Source of the DNA: Isurus oxyrinchus
Taxonomy: Eukaryota
Assembly (NCBI GenBank): GCA_026770705.1
Contig: JANJGN010000026.1
Coordinates: 35,030,001 to 35,094,000 of the forward strand
Reading direction: 5' to 3'
Length of the DNA stretch: 64,000 nt
A program made the position numbers and the translations under genes. The notes beneath the pieces are model-generated. The model ran no database searches, was not told the origin of the DNA, and saw only the letters and a list, made by a program, of their open reading frames with translations. Positions 1 through 64,000 of the stretch are shown here, piece by piece (within the stretch, counting starts at the first letter, position 1; every line of letters starts with the position of its first letter).

Positions 1-83
1 TGACATTGGTGTTTTGATATGTGAATCAATGAACGCGAAATCCACTCGATGGTCGGAACTTCTAGAACGGATTGAACATAATC

Positions 84-153
84 CGCCAGCAGAGGGCGCC
101 AAACCCAAGCATGCTAATTAGAATGTCACGTGTCATCAAAGCTAAAGCCAATA
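84..153 (+). promoter_or_regulatory. CTCF-like motif, E-box and CCAAT upstream of family-A V pseudogene
   Basis: CGCCAGCAGAGGGCGCC at 84-100, then TCACGTG and GCCAAT. The same arrangement occurs at 60088-60160 and, inverted, at 43540-43606. Confidence 0.6.
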
Positions 154-169
154 AAGATGGTACCCTGAG

Positions 170-450
170 TAAGGTCTGTCAGAGTGAGAGGTCGCCCATT
201 TAAAACAGGGATGAAGAGGAATTTCTTCCCTCAGTGATGGTGAATCTGTTTATCCCAAAGGACTGCAGAAGCAGGGCCGTTAAATATATCCAAGGCCGAG
301 GACAGATTTTTAATCAGTAGGAGAATCAAGGGTTATGGGGAAAAGGCAGGAAACTGGAGTTGCATATTATGAGATCAGCCATGCTCTCGTTGAATGGCGG
401 AGCAGATTGGTGGACTGAATGGCCTATTTCTGCACTTATAGTCTTATGGC
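170..450 (+). mobile_element. CR1-type LINE 3' fragment inserted in V promoter
   Basis: Matches CR1 3'-end text seen elsewhere in the window (aggaatttcttc...gtgaatctg...ggttatggggaaaaggcagg...gaatggccta). Also present at ~60170-60460 but absent from the paralog at ~43500-43530. Confidence 0.6.
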
Positions 451-576
451 AACAGTGGGCCTGGCCCCCTGCAGTGTGTGGGTGGAACAATGAGATGAAC
501 AGAGCCCGGGTTCGCTCTCTCCTTCTCAATCTCTGGAACTTTCCATTCACATTCACTGAGAGAGTTTCACTCAGTC

Positions 577-1077
577 ATGTTTCTGATAATACTGGCGGCT
601 CTGTTGGACAGTAAGTGCTGGATTATGTTTATCAATATAGATTAGCAGGTTGGTCCAAAGAGCTTGTACTAGGAATTAATGTAGGTAATCATAGTTTGGT
701 AAATTGGAATTTACGAATACTCATAGAGTTCGATTGAGTCTCTTTAAATTTCTGCTCTTTTCTTCATCTATTTTCACAGGCAGACTATGTGCAGATCCAG
801 TAACGTAATCACCGGTGACATTAACTGCGCTGGAAGGGGACTCGGTGCAGTTAGATTGTATATATACAGTATGCAATGGTATCGGCAGAAACCGGCACAA
901 ACTGTAAGTTGGGTAATCAACAAACTAATAGGACTGAAAATAGTTGAAATCTCAGGACGATAACTGACGGCTGCTGACGCATCTAAGAAGTCCCGTTATC
1001 TCAAAATAAGTGGCCTGAGTGCGGAGAGCGCTCTGAGGCCCAGTGTCAGTTAAAAGCCGAAAACCTGTACAGAAAAC
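577..1077 (+). pseudogene. TCR V pseudogene, family A
   Basis: Leader 577-610 (MFLIILAALLD|gtaagt), acceptor ttttcacag at 779. Exon reads ADPVT*SPVTLTALEGDSVQLDC..MQWYRQKPAQ..SGR*..YLKISGLS with stops, a frameshift and YYC deleted. RSS CCCAGTG-23-ACAGAAAAC at 1039-1077. Confidence 0.85.
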
Positions 1078-1599
1078 TCAGCGAGTATTCACTACTCAGC
1101 TAAGTGTTTTTAATGTCTATCTGCGACTTTAGTTTGCTCCCGAGCTCACAGAGAACAAGAGCTGACAGGTTTATTTTGAAACGTTTGTATTGTTGTATTC
1201 GGCCTTGTCCAAATCAGCAGAGAGCCGGCCTGGGAAATTTTGAGACTCGACTCCATGGCCCGAGTTATAGCTCTTCAGTAAATGTCTCGGAGCTTACCCG
1301 AACATTTGATGTACCAAAAGATGTAGAGAAAGCTCACAGGCATGGAATAACTATAGCTGATCATTATGGTCTGTTCTCCCACACAGTTAACTCAACGGGA
1401 TCTTGGGACACTTGGTTGACACCACTCGTTACTGTAACAAAACAAAGAAGGTGTCAAAGTCTGGAATTGAATTTAACACATGAAATAGACAATGACGCTT
1501 TAAATATAGAATTAACAAACAGCATGACCGTTATCAGAAAGGGCCGTAGAGAGTACGTAGTGTCTGGTGTAGACTTCGACAGACAGTAACTGAATTTTA

Positions 1600-2735
1600 A
1601 ACGGCTTTTCAGGTGAGGAAGTGAGGTGATCGTGACTACCATTGATATCAAGGCCACATTTGATGGATTGTGACTTCAAGGAGCCCTAGCAAAACTGGAG
1701 TCAATGAGAATCAGGAGAAAATTCTCCGCTGGTTGGAGTCATACTTAACACAAAGGAGGATAGTTGTGGTTGTTGCAGGTCAGTCATCTCAGCTACAGGA
1801 GTTCCTCAGGGTAGTGTCCTAGGTCCAACCATCTTTAGCTGCTTCATCAATGAACTTCCTTCCATCATAAGGTCAGAAGTGGAGATGTACGCTGATGATT
1901 GCAAAATGTTCAGCAATTCGTGACTCCTCAGATACTGAAGCAGTCCATGTCCAAATGCAACAAGGCCTGGATAATATCCAGGCTTGGGCTGAAAAGTGGC
2001 AAGTAACATTCACACCACACAACTGACAAGCAATGACCATCTCCAACAAGGGAGAATCGCCTTTGATGTTCAACGGTATTACCACCGCTGAATCCCGCAC
2101 TAGGCACACCCTGGGGGCTACTATTGACCAGGAACTGAACTGGACTAGCCATATAAATACTGGCTACAAAAGCAGTTCAGAGGCTAGTAATCCTGTGGCA
2201 AATAACTCACCTTCTGACACACCAATACCTGTCCACTATCTGCAAGGCACGAGTGAGGAGTGTGATGGAATAGTCCCCACTTGCATGGATGAGTGGAGCT
2301 CCAACAACACCCAGGAAACTTGACACCATCCAGGACAAAGGAGCCCACTTGATTGGCACCACATCCAAAAACATTGAATCCCTCCACTACGTGGCACAGT
2401 AGCAGCAGGGTGTACTATCTACGAAATGCACTGCAGGAACTCATCAAGGCGCCTTAGACAGCACCTTCCAAACCCACGACGACTACCACCTAGAAGGACA
2501 AGGACAACAGATAGATGGGAACACCACCGCCTGGAATTTCCCCTCCAAGTCACACACCAACTTGACTTTGAAATATATCGCCTTTCCTTCACTATTGCTG
2601 TGTCAAAATCCTGGAACTCCTTTCCTAGCAGCAGCACGAGTGCACCTTCACCACAGGGACTGCAACAGTTCGAGAAGGCAGCACACATTCTCAACGGTTA
2701 TTAGGGACAGGCAATAAATTCTGGCCCAGCAGGCA
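1600..2735 (+). mobile_element. CR1/L2-clade LINE 3' fragment (degenerate reverse transcriptase plus tail)
   Basis: GVPQGSVLGPTIFSCFINELP..MYADDC RT motifs and WAEKWQVTF, broken by frameshifts. 3' tail ttagggacaggcaataaa shared with SINEs in the window. Confidence 0.85.
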
Positions 2736-2871
2736 TCCTGTAAAATTACAATTCAGCATCGTACAAGATAATACAATATAGCAAAGTCCAGCAGAAGATA
2801 ACGGATCTGATGAGTGAAATATTGCTGTCAGAAATAGAGATCACCCTCATGCGTTGGAAAGAGTAAGATAC

Positions 2872-2908
2872 CCAGGAATGTGATCACTAAAGTGAAGCTC
2901 AGATTCAT
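2872..2908 (-). pseudogene. Orphan family-C leader exon (V exon missing)
   Basis: MNLSFTLVITFL+G|gtatct, homologous to the leader at 9406-9442. The downstream intron runs into the LINE with no V exon. Degraded copies at ~15036-15073 and ~62879-62915. Confidence 0.6.
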
Positions 2909-3169
2909 GCGTCGGCTGTTATCGACTTGTATCTACAGGGACAGTCTTACATCTGTTTTCAGGCAATTGATGAATCAGAAGATTCAAATCAAGAGAGGGA
3001 CCTGGCGAAGGCATCACTGTTGTGTAATCAAACTGAACTCAACATCAATTACACTTTGTCTGGAGGACTCGGGTCTCTAGGACTTGTCATCACAAAGTGA
3101 AGCTTTGAGGGAGCTTCAGCATTTATGGAGTGTGGGGGAGAGGGGTGCTCATGCGTCAGAGTAACCGCC

Positions 3170-3270
3170 AGTGTGACGTAATTCTGCGGCCTGCGTGACG
3201 TAGGTCTGTCTGTGTAACATCACCTTGTAAACTTTGTGACGTCATCCGACAGACTGTGTGACGTCAGGCT
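3170..3270. promoter_or_regulatory. Cluster of CRE/ATF-like TGACGT(C/A) motifs upstream of family-C leader
   Basis: Four TGACGT sites in ~100 bp, two of them full TGACGTCA. Copies at ~9100-9160 (inverted), 15338-15432 and 63137-63210. Confidence 0.55.
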
Positions 3271-3399
3271 GTCTGGTTTGTGGAACAGAAACATTTTTCC
3301 TCGGAGCTGATCTGAATATCGAATCCTGAGTTTAAGGGAAATAAAACAGGAAACAGGAACAGGAAAGGCGGTTTAACCTGTAGATTCATTTGGTGATCG

Positions 3400-3560
3400 A
3401 TCTGTCGGTAGGGCTGGGATCTGCAGTTTGTTTTCTCGGCCGCTGTTGGAAACAGTTGGGTGACAGTTTGATCCGAAATGAATGTGGTTTCCTCTCGGTT
3501 TGTGTTTGAGCAGCTGACAGCGCCGCTGAACCTTGTGGCTGCACCTGCTCGAGATTTGAT
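3400..3560 (-). promoter_or_regulatory. Conserved V-downstream module, copy 1 of 8 (RUNX/ETS/MYB/E-box motifs)
   Basis: CAGGTG...GAGGAAACCACA...GATCAAAC...CAACTGTTTCC. Other copies at ~8815-8975, 10685-10835, 15575-15725, 24005-24110, 35160-35315, 57520-57665 and 63345-63495. Confidence 0.55.
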
Positions 3561-3599
3561 GCAAGCCCCATCAGACAGGATCTGCCAGACACAGCCCAA

Positions 3600-3918
3600 A
3601 GTACCCGGATGAGACTGATTTTCATCGTAAACTCCGGCTGCGAGTCCTCCTTCGGACCAACTCGTCAAAGTTAACTTTCTCCGCTCAGGGAGAGAGATGT
3701 TACTGCCTGAAAGGTGCTTTTGCTATTTTCTTGCCTCAGCAATTGCCTGAAAACAGGTGTAAGACTGCCCCTGTAAATACAGCCAGATCGAGGCCAGCCA
3801 GTAACAGAATAAAACACAGTTCACCCCATGTAGTGTCATAAATGATACTTAAAGCAGCCACTTCTCTTTCGTCGAAGCAAGTGAGGACAGTAGCTGAAAG
3901 AAAACATCTCCATGACTT
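3600..3918 (-). pseudogene. Rearranged TRDV-like pseudogene, family B, 5' end truncated by a CR1 insertion
   Basis: SHGDVF..LSS..KEVAALSIIYDTTWG..F(C/W)YW FR1/CDR1 relic homologous to the genes at 24378 and 35400-35700. Carries an internal insertion and a 3' deletion. Confidence 0.65.
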
Positions 3919-3919
3919 A

Positions 3920-4990
3920 TGTGAACATTTAAATCCATCTTAAATGTTGCTAGAGTTTCTGACTCAACAACCTTTTCAGGCAGTGAGTTCCAAATTCCTA
4001 CCACCCTCTGGGTGAAAAAGATTCTCCTCAACTCACCTCTTAGCCTTCTACCTCATATCTAAAATCTCTGCTCTCTGGCTTCTGACCCCTCTACTAATGG
4101 AAAAGGTGCCTTACTATCCACCCTGTCTATGCCCCTCAGCACCCCCTCAACTATCATTGCTCCAAGGAAAACAGCCCCAGCCTATCCAATCTTTCCTCAT
4201 AGCTCAGACCCTCCAGCCCAGTAAGCATCCTGGTAAATCTCCTCTGCACTCTTTCCAGTGCAGTCATATACTTCCTACAAATATGGTGACCAGAACTTCA
4301 CGCAGTGCTCCAGTTGAGGCCTAACCAACGTTTGATACAGTTCCAGCATAACCTCCCTGCTCTTGTGTTTTATGCCTCAGCTAATAAAGGCAAGTAACCC
4401 ATATGCCTTCTTAACCACCTCATCTACATGCCGTTCTACCTTCAGGAATCTGTGGATAGGCACACAAAGGTTTGAGTGAGGGATATTCTGGTCCATGAGA
4501 TTACAGGGTGTGATTGAATGCAACTCTCCTGCTGTTAATGACCAACAGTATCTCGTTAATGCTAAGTTTTGAGCTGCTAGATCTGTTCTGAATGTATCCC
4601 GTTTAGCACAGCGGCAGTGCCGCACAACACAATGGAGAATGTGCTCAGTGTGAATACCAGCCCGGGTTTCCACAAGGACAGTCCAGGGGTCAATCACATC
4701 GATGTCAATAGTGTGGTGGGCAGAGATCATGTAAGGGTTTTCCTTGTGTTGGCTCTCTAACCATCTGTGGCAGGTCCATTCTGGCAGATACGTCATTCAG
4801 GACTCATCCAGCTCCGGCATTTGTGGTCTTGTCAGATGGTAATTGATTTTGCAAATTCTAAGCACATTCATTGCCCTTGCTACCCTCAGTGTTTCTTCCA
4901 CGCAGTGCTAAAGATGAAGGAGTACAGATTCATCAGCTGAGGGAAGGCAGTAGGTGGTAATCACCAGGAGGTATCTCCACCCAGATCTTA
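3920..4990 (-). mobile_element. CR1-type LINE fragment followed by a second LINE fragment
   Basis: RRIFFTQRVVGIWNSLP and HVDEVVKKAYGLLAFIS are typical CR1 ORF2 C-terminal motifs. 4500-4990 looks like a different degraded LINE piece. Confidence 0.7.
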
Positions 4991-4999
4991 TCTGGTTCT

Positions 5000-6385
5000 G
5001 TGGGACTTCATTATGGTGTCAATATTGCTGCTCTCCACATTGTCTCTGTTCATATTACACTCAGTCTGTCTCATTGTTACTGCTCTAGTCCATGCTTCTG
5101 TTTCTGTTTCTGTAATACGAGACCCTGTCTCAGTATTGCTGCTCTCCACCATGCCTCTGTTCAAACTACACTGGGCCTGTCTCACTGTTACTGCTGTAGT
5201 CCATGTTTCTGGTTCTGTAACACTGGACTCTGTCTCAGTTATTGCTGCTCTCCATTGTTCATATTTTACTGGGCCTGTCTCATTGTTACTGTCCTAGTCC
5301 ATGTTTCTGTTTCTGTAACATTAGGTCCTGTCTCAGTTATTTATCTAATTGTCCTCTGTTTATATTACATTAGTATATTCCCTTACTTTATTGCATAAGA
5401 CCCTGGAAATAGGAGTTAAATGGTTGAATTTAAACAGCTGCAAGATAGGAGAGGTCTGCAGATCATGAACACAAATCTGGGATGTAGTGAGGACAAGTCA
5501 AATCATCTAAATAGGCACCCATGTTAATTATTCCCACCATCTTGCTGCCTTATCTTTACTATTTCCACCCCAGCCAATTTCCACATTATTGCACTTGTGC
5601 AGTGCAGTAATAACTGAGGCAGGGTCTATTGTAATTTAAATACAGATATGATCCAGCACATAACTGAAACAGCGTCTACTGAAATACAGAGACAGTTCTA
5701 GATTAATATATACAGAGACAGGTCAATTATAATATAAACAGAGACAGGGCCTTGTGTATTTGAAGCAAAGACAGGGTCTAGAGTAATATAAACAGAAACA
5801 GGATTCAGTATAATATAGAGACAGGGTCTAGTGTATTATAAACATACAGGACCCAGTTAATATGAACAGGGGCAAGGCCTAGTGCAATATAATCAGAGAC
5901 CGGATCTAATGTAATATAAACAGAGACAGTGTCTAGTGCAAAATAAACAGAGACATGTCGAGTCTAATATTAACAGAGAAATGCCAAGTGTAATATAAAC
6001 AGTGACGTATCAAGTGCAATACAAACAGGGGCAGGGCCTAGTATAATATAAACAGAGACAAGGCCTAATGTAATGTAAACCGAGACAGGGATCAGTGTAA
6101 CATAAACAGAAACAGGGCCTAGTGTAATATAAACAGGGGCAGGGCCGAGTGCAATATAAACAGAGACAACGTCTCATGCAATATAAACAGAGACATGTCG
6201 AATATAATACAAATTGACATGTTGATTGTCATATAAACAGGGACAGGGCCTAGTGCAATATAAAGAGAGACATGTCGAGTGCAATAGAAACAGGGACAGG
6301 GCCTAGTGTAATACAAAGAGAGGCAGGGTCGACTGTAAAAAAAACAGAGACAGGGTCTGGTCGAATGCAATATTGAGACAGGGTC
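5000..6385. repeat. ~30-bp minisatellite arrays in opposite orientations
   Basis: 5600-6385 repeats tataaacagagacagggcctagtgtaa. 5000-5400 has reverse-complement-like units (acactgggcctgtctc..gtt). Confidence 0.8.
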
Positions 6386-7390
6386 TACTGTCCCATCAAA
6401 CACTCCCAGGACAGGTGCAGCATGGGGCTAGGCACAGAATTTAAAGCTACCTCTACATTGTCACATTGAACACTCCCAAGGAAGATACAGCATGGGTTAG
6501 AGAGTGGAAAACTCCCTCGACCCTGTCACCATGAAACACTCTCAGGGCAGATGTAGCATAGGTTAGATACGATTAGACATGGTCTAGTGTAATTCAGAGA
6601 CAAGGCCCACGGCTCTATAAAACAGCCCCAGGGCAGGTGTAGCATGGGGCTACATTAATAATGTAAAGTTCCCTCTACATTGCCACATGAAATTCTCCCA
6701 ATACAGGTATAGCACGGGTTAGATTCAGTGTGAATCTCCCTCGACACTGTCGCCATCAAACATTTCCAGGACAGGTGCAGCACAGTTCAGAAACAGGGTA
6801 AAACTTCCTCTACATTGTCCGCTCAAACACAGTTGAGGCATGTAGGGTAAGGGTTCTATGCAGTGTAAGGTTTCCTCTGCACTCTTCATCAGACATTTCC
6901 CAGGAAGCTCGGCACTGGGGGCAGGTAAAGAGGAAAGCTGCCTCTGCACCATCACATCAGATATTTCCAGGGCTTAGATAAGGGCAAATCCCCTTTTATA
7001 GTATCTACAGCCATGTCAATTATAACATGGTTAAATGCAGAGTAAAGCTCCCTCTAAATGGCCCTATCAATTACTCCCAGGCCAGGTAGTGCACAGTTTA
7101 GATACAGAGTAAATCTCCCTCTACACAGTCATATCAAATACTCCCAGGGCAGTCACAGTACAGGTTAGGTGCAAAGTAAAGCTCCCTCTGCACTCCATCA
7201 GACATTCCAAAGGCAGGAACAGCATGGGTTAGATACAGGGAAAGTTTCTTCGGCAGGGCAACATCAAATCTACGCTACTGGCTGCAACACATGTTAGATA
7301 CAGAGTAAAGTTTCATCTGCAGTTACCCACCAAGCACTCTCAAGTCAGTGAATGCTCAAAACAGATTTAGAATAAAGTTCCCTCTATGGA
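6385..7390 (+). repeat. ~62-65-bp tandem satellite
   Basis: About 15 degenerate units of cccatcaaacactcccagggcaggtacagcacgggttagatacagagtaaagctccctctacactgt. Confidence 0.85.
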
Positions 7391-8457
7391 TTATAATCCA
7401 TTTCATTAGATCAATTTATTTTGAAGTGTATGAACCGGGCTGAGAGAATATATTGGCTAGACATTGACTTCATGTTGTGGAGTAAAGACAGTGACCCATG
7501 GTGGAGAGACAAGACAAATAACCAGAGAGGAGAAAGAGACAGGAAGAGAGAGAGAGAGGATACAGGACATCCCTACAAACACATTTGCCATGACATTATA
7601 TTTCATGATAAGTGGGAATCTTACTTAATTCTGAATATAGATATCATTGTGACATAATTCTCATATAACTGATTTTAAAAATGCTCAAAAAACAATTGCT
7701 ACTGAAAGCGGTTGATGTATTTGCATGTTTGACTCTATTTCTGTGCTGTGTTGATGGAGAAATATTTGCAGTGCTTTTGTGTCTCCAGAATCTAATCTGG
7801 GACTTCTATTTCCGTGTTTATTTACAAAAACGCCTGACTGATTTCAATGAAGTGTTCATGGCAGCAAAACCAGATAAACACAGACACTTATTGATTGGTT
7901 TCAACTCAAAACAAGGGTTTATTTTAAGAATATTGACAGTTGGCACAAAATTAATAGAAACATTTTCAACATCCACTAGAACAGATGTTATTTATTTCAA
8001 ATAATTAAAAATACATTTAAATTAATAATTCAAATCTGAAAGTTCTACTGTCACAATCAATGATGAATATTTGAACAGGTTGGGATTACACTCAATGTCA
8101 ATTTGTTGGAAGATTTAACCGATTAAAAATGGACAATTTAAAATAGCAGCCAGAGGAGCGACCTATAATCATATTAATCTCAGTGTTTTCAACATATCAC
8201 AACTAACATTTTAAAATGTTAACATTTAGGAAGAATTTACATTTATAGAATGCTGCTTATGATCCCATGAAGTCCTAAAGCCCTTGAAATTCGTTGATGT
8301 ACATTTGTTGAAGTTTAGTCACTGCTTTAGTGACCAGGGTATTCCTGACAGGGAACAGTGAAATAAACACATTTCATCTCATTTTCAAAACATTGTTTCA
8401 ATCTGAATTTTAAACACTCTCCTGTATGAGCATTTTCTGTTTGATCATGTGTTTCAG

Positions 8458-8775
8458 GTCTGAGTTATGGAGATCGTTACTCAGATACTGTCCTCAAATG
8501 TTAAGACTGAAGGAGAAGTAGCTGGTTTAAGTTTCACTGATGATATTTCATGGAGTGAATGCGTTTTATTCTGGTACCGGCTGATCCCGATCGGGCTGTA
8601 TTTACAGGGGCAGTCTTCCTCATGTCTGCAGGCAATTGGTGAGACAGACAACAGCAAAAGGACCGTTCAGACAGTCACACCTCTCTCTGAGTTAAGGAAG
8701 TGAACTGTGAAGAGCTCATCAGAAGCAGGGCACAACCGGGGTTTATGTTGGGAAGCAATCTCACTCCCCAGTACT
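8458..8775 (+). pseudogene. Rearranged TRDV-like pseudogene, family B (inverted copy)
   Basis: After tttcag: ...VTQILSSNVKTEGEVAGLSFTDDISWSECVLFWYRL, then an insert, then TQPGFML fused to RSS-spacer-like sequence. Confidence 0.7.
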
Positions 8776-9405
8776 TTGTTCTGTGCTTGGGAGCTCCTGC
8801 CTGTTGGGGTTTGTACAGAATCCAGGGCAGGTGCAGCCATAATGTCCAGCGGCGCTGTCAGTAACTCAAACACGCACTGAGAGAAAACCACATTCACCTC
8901 GGATCAAACCGGCAACAACTGTTTCCAGCAGCGGCCAAGAAAACAGACTGCAGAATCCGACCCTACCGAACACATGTCAAATAAATCTACAGGTTAAACC
9001 ATCTTTCCTGTTTCTGATCAGCTTTTATTTCCCTTAAACTCCGAGCTCGATATTCAGATCAGCTCCGGGCAAGATGTTTCTGATCCTCAAACCAGACCGT
9101 CTGACATCACACTGACTGCAGGACGAAGACGTCTCACAGCTGCAGGGTGACGTCACACAGGCTGTGGGTGGAGTCTTACTGGCGGATGCTCTGACGCATG
9201 CGCACTCCCCTCCCCCACGCCCCATCATGCTGAAGCTCCATCGCAGCTTCAGTTTGTGATCACAAGTCCCAGAGACTCCGGTCTGGCGGACGCAGTGTAA
9301 CTGGTGTTGGGCTCAGTTTGATAGGGCACAGCGCTGCCTCCCCCGACAGCGCCTCTTGGCCTGAATCTGTTGAGAGTTACTTTACTGAAGTCGATAGGGT
9401 CCGAC

Positions 9406-9946
9406 ATGAAGCTGAGCCTCACTTTAGTGATCATCTCCCTGGATTTCTTACTTTTCCCTCCGTGTTAGTGTGCTCACTATTCCTGACCAGAATATTTTAT
9501 ACATCCCTTATGTTGTTTTACATTGTACTTTACTTTATTGTATATCTTCTATTATCTTGTTCTTATTGTGCTATGTTATAGTTTATTGTGCTAGAATAAT
9601 ATTGCTTTCATCTTATTACTCTATATCTACATATTCTTCTCAGACTCCACTGACAGTGAAGAAATGTCACAATCTCCCAAGTCAGTGGTTGCTACCAAAG
9701 GAGAAACTGCATCGTTCAGCTGTTCCATTAGAGTAGGAGGACAGATCCTACACTGGTACAGGCAACACCCGGACAGAATCGTGCAGCACCTGGCCAGTGT
9801 TCGGGACAGGATCACAGCTCGGTTGATTGCAGTAGAGAAGAGCAGTGATCTGAATGTTAGTTTCGCTCGAGTGACAGACACCACCACCTATTTCTGTGCG
9901 GTTGGGACACAGTCCAGCAAAGATCAGTAGAGATCGTACAAACACC
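9406..9946 (+). pseudogene. TCR V, family C: open V exon but leader donor mutated (GT>AT)
   Basis: Leader MKLSLTLVIISL+G|atttct (9406-9442). Exon 9644-9907 DSTDSEEMSQSPKSVVATKGETASFSC..WYRQHP..DTTTYFCAVG. RSS CACAGTC-23-ACAAACACC at 9908-9946. Confidence 0.8.
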
Positions 9947-10849
9947 TGCCAGCGAGATGCTAACGGATTGTAATCGGTACAGACATCAGAGCGGGCAGTC
10001 TCACTCTGGCTAAACAAAAGCAATAAAGGAGCCTCCACAGTGAGAGTCACAGGGACCTTCCTAAAACACCTAATAACAGCAGCAAAGAAGAAGAGCTGAG
10101 GAACACTTGCGCAATTATATTAGTTGATTTCAACTCGAGTTTGTACCATAATCGATTTTCATAAATCAATTTGATCACTTTCATTTACTTATTGCCTTTT
10201 TATGCAGTTTCAGTGCCTGTCTGTAATATTGAACAACTCTTCCCCATTTATACACAATGAACCCAGCTCACCAGGCAGTGACTGTGATGTCTAAAACAAA
10301 CTTCAGATATAGAGTTCACCCACTGACCATTGAGCTTCAGAATGTTCCTTCAATGCTGGAATATTTTCTGTACCCATTAACAATCCCAAATTTGCTAGTG
10401 ATAATGAAAAGATCAGGATTGAACTCCGCGCCTCCCCACCTCCGCCCCCCCCCCCCCCACCCCCCCACCACGCCCATCTCTAAAAGTGCAGGATTTCCCC
10501 TATCTGACTGTAGTCCAGCTCAGGATTTTTCCATTCAATGTCAGTCAGCTCACCACCGAAGGATCTCACGGACCCATGGAGACACAAAGAAGTGAGATGA
10601 AAACTCCCTGACACATAGCAGCAAACTATTAAGGGTGGGGATTGGAATAGGTATCTTCAAATCTGATTCTGTGATGATCTGTCAGTCGGATCGGATTCTG
10701 CAGTTTGTTCTCTCGGTCGCTCCTGGAAACAGTTGGGTGACAGTTTGATCTGAGGTTAAAGTGGTTTCCTCTTGGTGTGTGTTTGAGCGGTTGACAGCAC
10801 CGCTGGACATTCTGGCTGCACCTGCTCGAAATTCGATGCAAAACTCAAC

Positions 10850-11230
10850 CGACAAGGATTCCCAGAATGGAGTGAATAGAGTTTCACTAGGAAGGAAATA
10901 CGTATTGAGAAGTAAGATAGTGATGATGAGCGGACTGAGGGTGTTCCGCAGGATGGTCCTCCTCTGCATTGTTGCAGTCCGGGAAAACCTCTGTCAGAGC
11001 AGAAATACCGAGCCCGGCCCCACTGAACTGCCGACCCAGACAATGCCAACTAGAACACAGGCAGCATTCGGTCCAATAATAAGGCGGGTCAGAGAGGCGA
11101 CAGCAAACGGAAGCTGTGGGCGGGGCTACATCAGGAAGTCTTGTCACAAATGGAATCCATTTGTAAGCAGCTGAAGTCAATAGTATTGTCCCCTTCGAAA
11201 ATGACATAACTCTGCCTCTCTATAACAGCT
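10850..11230 (-). pseudogene. Orphan family-D promoter and leader fused to the V-downstream module
   Basis: RNTLSPLIITILLL leader relic with a mutated donor, homologous to 59095-59340. No V exon follows. Paralog at ~57680-58070. Confidence 0.6.
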
Positions 11231-11717
11231 GCGGCACTTTCATATTCATTCCATATTGGGGGAGAGCAGGGTGAGCACCGGCAAGTCAGAATTAGTAAAT
11301 TATTCAATAATAAAGGGAATTATCATTAGCGACTTGGGATAAAACGAGGGTTGTATCTATGGGCAGCTAGATTAGTCTGTGTTAATGTTCAACAAGTATC
11401 AATGGTCTGAAACGGTTAAACTAAAGACAGGAAGAAGGGAATGTCTGAAATTATTCGTAACGGGTGGAGGTAGAGGCTGAGAGAGAACAAGTCGGCAGGG
11501 AAACGCATCCAAGGAAAAGAAAGATGAGTTAAAGCACCATATATCGATTCGTAGTGTTCATTTTTCTTAGGTGTGAGAGTTGAAAACGCACATTGATATT
11601 ACTGCTGAAGCGATCATTGTCAGTTCGTGTAAGGGGTTGTGTTTTGGTGCAATTTTAGGACGGTCTCTGTGCCTCCCACTGTGGAGGCATGATTATTGTT
11701 TCTATTTATGGGTGTGA

Positions 11718-11734
11718 GCGCGCCCTCTGCCGTG
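11718..11734 (-). promoter_or_regulatory. RSS-proximal CTCF-like motif
   Basis: CACGGCAGAGGGCGCGC, ~24 bp beyond the nonamer. Confidence 0.55.
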
Positions 11735-11758
11735 CACTAACTGGAACTCTCAGTGTGG

Positions 11759-12289
11759 GGTTTTTGAACGGGGTCCACGTCTCTGCAACAGTATGGGCTC
11801 TCTGGCGCAGAAATATACCGCGCTGTCAAAGATCAGGGCATTGCAGATCATTAGCTCGGTAATCTTGGCTGTTTTATTTAACATAGCTGAAAAGCGATCG
11901 GTGATGTCGGTGTGTCTGTATTGTTTCCCTCCCCGAATGTGAAGCATGTACTGTGGAGGCTGCCCGCGGCGCTGACTGTACCAGTACACATAAGGGTTAG
12001 AATCGCTTGTTTTCAAGGTGCAAGTTAGTGTGACATTACTTTAATCTTCCGCCGTTATTTCAGCAACCGGTTGTTCCACTGTCTCTGGGTGGCTCCATTC
12101 TAACATAAAACAATAGCAATAACAACAATCAGCATCAGCCTCATTTAAGTAAACATAATCGTCATCAACATCACCATTTTCTTACTAAAAACAACATCTG
12201 GGTTACAGCATCAGGAAGAGAATGGAGTTTTACTGGGAAGGAAGTACTTACTGAGAAGTGATGAGGAGCGGAGCGAGACGGTTCCCCAT
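11759..12289 (-). pseudogene. TCR V pseudogene, family D
   Basis: Leader 12252-12289 has an 8-nt deletion relative to 59095-59140. Exon 11796-12099 has TAA in FR1; reads TCTLKTSDSNPYVYWYSQ..DSAVYFCAREP. RSS CATACTG-21-TCAAAAACC. Confidence 0.88.
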
Positions 12290-12717
12290 GGAACTTCCTG
12301 AGTCTGCAACTGTGCAATGCAGGAAATTCTCTGCCAGAGCAGAAATACAGATCCCTGTCCCACTGCACTGCTGACCCAACCAATGGCAGGGATGGACCAG
12401 CGGCAGCAATCACTCCAATGCACAATCGGATCAGAGCAACAGCAGAAAACGGAAACTGTGGGTGCAGACTGAATATTGAATGAAGTGTGCAGTACTCTCA
12501 GCTGCACCTGGTACTGCTGGAGCGGAAATAGCGACGGTTGAATCTGCAGAATTCTCTAACCATCCTGCACCTGCTCACTGTTCAACTGACTGAAACCAAA
12601 TAAGGTGTTTAGAATCTTAGAAGAAGGACTGAGTCACGTCTAGACTTTCGTCTCCGCATTTTCCACATAGCCGGATATTCTGCAGTGGTTCCAGCTCTGA
12701 ACAAATGGCAGTGAAAT

Positions 12718-13030
12718 AAGAACATAAACATAACATAAGAATATAAGAACGAGCAGCAGGTGTAGGCGATTCAGTCCCTCGAACCTGCCCAGCTATTCAA
12801 TACGATCATGGCTGATTTCATTTCGGCCTCAACTGCAATATCCCATCCTCTCCCCATAACCTCTCAACCCATTACTAATTGAAAATCTGTCTATCTCCTC
12901 CTTCAATTTATTCAACGTCCTGGCATACATTGCACTCTGAGGTAGTGAATTCCACAGATTCACTGCCCTTTGAGAAAAGTAATTGCTCCTCATTTATGAT
13001 TTAAATCTGCCACCCCTTAGCCTAAAACTA
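12718..13030 (-). mobile_element. CR1-type LINE 3' end
   Basis: Begins with (aagaacat)n, the reverse complement of the CR1 tail. It replaces the promoter, leader and FR1 of the adjacent family-A copy. Confidence 0.75.
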
Positions 13031-13237
13031 TGGCAATGGTATCGGCAGAAACCGGCACAACCTGTAAGTTGGGTAATCAGCAAACTAATAGGACTGAAAA
13101 TAGTTGAAATCTCAGGACGATAACTGGCGGCTGCTGACGCATCTAAGAAGTCCGGTTATCTCAAAATAAGTGGCCTGAGTGCGGAGAGCGCTCTGAGGCC
13201 CAGTGTCAGTTAAAAGCCGAAAACCCGGACAGAAAAC
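13031..13237 (+). pseudogene. 5'-truncated family-A V pseudogene
   Basis: QWYRQKPAQ..YLKISGLS followed by CCCAGTG-23-ACAGAAAAC; near-identical to 872-1077. Confidence 0.8.
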
Positions 13238-13769
13238 TCAGCGAGTATTCACTACTCAGCTAAGTGTTTTTAATGTCTATCTGCGACTTTAGTTTGCTCC
13301 CGAGCTCACAGAGAACAGGAGCTGACAAGTTTATTTTGAAACATTTGTATTGTTGTATTCGGCCTTGTCCAAATCAGCAGAGAGCAGGCCTGGGAAATTT
13401 TGAGACTCGACTCCATGGCCCGAGTTATAGCTCTTCAGTAAATGTCTCGGAGCTTAACCGAACATTTGATGTACCAACAGATGTAGAGAAAGCTCACAGG
13501 CATGGAATAACTATAGCAGACCATTATGGTCTGTTCTCCCACACAGTTAACTCAACGGGATCTTGGGACACTTGGTTGACACCACTTGTTACTGTAACAA
13601 AACAAAGAAGGTGTCAAAGTCTGGAATTGAATTTAACACATGAAATAGACAATGACGCTTTAAATATAGAATTAACAAACAGCATGACCATTATCAGAAA
13701 GGGCCGTAGAGAGTACGTAGTGTCTGGTGTAGACTTCGACAGACAGTAACTGAATTTTAAACGGCTTTT

Positions 13770-14900
13770 CAGGTGAGGAAGTGAGGTGATCGTGACTACC
13801 GTTGATATCAAGGCCACATTTGATGGATTGTGACTTCAAGGAGCCCTAGCAAAACTGGAGTCAATGGGAATCAGGAGAAAATTCTCCGCTGGTTGGAGTC
13901 AAATTAACACAAAGGAGGATGGTTGTGGTTGTTGCAGGTCAGTCATCTCAGCTACAGGAGTTCCTCAGGGTAGTGTCCTAGGTCCAACCATCTTTAGCTG
14001 CTTCATCAATGAACTTCCTTCCATCATAAGGTCAGAAGTGGAGATGTACGCTGATGATTGCAAAATGTTCAGCAATTCGTGACTCCTCAGATACTGAAGC
14101 AGTCCATGTCCAAATGCAACAAGGCCTGGATAATATCCAGGCTTGGGCTGAAAAGTGGCAAGTAACATTCACACCACACAAGTGACAAGCAATGACCATC
14201 TCCAACAAGGGAGAATCGCCTTTGATGTGCAACGGTATTACCACCGCTGAATCCCGCACTAGGCACACCCTGGGGGCTACTATTGACCAGGAACTGAACT
14301 GGACTAGCCGTATAAATACTGGCTACAAAAGCAGTTCAGAGGCTAGTAATCCTGTGGCAAATAACTCACCTTCTGACACACCAATACCTGTCCACTATCT
14401 GCAAGGCACGAGTGAGGAGTGTGATGGAATAGTCCCCACTTGCATGGATGAGTGGAGCTCCAACAACACCCAGGAAACTTGACACCATCCAGGACAAAGC
14501 AGCCCACTTGATTGGCACCACATCCACAAACATTGAATCCCTCCACTACGTGGCACAGTAGCAGCAGTGTGTACTATCTACGAAATGCACTGCAGGAACT
14601 CATCAAGGCGCCTTAGACAGCACCTTCCAAACCCACGACGACTACCACCTAGAAGGACAAGGACAACAGATAGATGGGAACACCACCGCCTGGAATTTCC
14701 CCTCCAAGTCACACATCAACTTGACTTTGAAATATATCGCCTTTCCTTCACTATCGCTGTGTCAAAATCCTGGAACTCCTTTCCTAGCAGCAGCACGAGT
14801 GCACCTTCACCACAGGGACTGCAACAGTTCGAGAAGGCAGTACACCGCCACATTCTCAACGGTTATTAGGGACAGGCAATAAATTCTGGCCCAGCAGGCA
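13770..14900 (+). mobile_element. CR1/L2-clade LINE fragment (duplicate of 1600-2735)
   Basis: GVPQGSVLGPTIFSCFINELP..YADDC. Confidence 0.85.
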
Positions 14901-15764
14901 TCCTGTAAAATTACAATTCAGCATCGTACAAGATAATACAATATAGCAAAGTCCAGCAGAAGATAACGGATCTGATGAGTGAAATATTGCTGTCAGAAAT
15001 AGAGATCACCCTCATGCGTTGGAAAGAGTAAGATATCCAGGAATGTAATCACTAAAGTGAAGCTCAGATTCAGGCGTCGGCTGTTATCGACTTGTATTTA
15101 CAGGGACAGTCTTACATCTGTTTTCAGGCAATTGGTGAATCAGAAGATTCAAATCAAGAGAGGGACCTGGCGAAGGCATCGCTGTTGTGTAATCAAACTG
15201 AACCCAACATCAATTACACTTTGTCTGGAGGACTCGGGTCTCTACGACATGTTATCACAAAGTGAAGCTTTGAGGGAGCTTCAGCATTTATGGAGTGTGG
15301 GGGAGAGGGGTGCTCATGCGTCAGAGTAACCGCCAGTGTGACGTAATTCTGCGGCCTGCATTACGTAGGTCTGTCTGTGTAACATCACCTTGTAAACTTT
15401 GTGACGTCATCCGACAGACTGCGTGACGTCAGGCTGTCTGGTTTGTGGAACAGAAACATTTTTCCTCGGAGGTGATCTGAATATCGAATCCTGAGTTTAA
15501 GGGAAATAAAACAGGAAACAGGAACAGGAAAGACGGTTTAACCTGTAGTTTCATTTGGTGGTCGATCTGTCGTTAGGGCTGGAATCTGCAGTTTGTTTTC
15601 TCGGCCGCTGTTGGAAACAGTTGGATGACAGTTTGATCCGAAATGAATGTGGTTTCCTCTCGGTTTGTGTTTGAGCAGCTGACAGCGCCGCTGAACCTTG
15701 TGGCTGCACCTGCTCGAGATTCGATGCAAGCCCCATCAGACAGGATCTGCCAGACACAGCCCAA

Positions 15765-16308
15765 AGTACCCGCATGAGACTGATTTTCATCGTAAACTCC
15801 GGCTGCGAGTCCTCCTTCGGACCAACTCGTCAAAGTTAACTTTCTCCACTCAGGGAGAGAGATGTGACTGCCTGAAAGGTGCTGTTGCTATTTTCTTGCC
15901 TCAGCAATTGCCTGAAAACAGGTGTGAGACTGTCCCTGTAAATACAGCCAGATCGGGGCCAGCCAGTAACAGAATAAAACACAGATCACCCCATGTAGTG
16001 TCATAAATGATACTTAAAGCAGCCACTTCTCTTTCGTCGAAGCAAGTGAGGACAGTAGCTGAATGAAAACATCTCCATGACTCAGATCTGAAATGCATGT
16101 GCCAACAGGAAATTACTGACTGGAGGGTGTATAAAATTCGGATTGAAATCTTGATTCGGAAATGAGACGAAATGTGTTTGTTCCACAATTACTTGTCATA
16201 ATTATCTCTCCTCCCCCCCGCCGCACCCTCCCCCCACCCCCTCCGCCCCCAACCTCCCCCTCACCCCCTCCCGACAACCATTTCAACCTAGATGCTGGGT
16301 GGCTGCAT
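15765..16308 (-). pseudogene. Rearranged TRDV-like pseudogene, family B, with leader relic
   Basis: ATGCAGCCACCCAGCATCT leader start at 16308, homologous to 35857. Acceptor tttcag near 16090. Same insertion and deletion as 3600-3918. Confidence 0.65.
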
Positions 16309-17040
16309 TGTTGCTGCCCGCTCTGTAAAATGTAAATTTTGATTAGAAGGAACTTGTAATCTTCACCATCAAGTATCTTCTGATGTTTCTCAACATCATC
16401 TCACTTCACTTCCTTGTGTATCCAGTGATGCTTTAAGGTTTGTAGTTGGGAACACGCTGGCAGCGAATGGAAACAACCCGAGCTGAGCTATAGTCAATGC
16501 CCTTTCAAGAGGAATGGTTACATGGTTAGGGACCGGGATGGGACTGGACCCCCTGGTTTAGTTATTACAATTCAGAAGCACTGGTTTGTTAATGGCGTCA
16601 GGAAAGGTTTGACACTCGAAAGGAGAATGAACATTGCGGGAACTCTGTCCTCGGGGCTTGTTTTAAAGAGTGATAACACAAACTGATAAAGTGTCTTCGT
16701 TTTCTATAAACTGTTTTTGAACCAGCAAAATACTCTGGTCAAATAAACACCACGTACAGGCTTTGACAAAAGGGGCCTTGAAGGAGAGAGTGGAGAAGGA
16801 GAAAGGGCTGCATAAGAGTTCAGGCAGGCAATGAAAGATCATCAAAAGACTATATGTGAGTTAGTGCAATACAAATTTATTTGTGGAATTAAATTTTACT
16901 ACAGTTGCAAGTTAAAATCAGCTAATATAATTCCTCAGTTGCTGCTCACCCGTTCTTCAGCGTTGTGTTTGTTTTGATATTTTATTGAAGACTCTCTGAC
17001 CCTCAAAGGCTGAGTTGTTGCTTCAGTTTAGCGGTGTGAG

Positions 17041-17056
17041 AGCGCCCTCCGCTGAG
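17041..17056 (-). promoter_or_regulatory. RSS-proximal CTCF-like motif
   Basis: CTCAGCGGAGGGCGCT, ~22 bp beyond the nonamer. Confidence 0.55.
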
Positions 17057-17078
17057 CATTAATGGGAAATCCCAGTGG

Positions 17079-17118
17079 AGTTTTTGTACGGCATCCCCTA
17101 TATCTTTGCAGCAGTGAG
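17079..17118 (-). other. RSS with variant heptamer and 24-bp spacer
   Basis: CTCACTG-24-ACAAAAACT. Confidence 0.75.
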
Positions 17119-17552
17119 GGTTCCAAGGCACAGAAATACACGGCGCCGTCGGATAGAAGAGCCCCGGTGATATTTAAATGAACCGTTTTGTTTCCTTTGT
17201 GCAAAACAGCAGAGAACCTGTCTGGGAAATCTGGAGATTTATCTATATTCCCTGAGCTATATATCTTCATTAAATATGTCGGAGCTTCCCCGGGATACTG
17301 GATGTACCAGAACAGGGTTGGGGCAGCAGCCGTCGAATAATTACAATCCAGTTTTATGCTCTGTCCTTCCAGGACCTTTAATTCAGGGGAATCCTGGGAC
17401 ACTGAATCTTGACCATTTATTCCTGCAACAAAACACAGAATGTATCAAATATCTGGGAGTGAAGATAACACAAGTAACGGACACGACCATTTAAACATTG
17501 ACTCACCAGGTAGCAAGATCATTATTAGCAGCAAAGAACATGGGGAGCACAT
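17119..17552 (-). CDS. TRAV: TCR alpha-type V segment, family E, intact ORF (leader 17507-17552, V exon 17119-17422)
   Basis: MCSPCSLLLIMILLP|GINGQDSVSQDSPELKVLEGQSIKLDCNYSTAAAPTLFWYIQYPGEAP..DRFSA..LSDGAVYFCALEP. GT/AG intact; conserved Cys-Trp-Cys. Heptamer is non-canonical. Confidence 0.88.
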
Positions 17553-18939
17553 GGTGACAGGATTAGAGCTCGGAAGAAATAAGATAAGATTTGAGATATG
17601 TTGACAAATCTGTTCTGATATTAAAGAGGAAATTCAGCTCAGGGGCAGACTTCACCTACTGAGGAACTGAGGGGCGTTTCCCAGCGACAGGATTGGCTGG
17701 TCTCTCAGAACTGATGACAGTTGGGCACCAATCAGTGTTAGTTTGGGCCGATTATTTCTTCTGAGTTTCTCTTTCTCCCTGTCTTTCTCGGGTTTTCGAG
17801 ATCTCCCTTGGTCTCAGGATCTCTCTGGCTCGCTTTGTCTTTCGGTCTCTGTGGCTGTAACTCCCCTCTGGCTGTTTCTGACCCTCCGTCACACATGCTT
17901 TCTCTGCCTCTTTCTCTGTCACCCGATTTCCCTAATTTCAGAATGCAGAAAATCCAATTTTTCCCAGTCTCCCATTTCAATAAGTTCAGATAAGTCCTCA
18001 ATCAACAGGAGCAGCTACAATAGATAAACTACTTAACTGCAGCTCGGAGGCAGCATTAAAATGGAAACAGTTAAGTTTACATCCCAACTATGGCACGCGT
18101 CCTATTCTTTGTCTGTGTTGATATTTAAGACTCGGCATGCCATCGGGATCTCGGTTGTTTCATTTCGTTAATTAAAGCTTCTTTTAACCAGCAATGGCCG
18201 AGGTATTAAAATAAACAAGGGAACCGCTAGGATTTAAAGTAAAGTTTAAATTAGCTCGCGTGTATAAGTTCACCTGCACTAAGATACATTACAATAATAA
18301 GAAGAACTCTAGAAATGCGACATAATTATGCAACAATATCATGCTCCACTAATTGCAGTTCCCTGATCGTCTCTGTGCATTCACTGCAGCGGATATGGGC
18401 ACAGTAACATGGTGATTATGAAACTGCTCTATTAATCTAGGAGGCCAAATGCCTCTCGGAAATTATCCTTTCCCTATCGCCTGCTATCTTATCTTATTTT
18501 TCTTTGACTTCCTGGAATTCCTGCCTCCCTTTCGAGCATTATTATTCTCACTATATCCCTTAGATTCCCTCGCTGTCTATGCCGGTTTCTCTCGTTTCGT
18601 CTCTCTTCGTTGCTCAATCTGTATTGTCTTCATATTTCTGCATCTGTTTCCTTCAATGTGTCTTCATCTATTTCCCTCCCTGTCTCCGTTCTCCCTCATT
18701 TCTCTCAGTGTCTCTCGGACTGTTTATCTCACTGATTTCTATCATTCCCTTTCCTCCTGTTTATCTCTCCGTATCTTCACCTGTTTTCCTCTCTTTGTCT
18801 CCATTTCTATCACAGTCTCTCCCTCTGATTCACTCGCTATATTTTTAATTTTTTCTCTTCATTTCTCAGTTTGCATGTCTTCATGTTGCTTCATCTGTTC
18901 CCTTCACTGTATCTTCAACTTTTTTTACACATTCGTGAC

Positions 18940-19280
18940 ATGTGAGCGTCGCTGGCTGGGCCAGCATTTGTTGATCATCCTTAATTGCCCTTATTCAGCG
19001 GGCATTTAAGAGCTGACCACATTGCTGCAGGTCTCGAGTCACATATGGGCCAGCCCAGGTAAGGACAGCAGATTTCCTTCCCTAAAGGGCATAGTGAACC
19101 AAATGGGTTTTTATGACAATCGGCAATGGTTTCATGGTCATCATTAGGCGTTTAATTCCAGGTTTTTTTAAATTGAATTCAAATTGCATCATCTGTTATG
19201 GCGATCCCCAGAGCGTTACCGAGGGTAAACCTTGGCTCTCTGAATGACTCGTGCAGCGACAATGCCACTAGGCCATTGCC
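18940..19280 (-). mobile_element. SINE (tail shared with the LINE at 1600-2735)
   Basis: gagcgtcgctggctgggccagcattt..atccttaattgccc is the reverse complement of the tail seen at 2700-2735 and 49925-49975. Similar copy at ~41435-41670. Confidence 0.7.
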
Positions 19281-19879
19281 TCCCCCTAAATCTCCCTCTC
19301 CTTCTCATTTCTCTTAATGTCTCTCCCTCTGTTATCTCTCTCTGCTTATCTCCATCTCTCTCCTTCAATTGTATCGTTCTCTTCCCTCCTATTTTTCTCT
19401 CTTTATCTCCATCTGCGTTTACCTCTCTGCCCCTCACTCAGTCTCTCTCCCTCTATCTCCATCTGTGTTTTTGCCATTGTCTCACCCACAGTTTTTGTTC
19501 CTCTTTGCCTCTCAATGCGCTTCTCCATCTGCCTGTCCCTCACAGACACGTTTGAAAAACAAATATTTAGCCGCCCAGGCGGCCCTCTAGTCCATCGTAA
19601 TTATTTGATTCATTGAAGTTATCCAAGTGTTGTTTTTACATTCCATTCCCTGGGGAGTCTTCAGGATTAGATGCCTGTTACTGTTGTAGAAGAGGAAGTT
19701 AGTCGCCACAACAACAGGCCTCAGAAACTCTCCATTTTATATCAGGACATTCGTTTCCAAAACCAAATGCGGTGTCTAATCATTTTCTGGGCCCGAATTA
19801 AATTCATCAGAAAAGGCAGCCTCAAACCAATTGATGTACTCAGTCCCCATCAGACACAATAGAGGTCCATCCTTGTATA

Positions 19880-20015
19880 AAAGCAAAACACTGTGGATGC
19901 TGGAGATCTGAAACAAAAACAGGAAGTGCTGGAAAGACACAGCAGTTCTAGCAGCATCTGTGGAGAGAGAAACAGAGTTAACGTTTCGAGTTCAATGTAA
20001 CTCTTCTTTGGAACC
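19880..20015. mobile_element. Terminal fragment of a Penelope-like element
   Basis: ctgtggatgctggagatctgaaac..cagcatctgtggagagagaaacagagttaacgtttcg, homologous to the termini at 39085-39200 and 45790-45910. Confidence 0.55.
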
Positions 20016-20249
20016 CTGAGTTAGGGAGACAGTTGTATCTTTATTGATGAGGAAAAGTGAAAAACCTGGCTCCAGAGGGCATGTCAATGGAAAAAAATCC
20101 ATCGGCGTCAGTTTGCTCCCTTTCCCTCGCCAACGATATGAAAGATATTTACCATAAAAATATCTTTAATTGTAAATCTCAATGACCCCAAATTAAACCA
20201 ATTCTCCAGTAATATTCCTGATCCAACGTGTTCAAGAACCAGGAAAACG

Positions 20250-20830
20250 CAATGAATGGAATTACAGCTTCACGGTTTTGATTTTAGGTGAGGACTTTGC
20301 GGAGAATAGTGTTGCCAACAGAACATGTTTCTTCTCATTTGTATCAGCAGCTTTCGATGGAGAGACTGTGATCCACCAGTCACAGCGGATCCTTACACAA
20401 GAAGGACAATCGAATGAAATGCAGTAAAATGTAATCACCAGAGGCTCTTGAGAGTATTCACTGGCATAGGATACGTCAGAAAAGTGCTCGAAATTTATCA
20501 TATCGACTGTTATCAGAAACATTACAGGCAAACTCTTCAACCTATTCATTTACCCAACAAGAAGTTATAACATTCCCGGTAAGGGCAGCACTGTTGCACG
20601 TGGCATTCAAGAGGGCATTAGATGATTATTTGAATGGAAATAATGTGTCGGGGGATGGGGAAAAGGCAGGGCAATGGCACCCTTCTGCTCTGCTGACCCA
20701 ATGAATGGCAATGAGTAAATAATGGCAGCAATCTCTCCAGTATCACAGATATCACAGTCGGACTGGCACTCTGTATTACTGCTGCGACAGAGGAACTCAC
20801 TGCAGAGTTACCGACAAAGGCAGCGAAAAG
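20250..20830 (+). pseudogene. Highly degraded TCR V relic (family I), interrupted by a short CR1-like piece
   Basis: ttttag|gtgagg donor; tatcag|AAFDGETVIHQSQRILTQEGQSNEMQ*; IHWHR; later LYYC. No convincing RSS. Confidence 0.45.
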
Positions 20831-21054
20831 CGGAACTATCTCTTATTATTCCTGATAACTCTAACACTTCGCAGCAGGTGTGTCCTTCCGAATAAAACCC
20901 CCATTCTCCTGCTGATGGCACTAATCAAGTTATTGTCCTTTGTGAAATGATGGTGGTGTCGTTAGTGGAGGGTCAAACACATTTTTCTTTCCCTCATTTC
21001 CTACATGGTCCAAATGTGAATGTTAAATACCCGCCAGTTTGATCTTTCCTGTTG

Positions 21055-21110
21055 TTCTGAGTCATGGAGATTTTGTCACTCAACCGCTGTCCTCAGGAGG
21101 ATCAGAGGTA
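21055..21110 (+). pseudogene. FR1 fragment of a family-B V
   Basis: ctgagtcatggagattttgtcactcaaccgctgtcctcag = SHGDFVTQPLSS, homologous to the family-B exon starts. Confidence 0.45.
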
Positions 21111-22877
21111 TAGCAGCAAACTGAAAGTTCTGAGAGGGCCTTTAATAGGTGGTGTTATCCTATGTAGTGACCGCCTGCGAGAAATTGTGCTGTCTGCACT
21201 TGCTGTCTCAGTGATCCCCCTTTCTTTCTGTGAAATAAACTATCCCAAGGAGACAGTTTCCAGCCCTCCTGCCCCGCTGCTGAAGGACATGTCATTTTTT
21301 CAATCAACGTCCTATCCGAGTGCCTGACTGCAACAACACTTAGATCAGTATCAGAATGTTCATGTGTTGAAAACATATCCCGCAAGTTTACTGTAAACTG
21401 AATTGTTGAGTCGAATTGGGGGTGGGGCAGGAGTTCAAATGTGAATTTGTGAAATAAATTTCCAGCTGGAATGGAAGACGTCGAGACTTCTGCAGAGTTC
21501 AAGGAAATATTTGGGGCATCGTGGGGGAAGGTTCAGAACATCTGCGAATGATTGATGTTAAATTGGCCGCATGGTCTCCAACATACCGAATGATCGAATG
21601 AACTGGTGCACGGCAGGAACTGCGTAGTGTCTGAAGTAAAACTATAAAACTCTGGAGAAGTTCAGCAGGTTTGCAGCTTTGGAGAGTCGGAAACAGATTT
21701 TAGTCGATGATATTCATCATAACTGGAAAAAACTGTAGATGTAACAGGTTGTAAATAATTACGGAGGCAGGCATAGGCGGCATTACATGAAGAAGAAAAT
21801 GGTAGATCAGTGAAACGGTGGCTGGCAGGATAGGTTAAAAGTTACAGGCGAAGTGGCCCAAGGGAAAAATGTAATGGGGCAAGTAAAGAAACGAAATGTA
21901 GCTCTGGCGGAGGTGTACTTAAGGAAAGCAGATTCATCCCTTCGAGTTTCCATCCAAAATGCAAAGAGAAAACATAGAAAGAAGAACAAAGTGCTGTAGA
22001 AAAATTGTTAAATGCAATCTTGAATCCGGAAGGTTAACAAGTGCTGGAAAGCTGCACCTTGTAGTTCCAATCACCGCCACCAGTGGGCAGTGGGAGACTG
22101 TTGTGATCAGTGTTGGGGAGAATTCCAGACTGAGAACAATATTCGGTAACTTTATTGAAGAAAATGTCATTGAAGGAACACATGTGGAAACAAAAATTAT
22201 TTTAATATTCATAGCATGTTTTATATTGTTTAACGTAATTCATTATAATGAGCTGTCAATGTTGCTATTACTGTTGGCATGTTGTTAATATTTGAAAAAA
22301 AAAAGTTCGCGCTGCATCCAAGTGGGGAAGCACACGGGTTCACAATATGAAAGGAGACTGTTGGGCAAATCTTTCTGTTGTCACACTGAGAATGATCGCA
22401 ATCTGGAATAAAGCTTCAGTCAGAATGCGGAAGGACAATGCACTCGAATCGTTGGATGCTGCAGTTGAAGGCGAGATGTAGGGTCTCCCCCGAAAAGAAA
22501 CCTATTGTAAGAGGGAGAGAATAGCTGTTCTAATTTGTCTATCTAACTATATTGTGTACTGTAGCTTGGCGGGAACTCACGTACTTACCGGTACATGCCA
22601 TCAGAGAGCAGTGTGAACCAATGAGAAAATTGAATGTGGGCGGACCGGAGCGAGATCACAAACAGTGTGAGCTGGTGTCAGTGTGACACGCTGAGTGTGG
22701 GCGGGTAAATCCCAAGACTAAGCTTCTTATGTTAGTTCGACAATAAGGCGCCTCTGAGTTGGACCTGAAGCCCGTGTGTAGCTTCTTGTTAGTTCTGCTG
22801 AATATAATATCCATCTTCTGCTTCTAACCTGACCTCCCTGGGCAATCGTTTCAGCCGCTTTTTCATGTGATCTGATA

Positions 22878-23210
22878 ATGATCAGAATTTACATAATCTG
22901 TTTGCTGTTTTTCACTCTGATCTACAAGGAGGTGGCCGGTAAGGATGAGCTGGTGCAGCTCCCTGGGCAGGTGGTCTTTAGGGAAGCGGAAATCGTAACC
23001 ATGAACTGCACTCGCACCACAGCGTTTAACCTCGTGTTTTGGTACAGACAGCTCCCGAATCAGCTACCCCAGTATCTGGCAATGGCCACAAGAGGAACCG
23101 GTCAACAAGGGAGGATCACGGCTTCAATCGGTGAAGGCAGCAAACTCAGTATCCTGACTGTGAGCGATGCCCAAGTTACAGACACTGCCACCTATCTCTG
23201 CGCTGTGGGC
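22878..23210 (+). CDS. TRAV: TCR alpha/delta V segment, family F, single-exon leader+V, apparently functional
   Basis: Continuous ORF MIRIYIICLLFFTLIYKEVAG-KDELVQLPGQVVFREAEIVTMNC..WYRQLPNQ..DTATYLCAVG abutting a canonical RSS. Confidence 0.88.
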
Positions 23211-23249
23211 CACAGTGTAAAAAACATATGTGGCGCTCGTACAGAAACC
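23211..23249 (+). other. 23-RSS
   Basis: CACAGTG-23-ACAGAAACC. Confidence 0.92.
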
Positions 23250-24174
23250 TGCACCGAGTGCGAGAGCCGCTTTACTGTTTTTGGACCATCAGCATTGCGA
23301 GTGGCGCCGTTATAAAATGATCCGTAGGTAGGAGATATGAGTGTCAAAATAAAGAAAACATAGAAGAGAAAGATTGAAAGAGAGTCAGAAATAAACAGAG
23401 CTGCAAACATAGAAGAAGAAAAAGGAAGAGTAAAGACGTAAGCCAGAATATGTAGCGCAAAAGAACGAGAGAAAAAGTGCAGTAATAATACTTGAACAGG
23501 ACATATATTCAGGAAACTACTGAAAGAGACAGCAAAAAGAGATAGGAAGAAAAGAGAGAGAAAGGAGGTGAAGAAAACGGATTGAACCATTGAGGACAGA
23601 CGTGCACTGAGCTGATCCACCGGGGCAACCCCACTCAAGGGCATTGACCAGATCTTCTTTTCATTCAATCAGTTGCATTGTTCAGTTGAATAAATTTTAT
23701 TAAGCTATACGTTTCATTTTCTCTGGTTTATCTGTTTTTACTTCTAATTAACCCCTTCTGTTCAGTTTGTCGTTGTTCACTTCCCTCCAGCTCCGCGATT
23801 CACTTTGCGATCGGTAGATTGCCCCATTAACGTGACCCCGGTCTCAGGTTCTGTAATATGTTGTCGCTCAGGTTTAATGGAGGTTGGGTTTCAGCACCCT
23901 CTTCCTTGGAGATTTTCTCAACATAGCTCCCTGATTTTAGTGACAGAAATAGTTGATTAGAAACGGGAAGGAGAGTTTAATTGGCAGATTTATCTTTGGC
24001 GTCGCTCCGATTGGATTCTGAAGTTTGTTCCTCTCGGCCGCTCCTGGAAACAGTTGGTGACAACCTTATTCAAGGTTTATTTGGTTTCCTCTCGCATCTT
24101 GTTTGAAATGCTTCATTGGTGCGATTGCGCACACCCGTCAACAGATAGGAGCTCAGACACACAGTCCAAAGCAG

Positions 24175-24678
24175 GTTTTTTGTGCAGGTGTGGAATTGCA
24201 TTCCACAGCTCTGTGTCCCAGGGAGCGCAGTGATGCACCGCAGGCATCATTACTAAAGGGTAAATCTGGACTAAACAAGTTTTATTTTACCTCTAATTTC
24301 CAAAGTATGGATTGAATCTGAATTTTAAACATCCGTGAGTCAATATTTTTTTTCCCGATGGGCCCTGTTTTTCAAATATGATTCACAGGGATTATATTAC
24401 TCAGTCGCTCTCCTCAGATGCCAAGGCAGAAGGAGCTACGCTGAATTTAAGCCACATCTATGATACTGCTTGGAGCAGATATAATTTCTACCGTTACCGG
24501 CAACACTCAGACACGCAGCCCGAGTTTCGACTGTGGAAATATTCTCTTGGTAATTTAGATGAAGCAGAGTTTGACGAAGTCGTTTCTCTACAGATCTACA
24601 GACCTCGACTAAGTTCATCAGTTGAAATATTTCAAGGCTTCAGCTGCCTGACTCAGCCCAGATGCTGAGTCGCCACAT
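24175..24678 (-). pseudogene. TRDV-like pseudogene (family B) with its core 24241-24657 inverted
   Basis: Minus strand carries the leader start ATGTGGCGACTCAGCATCTGG (24678) and the 3' end AVHHCAPW plus CACAGAG..ACAAAAAAC (24175-24240). Plus strand carries the leader end with GT, the intron and the V exon DYITQSLSSDAKAEG..YRQHSDTQPEF..LQLPDSA. Confidence 0.8.
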
Positions 24679-27197
24679 TGCCACTGTCCGCTCTGTAAAA
24701 GGGGAGTTGGATATTTGAAGGCGCCCTTTTCCATCTTCACTCTCAATGATCTGCTGCCGTGTCTCATGATGCTCTCACCTCACTTTCCTCTATCTTCGGT
24801 GGTGTCCTGAGTCCGGTAAGTGGTGATCTGGCTGTCAGTTAGTGGAAACACCTCGAATTCGGCTATAGTCAGTGCAGAAGGGTGCACCCTCCGATCCCGC
24901 AAAGTGGAAGAGGTGAAGTTACACTCTCCAATTACAAAGAGACCAGAGACTCTCAGGCTTCTTTTAACCGGTTTTATTCAAGCATATGCAAGGCAGCTGC
25001 AATCATTTCTAAGAATGAAGACCCCGTTCCCAGATTGATTACGTTTCATTACTTATGTACTTTTTCTTATCATAATACATTTGAATACATTTGAATACAT
25101 CCAATCGGTAACCGACACACCGGTCTCATGGTAACCCCATCCGATTGAGTAAATAAACATGTGATTTTGCTAACCAATTATTCTAAAGGAGATATACATA
25201 ATTATGTTATCCAATCAAAATTAAAACTCGTACAACAAAGACCTTGGTTTTCACAGCTCAAGACTGTTTGCGTTTCATCAAAGCCCCCTCTTTGTCCATT
25301 GTATGTCTTCCCATATCTAAGTTAAAACCATCTGCCCCTTCCCTATGTGAAAGGGGAGTACACTTAATCTATTTTATGCCCTGCTTGTGTCTTCAGCCTG
25401 ATTCTCAAGTCTGTGCAATATTCATCTGTTAATCGTCAACTCTTAATATGCTTAGCAGCCATTTCTACTTGAGGATTTTAAGTTTTCTTCAGTAAATTCT
25501 TACAGTGTTCTCTTTTAGCACGTTTAGTTTCTCCCTAAGAGTCACTTTTTTCATAGGCGTGATGGTGTCGTTGTTAAAAACTTTGGGATCATGTGTGTAA
25601 GGGTGGGGTGGGGTAGCAGAATGGTGGGAGGGGACGGAATTCATTGATTGGTTCTTGTGATTATTAATGATTTTAGTTTATTCCAGCGTTAATTCTTCCT
25701 CTTACATTTAGCAGCGTCACCAACAGGATGCTGCTAACTGTGACTCCAGTGACCTTTTCCTGACAGATCAGGGAACCAGTGGTTGAAGTTTGATTCTGTA
25801 ATTCTTCAGAGTTATTTATGGGGTCTTCATATTAGAACAATGATACCTGTTGTTACTGAACAAACAATTTTACAGACCGAAAGAATTAGCTCACGCTTTA
25901 ATTTAACTTTCACCTAAGTTCCACAATGAACTACCTTTTTGACAACTGCTCTTATAGTGTCTTAACTGAAATATCCATGAAATATTACCCAAGTTAAGAA
26001 ATTGCCTTCGACTGCAAATAGAAGTACAATCTACAGCTTCCCAGAAACAAAACGTGCTGATGTGGTTTTGAAAAAGCAGATTCTAACAAACTGTTTCACA
26101 GGACCAATGTTCTCCAGGCCTCAGGCTGCTACTTTCCACAATTAAAAACCTTTCACATGCAAAACAAAGGAGCTGGTCTCCAGTGAGACATCCCCGCCCC
26201 CGCCGCCCTCCTCCTCCCGCCCCCAGCAATTCACTGCAGCTTAAAGGCTGCTTTCCTAAATACTTTTTTTCTTTTTCATGTTCCCCATTGTCTTCACAAA
26301 CCCCTTTAACCTTGGGTTTCCCAAATATTAAAACCTTTCATGTTCCTATGTTACCTTTATTTCGCATCTCATGAATCTCCGGTAAGATGAAAATGTTCTT
26401 TGAACCTCTTTTGAAATGCACCAGCTGCACATGAATTTTAACACAACACCAAATATATATTTCAAATCTACTTTGTTTACTTGTAAATTAAAACCCACCA
26501 CAAGACCTCAATTCAAATGCAAAGAGATAACACATTTACTCTTTCACCCCTTAGACTCCACAAAGAATTTGACTCCAGGAACCTCTGCATTGATTAACCC
26601 TGAACATACACAGGCACAGCTTTCCTTACCTACACAGGGTATATTCATAAACACACAAAAATAAAAAGATGCACATATAATCACACCTCTCATTGGTTTA
26701 ATGTGGCAGGAGGGAGAATAGCTCTAGACTGGTTTCATAGCCTCCAGGGTAAGATGTAGAGCGGGTTCTCGTTGACATGAACTCGTTAGCAGCAGAAGAT
26801 GAATATCTCTACAACTCTCACTCAGATTACAAAAGCACATGGAGCAAAGAAATAAACAAATCACAAGATTTTTAGATTTAGCTTTTCCCCTTTATCATCG
26901 ATCCCCTCTAACTGTACAGTTCATTGCTTCAGAAAACTGATCTCACCTCGGCTCTTTATTCCTCCTCCATTTTCCATACCTTCCACTCACCTGTCCCACT
27001 CATTGCTTAGTATCTGAAGCCTATCCTTCAATATGTGGGTTTACTTTGTGATCCTATTGTCCAATGGACGCTCACATACCATTAAAGTATTCTGATTTGA
27101 ATTATTAAATTGCTATCTATTACAAAATGAGTCAGATTTTGGAGATACAGCAGTTAACCCGCTGCCCTGGCCTGATGAAAGGAACGTTGTGGCATTA

Positions 27198-27210
27198 CGC
27201 CCCCTGGTGG
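27198..27210 (-). promoter_or_regulatory. CTCF-like motif
   Basis: CCACCAGGGGGCG on the minus strand; strong consensus match. Confidence 0.55.
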
Positions 27211-27679
27211 GCATTCTATGAAGTGTTCAGATGCCCCTGAGAGGCTGTGAGAGATCCAATGTTCATTCAATAACCCGATATGAGATTTCTGGTTCAAAGG
27301 AAGCTCGGTTGGAGCAGTTTTGAATTCACATGCCGAGCAGAAACAATGGTTTATATAGTTAAACTATATACTGGAAAAAGGAAAGTTCAACAATTATGGG
27401 TAAAAGTGGAGACAGGCAATGATAAGGCACAGGGCCAAAAAGGAAATCATCAGACAAAGGGTGAGTTCAGGCTGCATTGGTGCATTTGTGGAGTTTGTAT
27501 TTTATTACATATATAACTTAAAATTACAAACGAATATATTTTTGCCAGTGGACCTCATCTGTTCTTTTTGAGTGCCTTACTTCATTACACTTTTTAAAAC
27601 CTCTTTGTGACTCTCCCTGAATTATTGCTTCCGTTTATTGCTGCGAGAATGGCCTCTCTTGAGCAGTAACTGGAATATT

Positions 27680-28200
27680 CAACGTCTTTTTGTTTGGGAT
27701 CCGCTGTATCCCTGAAACTGCGTCGTGCTCATGGTACAGAAAAACAAGACGGGGTCGGAGATCAGGACATTGATGATCGTTGACTCGTTGGTATTAGCAG
27801 TTTTACTGAACATGCAGGAGAATCGATCAGCAATTTAAAGGTTCTTGTTGACTGTCTCTCCGATGATCTGGAACACCCACTGCGACCTGAATCGGTAGTG
27901 CTGACTGTAACAGAAAACTGAAGGGTTAGAATCACTTGTTTCCGAGATGCAGCTCACTGTGACATTAATCTCCTTTTCAAGCATCATTTCTGGAACTAAC
28001 TTTTCCACTGAGTTTTGTTCCCTCTTTTCTAACATAAAATAAAGCAACGCTCATTACCGTCATCATTACCATTGTCACAGTTTTATTTTTTAGCAGAATT
28101 AATAGCTAAACTACGGCAGTCAGGGGGATAATTGATTTTATTAGGAAGGAAGTACGTACTCAGCAGTGATTTAATGATGAGGAAATGGCCATGCGAGCTG
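27680..28200 (-). pseudogene. TCR V pseudogene, family D (degraded)
   Basis: NSVEKLVPEMMLEKEINVTVSCISETSDSNPSVFCYSQ..* ..NVLISDPVLFFCTMS. Leader relic with gtacgt donor near 28155; RSS degraded. Confidence 0.75.
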
Positions 28201-29839
28201 CTGTTTGAGTTTGTAACCCCGCATTCATTTAATTCTCTGTCGGATCAGAAATGCAGATTTCCATCCCAGTGCACTGCTGATCCAAACAAATGCCAAACAG
28301 GGAGTAACGGCAGCATTCTGCCCAAAAAAAACAGAGCAAGCAAGGCAGTCAATGTAAAGCAGAAGGCGAAAGCTGCGGGCGAGGCTGAGGCAGTGCTTGT
28401 TATTGCAGTGTTATTGCAGAATCCATTTGTCATGCTCTGAATTCAATAGTAACGTACCCATCAGAAATTCTGTAACTTTGCATCCCTATAAGGTCTGCTG
28501 TCGCTTCATATTCATTGCAAATTCGAAGTCAAAAGGCTCGCGGATGGAAACGCAGAATGATTATGTTGTTCAATATTTACTAAAATCTTCATCATTGACA
28601 CTGGTGTAAAAGAACACTGGGACTGAAATTGGCGATGACAAATAGAGCAAAACGGCAATAGATTCCTATTTTCTGGTTGATGCACACACTTAAACTTAAC
28701 TATCTTATGAAATTGTGGAAGTGTAACGGAAAATATCACATTAAAAACTATAAATCTGGCATAAAACGATTTTAGGTTAATTTGTATTCAGAAAATCGAT
28801 ATTAGCCGATGCAACGTAGACGGGTGAAAATCACGATCTGTGTACACTACCTGCTGGGTGGGGTTAAAGCATCCGCATTTACTGATCTCACAGGGCACGG
28901 ATACTGGACGAAAATTCCCCAGTGCCTTCTCCCCGTGGGTCATAGGACACAAAGGTAAACTGCGCGATTATTGAACTGCACCTCAGTCAGTGTAAAATCA
29001 TTTAATTTTCAGAACGATTCAATAATTGACAGAGATCGGCCATTAGGACAACCCTTTCCATAGGAGTGTTTTCTAATTATGAAAGTTGACGCCTTGCTGT
29101 GGGTCTGACTATAACGTTCAATGTATAACAGCTTGATCCAGCGGTTCAACAGTTATAATTAATTTTCGTTGAGGTCCTTTCCAGATATTGGGTTGCTGAT
29201 GGCCACTGCTTGGTGGAGTCTCCAGAACTCAATCCTACAGAAAGGATTTCTGGTTACTCGTGCAAAGAGCATGAAGAACAGATCATTGGCATGTTTCCGT
29301 AATAATATGTCGGTTTATTTAACAGTATATACACAGGGAGACAAAGAGGAAGAGAGAGAAAGGCTTGAATAATGGCTGGACATTCATAGGTAGACAGGTT
29401 GATAAACAAATGTAGAGATACAGATGGTGAAACAGAGAGAAAGACAAAAACAGGGAAAGAGAGAGGGAGAGAGAAACAGCGAGAGAGACAGATAGATAGA
29501 GAATGATGGAAGGAGATCGAGGGAGAGTAGGAGAGAGAGAGCTAGAGAATAGAAAGGGAGGGGCGTAGTTGTGTGTGACGGAGAGAGAGAGAGAGAGAAA
29601 GGCAGAGAGGCAAAAAGGCAGCCAACTAGACAGATCCAGACATTATTCATTAGAAGATTGTTGTAGTAAGAGTGAAATGGACAGGCAGACACCTATATAG
29701 TAAGATTTAAACCAAACAGATAGTACCGCACGAAGGACAAACATAGCAGGAACTCGAAACTCCATTTTGGCCGCTTTTAACCCGTTTATGCCTGAGTGTG
29801 AATATTGTGTCTACATCTATTTATCTATCTGTATTTGTG

Positions 29840-30700
29840 GTGGGGAGCATTTGAGTGGGAATTAGGGGGGTCCTTCTCAGGATGGCGGCTGGTGACTAGT
29901 GAAGTTCCGCAGGGGTCAGTTTTGGGACAACAGCTTTTCACTTTATACATTAATGATACAGATGAAGGAACTGAGGGCATCCTGGCTAAGTTTGTAGATG
30001 ACGCAAAGATAGGTGGAGGGACAGGTAGCATTGAGGAGGCATGGAGGCTGCAGAAGAATTTGGACAGGTTAGGAGAATGGGCAAAGAAGTGGTAGATGGA
30101 ATAAAATGTGAGGAAATGTGAGGAAGAATGGAGACATGGACTATTTTCTAAATGGGGAGAGAATTCAGAAATCTGGAGTGCAAACGGAATTGGGAATCCT
30201 AGTCCAGGATTCTCTTAAGGTTAACTTGCAGGTTGACGTGGTAGTTAGGAAGGCAAATGCAATGTTGGCATTTATTCCGAGAGGACCAGAATATAAAAGC
30301 AGGAATGTGCTGCTGAGGCTTTAAAAGGCCCTGGTCAGACCACATTTAGAATATTGTGAGCAATTTTGGGCCCCGTATCTCAGGAAGGATGTGCTGGCAC
30401 TGGAGAGGGTCCAGGGTAGGTTCACGAGAACGATCCCAGGAATGAAAGGCTTAACATATGAGGAACGTTTGAGGACTCTGGGTCTATACTTGATGGAGTT
30501 TAGAAGGGTGAGAGGGGATCTGATTGAAACTTACAGAATACTGAAAGGCCTGGATAGAGTGGATGTGGGGAAGATATTTCCATTAGTAGGGGAGACTAGG
30601 ACCTGAGGGCACAGCCTCAAAGTAAAGGGAAGACCTTTCAGAACAGATATGAAGCGAAACTTCTTTAGCCAGAAAGTGCTGAATCTATGTAATTCATTGC
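29840..30700 (+). mobile_element. CR1 LINE ORF2 fragment
   Basis: VPQGSVLG..FVDDAKIGG..LGEWAKKW; LERVQGRFTR; RGDLIETY. Confidence 0.88.
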
Positions 30701-31085
30701 AAAGTGGTCGCCCAGTCTGAATTTGGTCTCTCCAATGTAGAGGAGACCGCATGGGGAGCAACGAATGCAGCAGAGCAAATTGAAGGAGGTGCAAATGAAG
30801 CGCTGCTTCGCCTGAAAGGAGTCTTTGGGCCCTTGGGCGGTGAGGAAGGACGAGGTAATGGGGCAGGTGTTGCACCTTCTGCGATTGCCAACTCCAGCAC
30901 GATGCCACCACCAAACACACCAACCCTTCACCAACCCTGTCGGCATTCTGTGGGGGCTGTTCCCTCAACGACAGCCTGGTCCACTCCTCCATCACCCCTA
31001 ATACTTCATCAATCTCCCAAGGCACCTTCCTGTGCAATCGCAGAAGGTGCATCACCTGCCCCTTTATCTCCTCCCTCCTCACAAA
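30700..31085. mobile_element. Penelope-like GIY-YIG fragments in inverted arrangement
   Basis: CIRCSPCGLLYIGETK..LGDHF on the minus strand, followed by a plus-strand piece. Confidence 0.7.
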
Positions 31086-31597
31086 AATTATGCTGTTTAA
31101 CTTTAATGAAAGGCCACTGACGGTGAAGGAAGGAGATTCAATATAATGTTACGTCTGAGGTGATGTAGGCCATGTATTCAAATTGTTGGGAAGGTTTCGG
31201 TTTATTTTCCGGAGATGCGTGTGCTGTCATGATTGGATTTATTGCCTAACTTTTTGTAACTGAGCACCTTGCTGGGCCATATGACCAGAATGTTAAGAAA
31301 AACGACTTTCGTGTAGTACTGACGCTCCTCTCTTGGGCCAACTGGGTACTGATAACAACTGCGGACCCACCAGCAACGACAACATCTGAGAATAAATTTA
31401 CATGTCACGTCCTTTCGTCCAATCAGATTGGATCTCTCCCTCATATGCTAATTTATCTCAGGAGCGGCTATCGGATGCTCCTGGTTTGTTTAACCCGGCA
31501 CATACGAGCTACTCAACATAAGTACTCGATCAGCTTCCCGCAAAGGACAATCAGATCAACCTGCAGAGACGCACTGCGGCTGGGATTCACAGAGATC

Positions 31598-32057
31598 ATG
31601 CATTTAAAATTCACCCTTTTAACTACCCTCACCTACTTAGCATTTGGTAAGTCTACATGGGAAGTTATAGTACAAACCATTAAAAACTCACTGATTCTTA
31701 GAAAATTCGCAATTCAGTTGTAATCTATACTTTCAATTAGATCTGAGTCACGAAGATTCTGTGTCCCAGGGTTGGTCAGCAGTCGTCCTGAAAATCGGAC
31801 AGACGTTCAGAACGCAGTGCAGCTATTCGACAACAGCAACCTGGTATGACCTGTACTGGTACCGAAAGTATCCCGATGATCGCCCGGAGATGATTGTGTG
31901 GAGAAGTACCAGTGGCAATGGAGGGAAAGCGGAAAACATTGGGAATCGCTTCAGTTCTGTAATAAACAAATCGTCAAAAACGTCTGTTTTAACAGTCACT
32001 GCTCTTCAGCTGAGCGACACGGCACTCTACCTTTGTGGATTCGCCCGATCAGATCGA
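31598..32057 (+). CDS. TRDV: TCR delta-type V segment, apparently functional (leader 31598-31646, V exon 31741-32057)
   Basis: MHLKFTLLTTLTYLAF|gtaagt..ag|DLSHEDSVSQGWSAVVLKIGQTFRTQCSYSTTATWYDLYWYRKYPDDRPEMIVWRSTSG..NRFSS..LQLSDTALYLCGFARSDR. Confidence 0.9.
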
Positions 32058-32096
32058 CACAGTGACACAACCCAATCCTTCTCTCGTACAAAAACT
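32058..32096 (+). other. 23-RSS
   Basis: CACAGTG-23-ACAAAAACT. Confidence 0.92.
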
Positions 32097-32229
32097 GACT
32101 ACATCTGTTTTCACAGAGGATGTTTCATTGTGGTCAGGACGAGGTTGCAACAAGACTGCAATTCCCATGAACTGATCAAACCGCCATAGCACTGGCGCCT
32201 ATCCTGCTCTTTGAAAGCTCTATCTAATT

Positions 32230-32900
32230 AATTTCAACTGACCTACCTTGCCCCACTGCATTGGAATATATATCTTCCTTCAAGAAATTATCCAATTGAC
32301 TTTTTGATAGTTACTATTGAATCTGCTTCTACCACCATTTCCAGCAATGCATTCCATACAACAACTCGTATGTAAAAATATCGACTCATCTCTATCTCGT
32401 TTTTTTTTGTCGATCACGTCGTATCAGTTTCCTATTATTGAGGACTTTACTTCCAATAGAAGCAATTTTTCCATAACCTACTCTATCAAAATTTGGAGCA
32501 GTTATATTCAATCTGCTCTCAACTGCCTTTGCTCAAACCAGAATAATCTTAGCCTTTCGAGTCACTCCATATGGCTGAAGTCCAGCATCTTTGGTTCCAT
32601 TCTAATAAATCTGCTCTGCATCCATTCGAGTCCTAATATCCTTTCTGAATTGTTACGCATAGGTTTAAGTAGAGTAATCTATCAGATATATCAACATGGA
32701 TTATATAATCATTTTTGGGATGTGCACCGCCAGCATTTATTGTCCAATCGTAATTATTTCTGTAAATAATATGCTTTATCCGTAAAATAACTAAGTACTT
32801 TCCAAAACATTTCAAACTGAAATTGCAATAATCCTTAACTTTTGTCCATGCAGCGTGTTGCACTCTGAGGTGCATCATTATAACTGCATTTACTATATAC
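32230..32900 (-). mobile_element. Old degraded CR1-type fragment
   Basis: Resembles 3925-4450 (ccagcatc..ttggt..cattcta..aaatctgctctgca). Confidence 0.45.
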
Positions 32901-32959
32901 AGTCAATGACAAGTGTACAGCCCGAGGAGTTTTACACAGTTAACCGGCCTTCGGCGCAC

Positions 32960-34510
32960 TATACCTGAAAAGTTCTAGGCAGTGGCCTTTCCCCATTGCA
33001 CCTTTGCAGCGACTGCCCCAAGCTTTAGTGGATCTCCCTGCACGTAGTCTTGGACTTTGGTATTTGTCAGTGTGCAATGCTCGGCCGTGATCAATTCTTT
33101 GCACTCGGGGACCAGCAAGTTTCAGGCAGAAAAAAGAACCATTTTAACCGAGTTGAACATCCTTCAGCAGTAGTTGATATCTGTCGCTGTGCGTCCCTGG
33201 AAACTTCCCACAGAGCTTAGAGTCCTGCGTGACAGATCTGTTGGGGTGACTAACTCCACCGCATCCCCTTCCTTGCAAAGCCACATTCTAGAAGGAGTTG
33301 TTCCACTGTCTGTACACCACCGCAGCTGCTTTTGAGGCAGCGTGCGGTGGCACAGAGATTTAGGGCGTGCATGAAGGAGCTGATGGGGAGGGCCTTTCTC
33401 ACCACCACACAGCCACGGCCTTGGTGTTTGATTGAAAGTTCTGGTGCTGAGGTATTTTCGCCAATGACTTTGACAATCTGCTCAAGGATCCATCCGACAA
33501 GGCCCAACATCTCCATCTACCTCAGGGCCGATAGGATGGAACGTGCTGACCGCTGTCTCATGGATTTGTGGTCAGTGAATGTTTTTTTTGTACAAACCTT
33601 TCCCACCAGGGATGGATGAATGGACATAGAGCAACTACTTGGAGCGTTCTGAGGTACAGTGGCCAGACTCATTCTTTGCAACACTGGGGACAGGTAGTGA
33701 CTGCATTTAGTGACACTTGTTGTTCACTTATTAAGGGTCTACACATGGCTTGATTCAGGCACACGTAAAGGCGGCCATCAGGATGAGGGTGATGTGAGGC
33801 ATGTTTCCTTGCCTCCGCCCCACCCCACCTCCACCCCTATTCCAGAGCTTCGCACATGTTGTCCCTGTGGGCACGCTCCATCTTTGACCTCCGGATGAAG
33901 CAGAATATGATTTCGTGGACTGCTGCCATGCAGCATCTAGTTGCAGGGCTTACATTATGTACAGCAACACCGAGGGCATTTCACACCTGATGAGCAGGTT
34001 GATATTCGCAATGGAGAGACAGAGTCGCTCCCCCATGCCCAGTTCCTGCCTCACCTTAGCTATACGTCCTTCCCAGGCTCAGGCGCACGGTCCGGACTCT
34101 CACAACCATATCTCCAGGTAGTCTGACCTGACGATGAAGAGGGCAAAGGGTCTGTCGGCCCAAAAATCATGTACTAGCTCTTGCCACGATTCACCTTAGC
34201 TCTGAGGCCAGTTTAAACTGGGCGCAGGTGTTCATGACTGACTGCGGGTCCGAGTATAAGACAGTGACATTGTCTATATACAGGGAGACGTTGACTTGTC
34301 CGCCTCCACTGCCTGAGATCAAACCGCTTAAACCTCCAACACCCCCCCGTCCGCCCCCACCCCCCTCCCCCCCCCCCCCTCCACAACCACCCCCCGTCCC
34401 GGCCATCCTTCCTGATTGGCTCAGTTTTATGCAAAATATGAAGAAGGCAGAGGAGAGAGGGCAGCCCTCTCTGATTTGATTCTTGATTTGATCGGAAACC
34501 TTTTCAGTTC
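32960..34510 (-). mobile_element. Tx1/L1-clade LINE fragment
   Basis: IREGCPLSSAFFIFCI and LYIDNV (RT); C..SSCGG..TVEQLLLEC (C-terminal zinc-knuckle-like). Confidence 0.65.
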
Positions 34511-34589
34511 TCACCTATTGACTCAAACCGTGCGACTGATCTTTGTGTAGAATAGCTGTATTTGATTGTGGATTCCACACCCAAACTAC

Positions 34590-34965
34590 GTTTTGGAGAA
34601 CATAAGCGTCATCATTCCTGATAAACCAGCCAATCGTGTGCCTGGGAAATCCCTTCAGTTTCTCAGTAAGTGAAGCCTGATCCTGATCTGAGTTACACTT
34701 TAATATCAGAAGGAACAACATATTTGGAACATTCTCTGATTTTCTGTCGAACTCCAAACCAGACACCTTGTTCTCCCTATGTTCCCTTACTACTGATAAT
34801 AACGGTCTTCCTACTCTTTCAGTGTATGCTTAAATAATGGGTCTCGCTTCCATAAATAATGTTGCTCAGACTTTCGAAACTTTCTGCATTTGTCTTACAT
34901 GAATGAGTGCCGTGTCCATCTGAATTGACATTCTGGAAGGACAGTGCATAGCAGTGAACTGGAGA
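34590..34965 (+). pseudogene. Truncated family-E promoter, leader and FR1 relic
   Basis: Homologous to 56130-56500 (ctccctatgttcccttactactgataat..; attctggaaggacag). Ends after FR1. Confidence 0.55.
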
Positions 34966-35359
34966 GTTTCATTCCCTCCATCAGTTTGGTCTCTAAACAT
35001 GCAAACACTCTCTTATCAGGACGATAGCCCAGCTTGTGGTCAGCAGCCAGCTCACCACCATCACTGTATACACAAGGAAGCGACCTGAGAGAGTCCTGAG
35101 ACACGGCAGCAGAGTATTGAGGATTAGAACTGCTGTCCTCAAATATGCTTCTTTGCAGATTCAGTCGGATTGGAATCTGCAGTTTGTTTTCTCGGCCACT
35201 AGGAAACTGTTGGGTGACAGTTTGATCCGAGGTGAATGTGGTTTCCTCTCGGTTTGTGTTTGAATGGCCGATAGCATCGCTGAACATTGTGGCTGCATCT
35301 GCCCGAGATTCTACACATAAACCCAAATGGACAGGAGTTCCGAGTCACAGTTCAAAGAC

Positions 35360-35857
35360 AGCTTGCGCACAGGGGTGAGACTGTTTTCCATCACGGTGAG
35401 TGTGAGAGTGCAGCAATACACGGCAGCGTCAGTCAGCTGCAGACCCGAGATGGTTCAACTGGTGAATTTCGTGGAGGACTGGAACTCGACTGGGAAACGG
35501 ATTTGGGCAAAATTTGTTTTTTCTTCATAACCGCTCGTGGACTTCAGCAACAAAAACCCGAGCTGGGCGTCTAGATGTAGCCTATATCAGTATAGCCAAG
35601 AGCTGTTTTTTGTCGTATGATAGCTACAGCTTAAAGTCACCACTTCGCCTTTTGCCTGAGCATCTGAGGGCAGCGGCTCCTACAAAATCTCCATGAATTA
35701 GTTCTGAACATGTTGAAACAGAAAATAAATCAGACCAGCGGGTGTTTAACATTTAAAGGATGTGCGGAAAATGTGAAAGATGAAGATGAAATGTGTGTGG
35801 TCCTCGATTACCTGTCAGTAATGCTCCCCACAGAACCCAGAGGCTGAGTTGCCGCAT
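35360..35857 (-). pseudogene. TRDV-like pseudogene, family B
   Basis: Leader MRQLSLWVLWGALLT|gtaatc. Exon ..AKGEVVTLSCSYHTTKNSSWLY*YRLH..RFPVEFQSSTKFTS*TISGLQLTDAAVYCC. RSS CACCGTG-23-GCGCAAGCT. Confidence 0.85.
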
Positions 35858-36384
35858 TGTCGCTGTCTGCTCTGTAAAAGGGGAGTTGAATATTTGAAGA
35901 CACCTGTTCTAAACCCCTTCATCATTAATATGCTGTCGTGTCTCAGGGTGTTCTCACCTCACTTCCTTATGTCCTCAGTGGTGCTGTGAGAGCGGTACTT
36001 GGTGAGCTGGTCCTCAGTGAATGTAAACACACCGAACTGGACAATGGTCAGTGCTTTTATAGGGGGAATGGCTCAGCTTTGGAAGCCGAGGGTGGTGTTC
36101 TGGTTGTCAGTGTATTTAAATGCTCAAAGCTGGACGATATTTAGTGTGCTCATAGGGGGAATGTTTCAGATTTAGCTACCGATGTAACAGTGGCTGATTA
36201 TTGTAACTGGAAAACTCAAGGCTGACCTGACCAGAAGGAGAGTCGGAACAGTGACTCCGCTGAGATTTCCCTCAAGTGTCAGTTAACTATTGAGCTAAGA
36301 ACGATTCTGTGTTTTGTCTCAGTGATTTATAACGGTGATATCTGTTGTTACCGAACAAGTACTTGAGCAAACCTAGAGGAATTA

Positions 36385-36720
36385 ACATAGAGCAATTCAC
36401 CAAGGCTCCTTCGACCGCACCTTCCAAACCCACGACTATTGCCATCTAGAAGGACAAGGCAGCGGATAGATGGGAGTAACACCATCTGGAAGTTCCCCTC
36501 CGAGTCACTCACCATCCTAACATGGAAATATATCACCGTTCCTTCACTGCCGCTGGATGAAAATCCTGGAACTTCTTTCCTTACAGCACTCTGGATGTAC
36601 CTACACCACCTGGACTACAGCAGTTCAAGGAGCAGCTCACCATCACTTTCTCAATAGCAAGTATGGATGGGCAATAAATGCTGGCCGAGCCAGCGAAGTC
36701 CACACCCCGTCAATGAGTAA
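36385..36720 (+). mobile_element. LINE 3' fragment of the 1600-2735 family
   Basis: caccttccaaacccacgac..gggcaataaatgctggcc tail. Confidence 0.7.
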
Positions 36721-38139
36721 AAGAAAAGCTCTCCCTATAATTTAAACAACATTTCGAGCACTGACCCCTGCTGCAGTTTATACTTAAAACTTTGTTAGAA
36801 ACTCAGTGGTGGATTCTGCCTCTCTGTACAAGTAAGGATATATTTAAAAAACCATAACCTCCAGAACCTTCGGATTTGTAAATGAGATTGCATCGCATCG
36901 ACTCTCTGCATCCAGTTACTGAAGACAGAACACTCCGAGCGGGTCCAAAGCTCCCAGGGTGAGATGCAGGCTGAATACTCATTAACAAGAACTAACACCC
37001 ATAGTGCATGAAAAACTGTCCTTACAACTCTCATTCAGGTTAGAAGAAGATGTGGTGCAGGGAGAAGCAAAATAAAAGGGGTTTGAATTGTCTTTCGCTC
37101 CTTTATCATCGATCCCCACCCTCGATACAATGAATGGCTTCAGAAAACACAGCTCATCACATATTTTCATCATATTTTAGTATCCTTTCCCCATCTTCAG
37201 AATTCACTTCTCAGTGTCTATCTTTCATTCATATTTTAATATTCCTTTCCCCATCTTCAGAAATATCATCTCAGGGTGTATTCATCATTTATATTTTAAT
37301 ATCCCTTTCCCCATCTTCCAGACCTTTCATTCACTTGCCTTGCCCAGTAATTAGTATCAGATTTTAATCCTTCGACATCGCTTTCTGAGGATCATTAAGG
37401 AAAAGCTGCTGTGGGGATAGAAACAGAGGTAGATTGCTGACTGTGATTGATATACTTTCAAAATACATTGAGAATTAAAGTTGGGGTATCCGGCCCTCAC
37501 CATGGACCTCTGTTAATGCAGGGCAAACATGCAAAACTTTCAATAGCTTCATTTTCCAACCCAGTCACCCAGAATAGCCACATGAAGATAAAATGAATGT
37601 CCCAATTGGATACATCATATTTCATGACAGTGATTAGAATCATAAAATTATGGCGTGGTTACAGCACAGAGGAAGGCCATTCATCGCATCTTATCTGTGC
37701 CGGCCCTCTGTGAGAGTAGCTAAGCCAGAATCAGCACCTTTCCCCCATGACCTGCAAATCATTTATGAAATTCCAGCAAGATCAGTTCTCTGGAAAATCT
37801 TTTCTTATCGTTGATCGATTCACTTTTTGATCTTTTAATTTTCCAGAGAATGGCTAACGCGGCAGCCTCCTACCTGTTTGTTCTCCAGCATCTAACCAGG
37901 TGACTGACGTGTTCCTCAACAACACGTCCGATATTCGGGCTGGTTGCAGTTTGCAAATGTCAAAAGCAATTGGTGACAATTCACTTTGGTGGCCCAGTCA
38001 AGTCTTCACAATCTGCCCGAAACCAACCTTCACCCACTGCGGCTCTGTGTTCAAATTTGTCCAGACAAAGTGGATCCAGACCTATTTTTCTAGTGGAAGG
38101 TCATTGGACTGAGCAGTGAGTCAGAAAGTTTACCTTTTC

Positions 38140-39260
38140 AGGCACTTGGGACTACCAAACTGGAGAGGATGCAAAGGAGATTTACCAGGATTTTGCCTGG
38201 GATGAAATATTTAAGTTATGAAGAGAGGTTGGATATATTGTACCATTGTCGCTGACATCTTTTGATGATCTGCTTCTATCACTGCTTGTTTGTCCACACA
38301 ACCACCTCTCTCTCTATCTCTCCGCCCCCCACACACACACACCTTAAACCAGCTTATATTTCAACTCTTTCTTGGACTCGAAATCAAGTTCTGTCGAAGG
38401 GTCATGAGGACTCGAAACATCAACTGTTTTCTTCTCCACCGATGCTGCCAGACCTGCTGAGTTTTTCCAGGTAATTCTGTTTTTGTTTTGGATATACTTG
38501 CGTTGTTTTCGTTGGAGCAGAGAAGACTGAGGGGCGACTGGATCGAGATGTACAAGATTATGAGGGGCATGGACAGGGTGGATAGGGAGGAGCTGTTCCC
38601 CTTAGTTGAAGGGTCAGTCACAAGGGGGTATAAGTTCAAGGTGAGGGGCTGGAGGTTAAGGGGGGATGTGAGGAATTTTTTTTTTTACCCAGAGGGTGGT
38701 GACGTTTGGAATGCACTCCTTGGGAGGGTGATGAAGGCAGGTTGTCTCACATACTTTAACAAGGGTAGTAGTTGTGAGGAATTCGCTGCCCAAGTTGGTA
38801 GTAGACGCAGAAACTTTAAACTCTTTTAAAAAGTACCTGCAGCTGCACCTAAAGTGCTGTAAGCTGCAGGGCTATGGGCGGGGTGCAAACAGGTGTGATT
38901 AGAAAGGGCAACTGGGTGTCCTCGGGCTGGCATGGACAAGATGGGCCGAATGGCCTCCTTCTGTGTTGTAACTTTTCTCTGGTTTTATGGTTCTAAATAC
39001 CTGGCTGAGCGCTTGGCACGTCATAACATACAAGGCTATGGGCGAAGTGCTGGTAAATGGGATTAACTAGGTAGATAAAAACAAAGAAAACTGCGGATCC
39101 TGGAAATCCAAAACAAAAACAGAATTACCTGGAAAAACTCAGCAGGTCTGGCAGCATCGGCGGAGAAGAAAAGAGTTGACGTTTCGAGTCCTCATGACCC
39201 TTCGACAGAACTTGATTTCGAGTCCAAGAAAGAGTTGAAATATAAGCTGGTTTAAGGTGT

Positions 39261-39291
<31 letters not shown>

Positions 39292-40010
39292 GGGGGGGGG
39301 GCGGAGAGAGAGAGAGAGAGACAGAGGTGCTTGTGTAGACAAACAAGCAGTGATAGAAGCAGATCATCAAAAGATGTCAGTGACAATGGTACAAAAGAAC
39401 ACATAGGTGTTAAAGTTAAAGTTGGTGATATTATCTAAACGAATGTGCTAATTAAGAATGGATGGTAGGGCACTCAAGGTACAGCTCTAGTGGGGGTGGG
39501 GGGAGCATAAAAGATTTTAAAATATTTAAAAATAATGGAAATAGGTAGGAAAAGAAAAATCTATAAAATTTATTGGGAAAAAAAAGGGGGGAAAAAGGGG
39601 GAAACAGAAAGGGGGTGGGGATGGGGGAAGGAGCTCACGACCTAAAGTTATTGAATTCAATATTCAGACTGGAAGGCTGTAAGGTGCCTAGTCGGAAGAT
39701 GAAGTGTTGTTCCTCCAGTTTGCGTTGGGCTTCACTGGAACAATGCAGTAAGCCAAGGACAGACATGTGGGCAAGAGAGCAGGGTGGAGTGTTAAAATGG
39801 CAAGGAACAGGGAGGTTTGGGTCATTCTTGCGGACAGACCGCAGGTGTTCTGCAAAGCGGTCGCCCAGTTTACGTTTGGTCTCTCCAATGTAGAGGAGAC
39901 CACATTGGGAGCAACGAATTAACTAGGTAGGTCAGGTTTTTCTCAGGTCTTGGTGCAGACTCGATGGGCCGAAGGGCCTCTTCTGCACTCTGTGATTCTG
40001 TGATTTTGTG
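38140..40010 (+). mobile_element. CR1 fragment carrying two nested Penelope-like insertions (~38240-38490 and ~39075-39917)
   Basis: CR1 motifs LFSLEQRRLRGD. Direct repeats ttggatata flank the first insert and attaactaggtag flank the second. The second carries a GIY-YIG fragment. Confidence 0.8.
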
Positions 40011-40947
40011 AATTCAAGGGAGACGTCAGCATTATTGCTGTCGGTAAACGGATTCACCCAGCCAAGGGGTGGGGGGCGGTGGGGGGGGGGGGGTGGGGGG
40101 GGGGGCGTGGCGGTGGGGTGTGGGGCGCGGAGGGGTGAGGGGGGGGGGCGGTGGTGGTGGGGAGGTGGAGGGGGAGGGAGGTTGCAGCGGTGTTGGAGTT
40201 GGGGGAGGTGGTGAATACAAACAATTAAAGCAGCTGAAACAAAATGTAGAATTTCCTCAAATATTGAACACTAACAAGGTAAAATGGAAACCACACAGAC
40301 CTGTTGGTGTTGCTATAATAACTGCAGATGAATGTGAAAGAGATCCTTGAGTCCACGGAGCTCCAATTTACAGGGAATGCTGTCGAGAACACCTTGGATA
40401 CTGACAGGAAAGGTTACCTTTTCATGATATCTTGACACTGGCAGGGCCAGAAAGATATCATATCTGTCGTCGCTGTTTAATTGCAGCCTTTGCCTGTACA
40501 GCACATGGACAAAAGAAGCGTGAGGACGTTGCTTCTATAATAATATGCCCATTGAAAATGATGTAGCTCCAGCTCTCTATGAGAACCATGTTAGCCCCAG
40601 GTTCGCGAAATGAACTCCAATGTTATTATTTAACTGCAAATGCCTTCACCATTGATTTCGGATTGAAGTGTACAGGCGAAAGCAGACTTTGGATGACAGA
40701 AAAATCCCAACCCAATCGGAATTGTAATTCCTAATGGCAAATGTATTTAATTTCAAACTTTCAAGTTGAGTAGCTAGCTTATTTGTAATGAAGTAAGCTA
40801 TGAAATTATTGGCATTAGCAAAGATAGAATATTATGAGTTCAAATCGAAGGGCTGAAATATCTTTTTTTCGTTAATTTAGATGAAAGCAAATGCCAGTCA
40901 GCCTTCTTTGGGGCAATATGGCCAGTGGCAGACACAGCGAATCCGCA

Positions 40948-40963
40948 CCGCCACCTGCTGGCC
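40948..40963 (-). promoter_or_regulatory. CTCF-like motif
   Basis: GGCCAGCAGGTGGCGG, ~300 bp upstream of the family-C leader relic. Confidence 0.55.
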
Positions 40964-41269
40964 TGGTTTAAATGAACACCTTTGGGAGGATCTCAGAGAT
41001 CATTGTTCAGTATTTGTGTTCTCTCTGTTTTCATTATTCGGTCTGATTCAGGATGATGAGGCGAGCGCTCCTCCCACTTTCCACCAAATCTGAGCAAGAA
41101 CCTCCCTCACAGTTCACTCTGTGAGGTGGAGTCCCAGAAGGTTGCTTCTAGCGGGCACAGTGTTCTGGTGTTCGTTAAGATTGATGCACAACAGCACTGA
41201 CTTCTCCAGAAGCAGCTACCCTGGCCTGAATCTGCCGACAGTTAATTTACCCAAGTTGATAGGACACGA

Positions 41270-41693
41270 AATGGTGGTAATTCTGGATTTCACACTCTAT
41301 CATCTACCTGAGTGCGGCACACATCATTAAATGCCTATAATATCACATATATTGTAATACATATAGTCTAACAGTATAATATATTATATTATATATTATA
41401 TTGTACAGTATAATATATATTATTCGTTTATTCGTCGCTGTCTAGGCCACCAGTTATTGCCCATCCCTCCCTAATTGACCTTGATGAAAGGGCATTTGAG
41501 AGTCAACCACATCGCTGTGGGACCAGAGTCACATGTAGGTCAGACCAAATAAGGATGGCAGGTTTCCTGCCCTAAAGAGCATAAATGAACCAGATGCTTT
41601 TTAAGACAACCGACAGTCGTTTCATGGACATATTCCCAGATTTGTATTGAATTCAAATTTCAATATTTGCCTGTTTTCGAAATATATGTATGT

Positions 41694-41768
<75 letters not shown>

Positions 41769-42185
41769 AATATAATTATGCTATATTCTGTTCGATTGCA
41801 TTTTCCAGTATTCTATCATCTTGTATTTTGTTATTTTGTATTTTATTATTATAAGTTATATGGAATTGCGCTTTTTTTTTTACAAATTATGTACATTATA
41901 TCTCATGCAACTGGCAGTAATGGAGTATGACAGTCAGCGGTTGTTGCAGAAGGAGACATTGCATCATTGATCTGTTTTACCAAAGTAGCAGGACGGATCA
42001 GACGATATCCGGACAGAACAATGCAGCACTTGGCGAGAAGTACCAGCAATCGGAACAAGATCAAGGCTTGGCCCAATTTAGCGTAGTGAAGTGCTCAGAA
42101 TGTTGGCAACGCTCGAGTGACAGACGCTATTTCTGTTTCTTTAAGGCACAATGTGTCACCTCGCAGTAAGGATCATAGAAAAGCC
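41270..42185 (+). pseudogene. TCR V pseudogene, family C
   Basis: 41150-41310 aligns to 9320-9445. Exon ~41905-42146 aligns to 9644-9907 (SAVVAEGDIASLIC..YPDRTMQHLA..ARVTD..YFC) with deletions. RSS CACAATG-23-AGAAAAGCC at 42147-42185. Confidence 0.72.
41685..41765. repeat. (TG)n microsatellite
   Basis: Direct inspection. Confidence 0.95.
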
Positions 42186-42509
42186 TCCTGAGGGAGGTGG
42201 GTGACAGTTTGTAGCCTGTGCCCTTATCAAAGAGCTGGGAGTTTGATAACAATCTCCCCGGAAAAGGGCCCTCCGTCTCCCAATAAGTGAATCCTGCCCT
42301 GATCATTGTTCACGCTACAAAATCAGACCAGAAGGGTCAACATCCATTTAGCATTAATTTATTTCCTGTCAAAATAGAAATCAAACACCATATGTTCTAT
42401 ACGTTCCTTTCTGAACTTCTGTGTGGTGGGCCTATGTTTAAATAATCATTGGGTATTTCATGTTTAAGTCCAGTTCTAGACTTTGGCACATTCTGTGCTT
42501 TGTTACAGG

Positions 42510-42720
42510 CACGAGGGAATGGGAGAGATTAAGAGTCCCTGGATCCTTCTGGGTTAATTGTCTGGAAAAAAGGTAGTAACGTTAGGCTGCAGTTTCTACA
42601 TGTCTGATAACTTTCTCTCGCTCTGTTGGTGCATTAATATTCCGGGTGATCTCAGAGATATTTTCTCAGGAGATGTAACTCGAGGCATTGAGTTAGTTCT
42701 CAATATTTCCATACAGGTTC
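42510..42720 (+). pseudogene. Possible V relic
   Basis: After ttgttacag: KKVVTLGCSFYMSDNFLSLCWCINIPG..DIFSG..LVLNIS resembles FR1-FR3 with deletions. No RSS. Confidence 0.3.
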
Positions 42721-42866
42721 CCTGTTTCCCTGGACAAGGACCAAAAGAGTAATGCAACTGTTTGAGAGACAAACCTGCCAATCTTTCTCCTAGGCTTTGT
42801 TGGGATCAAAGTTCCTGCCGGTAATAGTGCAGAAGCGTACTTAACGGTCTTGTAAATATTTGCTGA

Positions 42867-43387
42867 GGTTTTTGTACAGCGTCGTGGCTGTTATCTGGCG
42901 CTGTGCCTCACTACACAGTAATAGACCACGCAGTCCTTCTCCACACTCAGTCCGCTTATATTGAGGTAACCAGACCTTGTAGACCTGTCAGCAGCCGCCA
43001 GATATTGCCTTCAGATTTTGTCTTCTTTCAGCACTACTGTCCTGCTGATTATCCAGCCTGGAGTCTGTGCAGGCTTCTGCCGATGCCATTGCATATACTC
43101 AATATCCAGGGTTTTATATTCACAATGTAACTGCACAGAACCCCCATCTAACATGGTTGTTGTCAGTGGAGACTGAGTCACTGGATCTGCAAATAGTCCG
43201 CCTGTGGAGTTAGAGGTACAAAAAAGCACAAGGTTCAATCTAAACCTGCATCTATCTGTATGTGCAAATTCCCACCTATCAAGATGTCTAATCGCATTAC
43301 ATCCTATTGCAAACTCTTTGCATCAATCTGCTAACTTGCCTTGATGAACACAGTCCAGTACTTACTATCCAGTATTATCAGGAACAT
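42867..43387 (-). pseudogene. TCR V pseudogene, family A (best preserved copy)
   Basis: Shortened leader 43366-43387 with gtaagt. Exon ADPVTQSPLTTTMLDGGSVQLHC..WHRQKP..KI*RQ..VYYCVVR. RSS CACAGCG-23-ACAAAAACC at 42867-42905. Confidence 0.87.
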
Positions 43388-43590
43388 GTCTGAGTGAATC
43401 TCTCTTTCTCTCAATGTGAATGAAATGATTTAGAGAGTGAGAAGAAGATAGGAAACCCGGGCTTTGTTTAACTCATTGTTCCACCCACACACTGCTGGGG
43501 GCCAGGCCCATCGTGACCTCACTCAAGCTACCATCCTTATTGGCTGTGGTGTTGGTCACGCGTGACTTTCTAATCAACATGTATAAACCT

Positions 43591-43606
43591 GGCGCCATCT
43601 GCTGGC
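43591..43606 (-). promoter_or_regulatory. Promoter-upstream CTCF-like motif
   Basis: GCCAGCAGATGGCGCC, ~205 bp upstream of the ATG at 43387. Confidence 0.6.
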
Positions 43607-44647
43607 AGATTCTGTTCAATTTGGTTGAGAATGGGGCCTTTGGGTGGCTGTGGAATTCATTGGTATACATATTAAAACAAGCATGCCAGATATTGTTTCC
43701 AAGGAATTGAAATTGGAGCTTATCAGACTCAAGCTTTCTTTTGTGTTTATGCCAGAGAATAATGCATTTCTTTCTATATTACTGTTTGAAAATCAAGGAA
43801 AAACTATTTAGATAGGATGATAATATATAAGATATTACACATTAGAAGTAATGCACGAGGCAGGTACTAAGTGTGGCGGCCTTAAATGTAAACAGACGAG
43901 GAAAACTGGCGTTATTCTTTTATGAAAGGATTTAAAGGAGATACTTAATTGAAGTAGTCAAAATGATAAGAGATCTGATGTAATAAATCGTGCATTATTG
44001 AGCCCAGTGGCAGAAAATTCGATAACGCATACACCCCATTTTCAGAGAAGAAAATGTAAGAAAAAATAAACAAAAAGGTGAAATTCACTCATTACACTGT
44101 GTTGAAACCTAAAATACACGACCTAAAGGATGGAAGAAGAACATTCAATCGGAACCTTCAAAAAGAAATTGTTTGCAAGTTGAAAATGAGAAAACTTGCC
44201 CCTCATGCGGAAACTGCAGGAGTTGAAAGGCGGTTTTGATAACTCTTCCAAACAGACACAGGGATGGTATGGCAAATAATCTAATTCAGTGGTTTAAAAT
44301 TACATGATTCAAGTTTCTTCATGCCTCTTCTGCTCTATTTGCTCTCTGTCACTTGAACAGTGAGCAGCTGCAGGATTGTCACAAACTTGTGAAATTTCAA
44401 CCGTCGCTATTTCCGCTCCCTTAGTTCAGAGAGCAGCTGAGAGTTATCGCGCACTTCACTTAATATTGAGTCTGCGGTATCCCCGCCCACAGCTGGTCAG
44501 TCTCTGACCCGATTATGTTATTGGAACGATTGCTGGCGCTGGTTCATTCTTCTCATTGTTTGGCTGGGCACTGCAGTGGGGCGGGGGTCTGTATTTCTGC
44601 TTTGACACAGGATTTTTTGCATGTAAGTTACAGACTCATGACGTATC

Positions 44648-45193
44648 AAGGGGAACAATTTCACTCCGCTTTTCATTGTTATATCATTTCTCAGCAAGCA
44701 TCTCCTTCCCAGTAAAGTCCACTGTCCTCCTGATTGCTGTGACCCAGATGTCATTGTTGTTAAAATAATAGTGATGGCGGTGATGATGATTATGTTGACC
44801 GACACGAAGCTGATGCTGACTATTGTTTTTACTTTTCTTTAATGTTAGAATGGGGCAACCAAGGCACAGTAGAACAGCCGGTTCATGAAATACTGGATGA
44901 AGAGGAAATTAATGCTGCACAAACTTACATTTTTAAAGCAAACAATCGCAGCTTTTATGTGTAGTGGCACAGTGAGCATCCCAGGCAGCCTCCAGAGTGG
45001 AAGCTTCATCATGTTCGAAAGAATGTGTACAGGAGCGCCGATATCAATCATTGGTTTTCTTCTTCGCTTAATTAGAAATGCCAAGATCGTTGATCTAACG
45101 ATCGGCAACACATTGATTTCCCACTCTGCCGTGTATTTCTGTGCCATGAGCCAAACACTGCTACAGAGAGATCGTGGAACGAAGACAAAAACT
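44648..45193 (+). pseudogene. TCR V pseudogene, family D (inverted copy)
   Basis: Start and donor mutated; frameshifts; ..LISHSAVYFCAMSQ. RSS AACACTG-24-ACAAAAACT. CTCF-like CTCAGCAGAGGGCGCT at 45214-45229. Confidence 0.8.
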
Positions 45194-45782
45194 CACAGTT
45201 TTTTCAATTACCGCTCAGCAGAGGGCGCTGTCACACCCACAAAAAAGGAAGAATTCTACTTCGAATGTGAGGTCACGCGGACCTTTTCAAAAGATCATCA
45301 CATTCAACAAGAACAGCTAATTACATTAGCTTGTCTTTAAAATTTGAATTTATAATAAAACGAACTTTGTAAATGGCAATGTAATGCTTCAATTCCACTT
45401 ATCCTTTTCGACGCATTTCCCTGCTGACTTCTTTCTTATCATCCCTTCTCCTTTCGGTAAAAAAAATGTGTACAGTTTCTTCTTTCAGTCTTTGATTTAA
45501 GGAGATGGCCCTTTGCTACTTCTCTGGGTATTAATTCACAACCCCTCCAACCCCGATGCCTATAGATTCAGCCCTGGATACGAGAGGTTATTCATGAAAA
45601 AAATTGTCTTTAATTGAATAATATAATAATCCTGATAGTCCTGTGCCGAATCTGCTCGTCCCCAGTATGGAATGAATATGTGAGTGCCGCAACTCTTCTA
45701 GAGAGACAGACTTATATCCTTTTCGAAGCGGATATTACTACTGGTTCGCTTCCTTGCAGATGAATCCGAATGTATGATATCA

Positions 45783-48035
45783 TGAAGATAAAAGCAAAAT
45801 ACTGCGGATGAAACAAAAAGAAAAATACCTAGAAAGACTCAACAGGTCTGACAGAATCTGCGAAGCGGAATACAGTTGACATTTCGACTATGTATGACTC
45901 TTCATCAGAACTAAGGAAAAAGAGAAATGAGATGAAATATATGCTGTTGGGTGGGGGTGGGGGGGGGGGGGGGGGTGCCGTGTGGTGGGACAAGTAGAGC
46001 TGGGTAGGGGGCCAGTGATAGGTGGAGGCAAAGAAGAGATTGCCAAAGATGTCATAGACAAAATGACAAAGGGGTGTTGACGGTGGTGACATTATCTAAG
46101 GAATGTGCTCATGGGGATATTAAGGGTAGCAAGCAGGACAAGCTGGTGGCAGATGGCCCAATTGCGGGTGGGGCGGGGGGAAGGGATCGAATTGGGCTGA
46201 AAGGTGGAGATTAAAAAAATAGATCGAAATAAATTTTAAAATAGGTGGGGAAAAATATATTTTTATTATATATTATTGGAAAAGGGGGTATCGGAAAGGG
46301 GGTGGAGATGGAAGAGAGAGTTCATGATCTGAAATTGTTGAACTCAATTTTAAGTCCGGAAGGCTGCAAAGTACCTAGTAGGAAGATGAGGTGTCCTTCC
46401 TCCAGTTTGCGTTGAACTTCACTGGAACCTTGCAGCAGGCCAAGGACGGACATGTGGGCATGAGAGCAGGGTGGAGTGTATAAATGGCAAGCGACAGGGA
46501 GGTCTGGGTCATGCTTGCAGACAGGCCAAAGGTATTCTGCAAAGCGGTCACCCAGTCTGTGTTTGGTCTCTCCAATGTAGAGGAAACTGCATTGGAAGCA
46601 GCAAAGACAGTAGACTAAATTGAGGGAAGTGCAAGTGAAGCACTGCTGCACTTGAACGGAGTCTTTGGGCTCTTGGACGGTGAGAAGGGGTAAGTGTTGT
46701 ATCTTCTGTGGTTGCATGGGAAGGTGCCGTGGGAGGGGGGTGAGGTGTAGGGGGTGATGGAGGAGTGGACCAGAGTATCCCGGAGGGAATGATCCCTGCG
46801 GAAAGCCACCGGGGGAGCGAAGGGATTATGTGTTTAATGGTGGCATAATGCTGGTTTTGGTGGAACTGGCGGAGGATGATCCTTTGAATGCAGAGGCTGG
46901 TGGAGTGATAAGTGAGGACAAGGAGGACCCTATCATGGTTGTGGGAGGGAGAGGAAAGTGTGAGGATGGATGCGTAGGATATGGGTCGGAACTGTTGAGG
47001 GCCTTGTCAACAACCGTGGGTGGAAAATCGAGAATGCTTCACTGCCCCTGGTGGTTTTCTGCAGGGATCGTTCCCTCTGGGACACCCTAGTCCACTCCTC
47101 CATCACCCCCTACACCTTAACACCTTCCTACCGCACCTTATCATGCAACCACAGAAGTTGCAACACCTGCCCCTTTACTTCCCCCCTCCTCACCGTCCAA
47201 GAGCCCAAAGACTCCGTTCAAGTGCAGCAGTGCTTCACTTGCACTTCCCTCAATATAGTCTATTGCATTCGCTGCTCCCAATGCGGTCTCCTGCACCTTG
47301 GAGAGACGAAACGGAGACTGGGTGACCACTTTGTGGAACACCTTCAGCCTGTCTGCAAGCATGACCCAGACCTCCCTGTCGCTTGCCATTTCAACACACG
47401 ACCCTGCTCTCATGCCCACATGTCCGTCCTTGGCCTGCTGCATTGTTCCAGTGAAGCCCAACACAAACTGGAGGAACAGCATCTCATCTTCCGACTTTAG
47501 GCACTTTATAGCCATCTGGACTTAATATTCAGTTCAACAATTTCAGATCATGAACTGTCTCTTCCATCCCCACCCCCTTTCGGATCACCCTTTTTCCCAT
47601 AAATTATAATTTTAAAACATATATATTTCTCTTTTCCCACCTATTTTGAAATTTAATTCGATCTATTGTTTTATCTCCACCTTTCAGCTCATTTCAAACC
47701 CTTCCCCCCACCCAACACCCATTATGTCCATCTGCCACTAGCTTGTCCTGCTTGCTACCCTTAGGGTCCCTATTCCTTAGATAATATCACCACCGTCAAC
47801 ACCCCTTTGTCCTTTTGTCTATGACATCTTTGGCAATTTCTTCGTTGCCTCCTTATCACTGTCCCCCAATCCAACTCTACCTGTCCCACCCACCTCTGCC
47901 ATCTTATAGTTCACCACATTTCTCTGTTTTCCTAGTTCTGATGAAGAGTAATGTGGACTCGAAACGTCAATTGTATTCTTCTCCGTGGATGCTGTCAGAC
48001 CTGCTGAGCTTTTCCAGGTATTTTTGTTTCTGTTG
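45783..48035. mobile_element. Penelope-like element inserted as an inverted dimer with a 12-bp target-site duplication
   Basis: GIY-YIG motif on both strands (VYCLCC..YIGETKHRLGDRF on minus; VYCIRC..LGETKRRLGDHF on plus). tgtatgatatca at 45771-45782 and 48036-48047. Confidence 0.82.
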
Positions 48036-48462
48036 TGTATGATATCACTGCCTGCAATAACACCGCCCATATCATCATCCACTGCTGTCGTCAGATTGAC
48101 CCACCTTCTTTGCCGTTTATTATTGGAGAGTTTGCTGCCTTTGTTCTCTGATGTAATTGATTGGATGTGGGCGGCCCCGTGTTAGCTCAGAGACAGTGTG
48201 AGCCAATGTCACTATGAAGTAGTGAATGTAGGTGGCCAGGACATGAGTTCAGAGACAGTGTGAACCGGTGTTCATGTTAATCCTGAAGCGGTAAACTCCA
48301 AGGCTCGGCTTATTTCGCTAGTCCGACAGAAAAGCGCCTTGAGTTGGACCTGAAGCGAATGTTTGGTTCCTTGTTCAATCTTCAGAATACAATATCCTTT
48401 TCCTGGCCGTAACCTGATCTCCGTGGACAATTGCTTCAGCTGGCATTTCATGTGATCTGATA

Positions 48463-48828
48463 ATGCTGTGGATTTACAGAGTCTGTTTTCTCTTATCCAT
48501 TCTGATCTCCACTGAAGTGACCGGTGAAGATGAGGTGACGAAGCTCCCAGTGTGAATTGTTGTCAGTGAAGCGGGATTCGCATCCATGAACTGCACCATC
48601 ATCAGTGGGATGAACGTGGTGCGTTGGTACAGGCAGCTCCCCAATCAGCCACCCCAACATCTTGTAGTGGCCACAAGAGGAACTGATCAACACGGGAGGA
48701 TCTCTGCTTCAGTCGGGGGAGACAACAAACTCAGTATCCTGGCTATGAGGGATGCGCAAGTTACAGACACTGCCACCTATCTAAGTGCCATGAGTGTAAC
48801 AAACAAACTGAGAGCTCGTACAGAAACC
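48463..48828 (+). pseudogene. Single-exon family-F V pseudogene
   Basis: MLWIYRVCFLLSILISTEVTGEDEVTKLPV*..MNC..WYRQLPNQ..DTATYLSA (second Cys lost). Heptamer damaged; nonamer ACAGAAACC retained. Confidence 0.85.
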
Positions 48829-48888
48829 TACACAGAGTGGGGGCTCAGGTCTACGATGTTTCCATGATCGGCTTGTGAATTATGTGAT

Positions 48889-49019
48889 NNNNNNNNNNNN
48901 NNNNNNNNNNNNNNNNNNNNNNNNNNNNNNNNNNNNNNNNNNNNNNNNNNNNNNNNNNNNNNNNNNNNNNNNNNNNNNNNNNNNNNNNNNNNNNNNNNNN
49001 NNNNNNNNNNNNNNNNNNN
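48889..49019. other. Assembly gap
   Basis: Run of N. Confidence 0.99.
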
Positions 49020-49629
49020 GGGGACGGTGTTAAGGGCAAGAGCAAGGCAATGTAATATATAAAGGTTTAAACGTGATCAGAAATGCAGGGAGTTAGAAAC
49101 ATAGATGCTGAGAAAGGAAGCACAAACGCACAAGCCAGATTGAGTGAGAGGCAATGGTAAAGCGAATAGGTACAGGAATCATTCGTGAAAAGCTCATAAC
49201 ATGAGATAAATATGGAAAAATAAATGAAAGAAAGTGGAAAATAACAAACGTCATTCAAAGAGTTTAAAGATTCCATGAAGTCATAAATGTAAAGAACCTC
49301 AAATAAAATAGTATTCATTTATATTTAACAACACTCATACTTCATTGTTAGTTCCAAAGCTAAATTTTCTGAAAATGTTGCCTAAACACTGGTCATTGAA
49401 TCGTGCCACATGGATACATTTCCACTTTTCTCTTTGTTCTGATGTTGAAAAGTTCTTATGGGTTCTGCTAGGATAACGTGTGATCACACGTTACTCCCTG
49501 TTATCCACTGGACATTATAGGGGCAGAACTGGCAGTTACCCTGCACAGGCAGCCCCACCCACAGGTTTCCTTCGTTGTTATTCGTTTTGACCCTCATTGC
49601 TTGCTCTGTAGTAGTGGGTACATTTAATG

Positions 49630-49990
49630 GAAGGACAGTGGTATAATGATTATGTTGTTGCACTAGTAATTGAGCGACTCGGTTGCATGGGTTTAAGTCC
49701 CTCCACACAGCATGTGGCAAATTTAAATTTAAAGAGCAAAACCTGGGAATGAAATCAAGTTTTGTAATAGTGACCATGAAAGTAACAATGATTGGTGTAC
49801 CGATGTCCTTTGGGGAAGAAAATCTGCCATCTCTTCCTGGCCTGATCTACATGAGAATCAAGACCCGCAGCAATGTGTTTGGCTCATAACTCCCCTCCGA
49901 GACAGCCTCACCAACCACTCAGCTCATGGGCAATTAGGGATCGGCAACAAATGGGTCTTGTCAGCGACGCCTACATCTCATCAAATAATT
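49630..49990 (+). mobile_element. SINE
   Basis: tRNA-like head (ggacagtggtataatg..gggtttaagtccc) and tail gggcaattagggatcggcaacaaatg. Confidence 0.65.
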
Positions 49991-50269
49991 TTAAAAAGCC
50001 AAAAAGAATGGTAAAGAGTATTCTGAACAAACTAATCATGTCTCCAGATGAGGTGTGAATGGATCCTTGGCGGCTGCCCAAATGTAATATGAAGGGATAA
50101 AGAAAGAAACGAGACAAGAACGAACCAGCAAAAAAAAACATGAAAACGATGGAGGCAGAGGTCATCATCTATAATTGAACACAATGTTAAATACAGAAGG
50201 CTGTAAAGAACATTGAAAAATAGCAGCATTGCTTTGAAATTGGTATCAGTGCTTTTACACTTTGTTGCA

Positions 50270-50700
50270 TATTGTCAGCCCTGGTTCAGTTGGTGACACA
50301 CTCCCAGCAGCATCAAAATGTTCTGGGTTCAACCTCACTCCAGGACTTGAGCACAAAAATCAATGCTGACGCTCAGGTGAATCACTGGAGGAGAATTACA
50401 TCAGGTGACGTATTTTGGATGAGGCATTAACACGATCTACACCTCTCTGCTCAGGTGAATGTAAAATATCTCATGACACTCTTTGTAAGAAAAGCATGGG
50501 AATTATCCAATTTTCATCCCTCAATCAACATCACACAAACTGGCTATCCCATTGCTATATGTCAGTTTGCTGTATGGACATTAACGACAACAGCTCCTAA
50601 ATTACAACAATGATCACACTTCAACAAGCGCTTCAATGGCGATAAGTTCTTTGATACGTCCATTAATTGGGGAAAATGCTAACTGAATGTAAGGTTATTT
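50270..50700 (+). mobile_element. Probable tRNA-derived SINE
   Basis: A/B-box-like head (tggttcagttggt..gggttcaacct). Confidence 0.45.
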
Positions 50701-51319
50701 CCTTCTTTCATTATCATTTACGGTGCAATTACCACTATTGACATATTGAAACATCAGCAAGAAAGGTTCGTTATGCACACATCTGGGTAAGGTTCAAAGC
50801 ATATTTTCGGACTGAAATAATGAAATTCCTCTTTACACACAGTGTGAGAGCAAAGTGAAACAAGGTTTCACTCACACTGGAGGAGAGAAACAGATCAGAA
50901 TTGATGGATTTTACAAAGAAAGGCGAGAATTAGGGTCTCCCTGGAAAAGCGAACAACACCAAGAAGGAGGGAAAATCTATTCTCATTTGTAACTAAACTG
51001 TAAAATACAACTTGCCGGATTCAGCAAAAGTAAAAACACCTCGCAATTATTAGTATACAAGAGGGCAATGTGAACTACTGGGTGTAGGCACCGCAATATG
51101 AGCTCAGAGAGTGTAGGCAGGTCTCCGTCAAAGACAGTGAGTATGGGTGGCCCGGTGTGAGCTCAGAGAGCGTGAACTGTCTCAGTGAGAAACACTGAGT
51201 GTAGGCAGCCCAGTGTGAACTCAGAGAGTGTGAGCTGGTGTCCTGGAGAAAGACTGAGTTTTGGTGCTGCCTGTGAGTTGAGGGGCAAGGAAAGCGTTGC
51301 TTCAATTAAATAGAAGATT

Positions 51320-51830
51320 GGTTAGGTCACACCTAGAGTACTGTGTGCAGTTTTGTCCCCCTTAACTCAGAGATAGCTCTCGAGGTAGTGCAGCGAAGGT
51401 TCACCAGACTTGTTCCTGGAATGTTGATACTGTCTTATGAGGAGAGATTGGGGAAACTGGGCCTGTATTCTCTAAAGTTTCGAAGAATGAGAGGTGATCT
51501 GATCTGAAACCTACAGAACACTTAAAATAATAGACAGGGTACATGCAGGTAAGATGTTTCCCCCCACTGGAGAGTCTAGAACCAAGGGACACAATTTTAA
51601 AATAATGGGGAAGCGACCAATGGCAAAGATGAGTGGAAATTTCTTTACTCTGAGAGTTGCAAATCTTTGGAATTCTCCACCCCAGAGGGCCATGAAAGTT
51701 CAGTCTTTGAGTGTAGTTAAGGTACAATTGATAGATTTCCGATTAACAATAACATAAGGGGTTATGGAGATAGTATGGGTAAAAGCCAGGGCAGGCTCGA
51801 CAGGCTGAATGGCCTTCTCCTGTTCCTATT
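51320..51830 (+). mobile_element. CR1 3' fragment separating the family-F promoter repeats from the gene
   Basis: SRTKGHNFKI..FFTLRVANLWNS. Confidence 0.8.
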
Positions 51831-52038
51831 GTAAGCTGCCATTAGTGAGAAGCATGGAAAGTGGAAGCTCCAGGGTAGGCACATTCCGAGCACATGTTCT
51901 TTCGGTTTTCCACACGAAGAAACCTCTGAGTTTGGTCTGAAGCGGGGGTCTGGCTGATTGTTAATTCTCCTGAATCTGCTCTCGTGCCCTGGTTCTCCGT
52001 GGACAATTTGGTCTACAAGCATTTCATCCGGTTCAATA

Positions 52039-52379
52039 ATGTTCCAGATTTACTGGGTTTTCCTGATGGTTTATGCACTTGTCAAGTGAAGCTGAGGTTG
52101 TGCAGCTCCCTGGGCGGCTGGTTCTCAGTGACGTGGGAATCGTATCCATGAACTGCTCGGCTACCATCTCGTACTGGGACAGACTCCGCCCGTAACAGCC
52201 CCTCCAGCATCTGGTTATGGCCACATGTGGTACCGATCAACAAGGAAGGATCACTGTTGCAATCCGGTGAGTCAATAAATTTAGCACAATGACCTTGAGG
52301 GACATCCGAATGACAGACAGCGCCACCTATCTCTGTGCCGTGAGGCCACAGAGTAGCAAATAGAATCCGTACAGAAACC
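52039..52379 (+). pseudogene. Single-exon family-F V pseudogene
   Basis: MFQIYWVFLMV.. leader continuous with EVVQLPGRLVLSDVGIVSMNC; stops and deletions; DSATYLCAVR. CACAGAG-17-ACAGAAACC. Confidence 0.82.
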
Positions 52380-53459
52380 CTGTGGGAGAGCTCCTCTGCT
52401 GTGTTTTGGCATATCCGGTAATAATAATGGAAATCTATAGTGCATGAGCTTAAAATAGAAAATAGTGAAGAGAGAGAGATCAAAAAGTGCGAAATAAAGA
52501 TAAATGGAAACCCAGGCAGGGAAAACAGAGGAGCAAACATGGAAAGGGAGATTGAGAGCAAGAATGGGTAGAAACGTTTGCCAATTCATTTCAGGGAAAG
52601 GACATTAACAAAATAAGAAAAGATGAACAAAGGAAAGTGCAAATAACTAGTGGGAAAAGTAAATGTAGAAGTAAACCTTGAAGGAAAAGATGTAACAACC
52701 AGAAAACTGCATTTTCCTTTAAACTCCCATCCCCCCAGGAGATATTTCAATTGCCTGAAATAGGTCTCTGAATAAAAGGCTGGAAGCTGCCGGAAGATGT
52801 TGATTCCTTTGTGAGGTACATTTCTCCAGCCTCTATTCATTCTATCAGGAAAGAATTTTACTGGATTCGAACACCCAGCGCCTGATATGTTCCTTTCCAG
52901 AGCCACTGGCAGAAAGCGACAGGTTTCCTCATACACATGGAGGAGAGGAACTTGCTGGTCTTCAGACAACTGGCCTGTTCAGGTGTGAGCCGCTGGGCTA
53001 GGGAGCAGCAGATCAACAAACTGCTTCTTTCATCGTGTGAACAATAGTTACAACCAACCCAGAAGCAGAAATTCCACGTGACTTGAAATTGGTTCCTTTA
53101 GGTATCTGGTAATGTGTTTACCCGATATGTGTTCATCTAATGCCAGCTGTTTCATGTTTGCTTATTGACCTGTAAACTTAAGGATGTATCTAGTATTCCT
53201 CATTCTGGCGCTGCTGAGATGTAGGTACAGGAACTGTACTCAGTAACAAACAGTCCTTCTTTCTTTATTCTGGTTGCTTCAGTGCTTCATTGTTTGCATA
53301 TTCTTTACAGTCGATATCTCTCGTACCGATAAATAAATATTATTTTATTCTACTAAATTGCTCTGATAACAAATTACAATTTTTTGACTGATTTCACTTG
53401 TATCACTCGCACTTCGAATACCCGTGAGCTGGTTGTTCCCTCAGTCTCCATGTCGAGAG

Positions 53460-53778
53460 TGTCTATGTACAAGATTCTCACCTATTGGTTTCCCGTGTCT
53501 CACTGCACTGTAATACACCGCATTGTCTGATAGCCGGACTATGATAACGGTGAGAGTGATGGAGCATTTCTCACTGCTCCAGGATACTTTAAACCTTCCC
53601 GCAACTATTTCATCTCTGAGTGTGGGGACATAATACTAGGGAGCTCGATTGGACAATTGCCGGTAACAGAATCCAAGATCACCGGTAGCGAAAGTAGCAG
53701 AATGATGAAGTGAAATAGTTTGTCCTTCACTTCCCCCACACACCGAGATCCGAAATGTCTCCGACTTACAAACAACAG
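53460..53778 (-). pseudogene. TCR V pseudogene, family G (leader not seen; may lie in the gap)
   Basis: cgcag|..SEGQTISLH..FCYRQLSNRAP*..GRFKVSW..ITLTV..LSDNAVYYSAVR. CACGGGA-22-ACATAGACA. Confidence 0.7.
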
Positions 53779-53888
53779 CTGCGAGAACAAGAATAAAATT
53801 AGCATCATGATATGTAAAAGGAACATAATTATATGAAATTATATAAATCTATAATTGTTTTTGCATAATAAACTGATATATCTTCCTC

Positions 53889-54580
53889 NNNNNNNNNNNN
53901 NNNNNNNNNNNNNNNNNNNNNNNNNNNNNNNNNNNNNNNNNNNNNNNNNNNNNNNNNNNNNNNNNNNNNNNNNNNNNNNNNNNNNNNNNNNNNNNNNNNN
54001 NNNNNNNNNNNNNNNNNNNNNNNNNNNNNNNNNNNNNNNNNNNNNNNNNNNNNNNNNNNNNNNNNNNNNNNNNNNNNNNNNNNNNNNNNNNNNNNNNNNN
54101 NNNNNNNNNNNNNNNNNNNNNNNNNNNNNNNNNNNNNNNNNNNNNNNNNNNNNNNNNNNNNNNNNNNNNNNNNNNNNNNNNNNNNNNNNNNNNNNNNNNN
54201 NNNNNNNNNNNNNNNNNNNNNNNNNNNNNNNNNNNNNNNNNNNNNNNNNNNNNNNNNNNNNNNNNNNNNNNNNNNNNNNNNNNNNNNNNNNNNNNNNNNN
54301 NNNNNNNNNNNNNNNNNNNNNNNNNNNNNNNNNNNNNNNNNNNNNNNNNNNNNNNNNNNNNNNNNNNNNNNNNNNNNNNNNNNNNNNNNNNNNNNNNNNN
54401 NNNNNNNNNNNNNNNNNNNNNNNNNNNNNNNNNNNNNNNNNNNNNNNNNNNNNNNNNNNNNNNNNNNNNNNNNNNNNNNNNNNNNNNNNNNNNNNNNNNN
54501 NNNNNNNNNNNNNNNNNNNNNNNNNNNNNNNNNNNNNNNNNNNNNNNNNNNNNNNNNNNNNNNNNNNNNNNNNNNNNNNN
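53889..54580. other. Assembly gap
   Basis: Run of N. Confidence 0.99.
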
Positions 54581-54859
54581 TCTCCTTGCTTATGTTTCGT
54601 TTTCTCGTTTATGTACCTATCTAGGTATATGAGAGTCACATACCTTTGTCTGTCCATATCTTTACCTCGTATGTTCTATAACCAAGTTTTACTTAATATG
54701 TTTCTGGGCGCCGTATCTACAGCAACAGCCTTGGAATTTTCTAACTTTATCCAGATGGAAGTTTGAAAATGAGAAAGTAACGTTTCTGACCATCGCCGGC
54801 ATTTCAAAAGGCCCCGTTTGGGTAAAAGTTAAAGGTGCAGCGGAGAAGGGCAGTGAACA

Positions 54860-55328
54860 AGATATTGTACGGCCTGATCCGCTCTATGTCTCACTGTGTC
54901 TGCTTCACGCAGTGATAGATTCCGGCGTCCTGGACGGCTGTGTTGTCTATAGAGATGGTGTTGAAATTCTTCACTCGATCAAAGAACAATGCGGAGCGTC
55001 CTTCTGTCACGCTCTCCTGAAATTAGGAGCCAATAAGTTTCGGAGCCCCTGACAGTGTTTGCCTGTACCAGGCTACTGTATGACCAGAGCCAATAGAGAG
55101 CCGACAGCTCATTTCAACCCGTTCCCCTTCCCGACACACCATCTGCTCAGGGTGGGAGTGCTGATCCTCAAACTGAACGGCTGTAAACAGAGGGAAAATT
55201 CCACAAACTACGACAGGGTATTAAGAGATTGGTTAGCCAATGCATCTGACTAGGTAAATAAACTCACACAATATCCAGAGCATCAGGGACCCTATTGTAA
55301 ACAGGCCTTTGCAGGGGTTTCTGTTCAT
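54860..55328 (-). pseudogene. TCR V, family H, disabled by a single stop (leader 55268-55328, exon 54899-55180)
   Basis: MNRNPCKGLFTIGSLMLWIL|gtgagt..ag|SVQFEDQHSHPEQMVCREGERVEMSCRLSIGSGHTVAWYRQTLSGAPKLIGS*FQES..DAGIYHCVKQ. RSS CACAGTG-23-ACAATATCT. Confidence 0.85.
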
Positions 55329-56299
55329 GATGACGAAGATGAACAAAAGGCGGATCCATCAGGGTCTGATTTCCAAGCTGGAACTTCCTGCCAAGCCCAG
55401 GGTTCGCTATGGTGGAGAGGAGGGGGAGAGAGCGAGCTTCACATCCTCCTCTTATAGTGAATGACTGATGAGTGATTTTCTCACCAATCGACTTATTATT
55501 GGTTGCTGTCATCAGGCGTCATTCAGTACATCACGCAGGGACTGGCTGTCTCAATGCAGAGAACTCTTGACCGGTCACTGGGAATGAATTTTTCCTTCTC
55601 TTTACAACAATAGATTATTTTATTTAGGTTGATTGGATCTCTGGGGTATTTTTAACGTCAATGGTCATCGCCGGCTCAAAATCATTTAATTTAGCAGGGT
55701 TGTTTGCTGGTTCCTCATTGCCTGTAAATAATTTTACTTCTTTGCCTTTAAATCCACATTTGCTTCATATTTGCTTTCTGTACCAGTGCAGTTTATATTT
55801 ATCACGCCGCCTCAATGCTCTTTGGACACTATGGTTTCATTGAATGAGACAAACGTAAACTACATTTCCTGATTGACTTTCACTCCGATATCAATGCGAG
55901 AACTCCAGGCTGACATTCACGCGCCTGGAGGTGTTTACACGTAACTGCGCGCTTGCCGAATTTGTGCAATCCTGTATTCACCCCACTGTTCCGCGTTTTA
56001 CTGCGGAGGGAATGTTTCCTTTAAGGGGAGATTGACCCACCAGACATCAAGACCAACAAGATAAAAATATCAGAATGATGGAGGGAATCAGAGAAACCAA
56101 CTGTCTGCAGCTCTCCTTGATTGGTGGGGAACTGTCATTATCTCCAACAGACCAGCCAATCCTCTCTCGGGTAACCACTCCTCTATTTCTAAAAAAGTGA
56201 GATCTGATCCTGATGTGGGTTGAACTTTAATATCAGACCAGAGGGATCAACATATTTAGAATAACCTGTGGTTTTCTGTTGCGCTCGATATCAGGCACC

Positions 56300-56776
56300 A
56301 TGTGCTCCCCATGTTCGTTACTGATAATGATGGTCTTGCTGCCTGGTCACTCTATGTCTACATTGTCAGTGTGTTTACAGAGGTTATATTTCCTCACTGA
56401 CTTTTGAAAAATTCTGCATTTGTGTTACGGGAACGAGTGGCGTGGATTCAGTGTCCCAAGATCCGTCTGAATGAATGATTCTGGAAGGACAGAGCATAGC
56501 ATTGGACTGCAGTTACTCGACAACCGACCCTGCCCAAACTCTGTCCTGGTACAACCAGCATCCTGGCGAAGCTCCGAGATATTTACTGAAAATATAAAGT
56601 TGGGGGATGAAGAGCAGTCTCCAAACTTAACAGACAGGTTCTCTGCTGATTTGCACATAGGAAACAAAACTGTTCATTTAAATTTCTCCGGGGCTCTTCT
56701 CTCCGACAACGCCGTGTATTTCTGTGCCATAGAACCCAAACTGCTATAGAGATATAGCAGGTCCGGAGCAAAAACC
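56300..56776 (+). pseudogene. TCR V pseudogene, family E
   Basis: Leader MCSPCSLLIMMVLLP; acceptor mutated; frameshifts; DRFSADLHIGNKTVHLNFSGALLSDNAVYFCAIEP. CAAACTG-24-GCAAAAACC. CTCF-like motif at 56799-56814. Confidence 0.85.
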
Positions 56777-57679
56777 CCACTGGGAATTCCAGTTTGTGCT
56801 CAGCAGAGGGCGCTCACACACCGCGAAACAGTAGCAATAAAGCATTCCCCACAGTGAGGGTCACAGGACTTCCTAAAAGATGCATTAAGAACATCAATGT
56901 TTGCGGAATTGTATTAGCTGATTTCAACTCCAGCTTGTGCCACAATCGATTTTCATAAATCTATTTGATTACTTTCATTAACTTGTTGCCTTTTGATGCC
57001 ATTTCTGTGCCTGTCTATTATATTGAACAACCCTTTCCCCGTCTCCCCTGTCGGTTTCATCGTCCGCGGCCTGTTCACAGGGTTTGTTTGATCAGAGTGT
57101 GTTGCTGGGTCGGAGACAGTTTATACACAACGAGCGCAGCTCACCAGGCAGTAACTATGATCTCTAAAACAAATCTCAGGTACAGAGTTCACCCGCTGAC
57201 CACTGAGCTTCAGAATGTTCCCTTAATGCTGGAAGCTTTTCTGTCGCTATTAAAATCCAGAGCTTTCTGGTGATAATGAACAGAGCAAAGTTTAATTCCA
57301 CCCACACCTGTCTCGAAAAGTGCAACTGTTCCTCTACCTGACTGTAGTCCAGCTCGGGGTGTTTCACTGTCAGTCAGCTGACCACCGAAGGATCTCACAG
57401 ACCCATGGAGACAGAAGGAAGTGAGATGAAAGCTACCTGAGACATAGCAACAATCTATTGAGGGTGGGGATTAGAAGAGGTAAGTCCAAATCTGATTCTG
57501 TGATGATATGCCGGTCGAATGGACTCTGCAGTTTGTTCTGTTGGCCGCTCCTGAAAACAGTTGGTGACAGTTTGATCCGAGGTTAATGTGGTTTTCTTTC
57601 CGTTTGTGTCTAAGCGACTGACAGCGCCGCTGAACATTGTGGCTGTACCTGCCCGAGACTCGATACAACCCTCAACCGA

Positions 57680-58070
57680 TAGGGATTCCCAGAATGGAAT
57701 GAATGGAGTTTCACGAAGAAGGACATACATATTGAGAAGTGATCTAATGATGAGGAGCGGACTGAAATGGTTACGCAGGATGGTTCTTCTCTCTGAATGC
57801 TGCAGCCCGAGAAATCCTCTGTCAGAGCAGAAATACTGAGCCCCGCCCCACTGAACTGCTGACCCAAACAATGCCAACCGGAACAGAGGCAGCAATCGGT
57901 CCAATAATACAGGGCAGGCAAAGCGGGTCAGAGAGACGGCTGCAAACGGGAAGCTGTGGGCGGAGCTACAGCAGACTGTTATCACACATCGGACCCATTT
58001 GTCAGGAGCTGAAATCAATAATAACAATAATACCACGTTCGAAAATGATGTAACTCTGTCTCTCTATGAG
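57680..58070 (-). pseudogene. Orphan family-D promoter and leader
   Basis: Paralog of 10850-11230. Confidence 0.6.
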
Positions 58071-58561
58071 AACTGCTGTACTTTCACATTCATTCCATAC
58101 TGGGCAGAATAGGATGAATACAGGCATATCAGGATGAGTAAGTTATTCAGTAATAAAGGGAATCCACGTCAGCAACCTCGGATAAAACTGGGCCTGAATC
58201 TATGGGCAGCTGCGTTAGTCTGAGGTAATTTACAACAAGTATCAATGGCCTGAAATGTTTAATGTAAAGACTGGAAGAAGAGAATGGCTGAAATTATTCA
58301 TAACGAGTGAAGGCAGAGACTGAGAAAGAACAAGTCGGCAGGGACGGGCATCCAAGGAAAAGAAAGGTGTGTAAAAGCACCACAGATCGATTCACGATGT
58401 TCATTTTTCTTATAGGCTCGAGTTGAAATCGCATGTTGATATTACTGCTGAAGTGGTCATTGTTGGATCTTGGAGGGGGTTGTGTTTTGTTGCAATTTTG
58501 CGATGGTCCCTGAGACTCTCGCTGTGGAGGCGGGATTATTTAATCTGTTTATTGGTGTCAG

Positions 58562-58641
58562 AGCACCTTCTGCTGAGCACTAACTGGAACTCTCGGTGTT
58601 AGGTTTTTGTACTGGATCCGCTATATCTCTGCAGCAGTGTG
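58562..58641 (-). other. RSS with 24-bp spacer plus adjacent CTCF-like motif
   Basis: CACACTG-24-ACAAAAACC at 58602-58641; CTCAGCAGAAGGTGCT at 58562-58577. Confidence 0.8.
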
Positions 58642-59140
58642 GGTTGCGTGGCACAGAAATATACCGCACTGTCAGAGATCAGGACGTTGCAGATCATTAG
58701 CTCGGTAACCTTAGCTGTTTTATTCAACGTAGCTGAAAAGCGGTCGGGAATGTCGGTGTGTCTGTTTACCTCCCCTCCCAGGATACGGAGCATGTACTTT
58801 GGAGGCTGCCCAAGGCGCTGACTGTACCAGTACACATAAGGGTTAGAATCGCTTGTTTTCAAGGTGCAAGTTAGGGTAGCATTTCTTTCTTCTTCCGCCC
58901 TTATTTCAGCAACCCGTTGTTCCACTGTGTCTGGGTGGCTCCATTCTAACGTGAAAATATAGTAAAAACAACAATTAGCCTCAGCCTCATTTTAATCAAC
59001 ATAATCATCATCATCAGTTTTTTCTTACCAACAATAGCATCTGGGCTACATTGTCAGGAGGAGAATCTAGTTTTTCCAGGAAGGAAATACTTACTGAGAA
59101 GTGAGATAATGATGAGGAGCGGAGCGAGACGGTTCCCCAT
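58642..59140 (-). CDS. TRAV: TCR alpha/delta V segment, family D, apparently functional (leader 59095-59140, V exon 58642-58945)
   Basis: MGNRLAPLLIIISLL|gtaagt..ag|KWSHPDTVEQRVAEIRAEEERNATLTCTLKTSDSNPYVYWYSQ..DRFSA..DSAVYFCATQP, no stops. Confidence 0.88.
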
Positions 59141-60594
59141 TATACCTCCTGAGTCTGTGACTTTGCGGTGTGAGAAATCCTCTATCGGAGCAGAAATACA
59201 GATCCCCGTCCCACTGCACTGCTGATCCAACCAATGACAGGAAAGGAGCAGCTGCAGCAAACTTTCCAATAACACAATCGTTCCGAGCAAAATGAGCAAA
59301 CGGAAGCTATGGGCGGGATACCGCAGACTCAGTATTGAGTGAAGTGTGCGGTGACTCTCAGCTGCACATGGAACTGGTGGAGCGGAAATAGCGACGGTTG
59401 AATCTGCAGAATTCTCTGACCATCCTGCACCTGCTCACTGTTCCACTGACTGAGAACAAACAAGATGGGAGGGACAGGAAGGGCTTAGAATCTTAGAGGA
59501 AGGACTGAGGCAATTCGGCCAATCATGTCTAGGCCTCATTGAAAGAGTTATGTAATTCATCTTTCGTCCCCGCATGTCCCACAGAGCCGGATATTTTGCA
59601 GTGGTTCCAGCTCTAAAAAAGTGGCAGTGTAGTAGTGAATATAATCTTTCCCTATCTTTTTTGTTCTCAAAATGGTGGCCTTGTATTTTCGAATTTTCTG
59701 CTAATGGAAACAGTTATATGCAATCCAATACATCCAACTTCTTATCATTTTCAATATTTCGATTAAATGTGTCCTTTAATAATTTGGCAGAAGAAGGCTA
59801 ACATCAGTTTCTCTAGCCTTCTCACATTGAAGGCCGTCAGCCCCCAGTCTACTTTCTCCAATATTTTGACATTCATGTAAATGGCATTTCTTTGGCGGCT
59901 AAACAGTGATTTACAAAGGATTATCATTACTTTCCGCCATAAACATCAACAAAGATAAGGACCGAGTCTGATTAGATCCAATTTGGATTTCTGAGAGAAC
60001 AGACCTGACATTGGTGTTTTGACATGTGAATCAGTAAACCCGAAATCCACCCGATGGCCCCAGTTCTCAACCGGATTGAACAGAATCCGCCAGCAGAGGG
60101 CGCCACACCAAAGCGTGCTAATTATAAAGGCACGTGTCACCAACGCCACAGCCAATAAGGATGGTATCCTGAGTGAAGTCTCTCAGAGTAAGGGGTCGCG
60201 AATTTAAGACAGAGATGAAGAGAAATTTCTTCTCTCAGAGGATGGTGAATCTGTGGAATTGTTTACCACAGAGGGCTGAAGAGGCTGGCTCGTTAAATAT
60301 ATCCAAGGCTGAGATGGACAGACGTTTAATCAGTAAGTGAATCAAAGGTTATGGGGAAAAGGTAGGAAAGCGGAGGTGCGGATTATCAGATCAGCCATGC
60401 CCTAATTGAATGGCGGAGATGGCTCGATGGGCCGAATGGCCTACTTCTGCTCTTTTGGTTTTTTGGTCGCGATGGGCCTGGCCCCCTGCAGTGTGTGGAA
60501 TGAACAATGAGATGAACAGAGCCCGGGTTTCAGCTCTCCTTCTCAATCCCTGGATCATTCCATTCACATTCACTGAGAGAGATTCACTCAGACG

Positions 60595-61085
60595 TGTTTC
60601 TGATAATTCTGGCAGTTGTGTTCGACAGTAAGTACTGGATTATGTTTATCATTAGCAGATTGATCCAAACAGCTTGTACTGGGAATTAATGTAGGTAACG
60701 ATAGTTTGGTAAATGGGAATTTACGCACACTCATAGACCTGATACAAATTTAGGCCTCTCTTTAAGCTCCTGCTCTTTTCTTAATCTATCTTTACAGACG
60801 GACTTGTCCAGATCCAGTAACTCATTCACCAGTGACATTAACTGCGCCAGTTATGTACAGTATACAATGGTATCGGCAGAAGCCGGCACACCCTTCAAGT
60901 TCGGTAATCAGCAAGCAAATAGGACTGAAAATAGATGAAATCTCAGGACGATATCTGGCGGCTGCTCACGAGTCTAAGAAGTCTGGTTATCTCAATATAA
61001 GAGGCCTGAGTGTGGAGGACGGAGCAGACTATTGTTGTGCTGTGAGGCCGTGTCAGATATAAGCCGAAAACCCGCCCAGAAACCT
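60595..61085 (+). pseudogene. TCR V pseudogene, family A
   Basis: Start lost; FR1 deletion; QWYRQKPAH..YLNIRGLSVEDGADYCCAVR. Heptamer damaged. Confidence 0.8.
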
Positions 61086-61599
61086 CAGCGAGTAAGTTAA
61101 GTGTTTCTGATGTCGAAGTAGGACTTTAGTTTGTTCCCGGGCTCACAGAGAGCAAAACCTGACAGGTTTGCTTTGAAACATTTGTATTGCTGCCTTTGGC
61201 CTTGTCGAAATCAGCAGACAGCCGGCCTGGAAAATTTTGAATCTCGGCTCCATGGCCCGAGTTATAACTCTTCAGTAAATATCTCGGAGCTTACCCAGCA
61301 AATTGATGTACCAGCAGATGCAGAGAAAGCTCACAGATATGGAGTAACTATAGCTGATCATTACGGTCTGTTGTTACACACAGTTAACTCAAAGGGATCC
61401 AGGGACAATTGCTCGACAATACTCATTGCTGTAACAAAGCAAAGTGTGTCAAAATCTGGGATTGAATTTAACACATGAAATAGACTATAATTCTTTAAAT
61501 ATTGAATCACCAAGCAGCATGTCCATTATCAAAAAGCACCATAGAGGGCACGTCCTGCCTGGTATAGACTTCAACAGAAAGTAACTAAATTTCAAACGA

Positions 61600-62720
61600 A
61601 TGTTGAGGTGAATGGGTGAGGTGACATCAGGGCAGCAGTTGACTAAGTGTGGCATCAAGGAGCAGTAGCAATACGGGCGTCAATGGGAATCAGGAAGGAA
61701 ACACTCCGCTGGTTGGAGTCGTACCAAGCAGAAAGGAAGATGGTTGTGGTTGTTGCCGGATGATCACTGCAGGAGTTCCTAACGTAGAGTCCACGGCCCA
61801 ACCGTCTTCAGCTGCTTCATCAATGACTTTCCTTCCATCATAAGGTGAGGAGTGGGGGTGTTCGCTGATGATAGCATAATGTTCAGCACCATTCGTGACT
61901 CTTCAGATACTGAAGCAGACCATGTTCAAATGCAGCAAGACTTGGACAATATCCAGGCTTGGACTGACAAGTGGCAAGTAACATTCGCACCACACAAGTG
62001 CCAGGCAATCACCATCTCCAGCAAGAGAGAATCCAACCATTGTCCCTTGATGTTCAATGGCATTACAATCACTGAGCCCCCAGTATCAATATCCCGGGGG
62101 TTACCATTGACCAGAAACTGAACTGCACTGGCCATATAAATACAGTGGCTAAAAGAACAGACCAGGGTCTAGGAATCCTGCGGCAAGTAACTCACCTCCT
62201 GACTCCCTGTCCACCATCTACTAGACACAAGTCAGAAGTGTGATGGAATGCTCACCCATTGCCTGGATGTGTGCAGCTCCCACAGCACTAAAGAAGCTTG
62301 ACACCGTCCAGGACAAAGCAACCCACTTTATTGGCACCCCATCCACAATCATTTACCCCCTCCACAACCGACGAACAGTTGCAGCTGTGTGTACCATCTC
62401 CAAGATGCACAGAAGGAATTCACCAAGGCTGCTTAGGTAGCACCTTCCAAACCCTCGAATACTACCATCTAGAAGGACAAGGGCAGTAAAAGCATGGGAA
62501 CAGCAGCATCTGGGAATTTCCCCTCGAAGGAATTCACCATCCTGACCTGGAAATATATCGCTGTTCCTTCACTGCCGCTGGGTCAAAGCCCTGGAACTCG
62601 TTCCTTAACAGCACTGTGGGTGTACCTACACCACGGACTGCAACGGTTCAAGAAGGCAGCTCACCAGCACATTCTCAAGGGGAATTAGGGATGCGCAATG
62701 CATTTTGGCCTGGCCAGCAT
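61600..62720 (+). mobile_element. CR1/L2-clade LINE fragment (third copy in the duplicated unit)
   Basis: FADDS..QQDLDNIQAWTDKWQVTFAPHKC. Confidence 0.85.
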
Positions 62721-63539
62721 CCTGTAAAATGAACAAAAGTCACAATTTAGCGTCGTTCAAGGTAATATTATAATGGAAAGTACAGTCTAGCAGAAGATAA
62801 CGGATCGGGATAATGGATGTATGAAATATTGCTGTCAGAAATAGTGATCACTCTCACATGTGGGAAAAAGTAAGATATCCAAGGGTACAATCCCTAAAGT
62901 GAAGCTCAGATTCATGTGTCGGATGCTATCCATTTGTATAAAACAACTGTCAGAAGATTCAAGCCAAGATAGCCACCGGCTGAAGGAATCGCCGTTGTGT
63001 ATCAAACAGCCCAGCACCAGTTACACTGAGCGAGCCAGATTCGAGGCTCTGGGACTTGTGTTGAAGCTGAGAGGGAGCTTCGGCATTCATGGTGTCTGAG
63101 GTTGAAGGCTGCGAATGCGCCAGACCATCCATTATGTGACGTAAGTCTGTGGTCTGCGTGACATCACCTTGTAATCTTTGTGACATCCAACAATCAGTGT
63201 GACGTCAGTCGGTCTGGGTTGAGGGTCAGAAACATCTTTCCAGAAGCTGATCTGGATATTGAGACCTCAGTTTAAGGGAATTAAAAGCTGATCAGAAGCA
63301 GGAAAGGCGGTCTAACCTGCAGATTCATTTGGTGATGGATCAGTCGGACGGATCGGAATCTGCAGCTTGTTTTCTCGGCCTCTGTTGGAAACAGTTGGTG
63401 ACAGTTTCTCCGAGGTGAATGCGGTTTCATCTGGGTTCGTGTTTGAGCGGCCGACAGCGCCGATGAACATTGTGGCTGCACCTGCCCTGGATTCTGTACA
63501 AACCCCATCTGGCAGGAGCTGTCAGACAAAGCGCGAAGA

Positions 63540-63848
63540 ACGGAGATGAGACTGCTTTCCATCATAAACTCAGGCTGTGAGCCTTGATCCTGATCAGCTC
63601 TTCAGAGTCCACTTTCTCCGTTCAGAGAGAGGTGTGACTGCTTGAATGGTGCTGTTGCTATTTTCCTGCCTCGCCGATTGCCTGAAAATATGAGTAAGAC
63701 TGCCCCTGTAAATGCAGCCCGACCGGGACAAGCCAGTACTAGGATAAAACATAGTTCACCCCATGTAATATCACAGATTATGCTTAAACCAGCCACTTCT
63801 CTTCCATCTAATCATTCGAGGAGTGACAAAATCTCCATGACTCAGATC
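63540..63848 (-). pseudogene. Rearranged family-B pseudogene
   Basis: Paralog of 3600-3918 and 15765-16090. Confidence 0.65.
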
Positions 63849-64000
63849 TGAAATCCATACGCAAACAGGAAAACCTGACTGGAGGTTGATTAAAATTGAA
63901 ATATTGGTTCGGATATGAGACGAACTGTGTTTGTTCCATAATTACCTTTTCGAAATGCTTCACTTCTCCCCCGTCCCCCAGCACCATTTGAACCCAGTTG

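Follow-up and report, generated by a model that had tools for sequence, protein, structure and literature searches.

A split leader is canonical for all antigen-receptor genes, according to the accessible part of PMC12227049. A V gene starting at position 22878 of the window (the whole 64,000-nucleotide stretch of DNA that we analysed) departs from this rule, which raises the question of whether its leader intron is truly missing and, if so, how such a gene arose. A sequence-only reading had claimed that signal peptide and V domain form one open reading frame up to an unrearranged recombination signal sequence (RSS) with a 23-nt spacer. This description holds for the frame at 22878-23210 and the RSS at 23211-23249. 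The intronless leader is real: there is a single frame, an RSS follows it, and the intron is absent family-wide. We read the gene, with a probability of roughly 80%, as an intact cartilaginous-fish TRAV/DV segment that carries leader and V in a single frame, rearranges, and goes back to one precise in-place intron loss followed by duplication.

Leader, V domain and recombination signal

The features of the gene are listed below; family C is a V family with a split leader that served as our comparator.

22748-22769 (+), motif gcgcctctgagttggacctgaa, likely part of the V promoter, 108 nt 5' of the ATG and kept among copies
22878-22940 (+), unsplit leader of 21 codons (MIRIYIICLLFFTLIYKEVAG), a predicted signal peptide from translation, hydropathy and the homologous leader on protein records P0152 and P0004
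22921-22928 (+), tctacaag, the possible acceptor named by the sequence-only reading; phase 0 and not conserved, with AG at this offset in 6/18 intact copies
22929-22930 (+), site equivalent to the phase-1 leader intron of family C by alignment, with 52 nt before it and 11 nt of leader after it; no intron
22939-22944 (+), GTAAGG, a weak donor-like site (phase 1) where leader and V meet in the window's subfamily, in 14/18 intact copies
22941-23210 (+), V domain of TCR alpha/delta type (Cys 23007, Trp 23040, Cys 23199), from translation, Pfam, PDB and Atlas neighbours, and the tree
23211-23249 (+), 23-spacer recombination signal CACAGTG-23-ACAGAAACC, seen in the sequence

The stretch 22878-23210 on the plus strand is one stop-free frame of 333 nt (111 codons), and its translation consists of the leader followed by KDELVQ...DTATYLCAVG. 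The leader reaches a best 9-residue hydropathy of 3.1, compared with 2.2-2.9 in family C leaders, so that the predicted signal peptide is similar in hydropathy to split leaders; cleavage would fall after Gly21. The V frame is open and carries Cys44, Trp55 and Cys108, as expected of a TRAV/DV gene. It matches the Pfam V-set model with an E-value of 3e-07, TCR alpha chains make up most of its best 60 PDB matches, and its Atlas neighbours are mostly TCR alpha V domains.

The heptamer CACAGTG (23211-23217) directly follows the V domain and is separated by a 23-nt spacer from the nonamer ACAGAAACC (23241-23249), which has one mismatch to the consensus. This is the 3' RSS with a 23-nt spacer that TRAV/DV genes carry. 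The window has a single match to CACAGTG-23-ACANAAACC, and 200 mononucleotide shuffles had none. Upstream, a CCTGAA-type motif was found 95-109 nt 5' of the ATG in 10 of the 11 family copies checked, and 40 nt 5' of the ATG in five of six family C genes. A TRAV/DV feature that the gene lacks is the split leader with its phase-1 intron.

On this basis, the gene would be transcribed from its own upstream promoter, and RAG would join its 23-RSS to the 12-RSS of a J-alpha segment. Since leader and V form one frame, expression would need no leader splice. As a donor, GTAAGG at 22939-22944 ranks lower than every one of the 86 J donors and close to the real GTTAGT donor of family C; splicing from it would leave out V-J and connect the leader in frame with C-alpha.

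The window also holds two paralogs on the same strand:

48463-48828 (+), pseudogene paralog with an unsplit leader, an internal stop, Cys2 lost and the heptamer deleted (alignment)
52039-52380 (+), pseudogene paralog with the same ATG and no intron, deletions in leader and V, and a damaged RSS (alignment)

The copy at 48463 aligns without gaps through leader and V, and carries an in-frame TGA, a change of Cys2 to Ser, and a 6-nt deletion through the heptamer. In the copy at 52039, the leader is about 14 nt shorter on balance, there are more deletions as well as stops, and the RSS is shortened. The alignment thus agrees with the earlier proposal that both pseudogenes share the ATG and are without the intron. 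Most of the other V genes in the window are pseudogenes. The window as a whole (1-64000) behaves as one segmental-duplication unit when set beside L056-L061, and an intact gene with a 48463-type pseudogene about 25 kb away recurs at several places on contigs C26, C151 and C152.

A large family and its locus

We searched the 4.98 Gb assembly of the shark genome (G000) for further copies. Of the 57 loci that we looked at, 54 could be mapped through the ATG; two of these fell on one and the same place, so that 53 distinct places remain. The three unmapped loci were one truncated alignment, one family C gene and one orphan on contig C11. Because 150 of 1146 genomic candidates were scored, the family counts are lower bounds, and the family occupies at least 53 distinct places, spread over C26:23.9-40.3 Mb and several smaller contigs. 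The expansion proposed from the window is therefore confirmed, on a scale beyond that first account.

The ATG is kept in 51 of the 53 places. The distance from the ATG to the first Cys is 129 nt in 39/53, is 112-128 nt through deletions in 12, could not be located in two, and is longer in none; the leader intron is thus absent from 51/51 measurable places. Eighteen of the 53 copies are intact, 11 of them on C26 and seven on small contigs, and the latter seven may be haplotype duplicates. Over 11 copies, dN/dS was 0.63 for the leader and 0.53 for the V domain, indicating weak purifying selection on both. The C11 locus (L034, G000:C11:35952189-35952413) is a diverged family copy on another chromosome, without a recognisable leader or RSS, and may be a true orphan.

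We then asked which receptor locus the family belongs to. A genome search with the C region of P0152 recovered one C-alpha-like exon at C242:749506 (48% identity); the search with Pfam PF09291 recovered no C-alpha. Ahead of this exon lies the following array:

G000:C242:660509-742644 (strand not given), J-alpha array of 88 segments ahead of the single C-alpha exon (L121-L129), from FGxG motifs and 12-RSS

All 88 segments 5' of the exon carry FGxG, and 85 have a 12-RSS within five mismatches. The same contig carries four family copies, one of them intact, so that V, J-alpha and C-alpha stand together. From this linkage with the J-alpha array and the C-alpha exon, the family is assigned to the TCR alpha/delta V genes. 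The window's own contig, C26, ends inside the V array, and we presume that it connects to C242.

In the flanking DNA, V-D-D IgH clusters occur among numerous TCR-type V genes, which stand on both strands. The last C exon of these clusters ends in a secretory tail, which we take to be that of shark IgM. Between 24.0 and 40.0 Mb of G000:C26 (for example L051, L052, L062 and L063), dozens of IgM-like heavy-chain clusters are scattered among the genes of the TCR alpha/delta V array across some 16 Mb. Linkage of IgH to shark TCR alpha/delta has been reported (accessible text of PMC12227049), and the interleaving on C26 is a closer mixing than simple linkage.

To collect homologs outside this genome, we searched 1.84 billion representatives with a profile and ran two further searches of 90% clusters. 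Seven close homologs were found: four gene models of the bamboo shark Chiloscyllium punctatum, chiPu_0019058-60 and chiPu_0025496, P0001 (JGI/IMG, on a 1001-nt contig), and the rearranged records P0152 and P0004. All seven start with a leader homologous to that of the 22878 family. The comparison in register covered six (P0154 stood off by one residue); they show 57-68% identity to the best G000 copy, match 12-14 of the 21 leader residues, and have the first Cys equally far from the Met, two of them after a doubled Met is dropped. P0001 and the Chiloscyllium models continue past the V end in a way that resembles RSS read-through. Since these sharks are represented by proteins alone, their exon structure is deduced from the gap-free leader and this apparent read-through. 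We considered, and dropped, a secreted product of the unrearranged read-through frame; the tails after the V end run from about 6 to 66 residues among the homologs. The protein search returned no longer homologs at E<=0.001 among 164 candidates.

The record P0152, from another shark, combines a family V with a J and a C region. This C region includes SKGLLSTN, which the accessible text of PMC5931798 gives as the peptide of the nurse-shark C-alpha primer. On the strength of this record, a rearranged TCR-alpha chain of at least one shark starts with the collinear leader. The literature searched yielded no description of the germline exon structure of its V, and no match of the family or of P0152 was obtained to the alpha-V numbering of PMC5931798, whose accessible part covers junctions only.

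The second rearranged record, P0004, joins a V of the 22878 alpha family to a TCR-beta-type J and C. G000 contains two distinct beta-type D-J-C cassettes, at C31:1330016-1347501 (L068, L072, L073) and at C2826:21799-35465 (L067, L071, L078). The C31 cassette has V genes upstream, while the unplaced C2826 cassette has no V within 23 kb upstream, and the ends of C2826 held repeats only, giving no placement. The start of the P0004 C region is closer to the C2826 exon (59%) than to the C31 exon (55%). Possible readings of P0004 are a trans-rearrangement, a chimera from cloning, and a second beta-type chain drawing on V-alpha genes.

Contigs from six sequencing runs, which we guessed to be RNA, were aligned to the window gene (X9-X12) and to the paralog L021 (X7, X11, X12 and X13). 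They gave a few short V pieces of low depth, one 100-nt piece with 5'UTR and ATG, and pieces over the unrearranged RSS; none spans the former intron site. One low-depth X9 contig (window 22746-23046) runs from promoter-like sequence straight into mid-V; the roughly 300 nt left out have no GT-AG ends, and the contig is probably a deleted paralog rather than a splice.

Origin of the unsplit leader

One rival explanation takes the apparent leader for an in-frame reading of a pyrimidine-rich intron end and places the real leader in an upstream exon, which would be spliced to an AG near 22928. Intron ends can indeed look like leaders at this locus: a family C intron end aligns with the 22878 leader in tblastn, and the record P0136 is a read-through call of such an intron end on a family-C-like gene. 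The AG at 22927-22928 also stands after a T-rich tract. Splicing into tctacaag was what the sequence-only reading had named as evidence against an unsplit leader, and it is very unlikely because the site is in phase 0, recurs in a third of the intact copies (as listed above), and has no upstream leader-exon candidate for the 22878 gene. A phase-1 AG is conserved nowhere; the best is found in 4/18 intact copies and lies 3' of the leader. The canonical phase-1 AG is present in 0/18 intact copies, compared with an AG acceptor just 5' of the mature start in 7/8 other V genes of the window, and the single AG common to 18/18 intact copies is a phase-0 AG within the mature V. When the 1.4 kb upstream were scanned for leader exons, candidates appeared in 3/18 intact copies, all different; the same scan recovered the upstream exon for 5/8 other window V genes and is thus moderately sensitive. 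The retained family ATG and the homologous leaders that begin both rearranged records also speak against an upstream exon. As far as the genomic and protein sequences indicate, this explanation appears largely refuted already, and we regard it as very improbable.

With the unsplit leader as the preferred reading, its origin can be examined against the split-leader comparator in the window:

9406-9946 (+), family C V gene with exon 9406-9463, intron 9464-9643, V exon, and RSS at 9908 (extraction)

This gene has its ATG at 9406, an exon of 58 nt, a phase-1 GTTAGT donor and an intron of 180 nt, as the earlier claim of a split family C leader had it. In each of the six family C genes extracted, a phase-1 intron of 179-197 nt interrupts the leader, of which 11 nt remain 3' of it. 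These genes and the 22878 family have the V framework, the RSS and the leader layout in common, with 52-58 nt in the exon-1 part and another 11 nt after it; the intron is what the 22878 family lacks. Its own layout is canonical, with 52+11 nt, as expected if the intron had been excised exactly; neighbouring V genes have exon 1 lengths of 46-61 nt.

The second rival explanation is exonisation: exon 1 and its donor would have been lost by deletion, the acceptor disabled by mutation, and a new signal peptide begun at an ATG from the T-rich 3' end of the intron. About 108 nt separate the promoter-like motif from the ATG here and 40 nt in family C, so that the interval has room for an intron remnant. 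The three bases before the old junction are CTG, CGG or AGG, each one change off CAG, but the junction bases are uninformative because exon and intron ends share a CAG-like consensus. We therefore compared nucleotide profiles. The -70..+9 profile around the ATG exceeded shuffles against the family C 5'UTR in 2/6 genes (0/300 and 3/300) and against the intron in 0/6, and the mean z over 160 nt was 1.05 against the 5'UTR and -0.28 against the intron. For the 52-nt leader part, anchored identity was 38% to family C exon 1 (28% expected) and 37% to the intron end (31% expected). The longer -70..+52 profile outscored most shuffles when set against two intron ends of family C (9/300 and 22/300) and against one spliced 5' end (7/300). 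In sum, the ATG-proximal region favours the 5'UTR expected under intron loss, and the leader itself matches exon 1 and the intron end about equally. The exactly canonical leader layout also argues against exonisation, which we consider unlikely.

The sequence comparison thus favours precise loss of the leader intron as the best-fitting origin, owing to the 52+11 layout and the likeness of the ATG-proximal region to the 5'UTR, despite the near-equal match of the leader to the intron end. Such an event would have removed the phase-1 intron in place and spared promoter, ATG and RSS. Recombination with cDNA from a spliced germ-line transcript, the route proposed by the sequence-only reading, is put slightly ahead of a clean genomic deletion, at close to even odds, on general knowledge of intron loss.

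A further explanation is that the family consists of processed retrocopies like the marsupial TRMVj, without rearrangement. The missing leader intron is shared with TRMVj (accessible text of PMC2275272), but there is no joined D or J, 18 copies have an intact 23-RSS, the upstream sequence is conserved, the copies are embedded among other V genes, and the rearranged record P0152 has its own junction. We give this explanation a negligible probability. A processed retrocopy inserted elsewhere is likewise excluded, because promoter and RSS are retained.

To place the family among other V genes, we built a tree of 47 V domains over 93 columns, the 47 representatives being chosen from 270 extracted; it includes two avian domains. 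The 12 family rows form one clade (98/98). In the best tree, their sisters are family C and a Callorhinchus model (68/76). The two avian domains, from curlew and song sparrow rather than chicken, were typed as TRAV1-like by the QVQQ motif described in the accessible text of PMC10972964.

These domains bear on another possible history, in which the shark family and avian TRAV1 are one ancient intronless V-alpha lineage with a single loss before the split of cartilaginous and bony fish. [quoted passage not shown] Against a common lineage, the avian QVQQ-type domains lie far from the shark family in the best tree, where the split family C and the Callorhinchus model are nearest to it, and scored lowest among nine V domains compared (31-38 bits versus 45-74 for the others); the leaders of the two groups have nothing visibly in common. 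A single ancient loss is thus improbable, and the loss in the shark family was probably independent of that in chicken TRAV1.

The favoured history is one loss within sharks, which would be placed in an ancestor that this shark has in common with bamboo sharks. Segmental duplication together with neighbouring V genes would then have produced 50 or more copies, about one third of them intact.

A second V family in G000, represented by L041 (C131:733103-733372) and L042 (C38:4767384-4767656), also has ATG, leader, V and RSS in one frame (MLGQIRAGGFALVITLCVKC-KEDVIQ...). A sequence scan detected neither an acceptor nor an upstream leader exon for these two loci. This family has 33 matches, mostly on C1-exon-rich contigs; most have stops, and three are full-length without stops. 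Its Scyliorhinus torazame homolog, P0092, has a different N-terminus. The L041/L042 family is possibly a second intron loss, and it may have come about by the same in-place route.

Meaning and comparison with known systems

If the reading is true, the V domain lies about 190 nt nearer the promoter than in the split neighbours of the same locus. Shark TCR-alpha is hypermutated, with 17 germline V segments only (PMC5931798), and mutation by AID begins about 100 nt after the promoter, a boundary in the leader intron according to Rada 1994 as cited there (PMC2212980; both sources in their accessible parts). Because shark TCR-alpha hypermutates and AID spares the first 100 nt or so, a shifted or damped mutation footprint would be expected, and the locus would naturally allow one to ask whether the 5' boundary of hypermutation depends on distance or on the leader intron. 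Since intronless and split V genes share one hypermutating TCR-alpha locus, the effect of the leader intron on usage and on this boundary would be measurable from repertoires. We offer only tentatively the full picture of an old V-alpha lineage that lost its intron independently of birds through in-place replacement by a spliced copy, with a shifted or damped hypermutation footprint and altered usage.

V-gene finders that demand a splice acceptor would miss or misannotate about 50 genes of the locus. Receptor function and the mechanism of V(D)J joining are unchanged by the finding. We found no report of an unsplit shark V leader in the literature searched, a scope that leaves outside most subscription papers, including the main nurse-shark TCR locus papers; the accessible parts of PMC12529555, PMC5278385 and PMC12698447 do not mention an intronless shark V. 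Among shark TCR alpha V genes known from cDNA, the rearranged TCR-alpha chain P0152 uses the 22878-type V family.

The supporting V-delta of NAR-TCR is not known to have a leader of its own, and its acceptor receives the NAR-TCR V exon. By this definition, the 22878 gene is of another kind, with its own ATG and leader and no conserved phase-1 acceptor. The marsupial TCR-mu TRMVj likewise lacks the leader intron, and retrotransposition has been proposed for it (accessible parts of PMC2275272 and PMC6170632); TRMVj is pre-joined to D and J, whereas the 22878 family is unrearranged, and the window gene has an intact RSS and no J. In chicken TRGV1, most members share a single-exon leader (accessible text of PMC10972964), but these genes belong to the gamma locus and their signal peptides are predicted to be poor, while the shark leader is present on rearranged chains.

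The closest parallel is chicken TRAV1 (V-alpha-1). According to the accessible text of PMC10972964, which cites Gobel 1994 and Parra and Miller 2012, leader and V share a single exon in 45/48 of these genes, and the genes are numerous and rarely used in the spleen. The single-exon leader arrangement is therefore not new, and the sequence-only reading was right to name an avian V-alpha subgroup with an unsplit leader. The shark family is like chicken TRAV1 in being a TCR alpha V family with leader and V in one exon, a 23-RSS, and an expansion with many pseudogenes. The TRAV1 subgroup is defined by 75% nucleotide identity (PMC5278385) and a QVQQ start motif (PMC10972964), both as given in the accessible portions. 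The 22878 gene shares the single-exon leader and RSS with it, but has no QVQQ, shows 24-37% amino-acid identity over partial alignments to the two avian QVQQ-type domains, and has an unrelated leader and a cartilaginous-fish host. The split-leader rule thus gains a second large rearranging exception, in cartilaginous fish, which most likely arose by convergence with chicken TRAV1. Sharks have a large rearranging V-alpha family with an intronless leader that is TRAV1-like in its working and lies outside TRAV1 by sequence.
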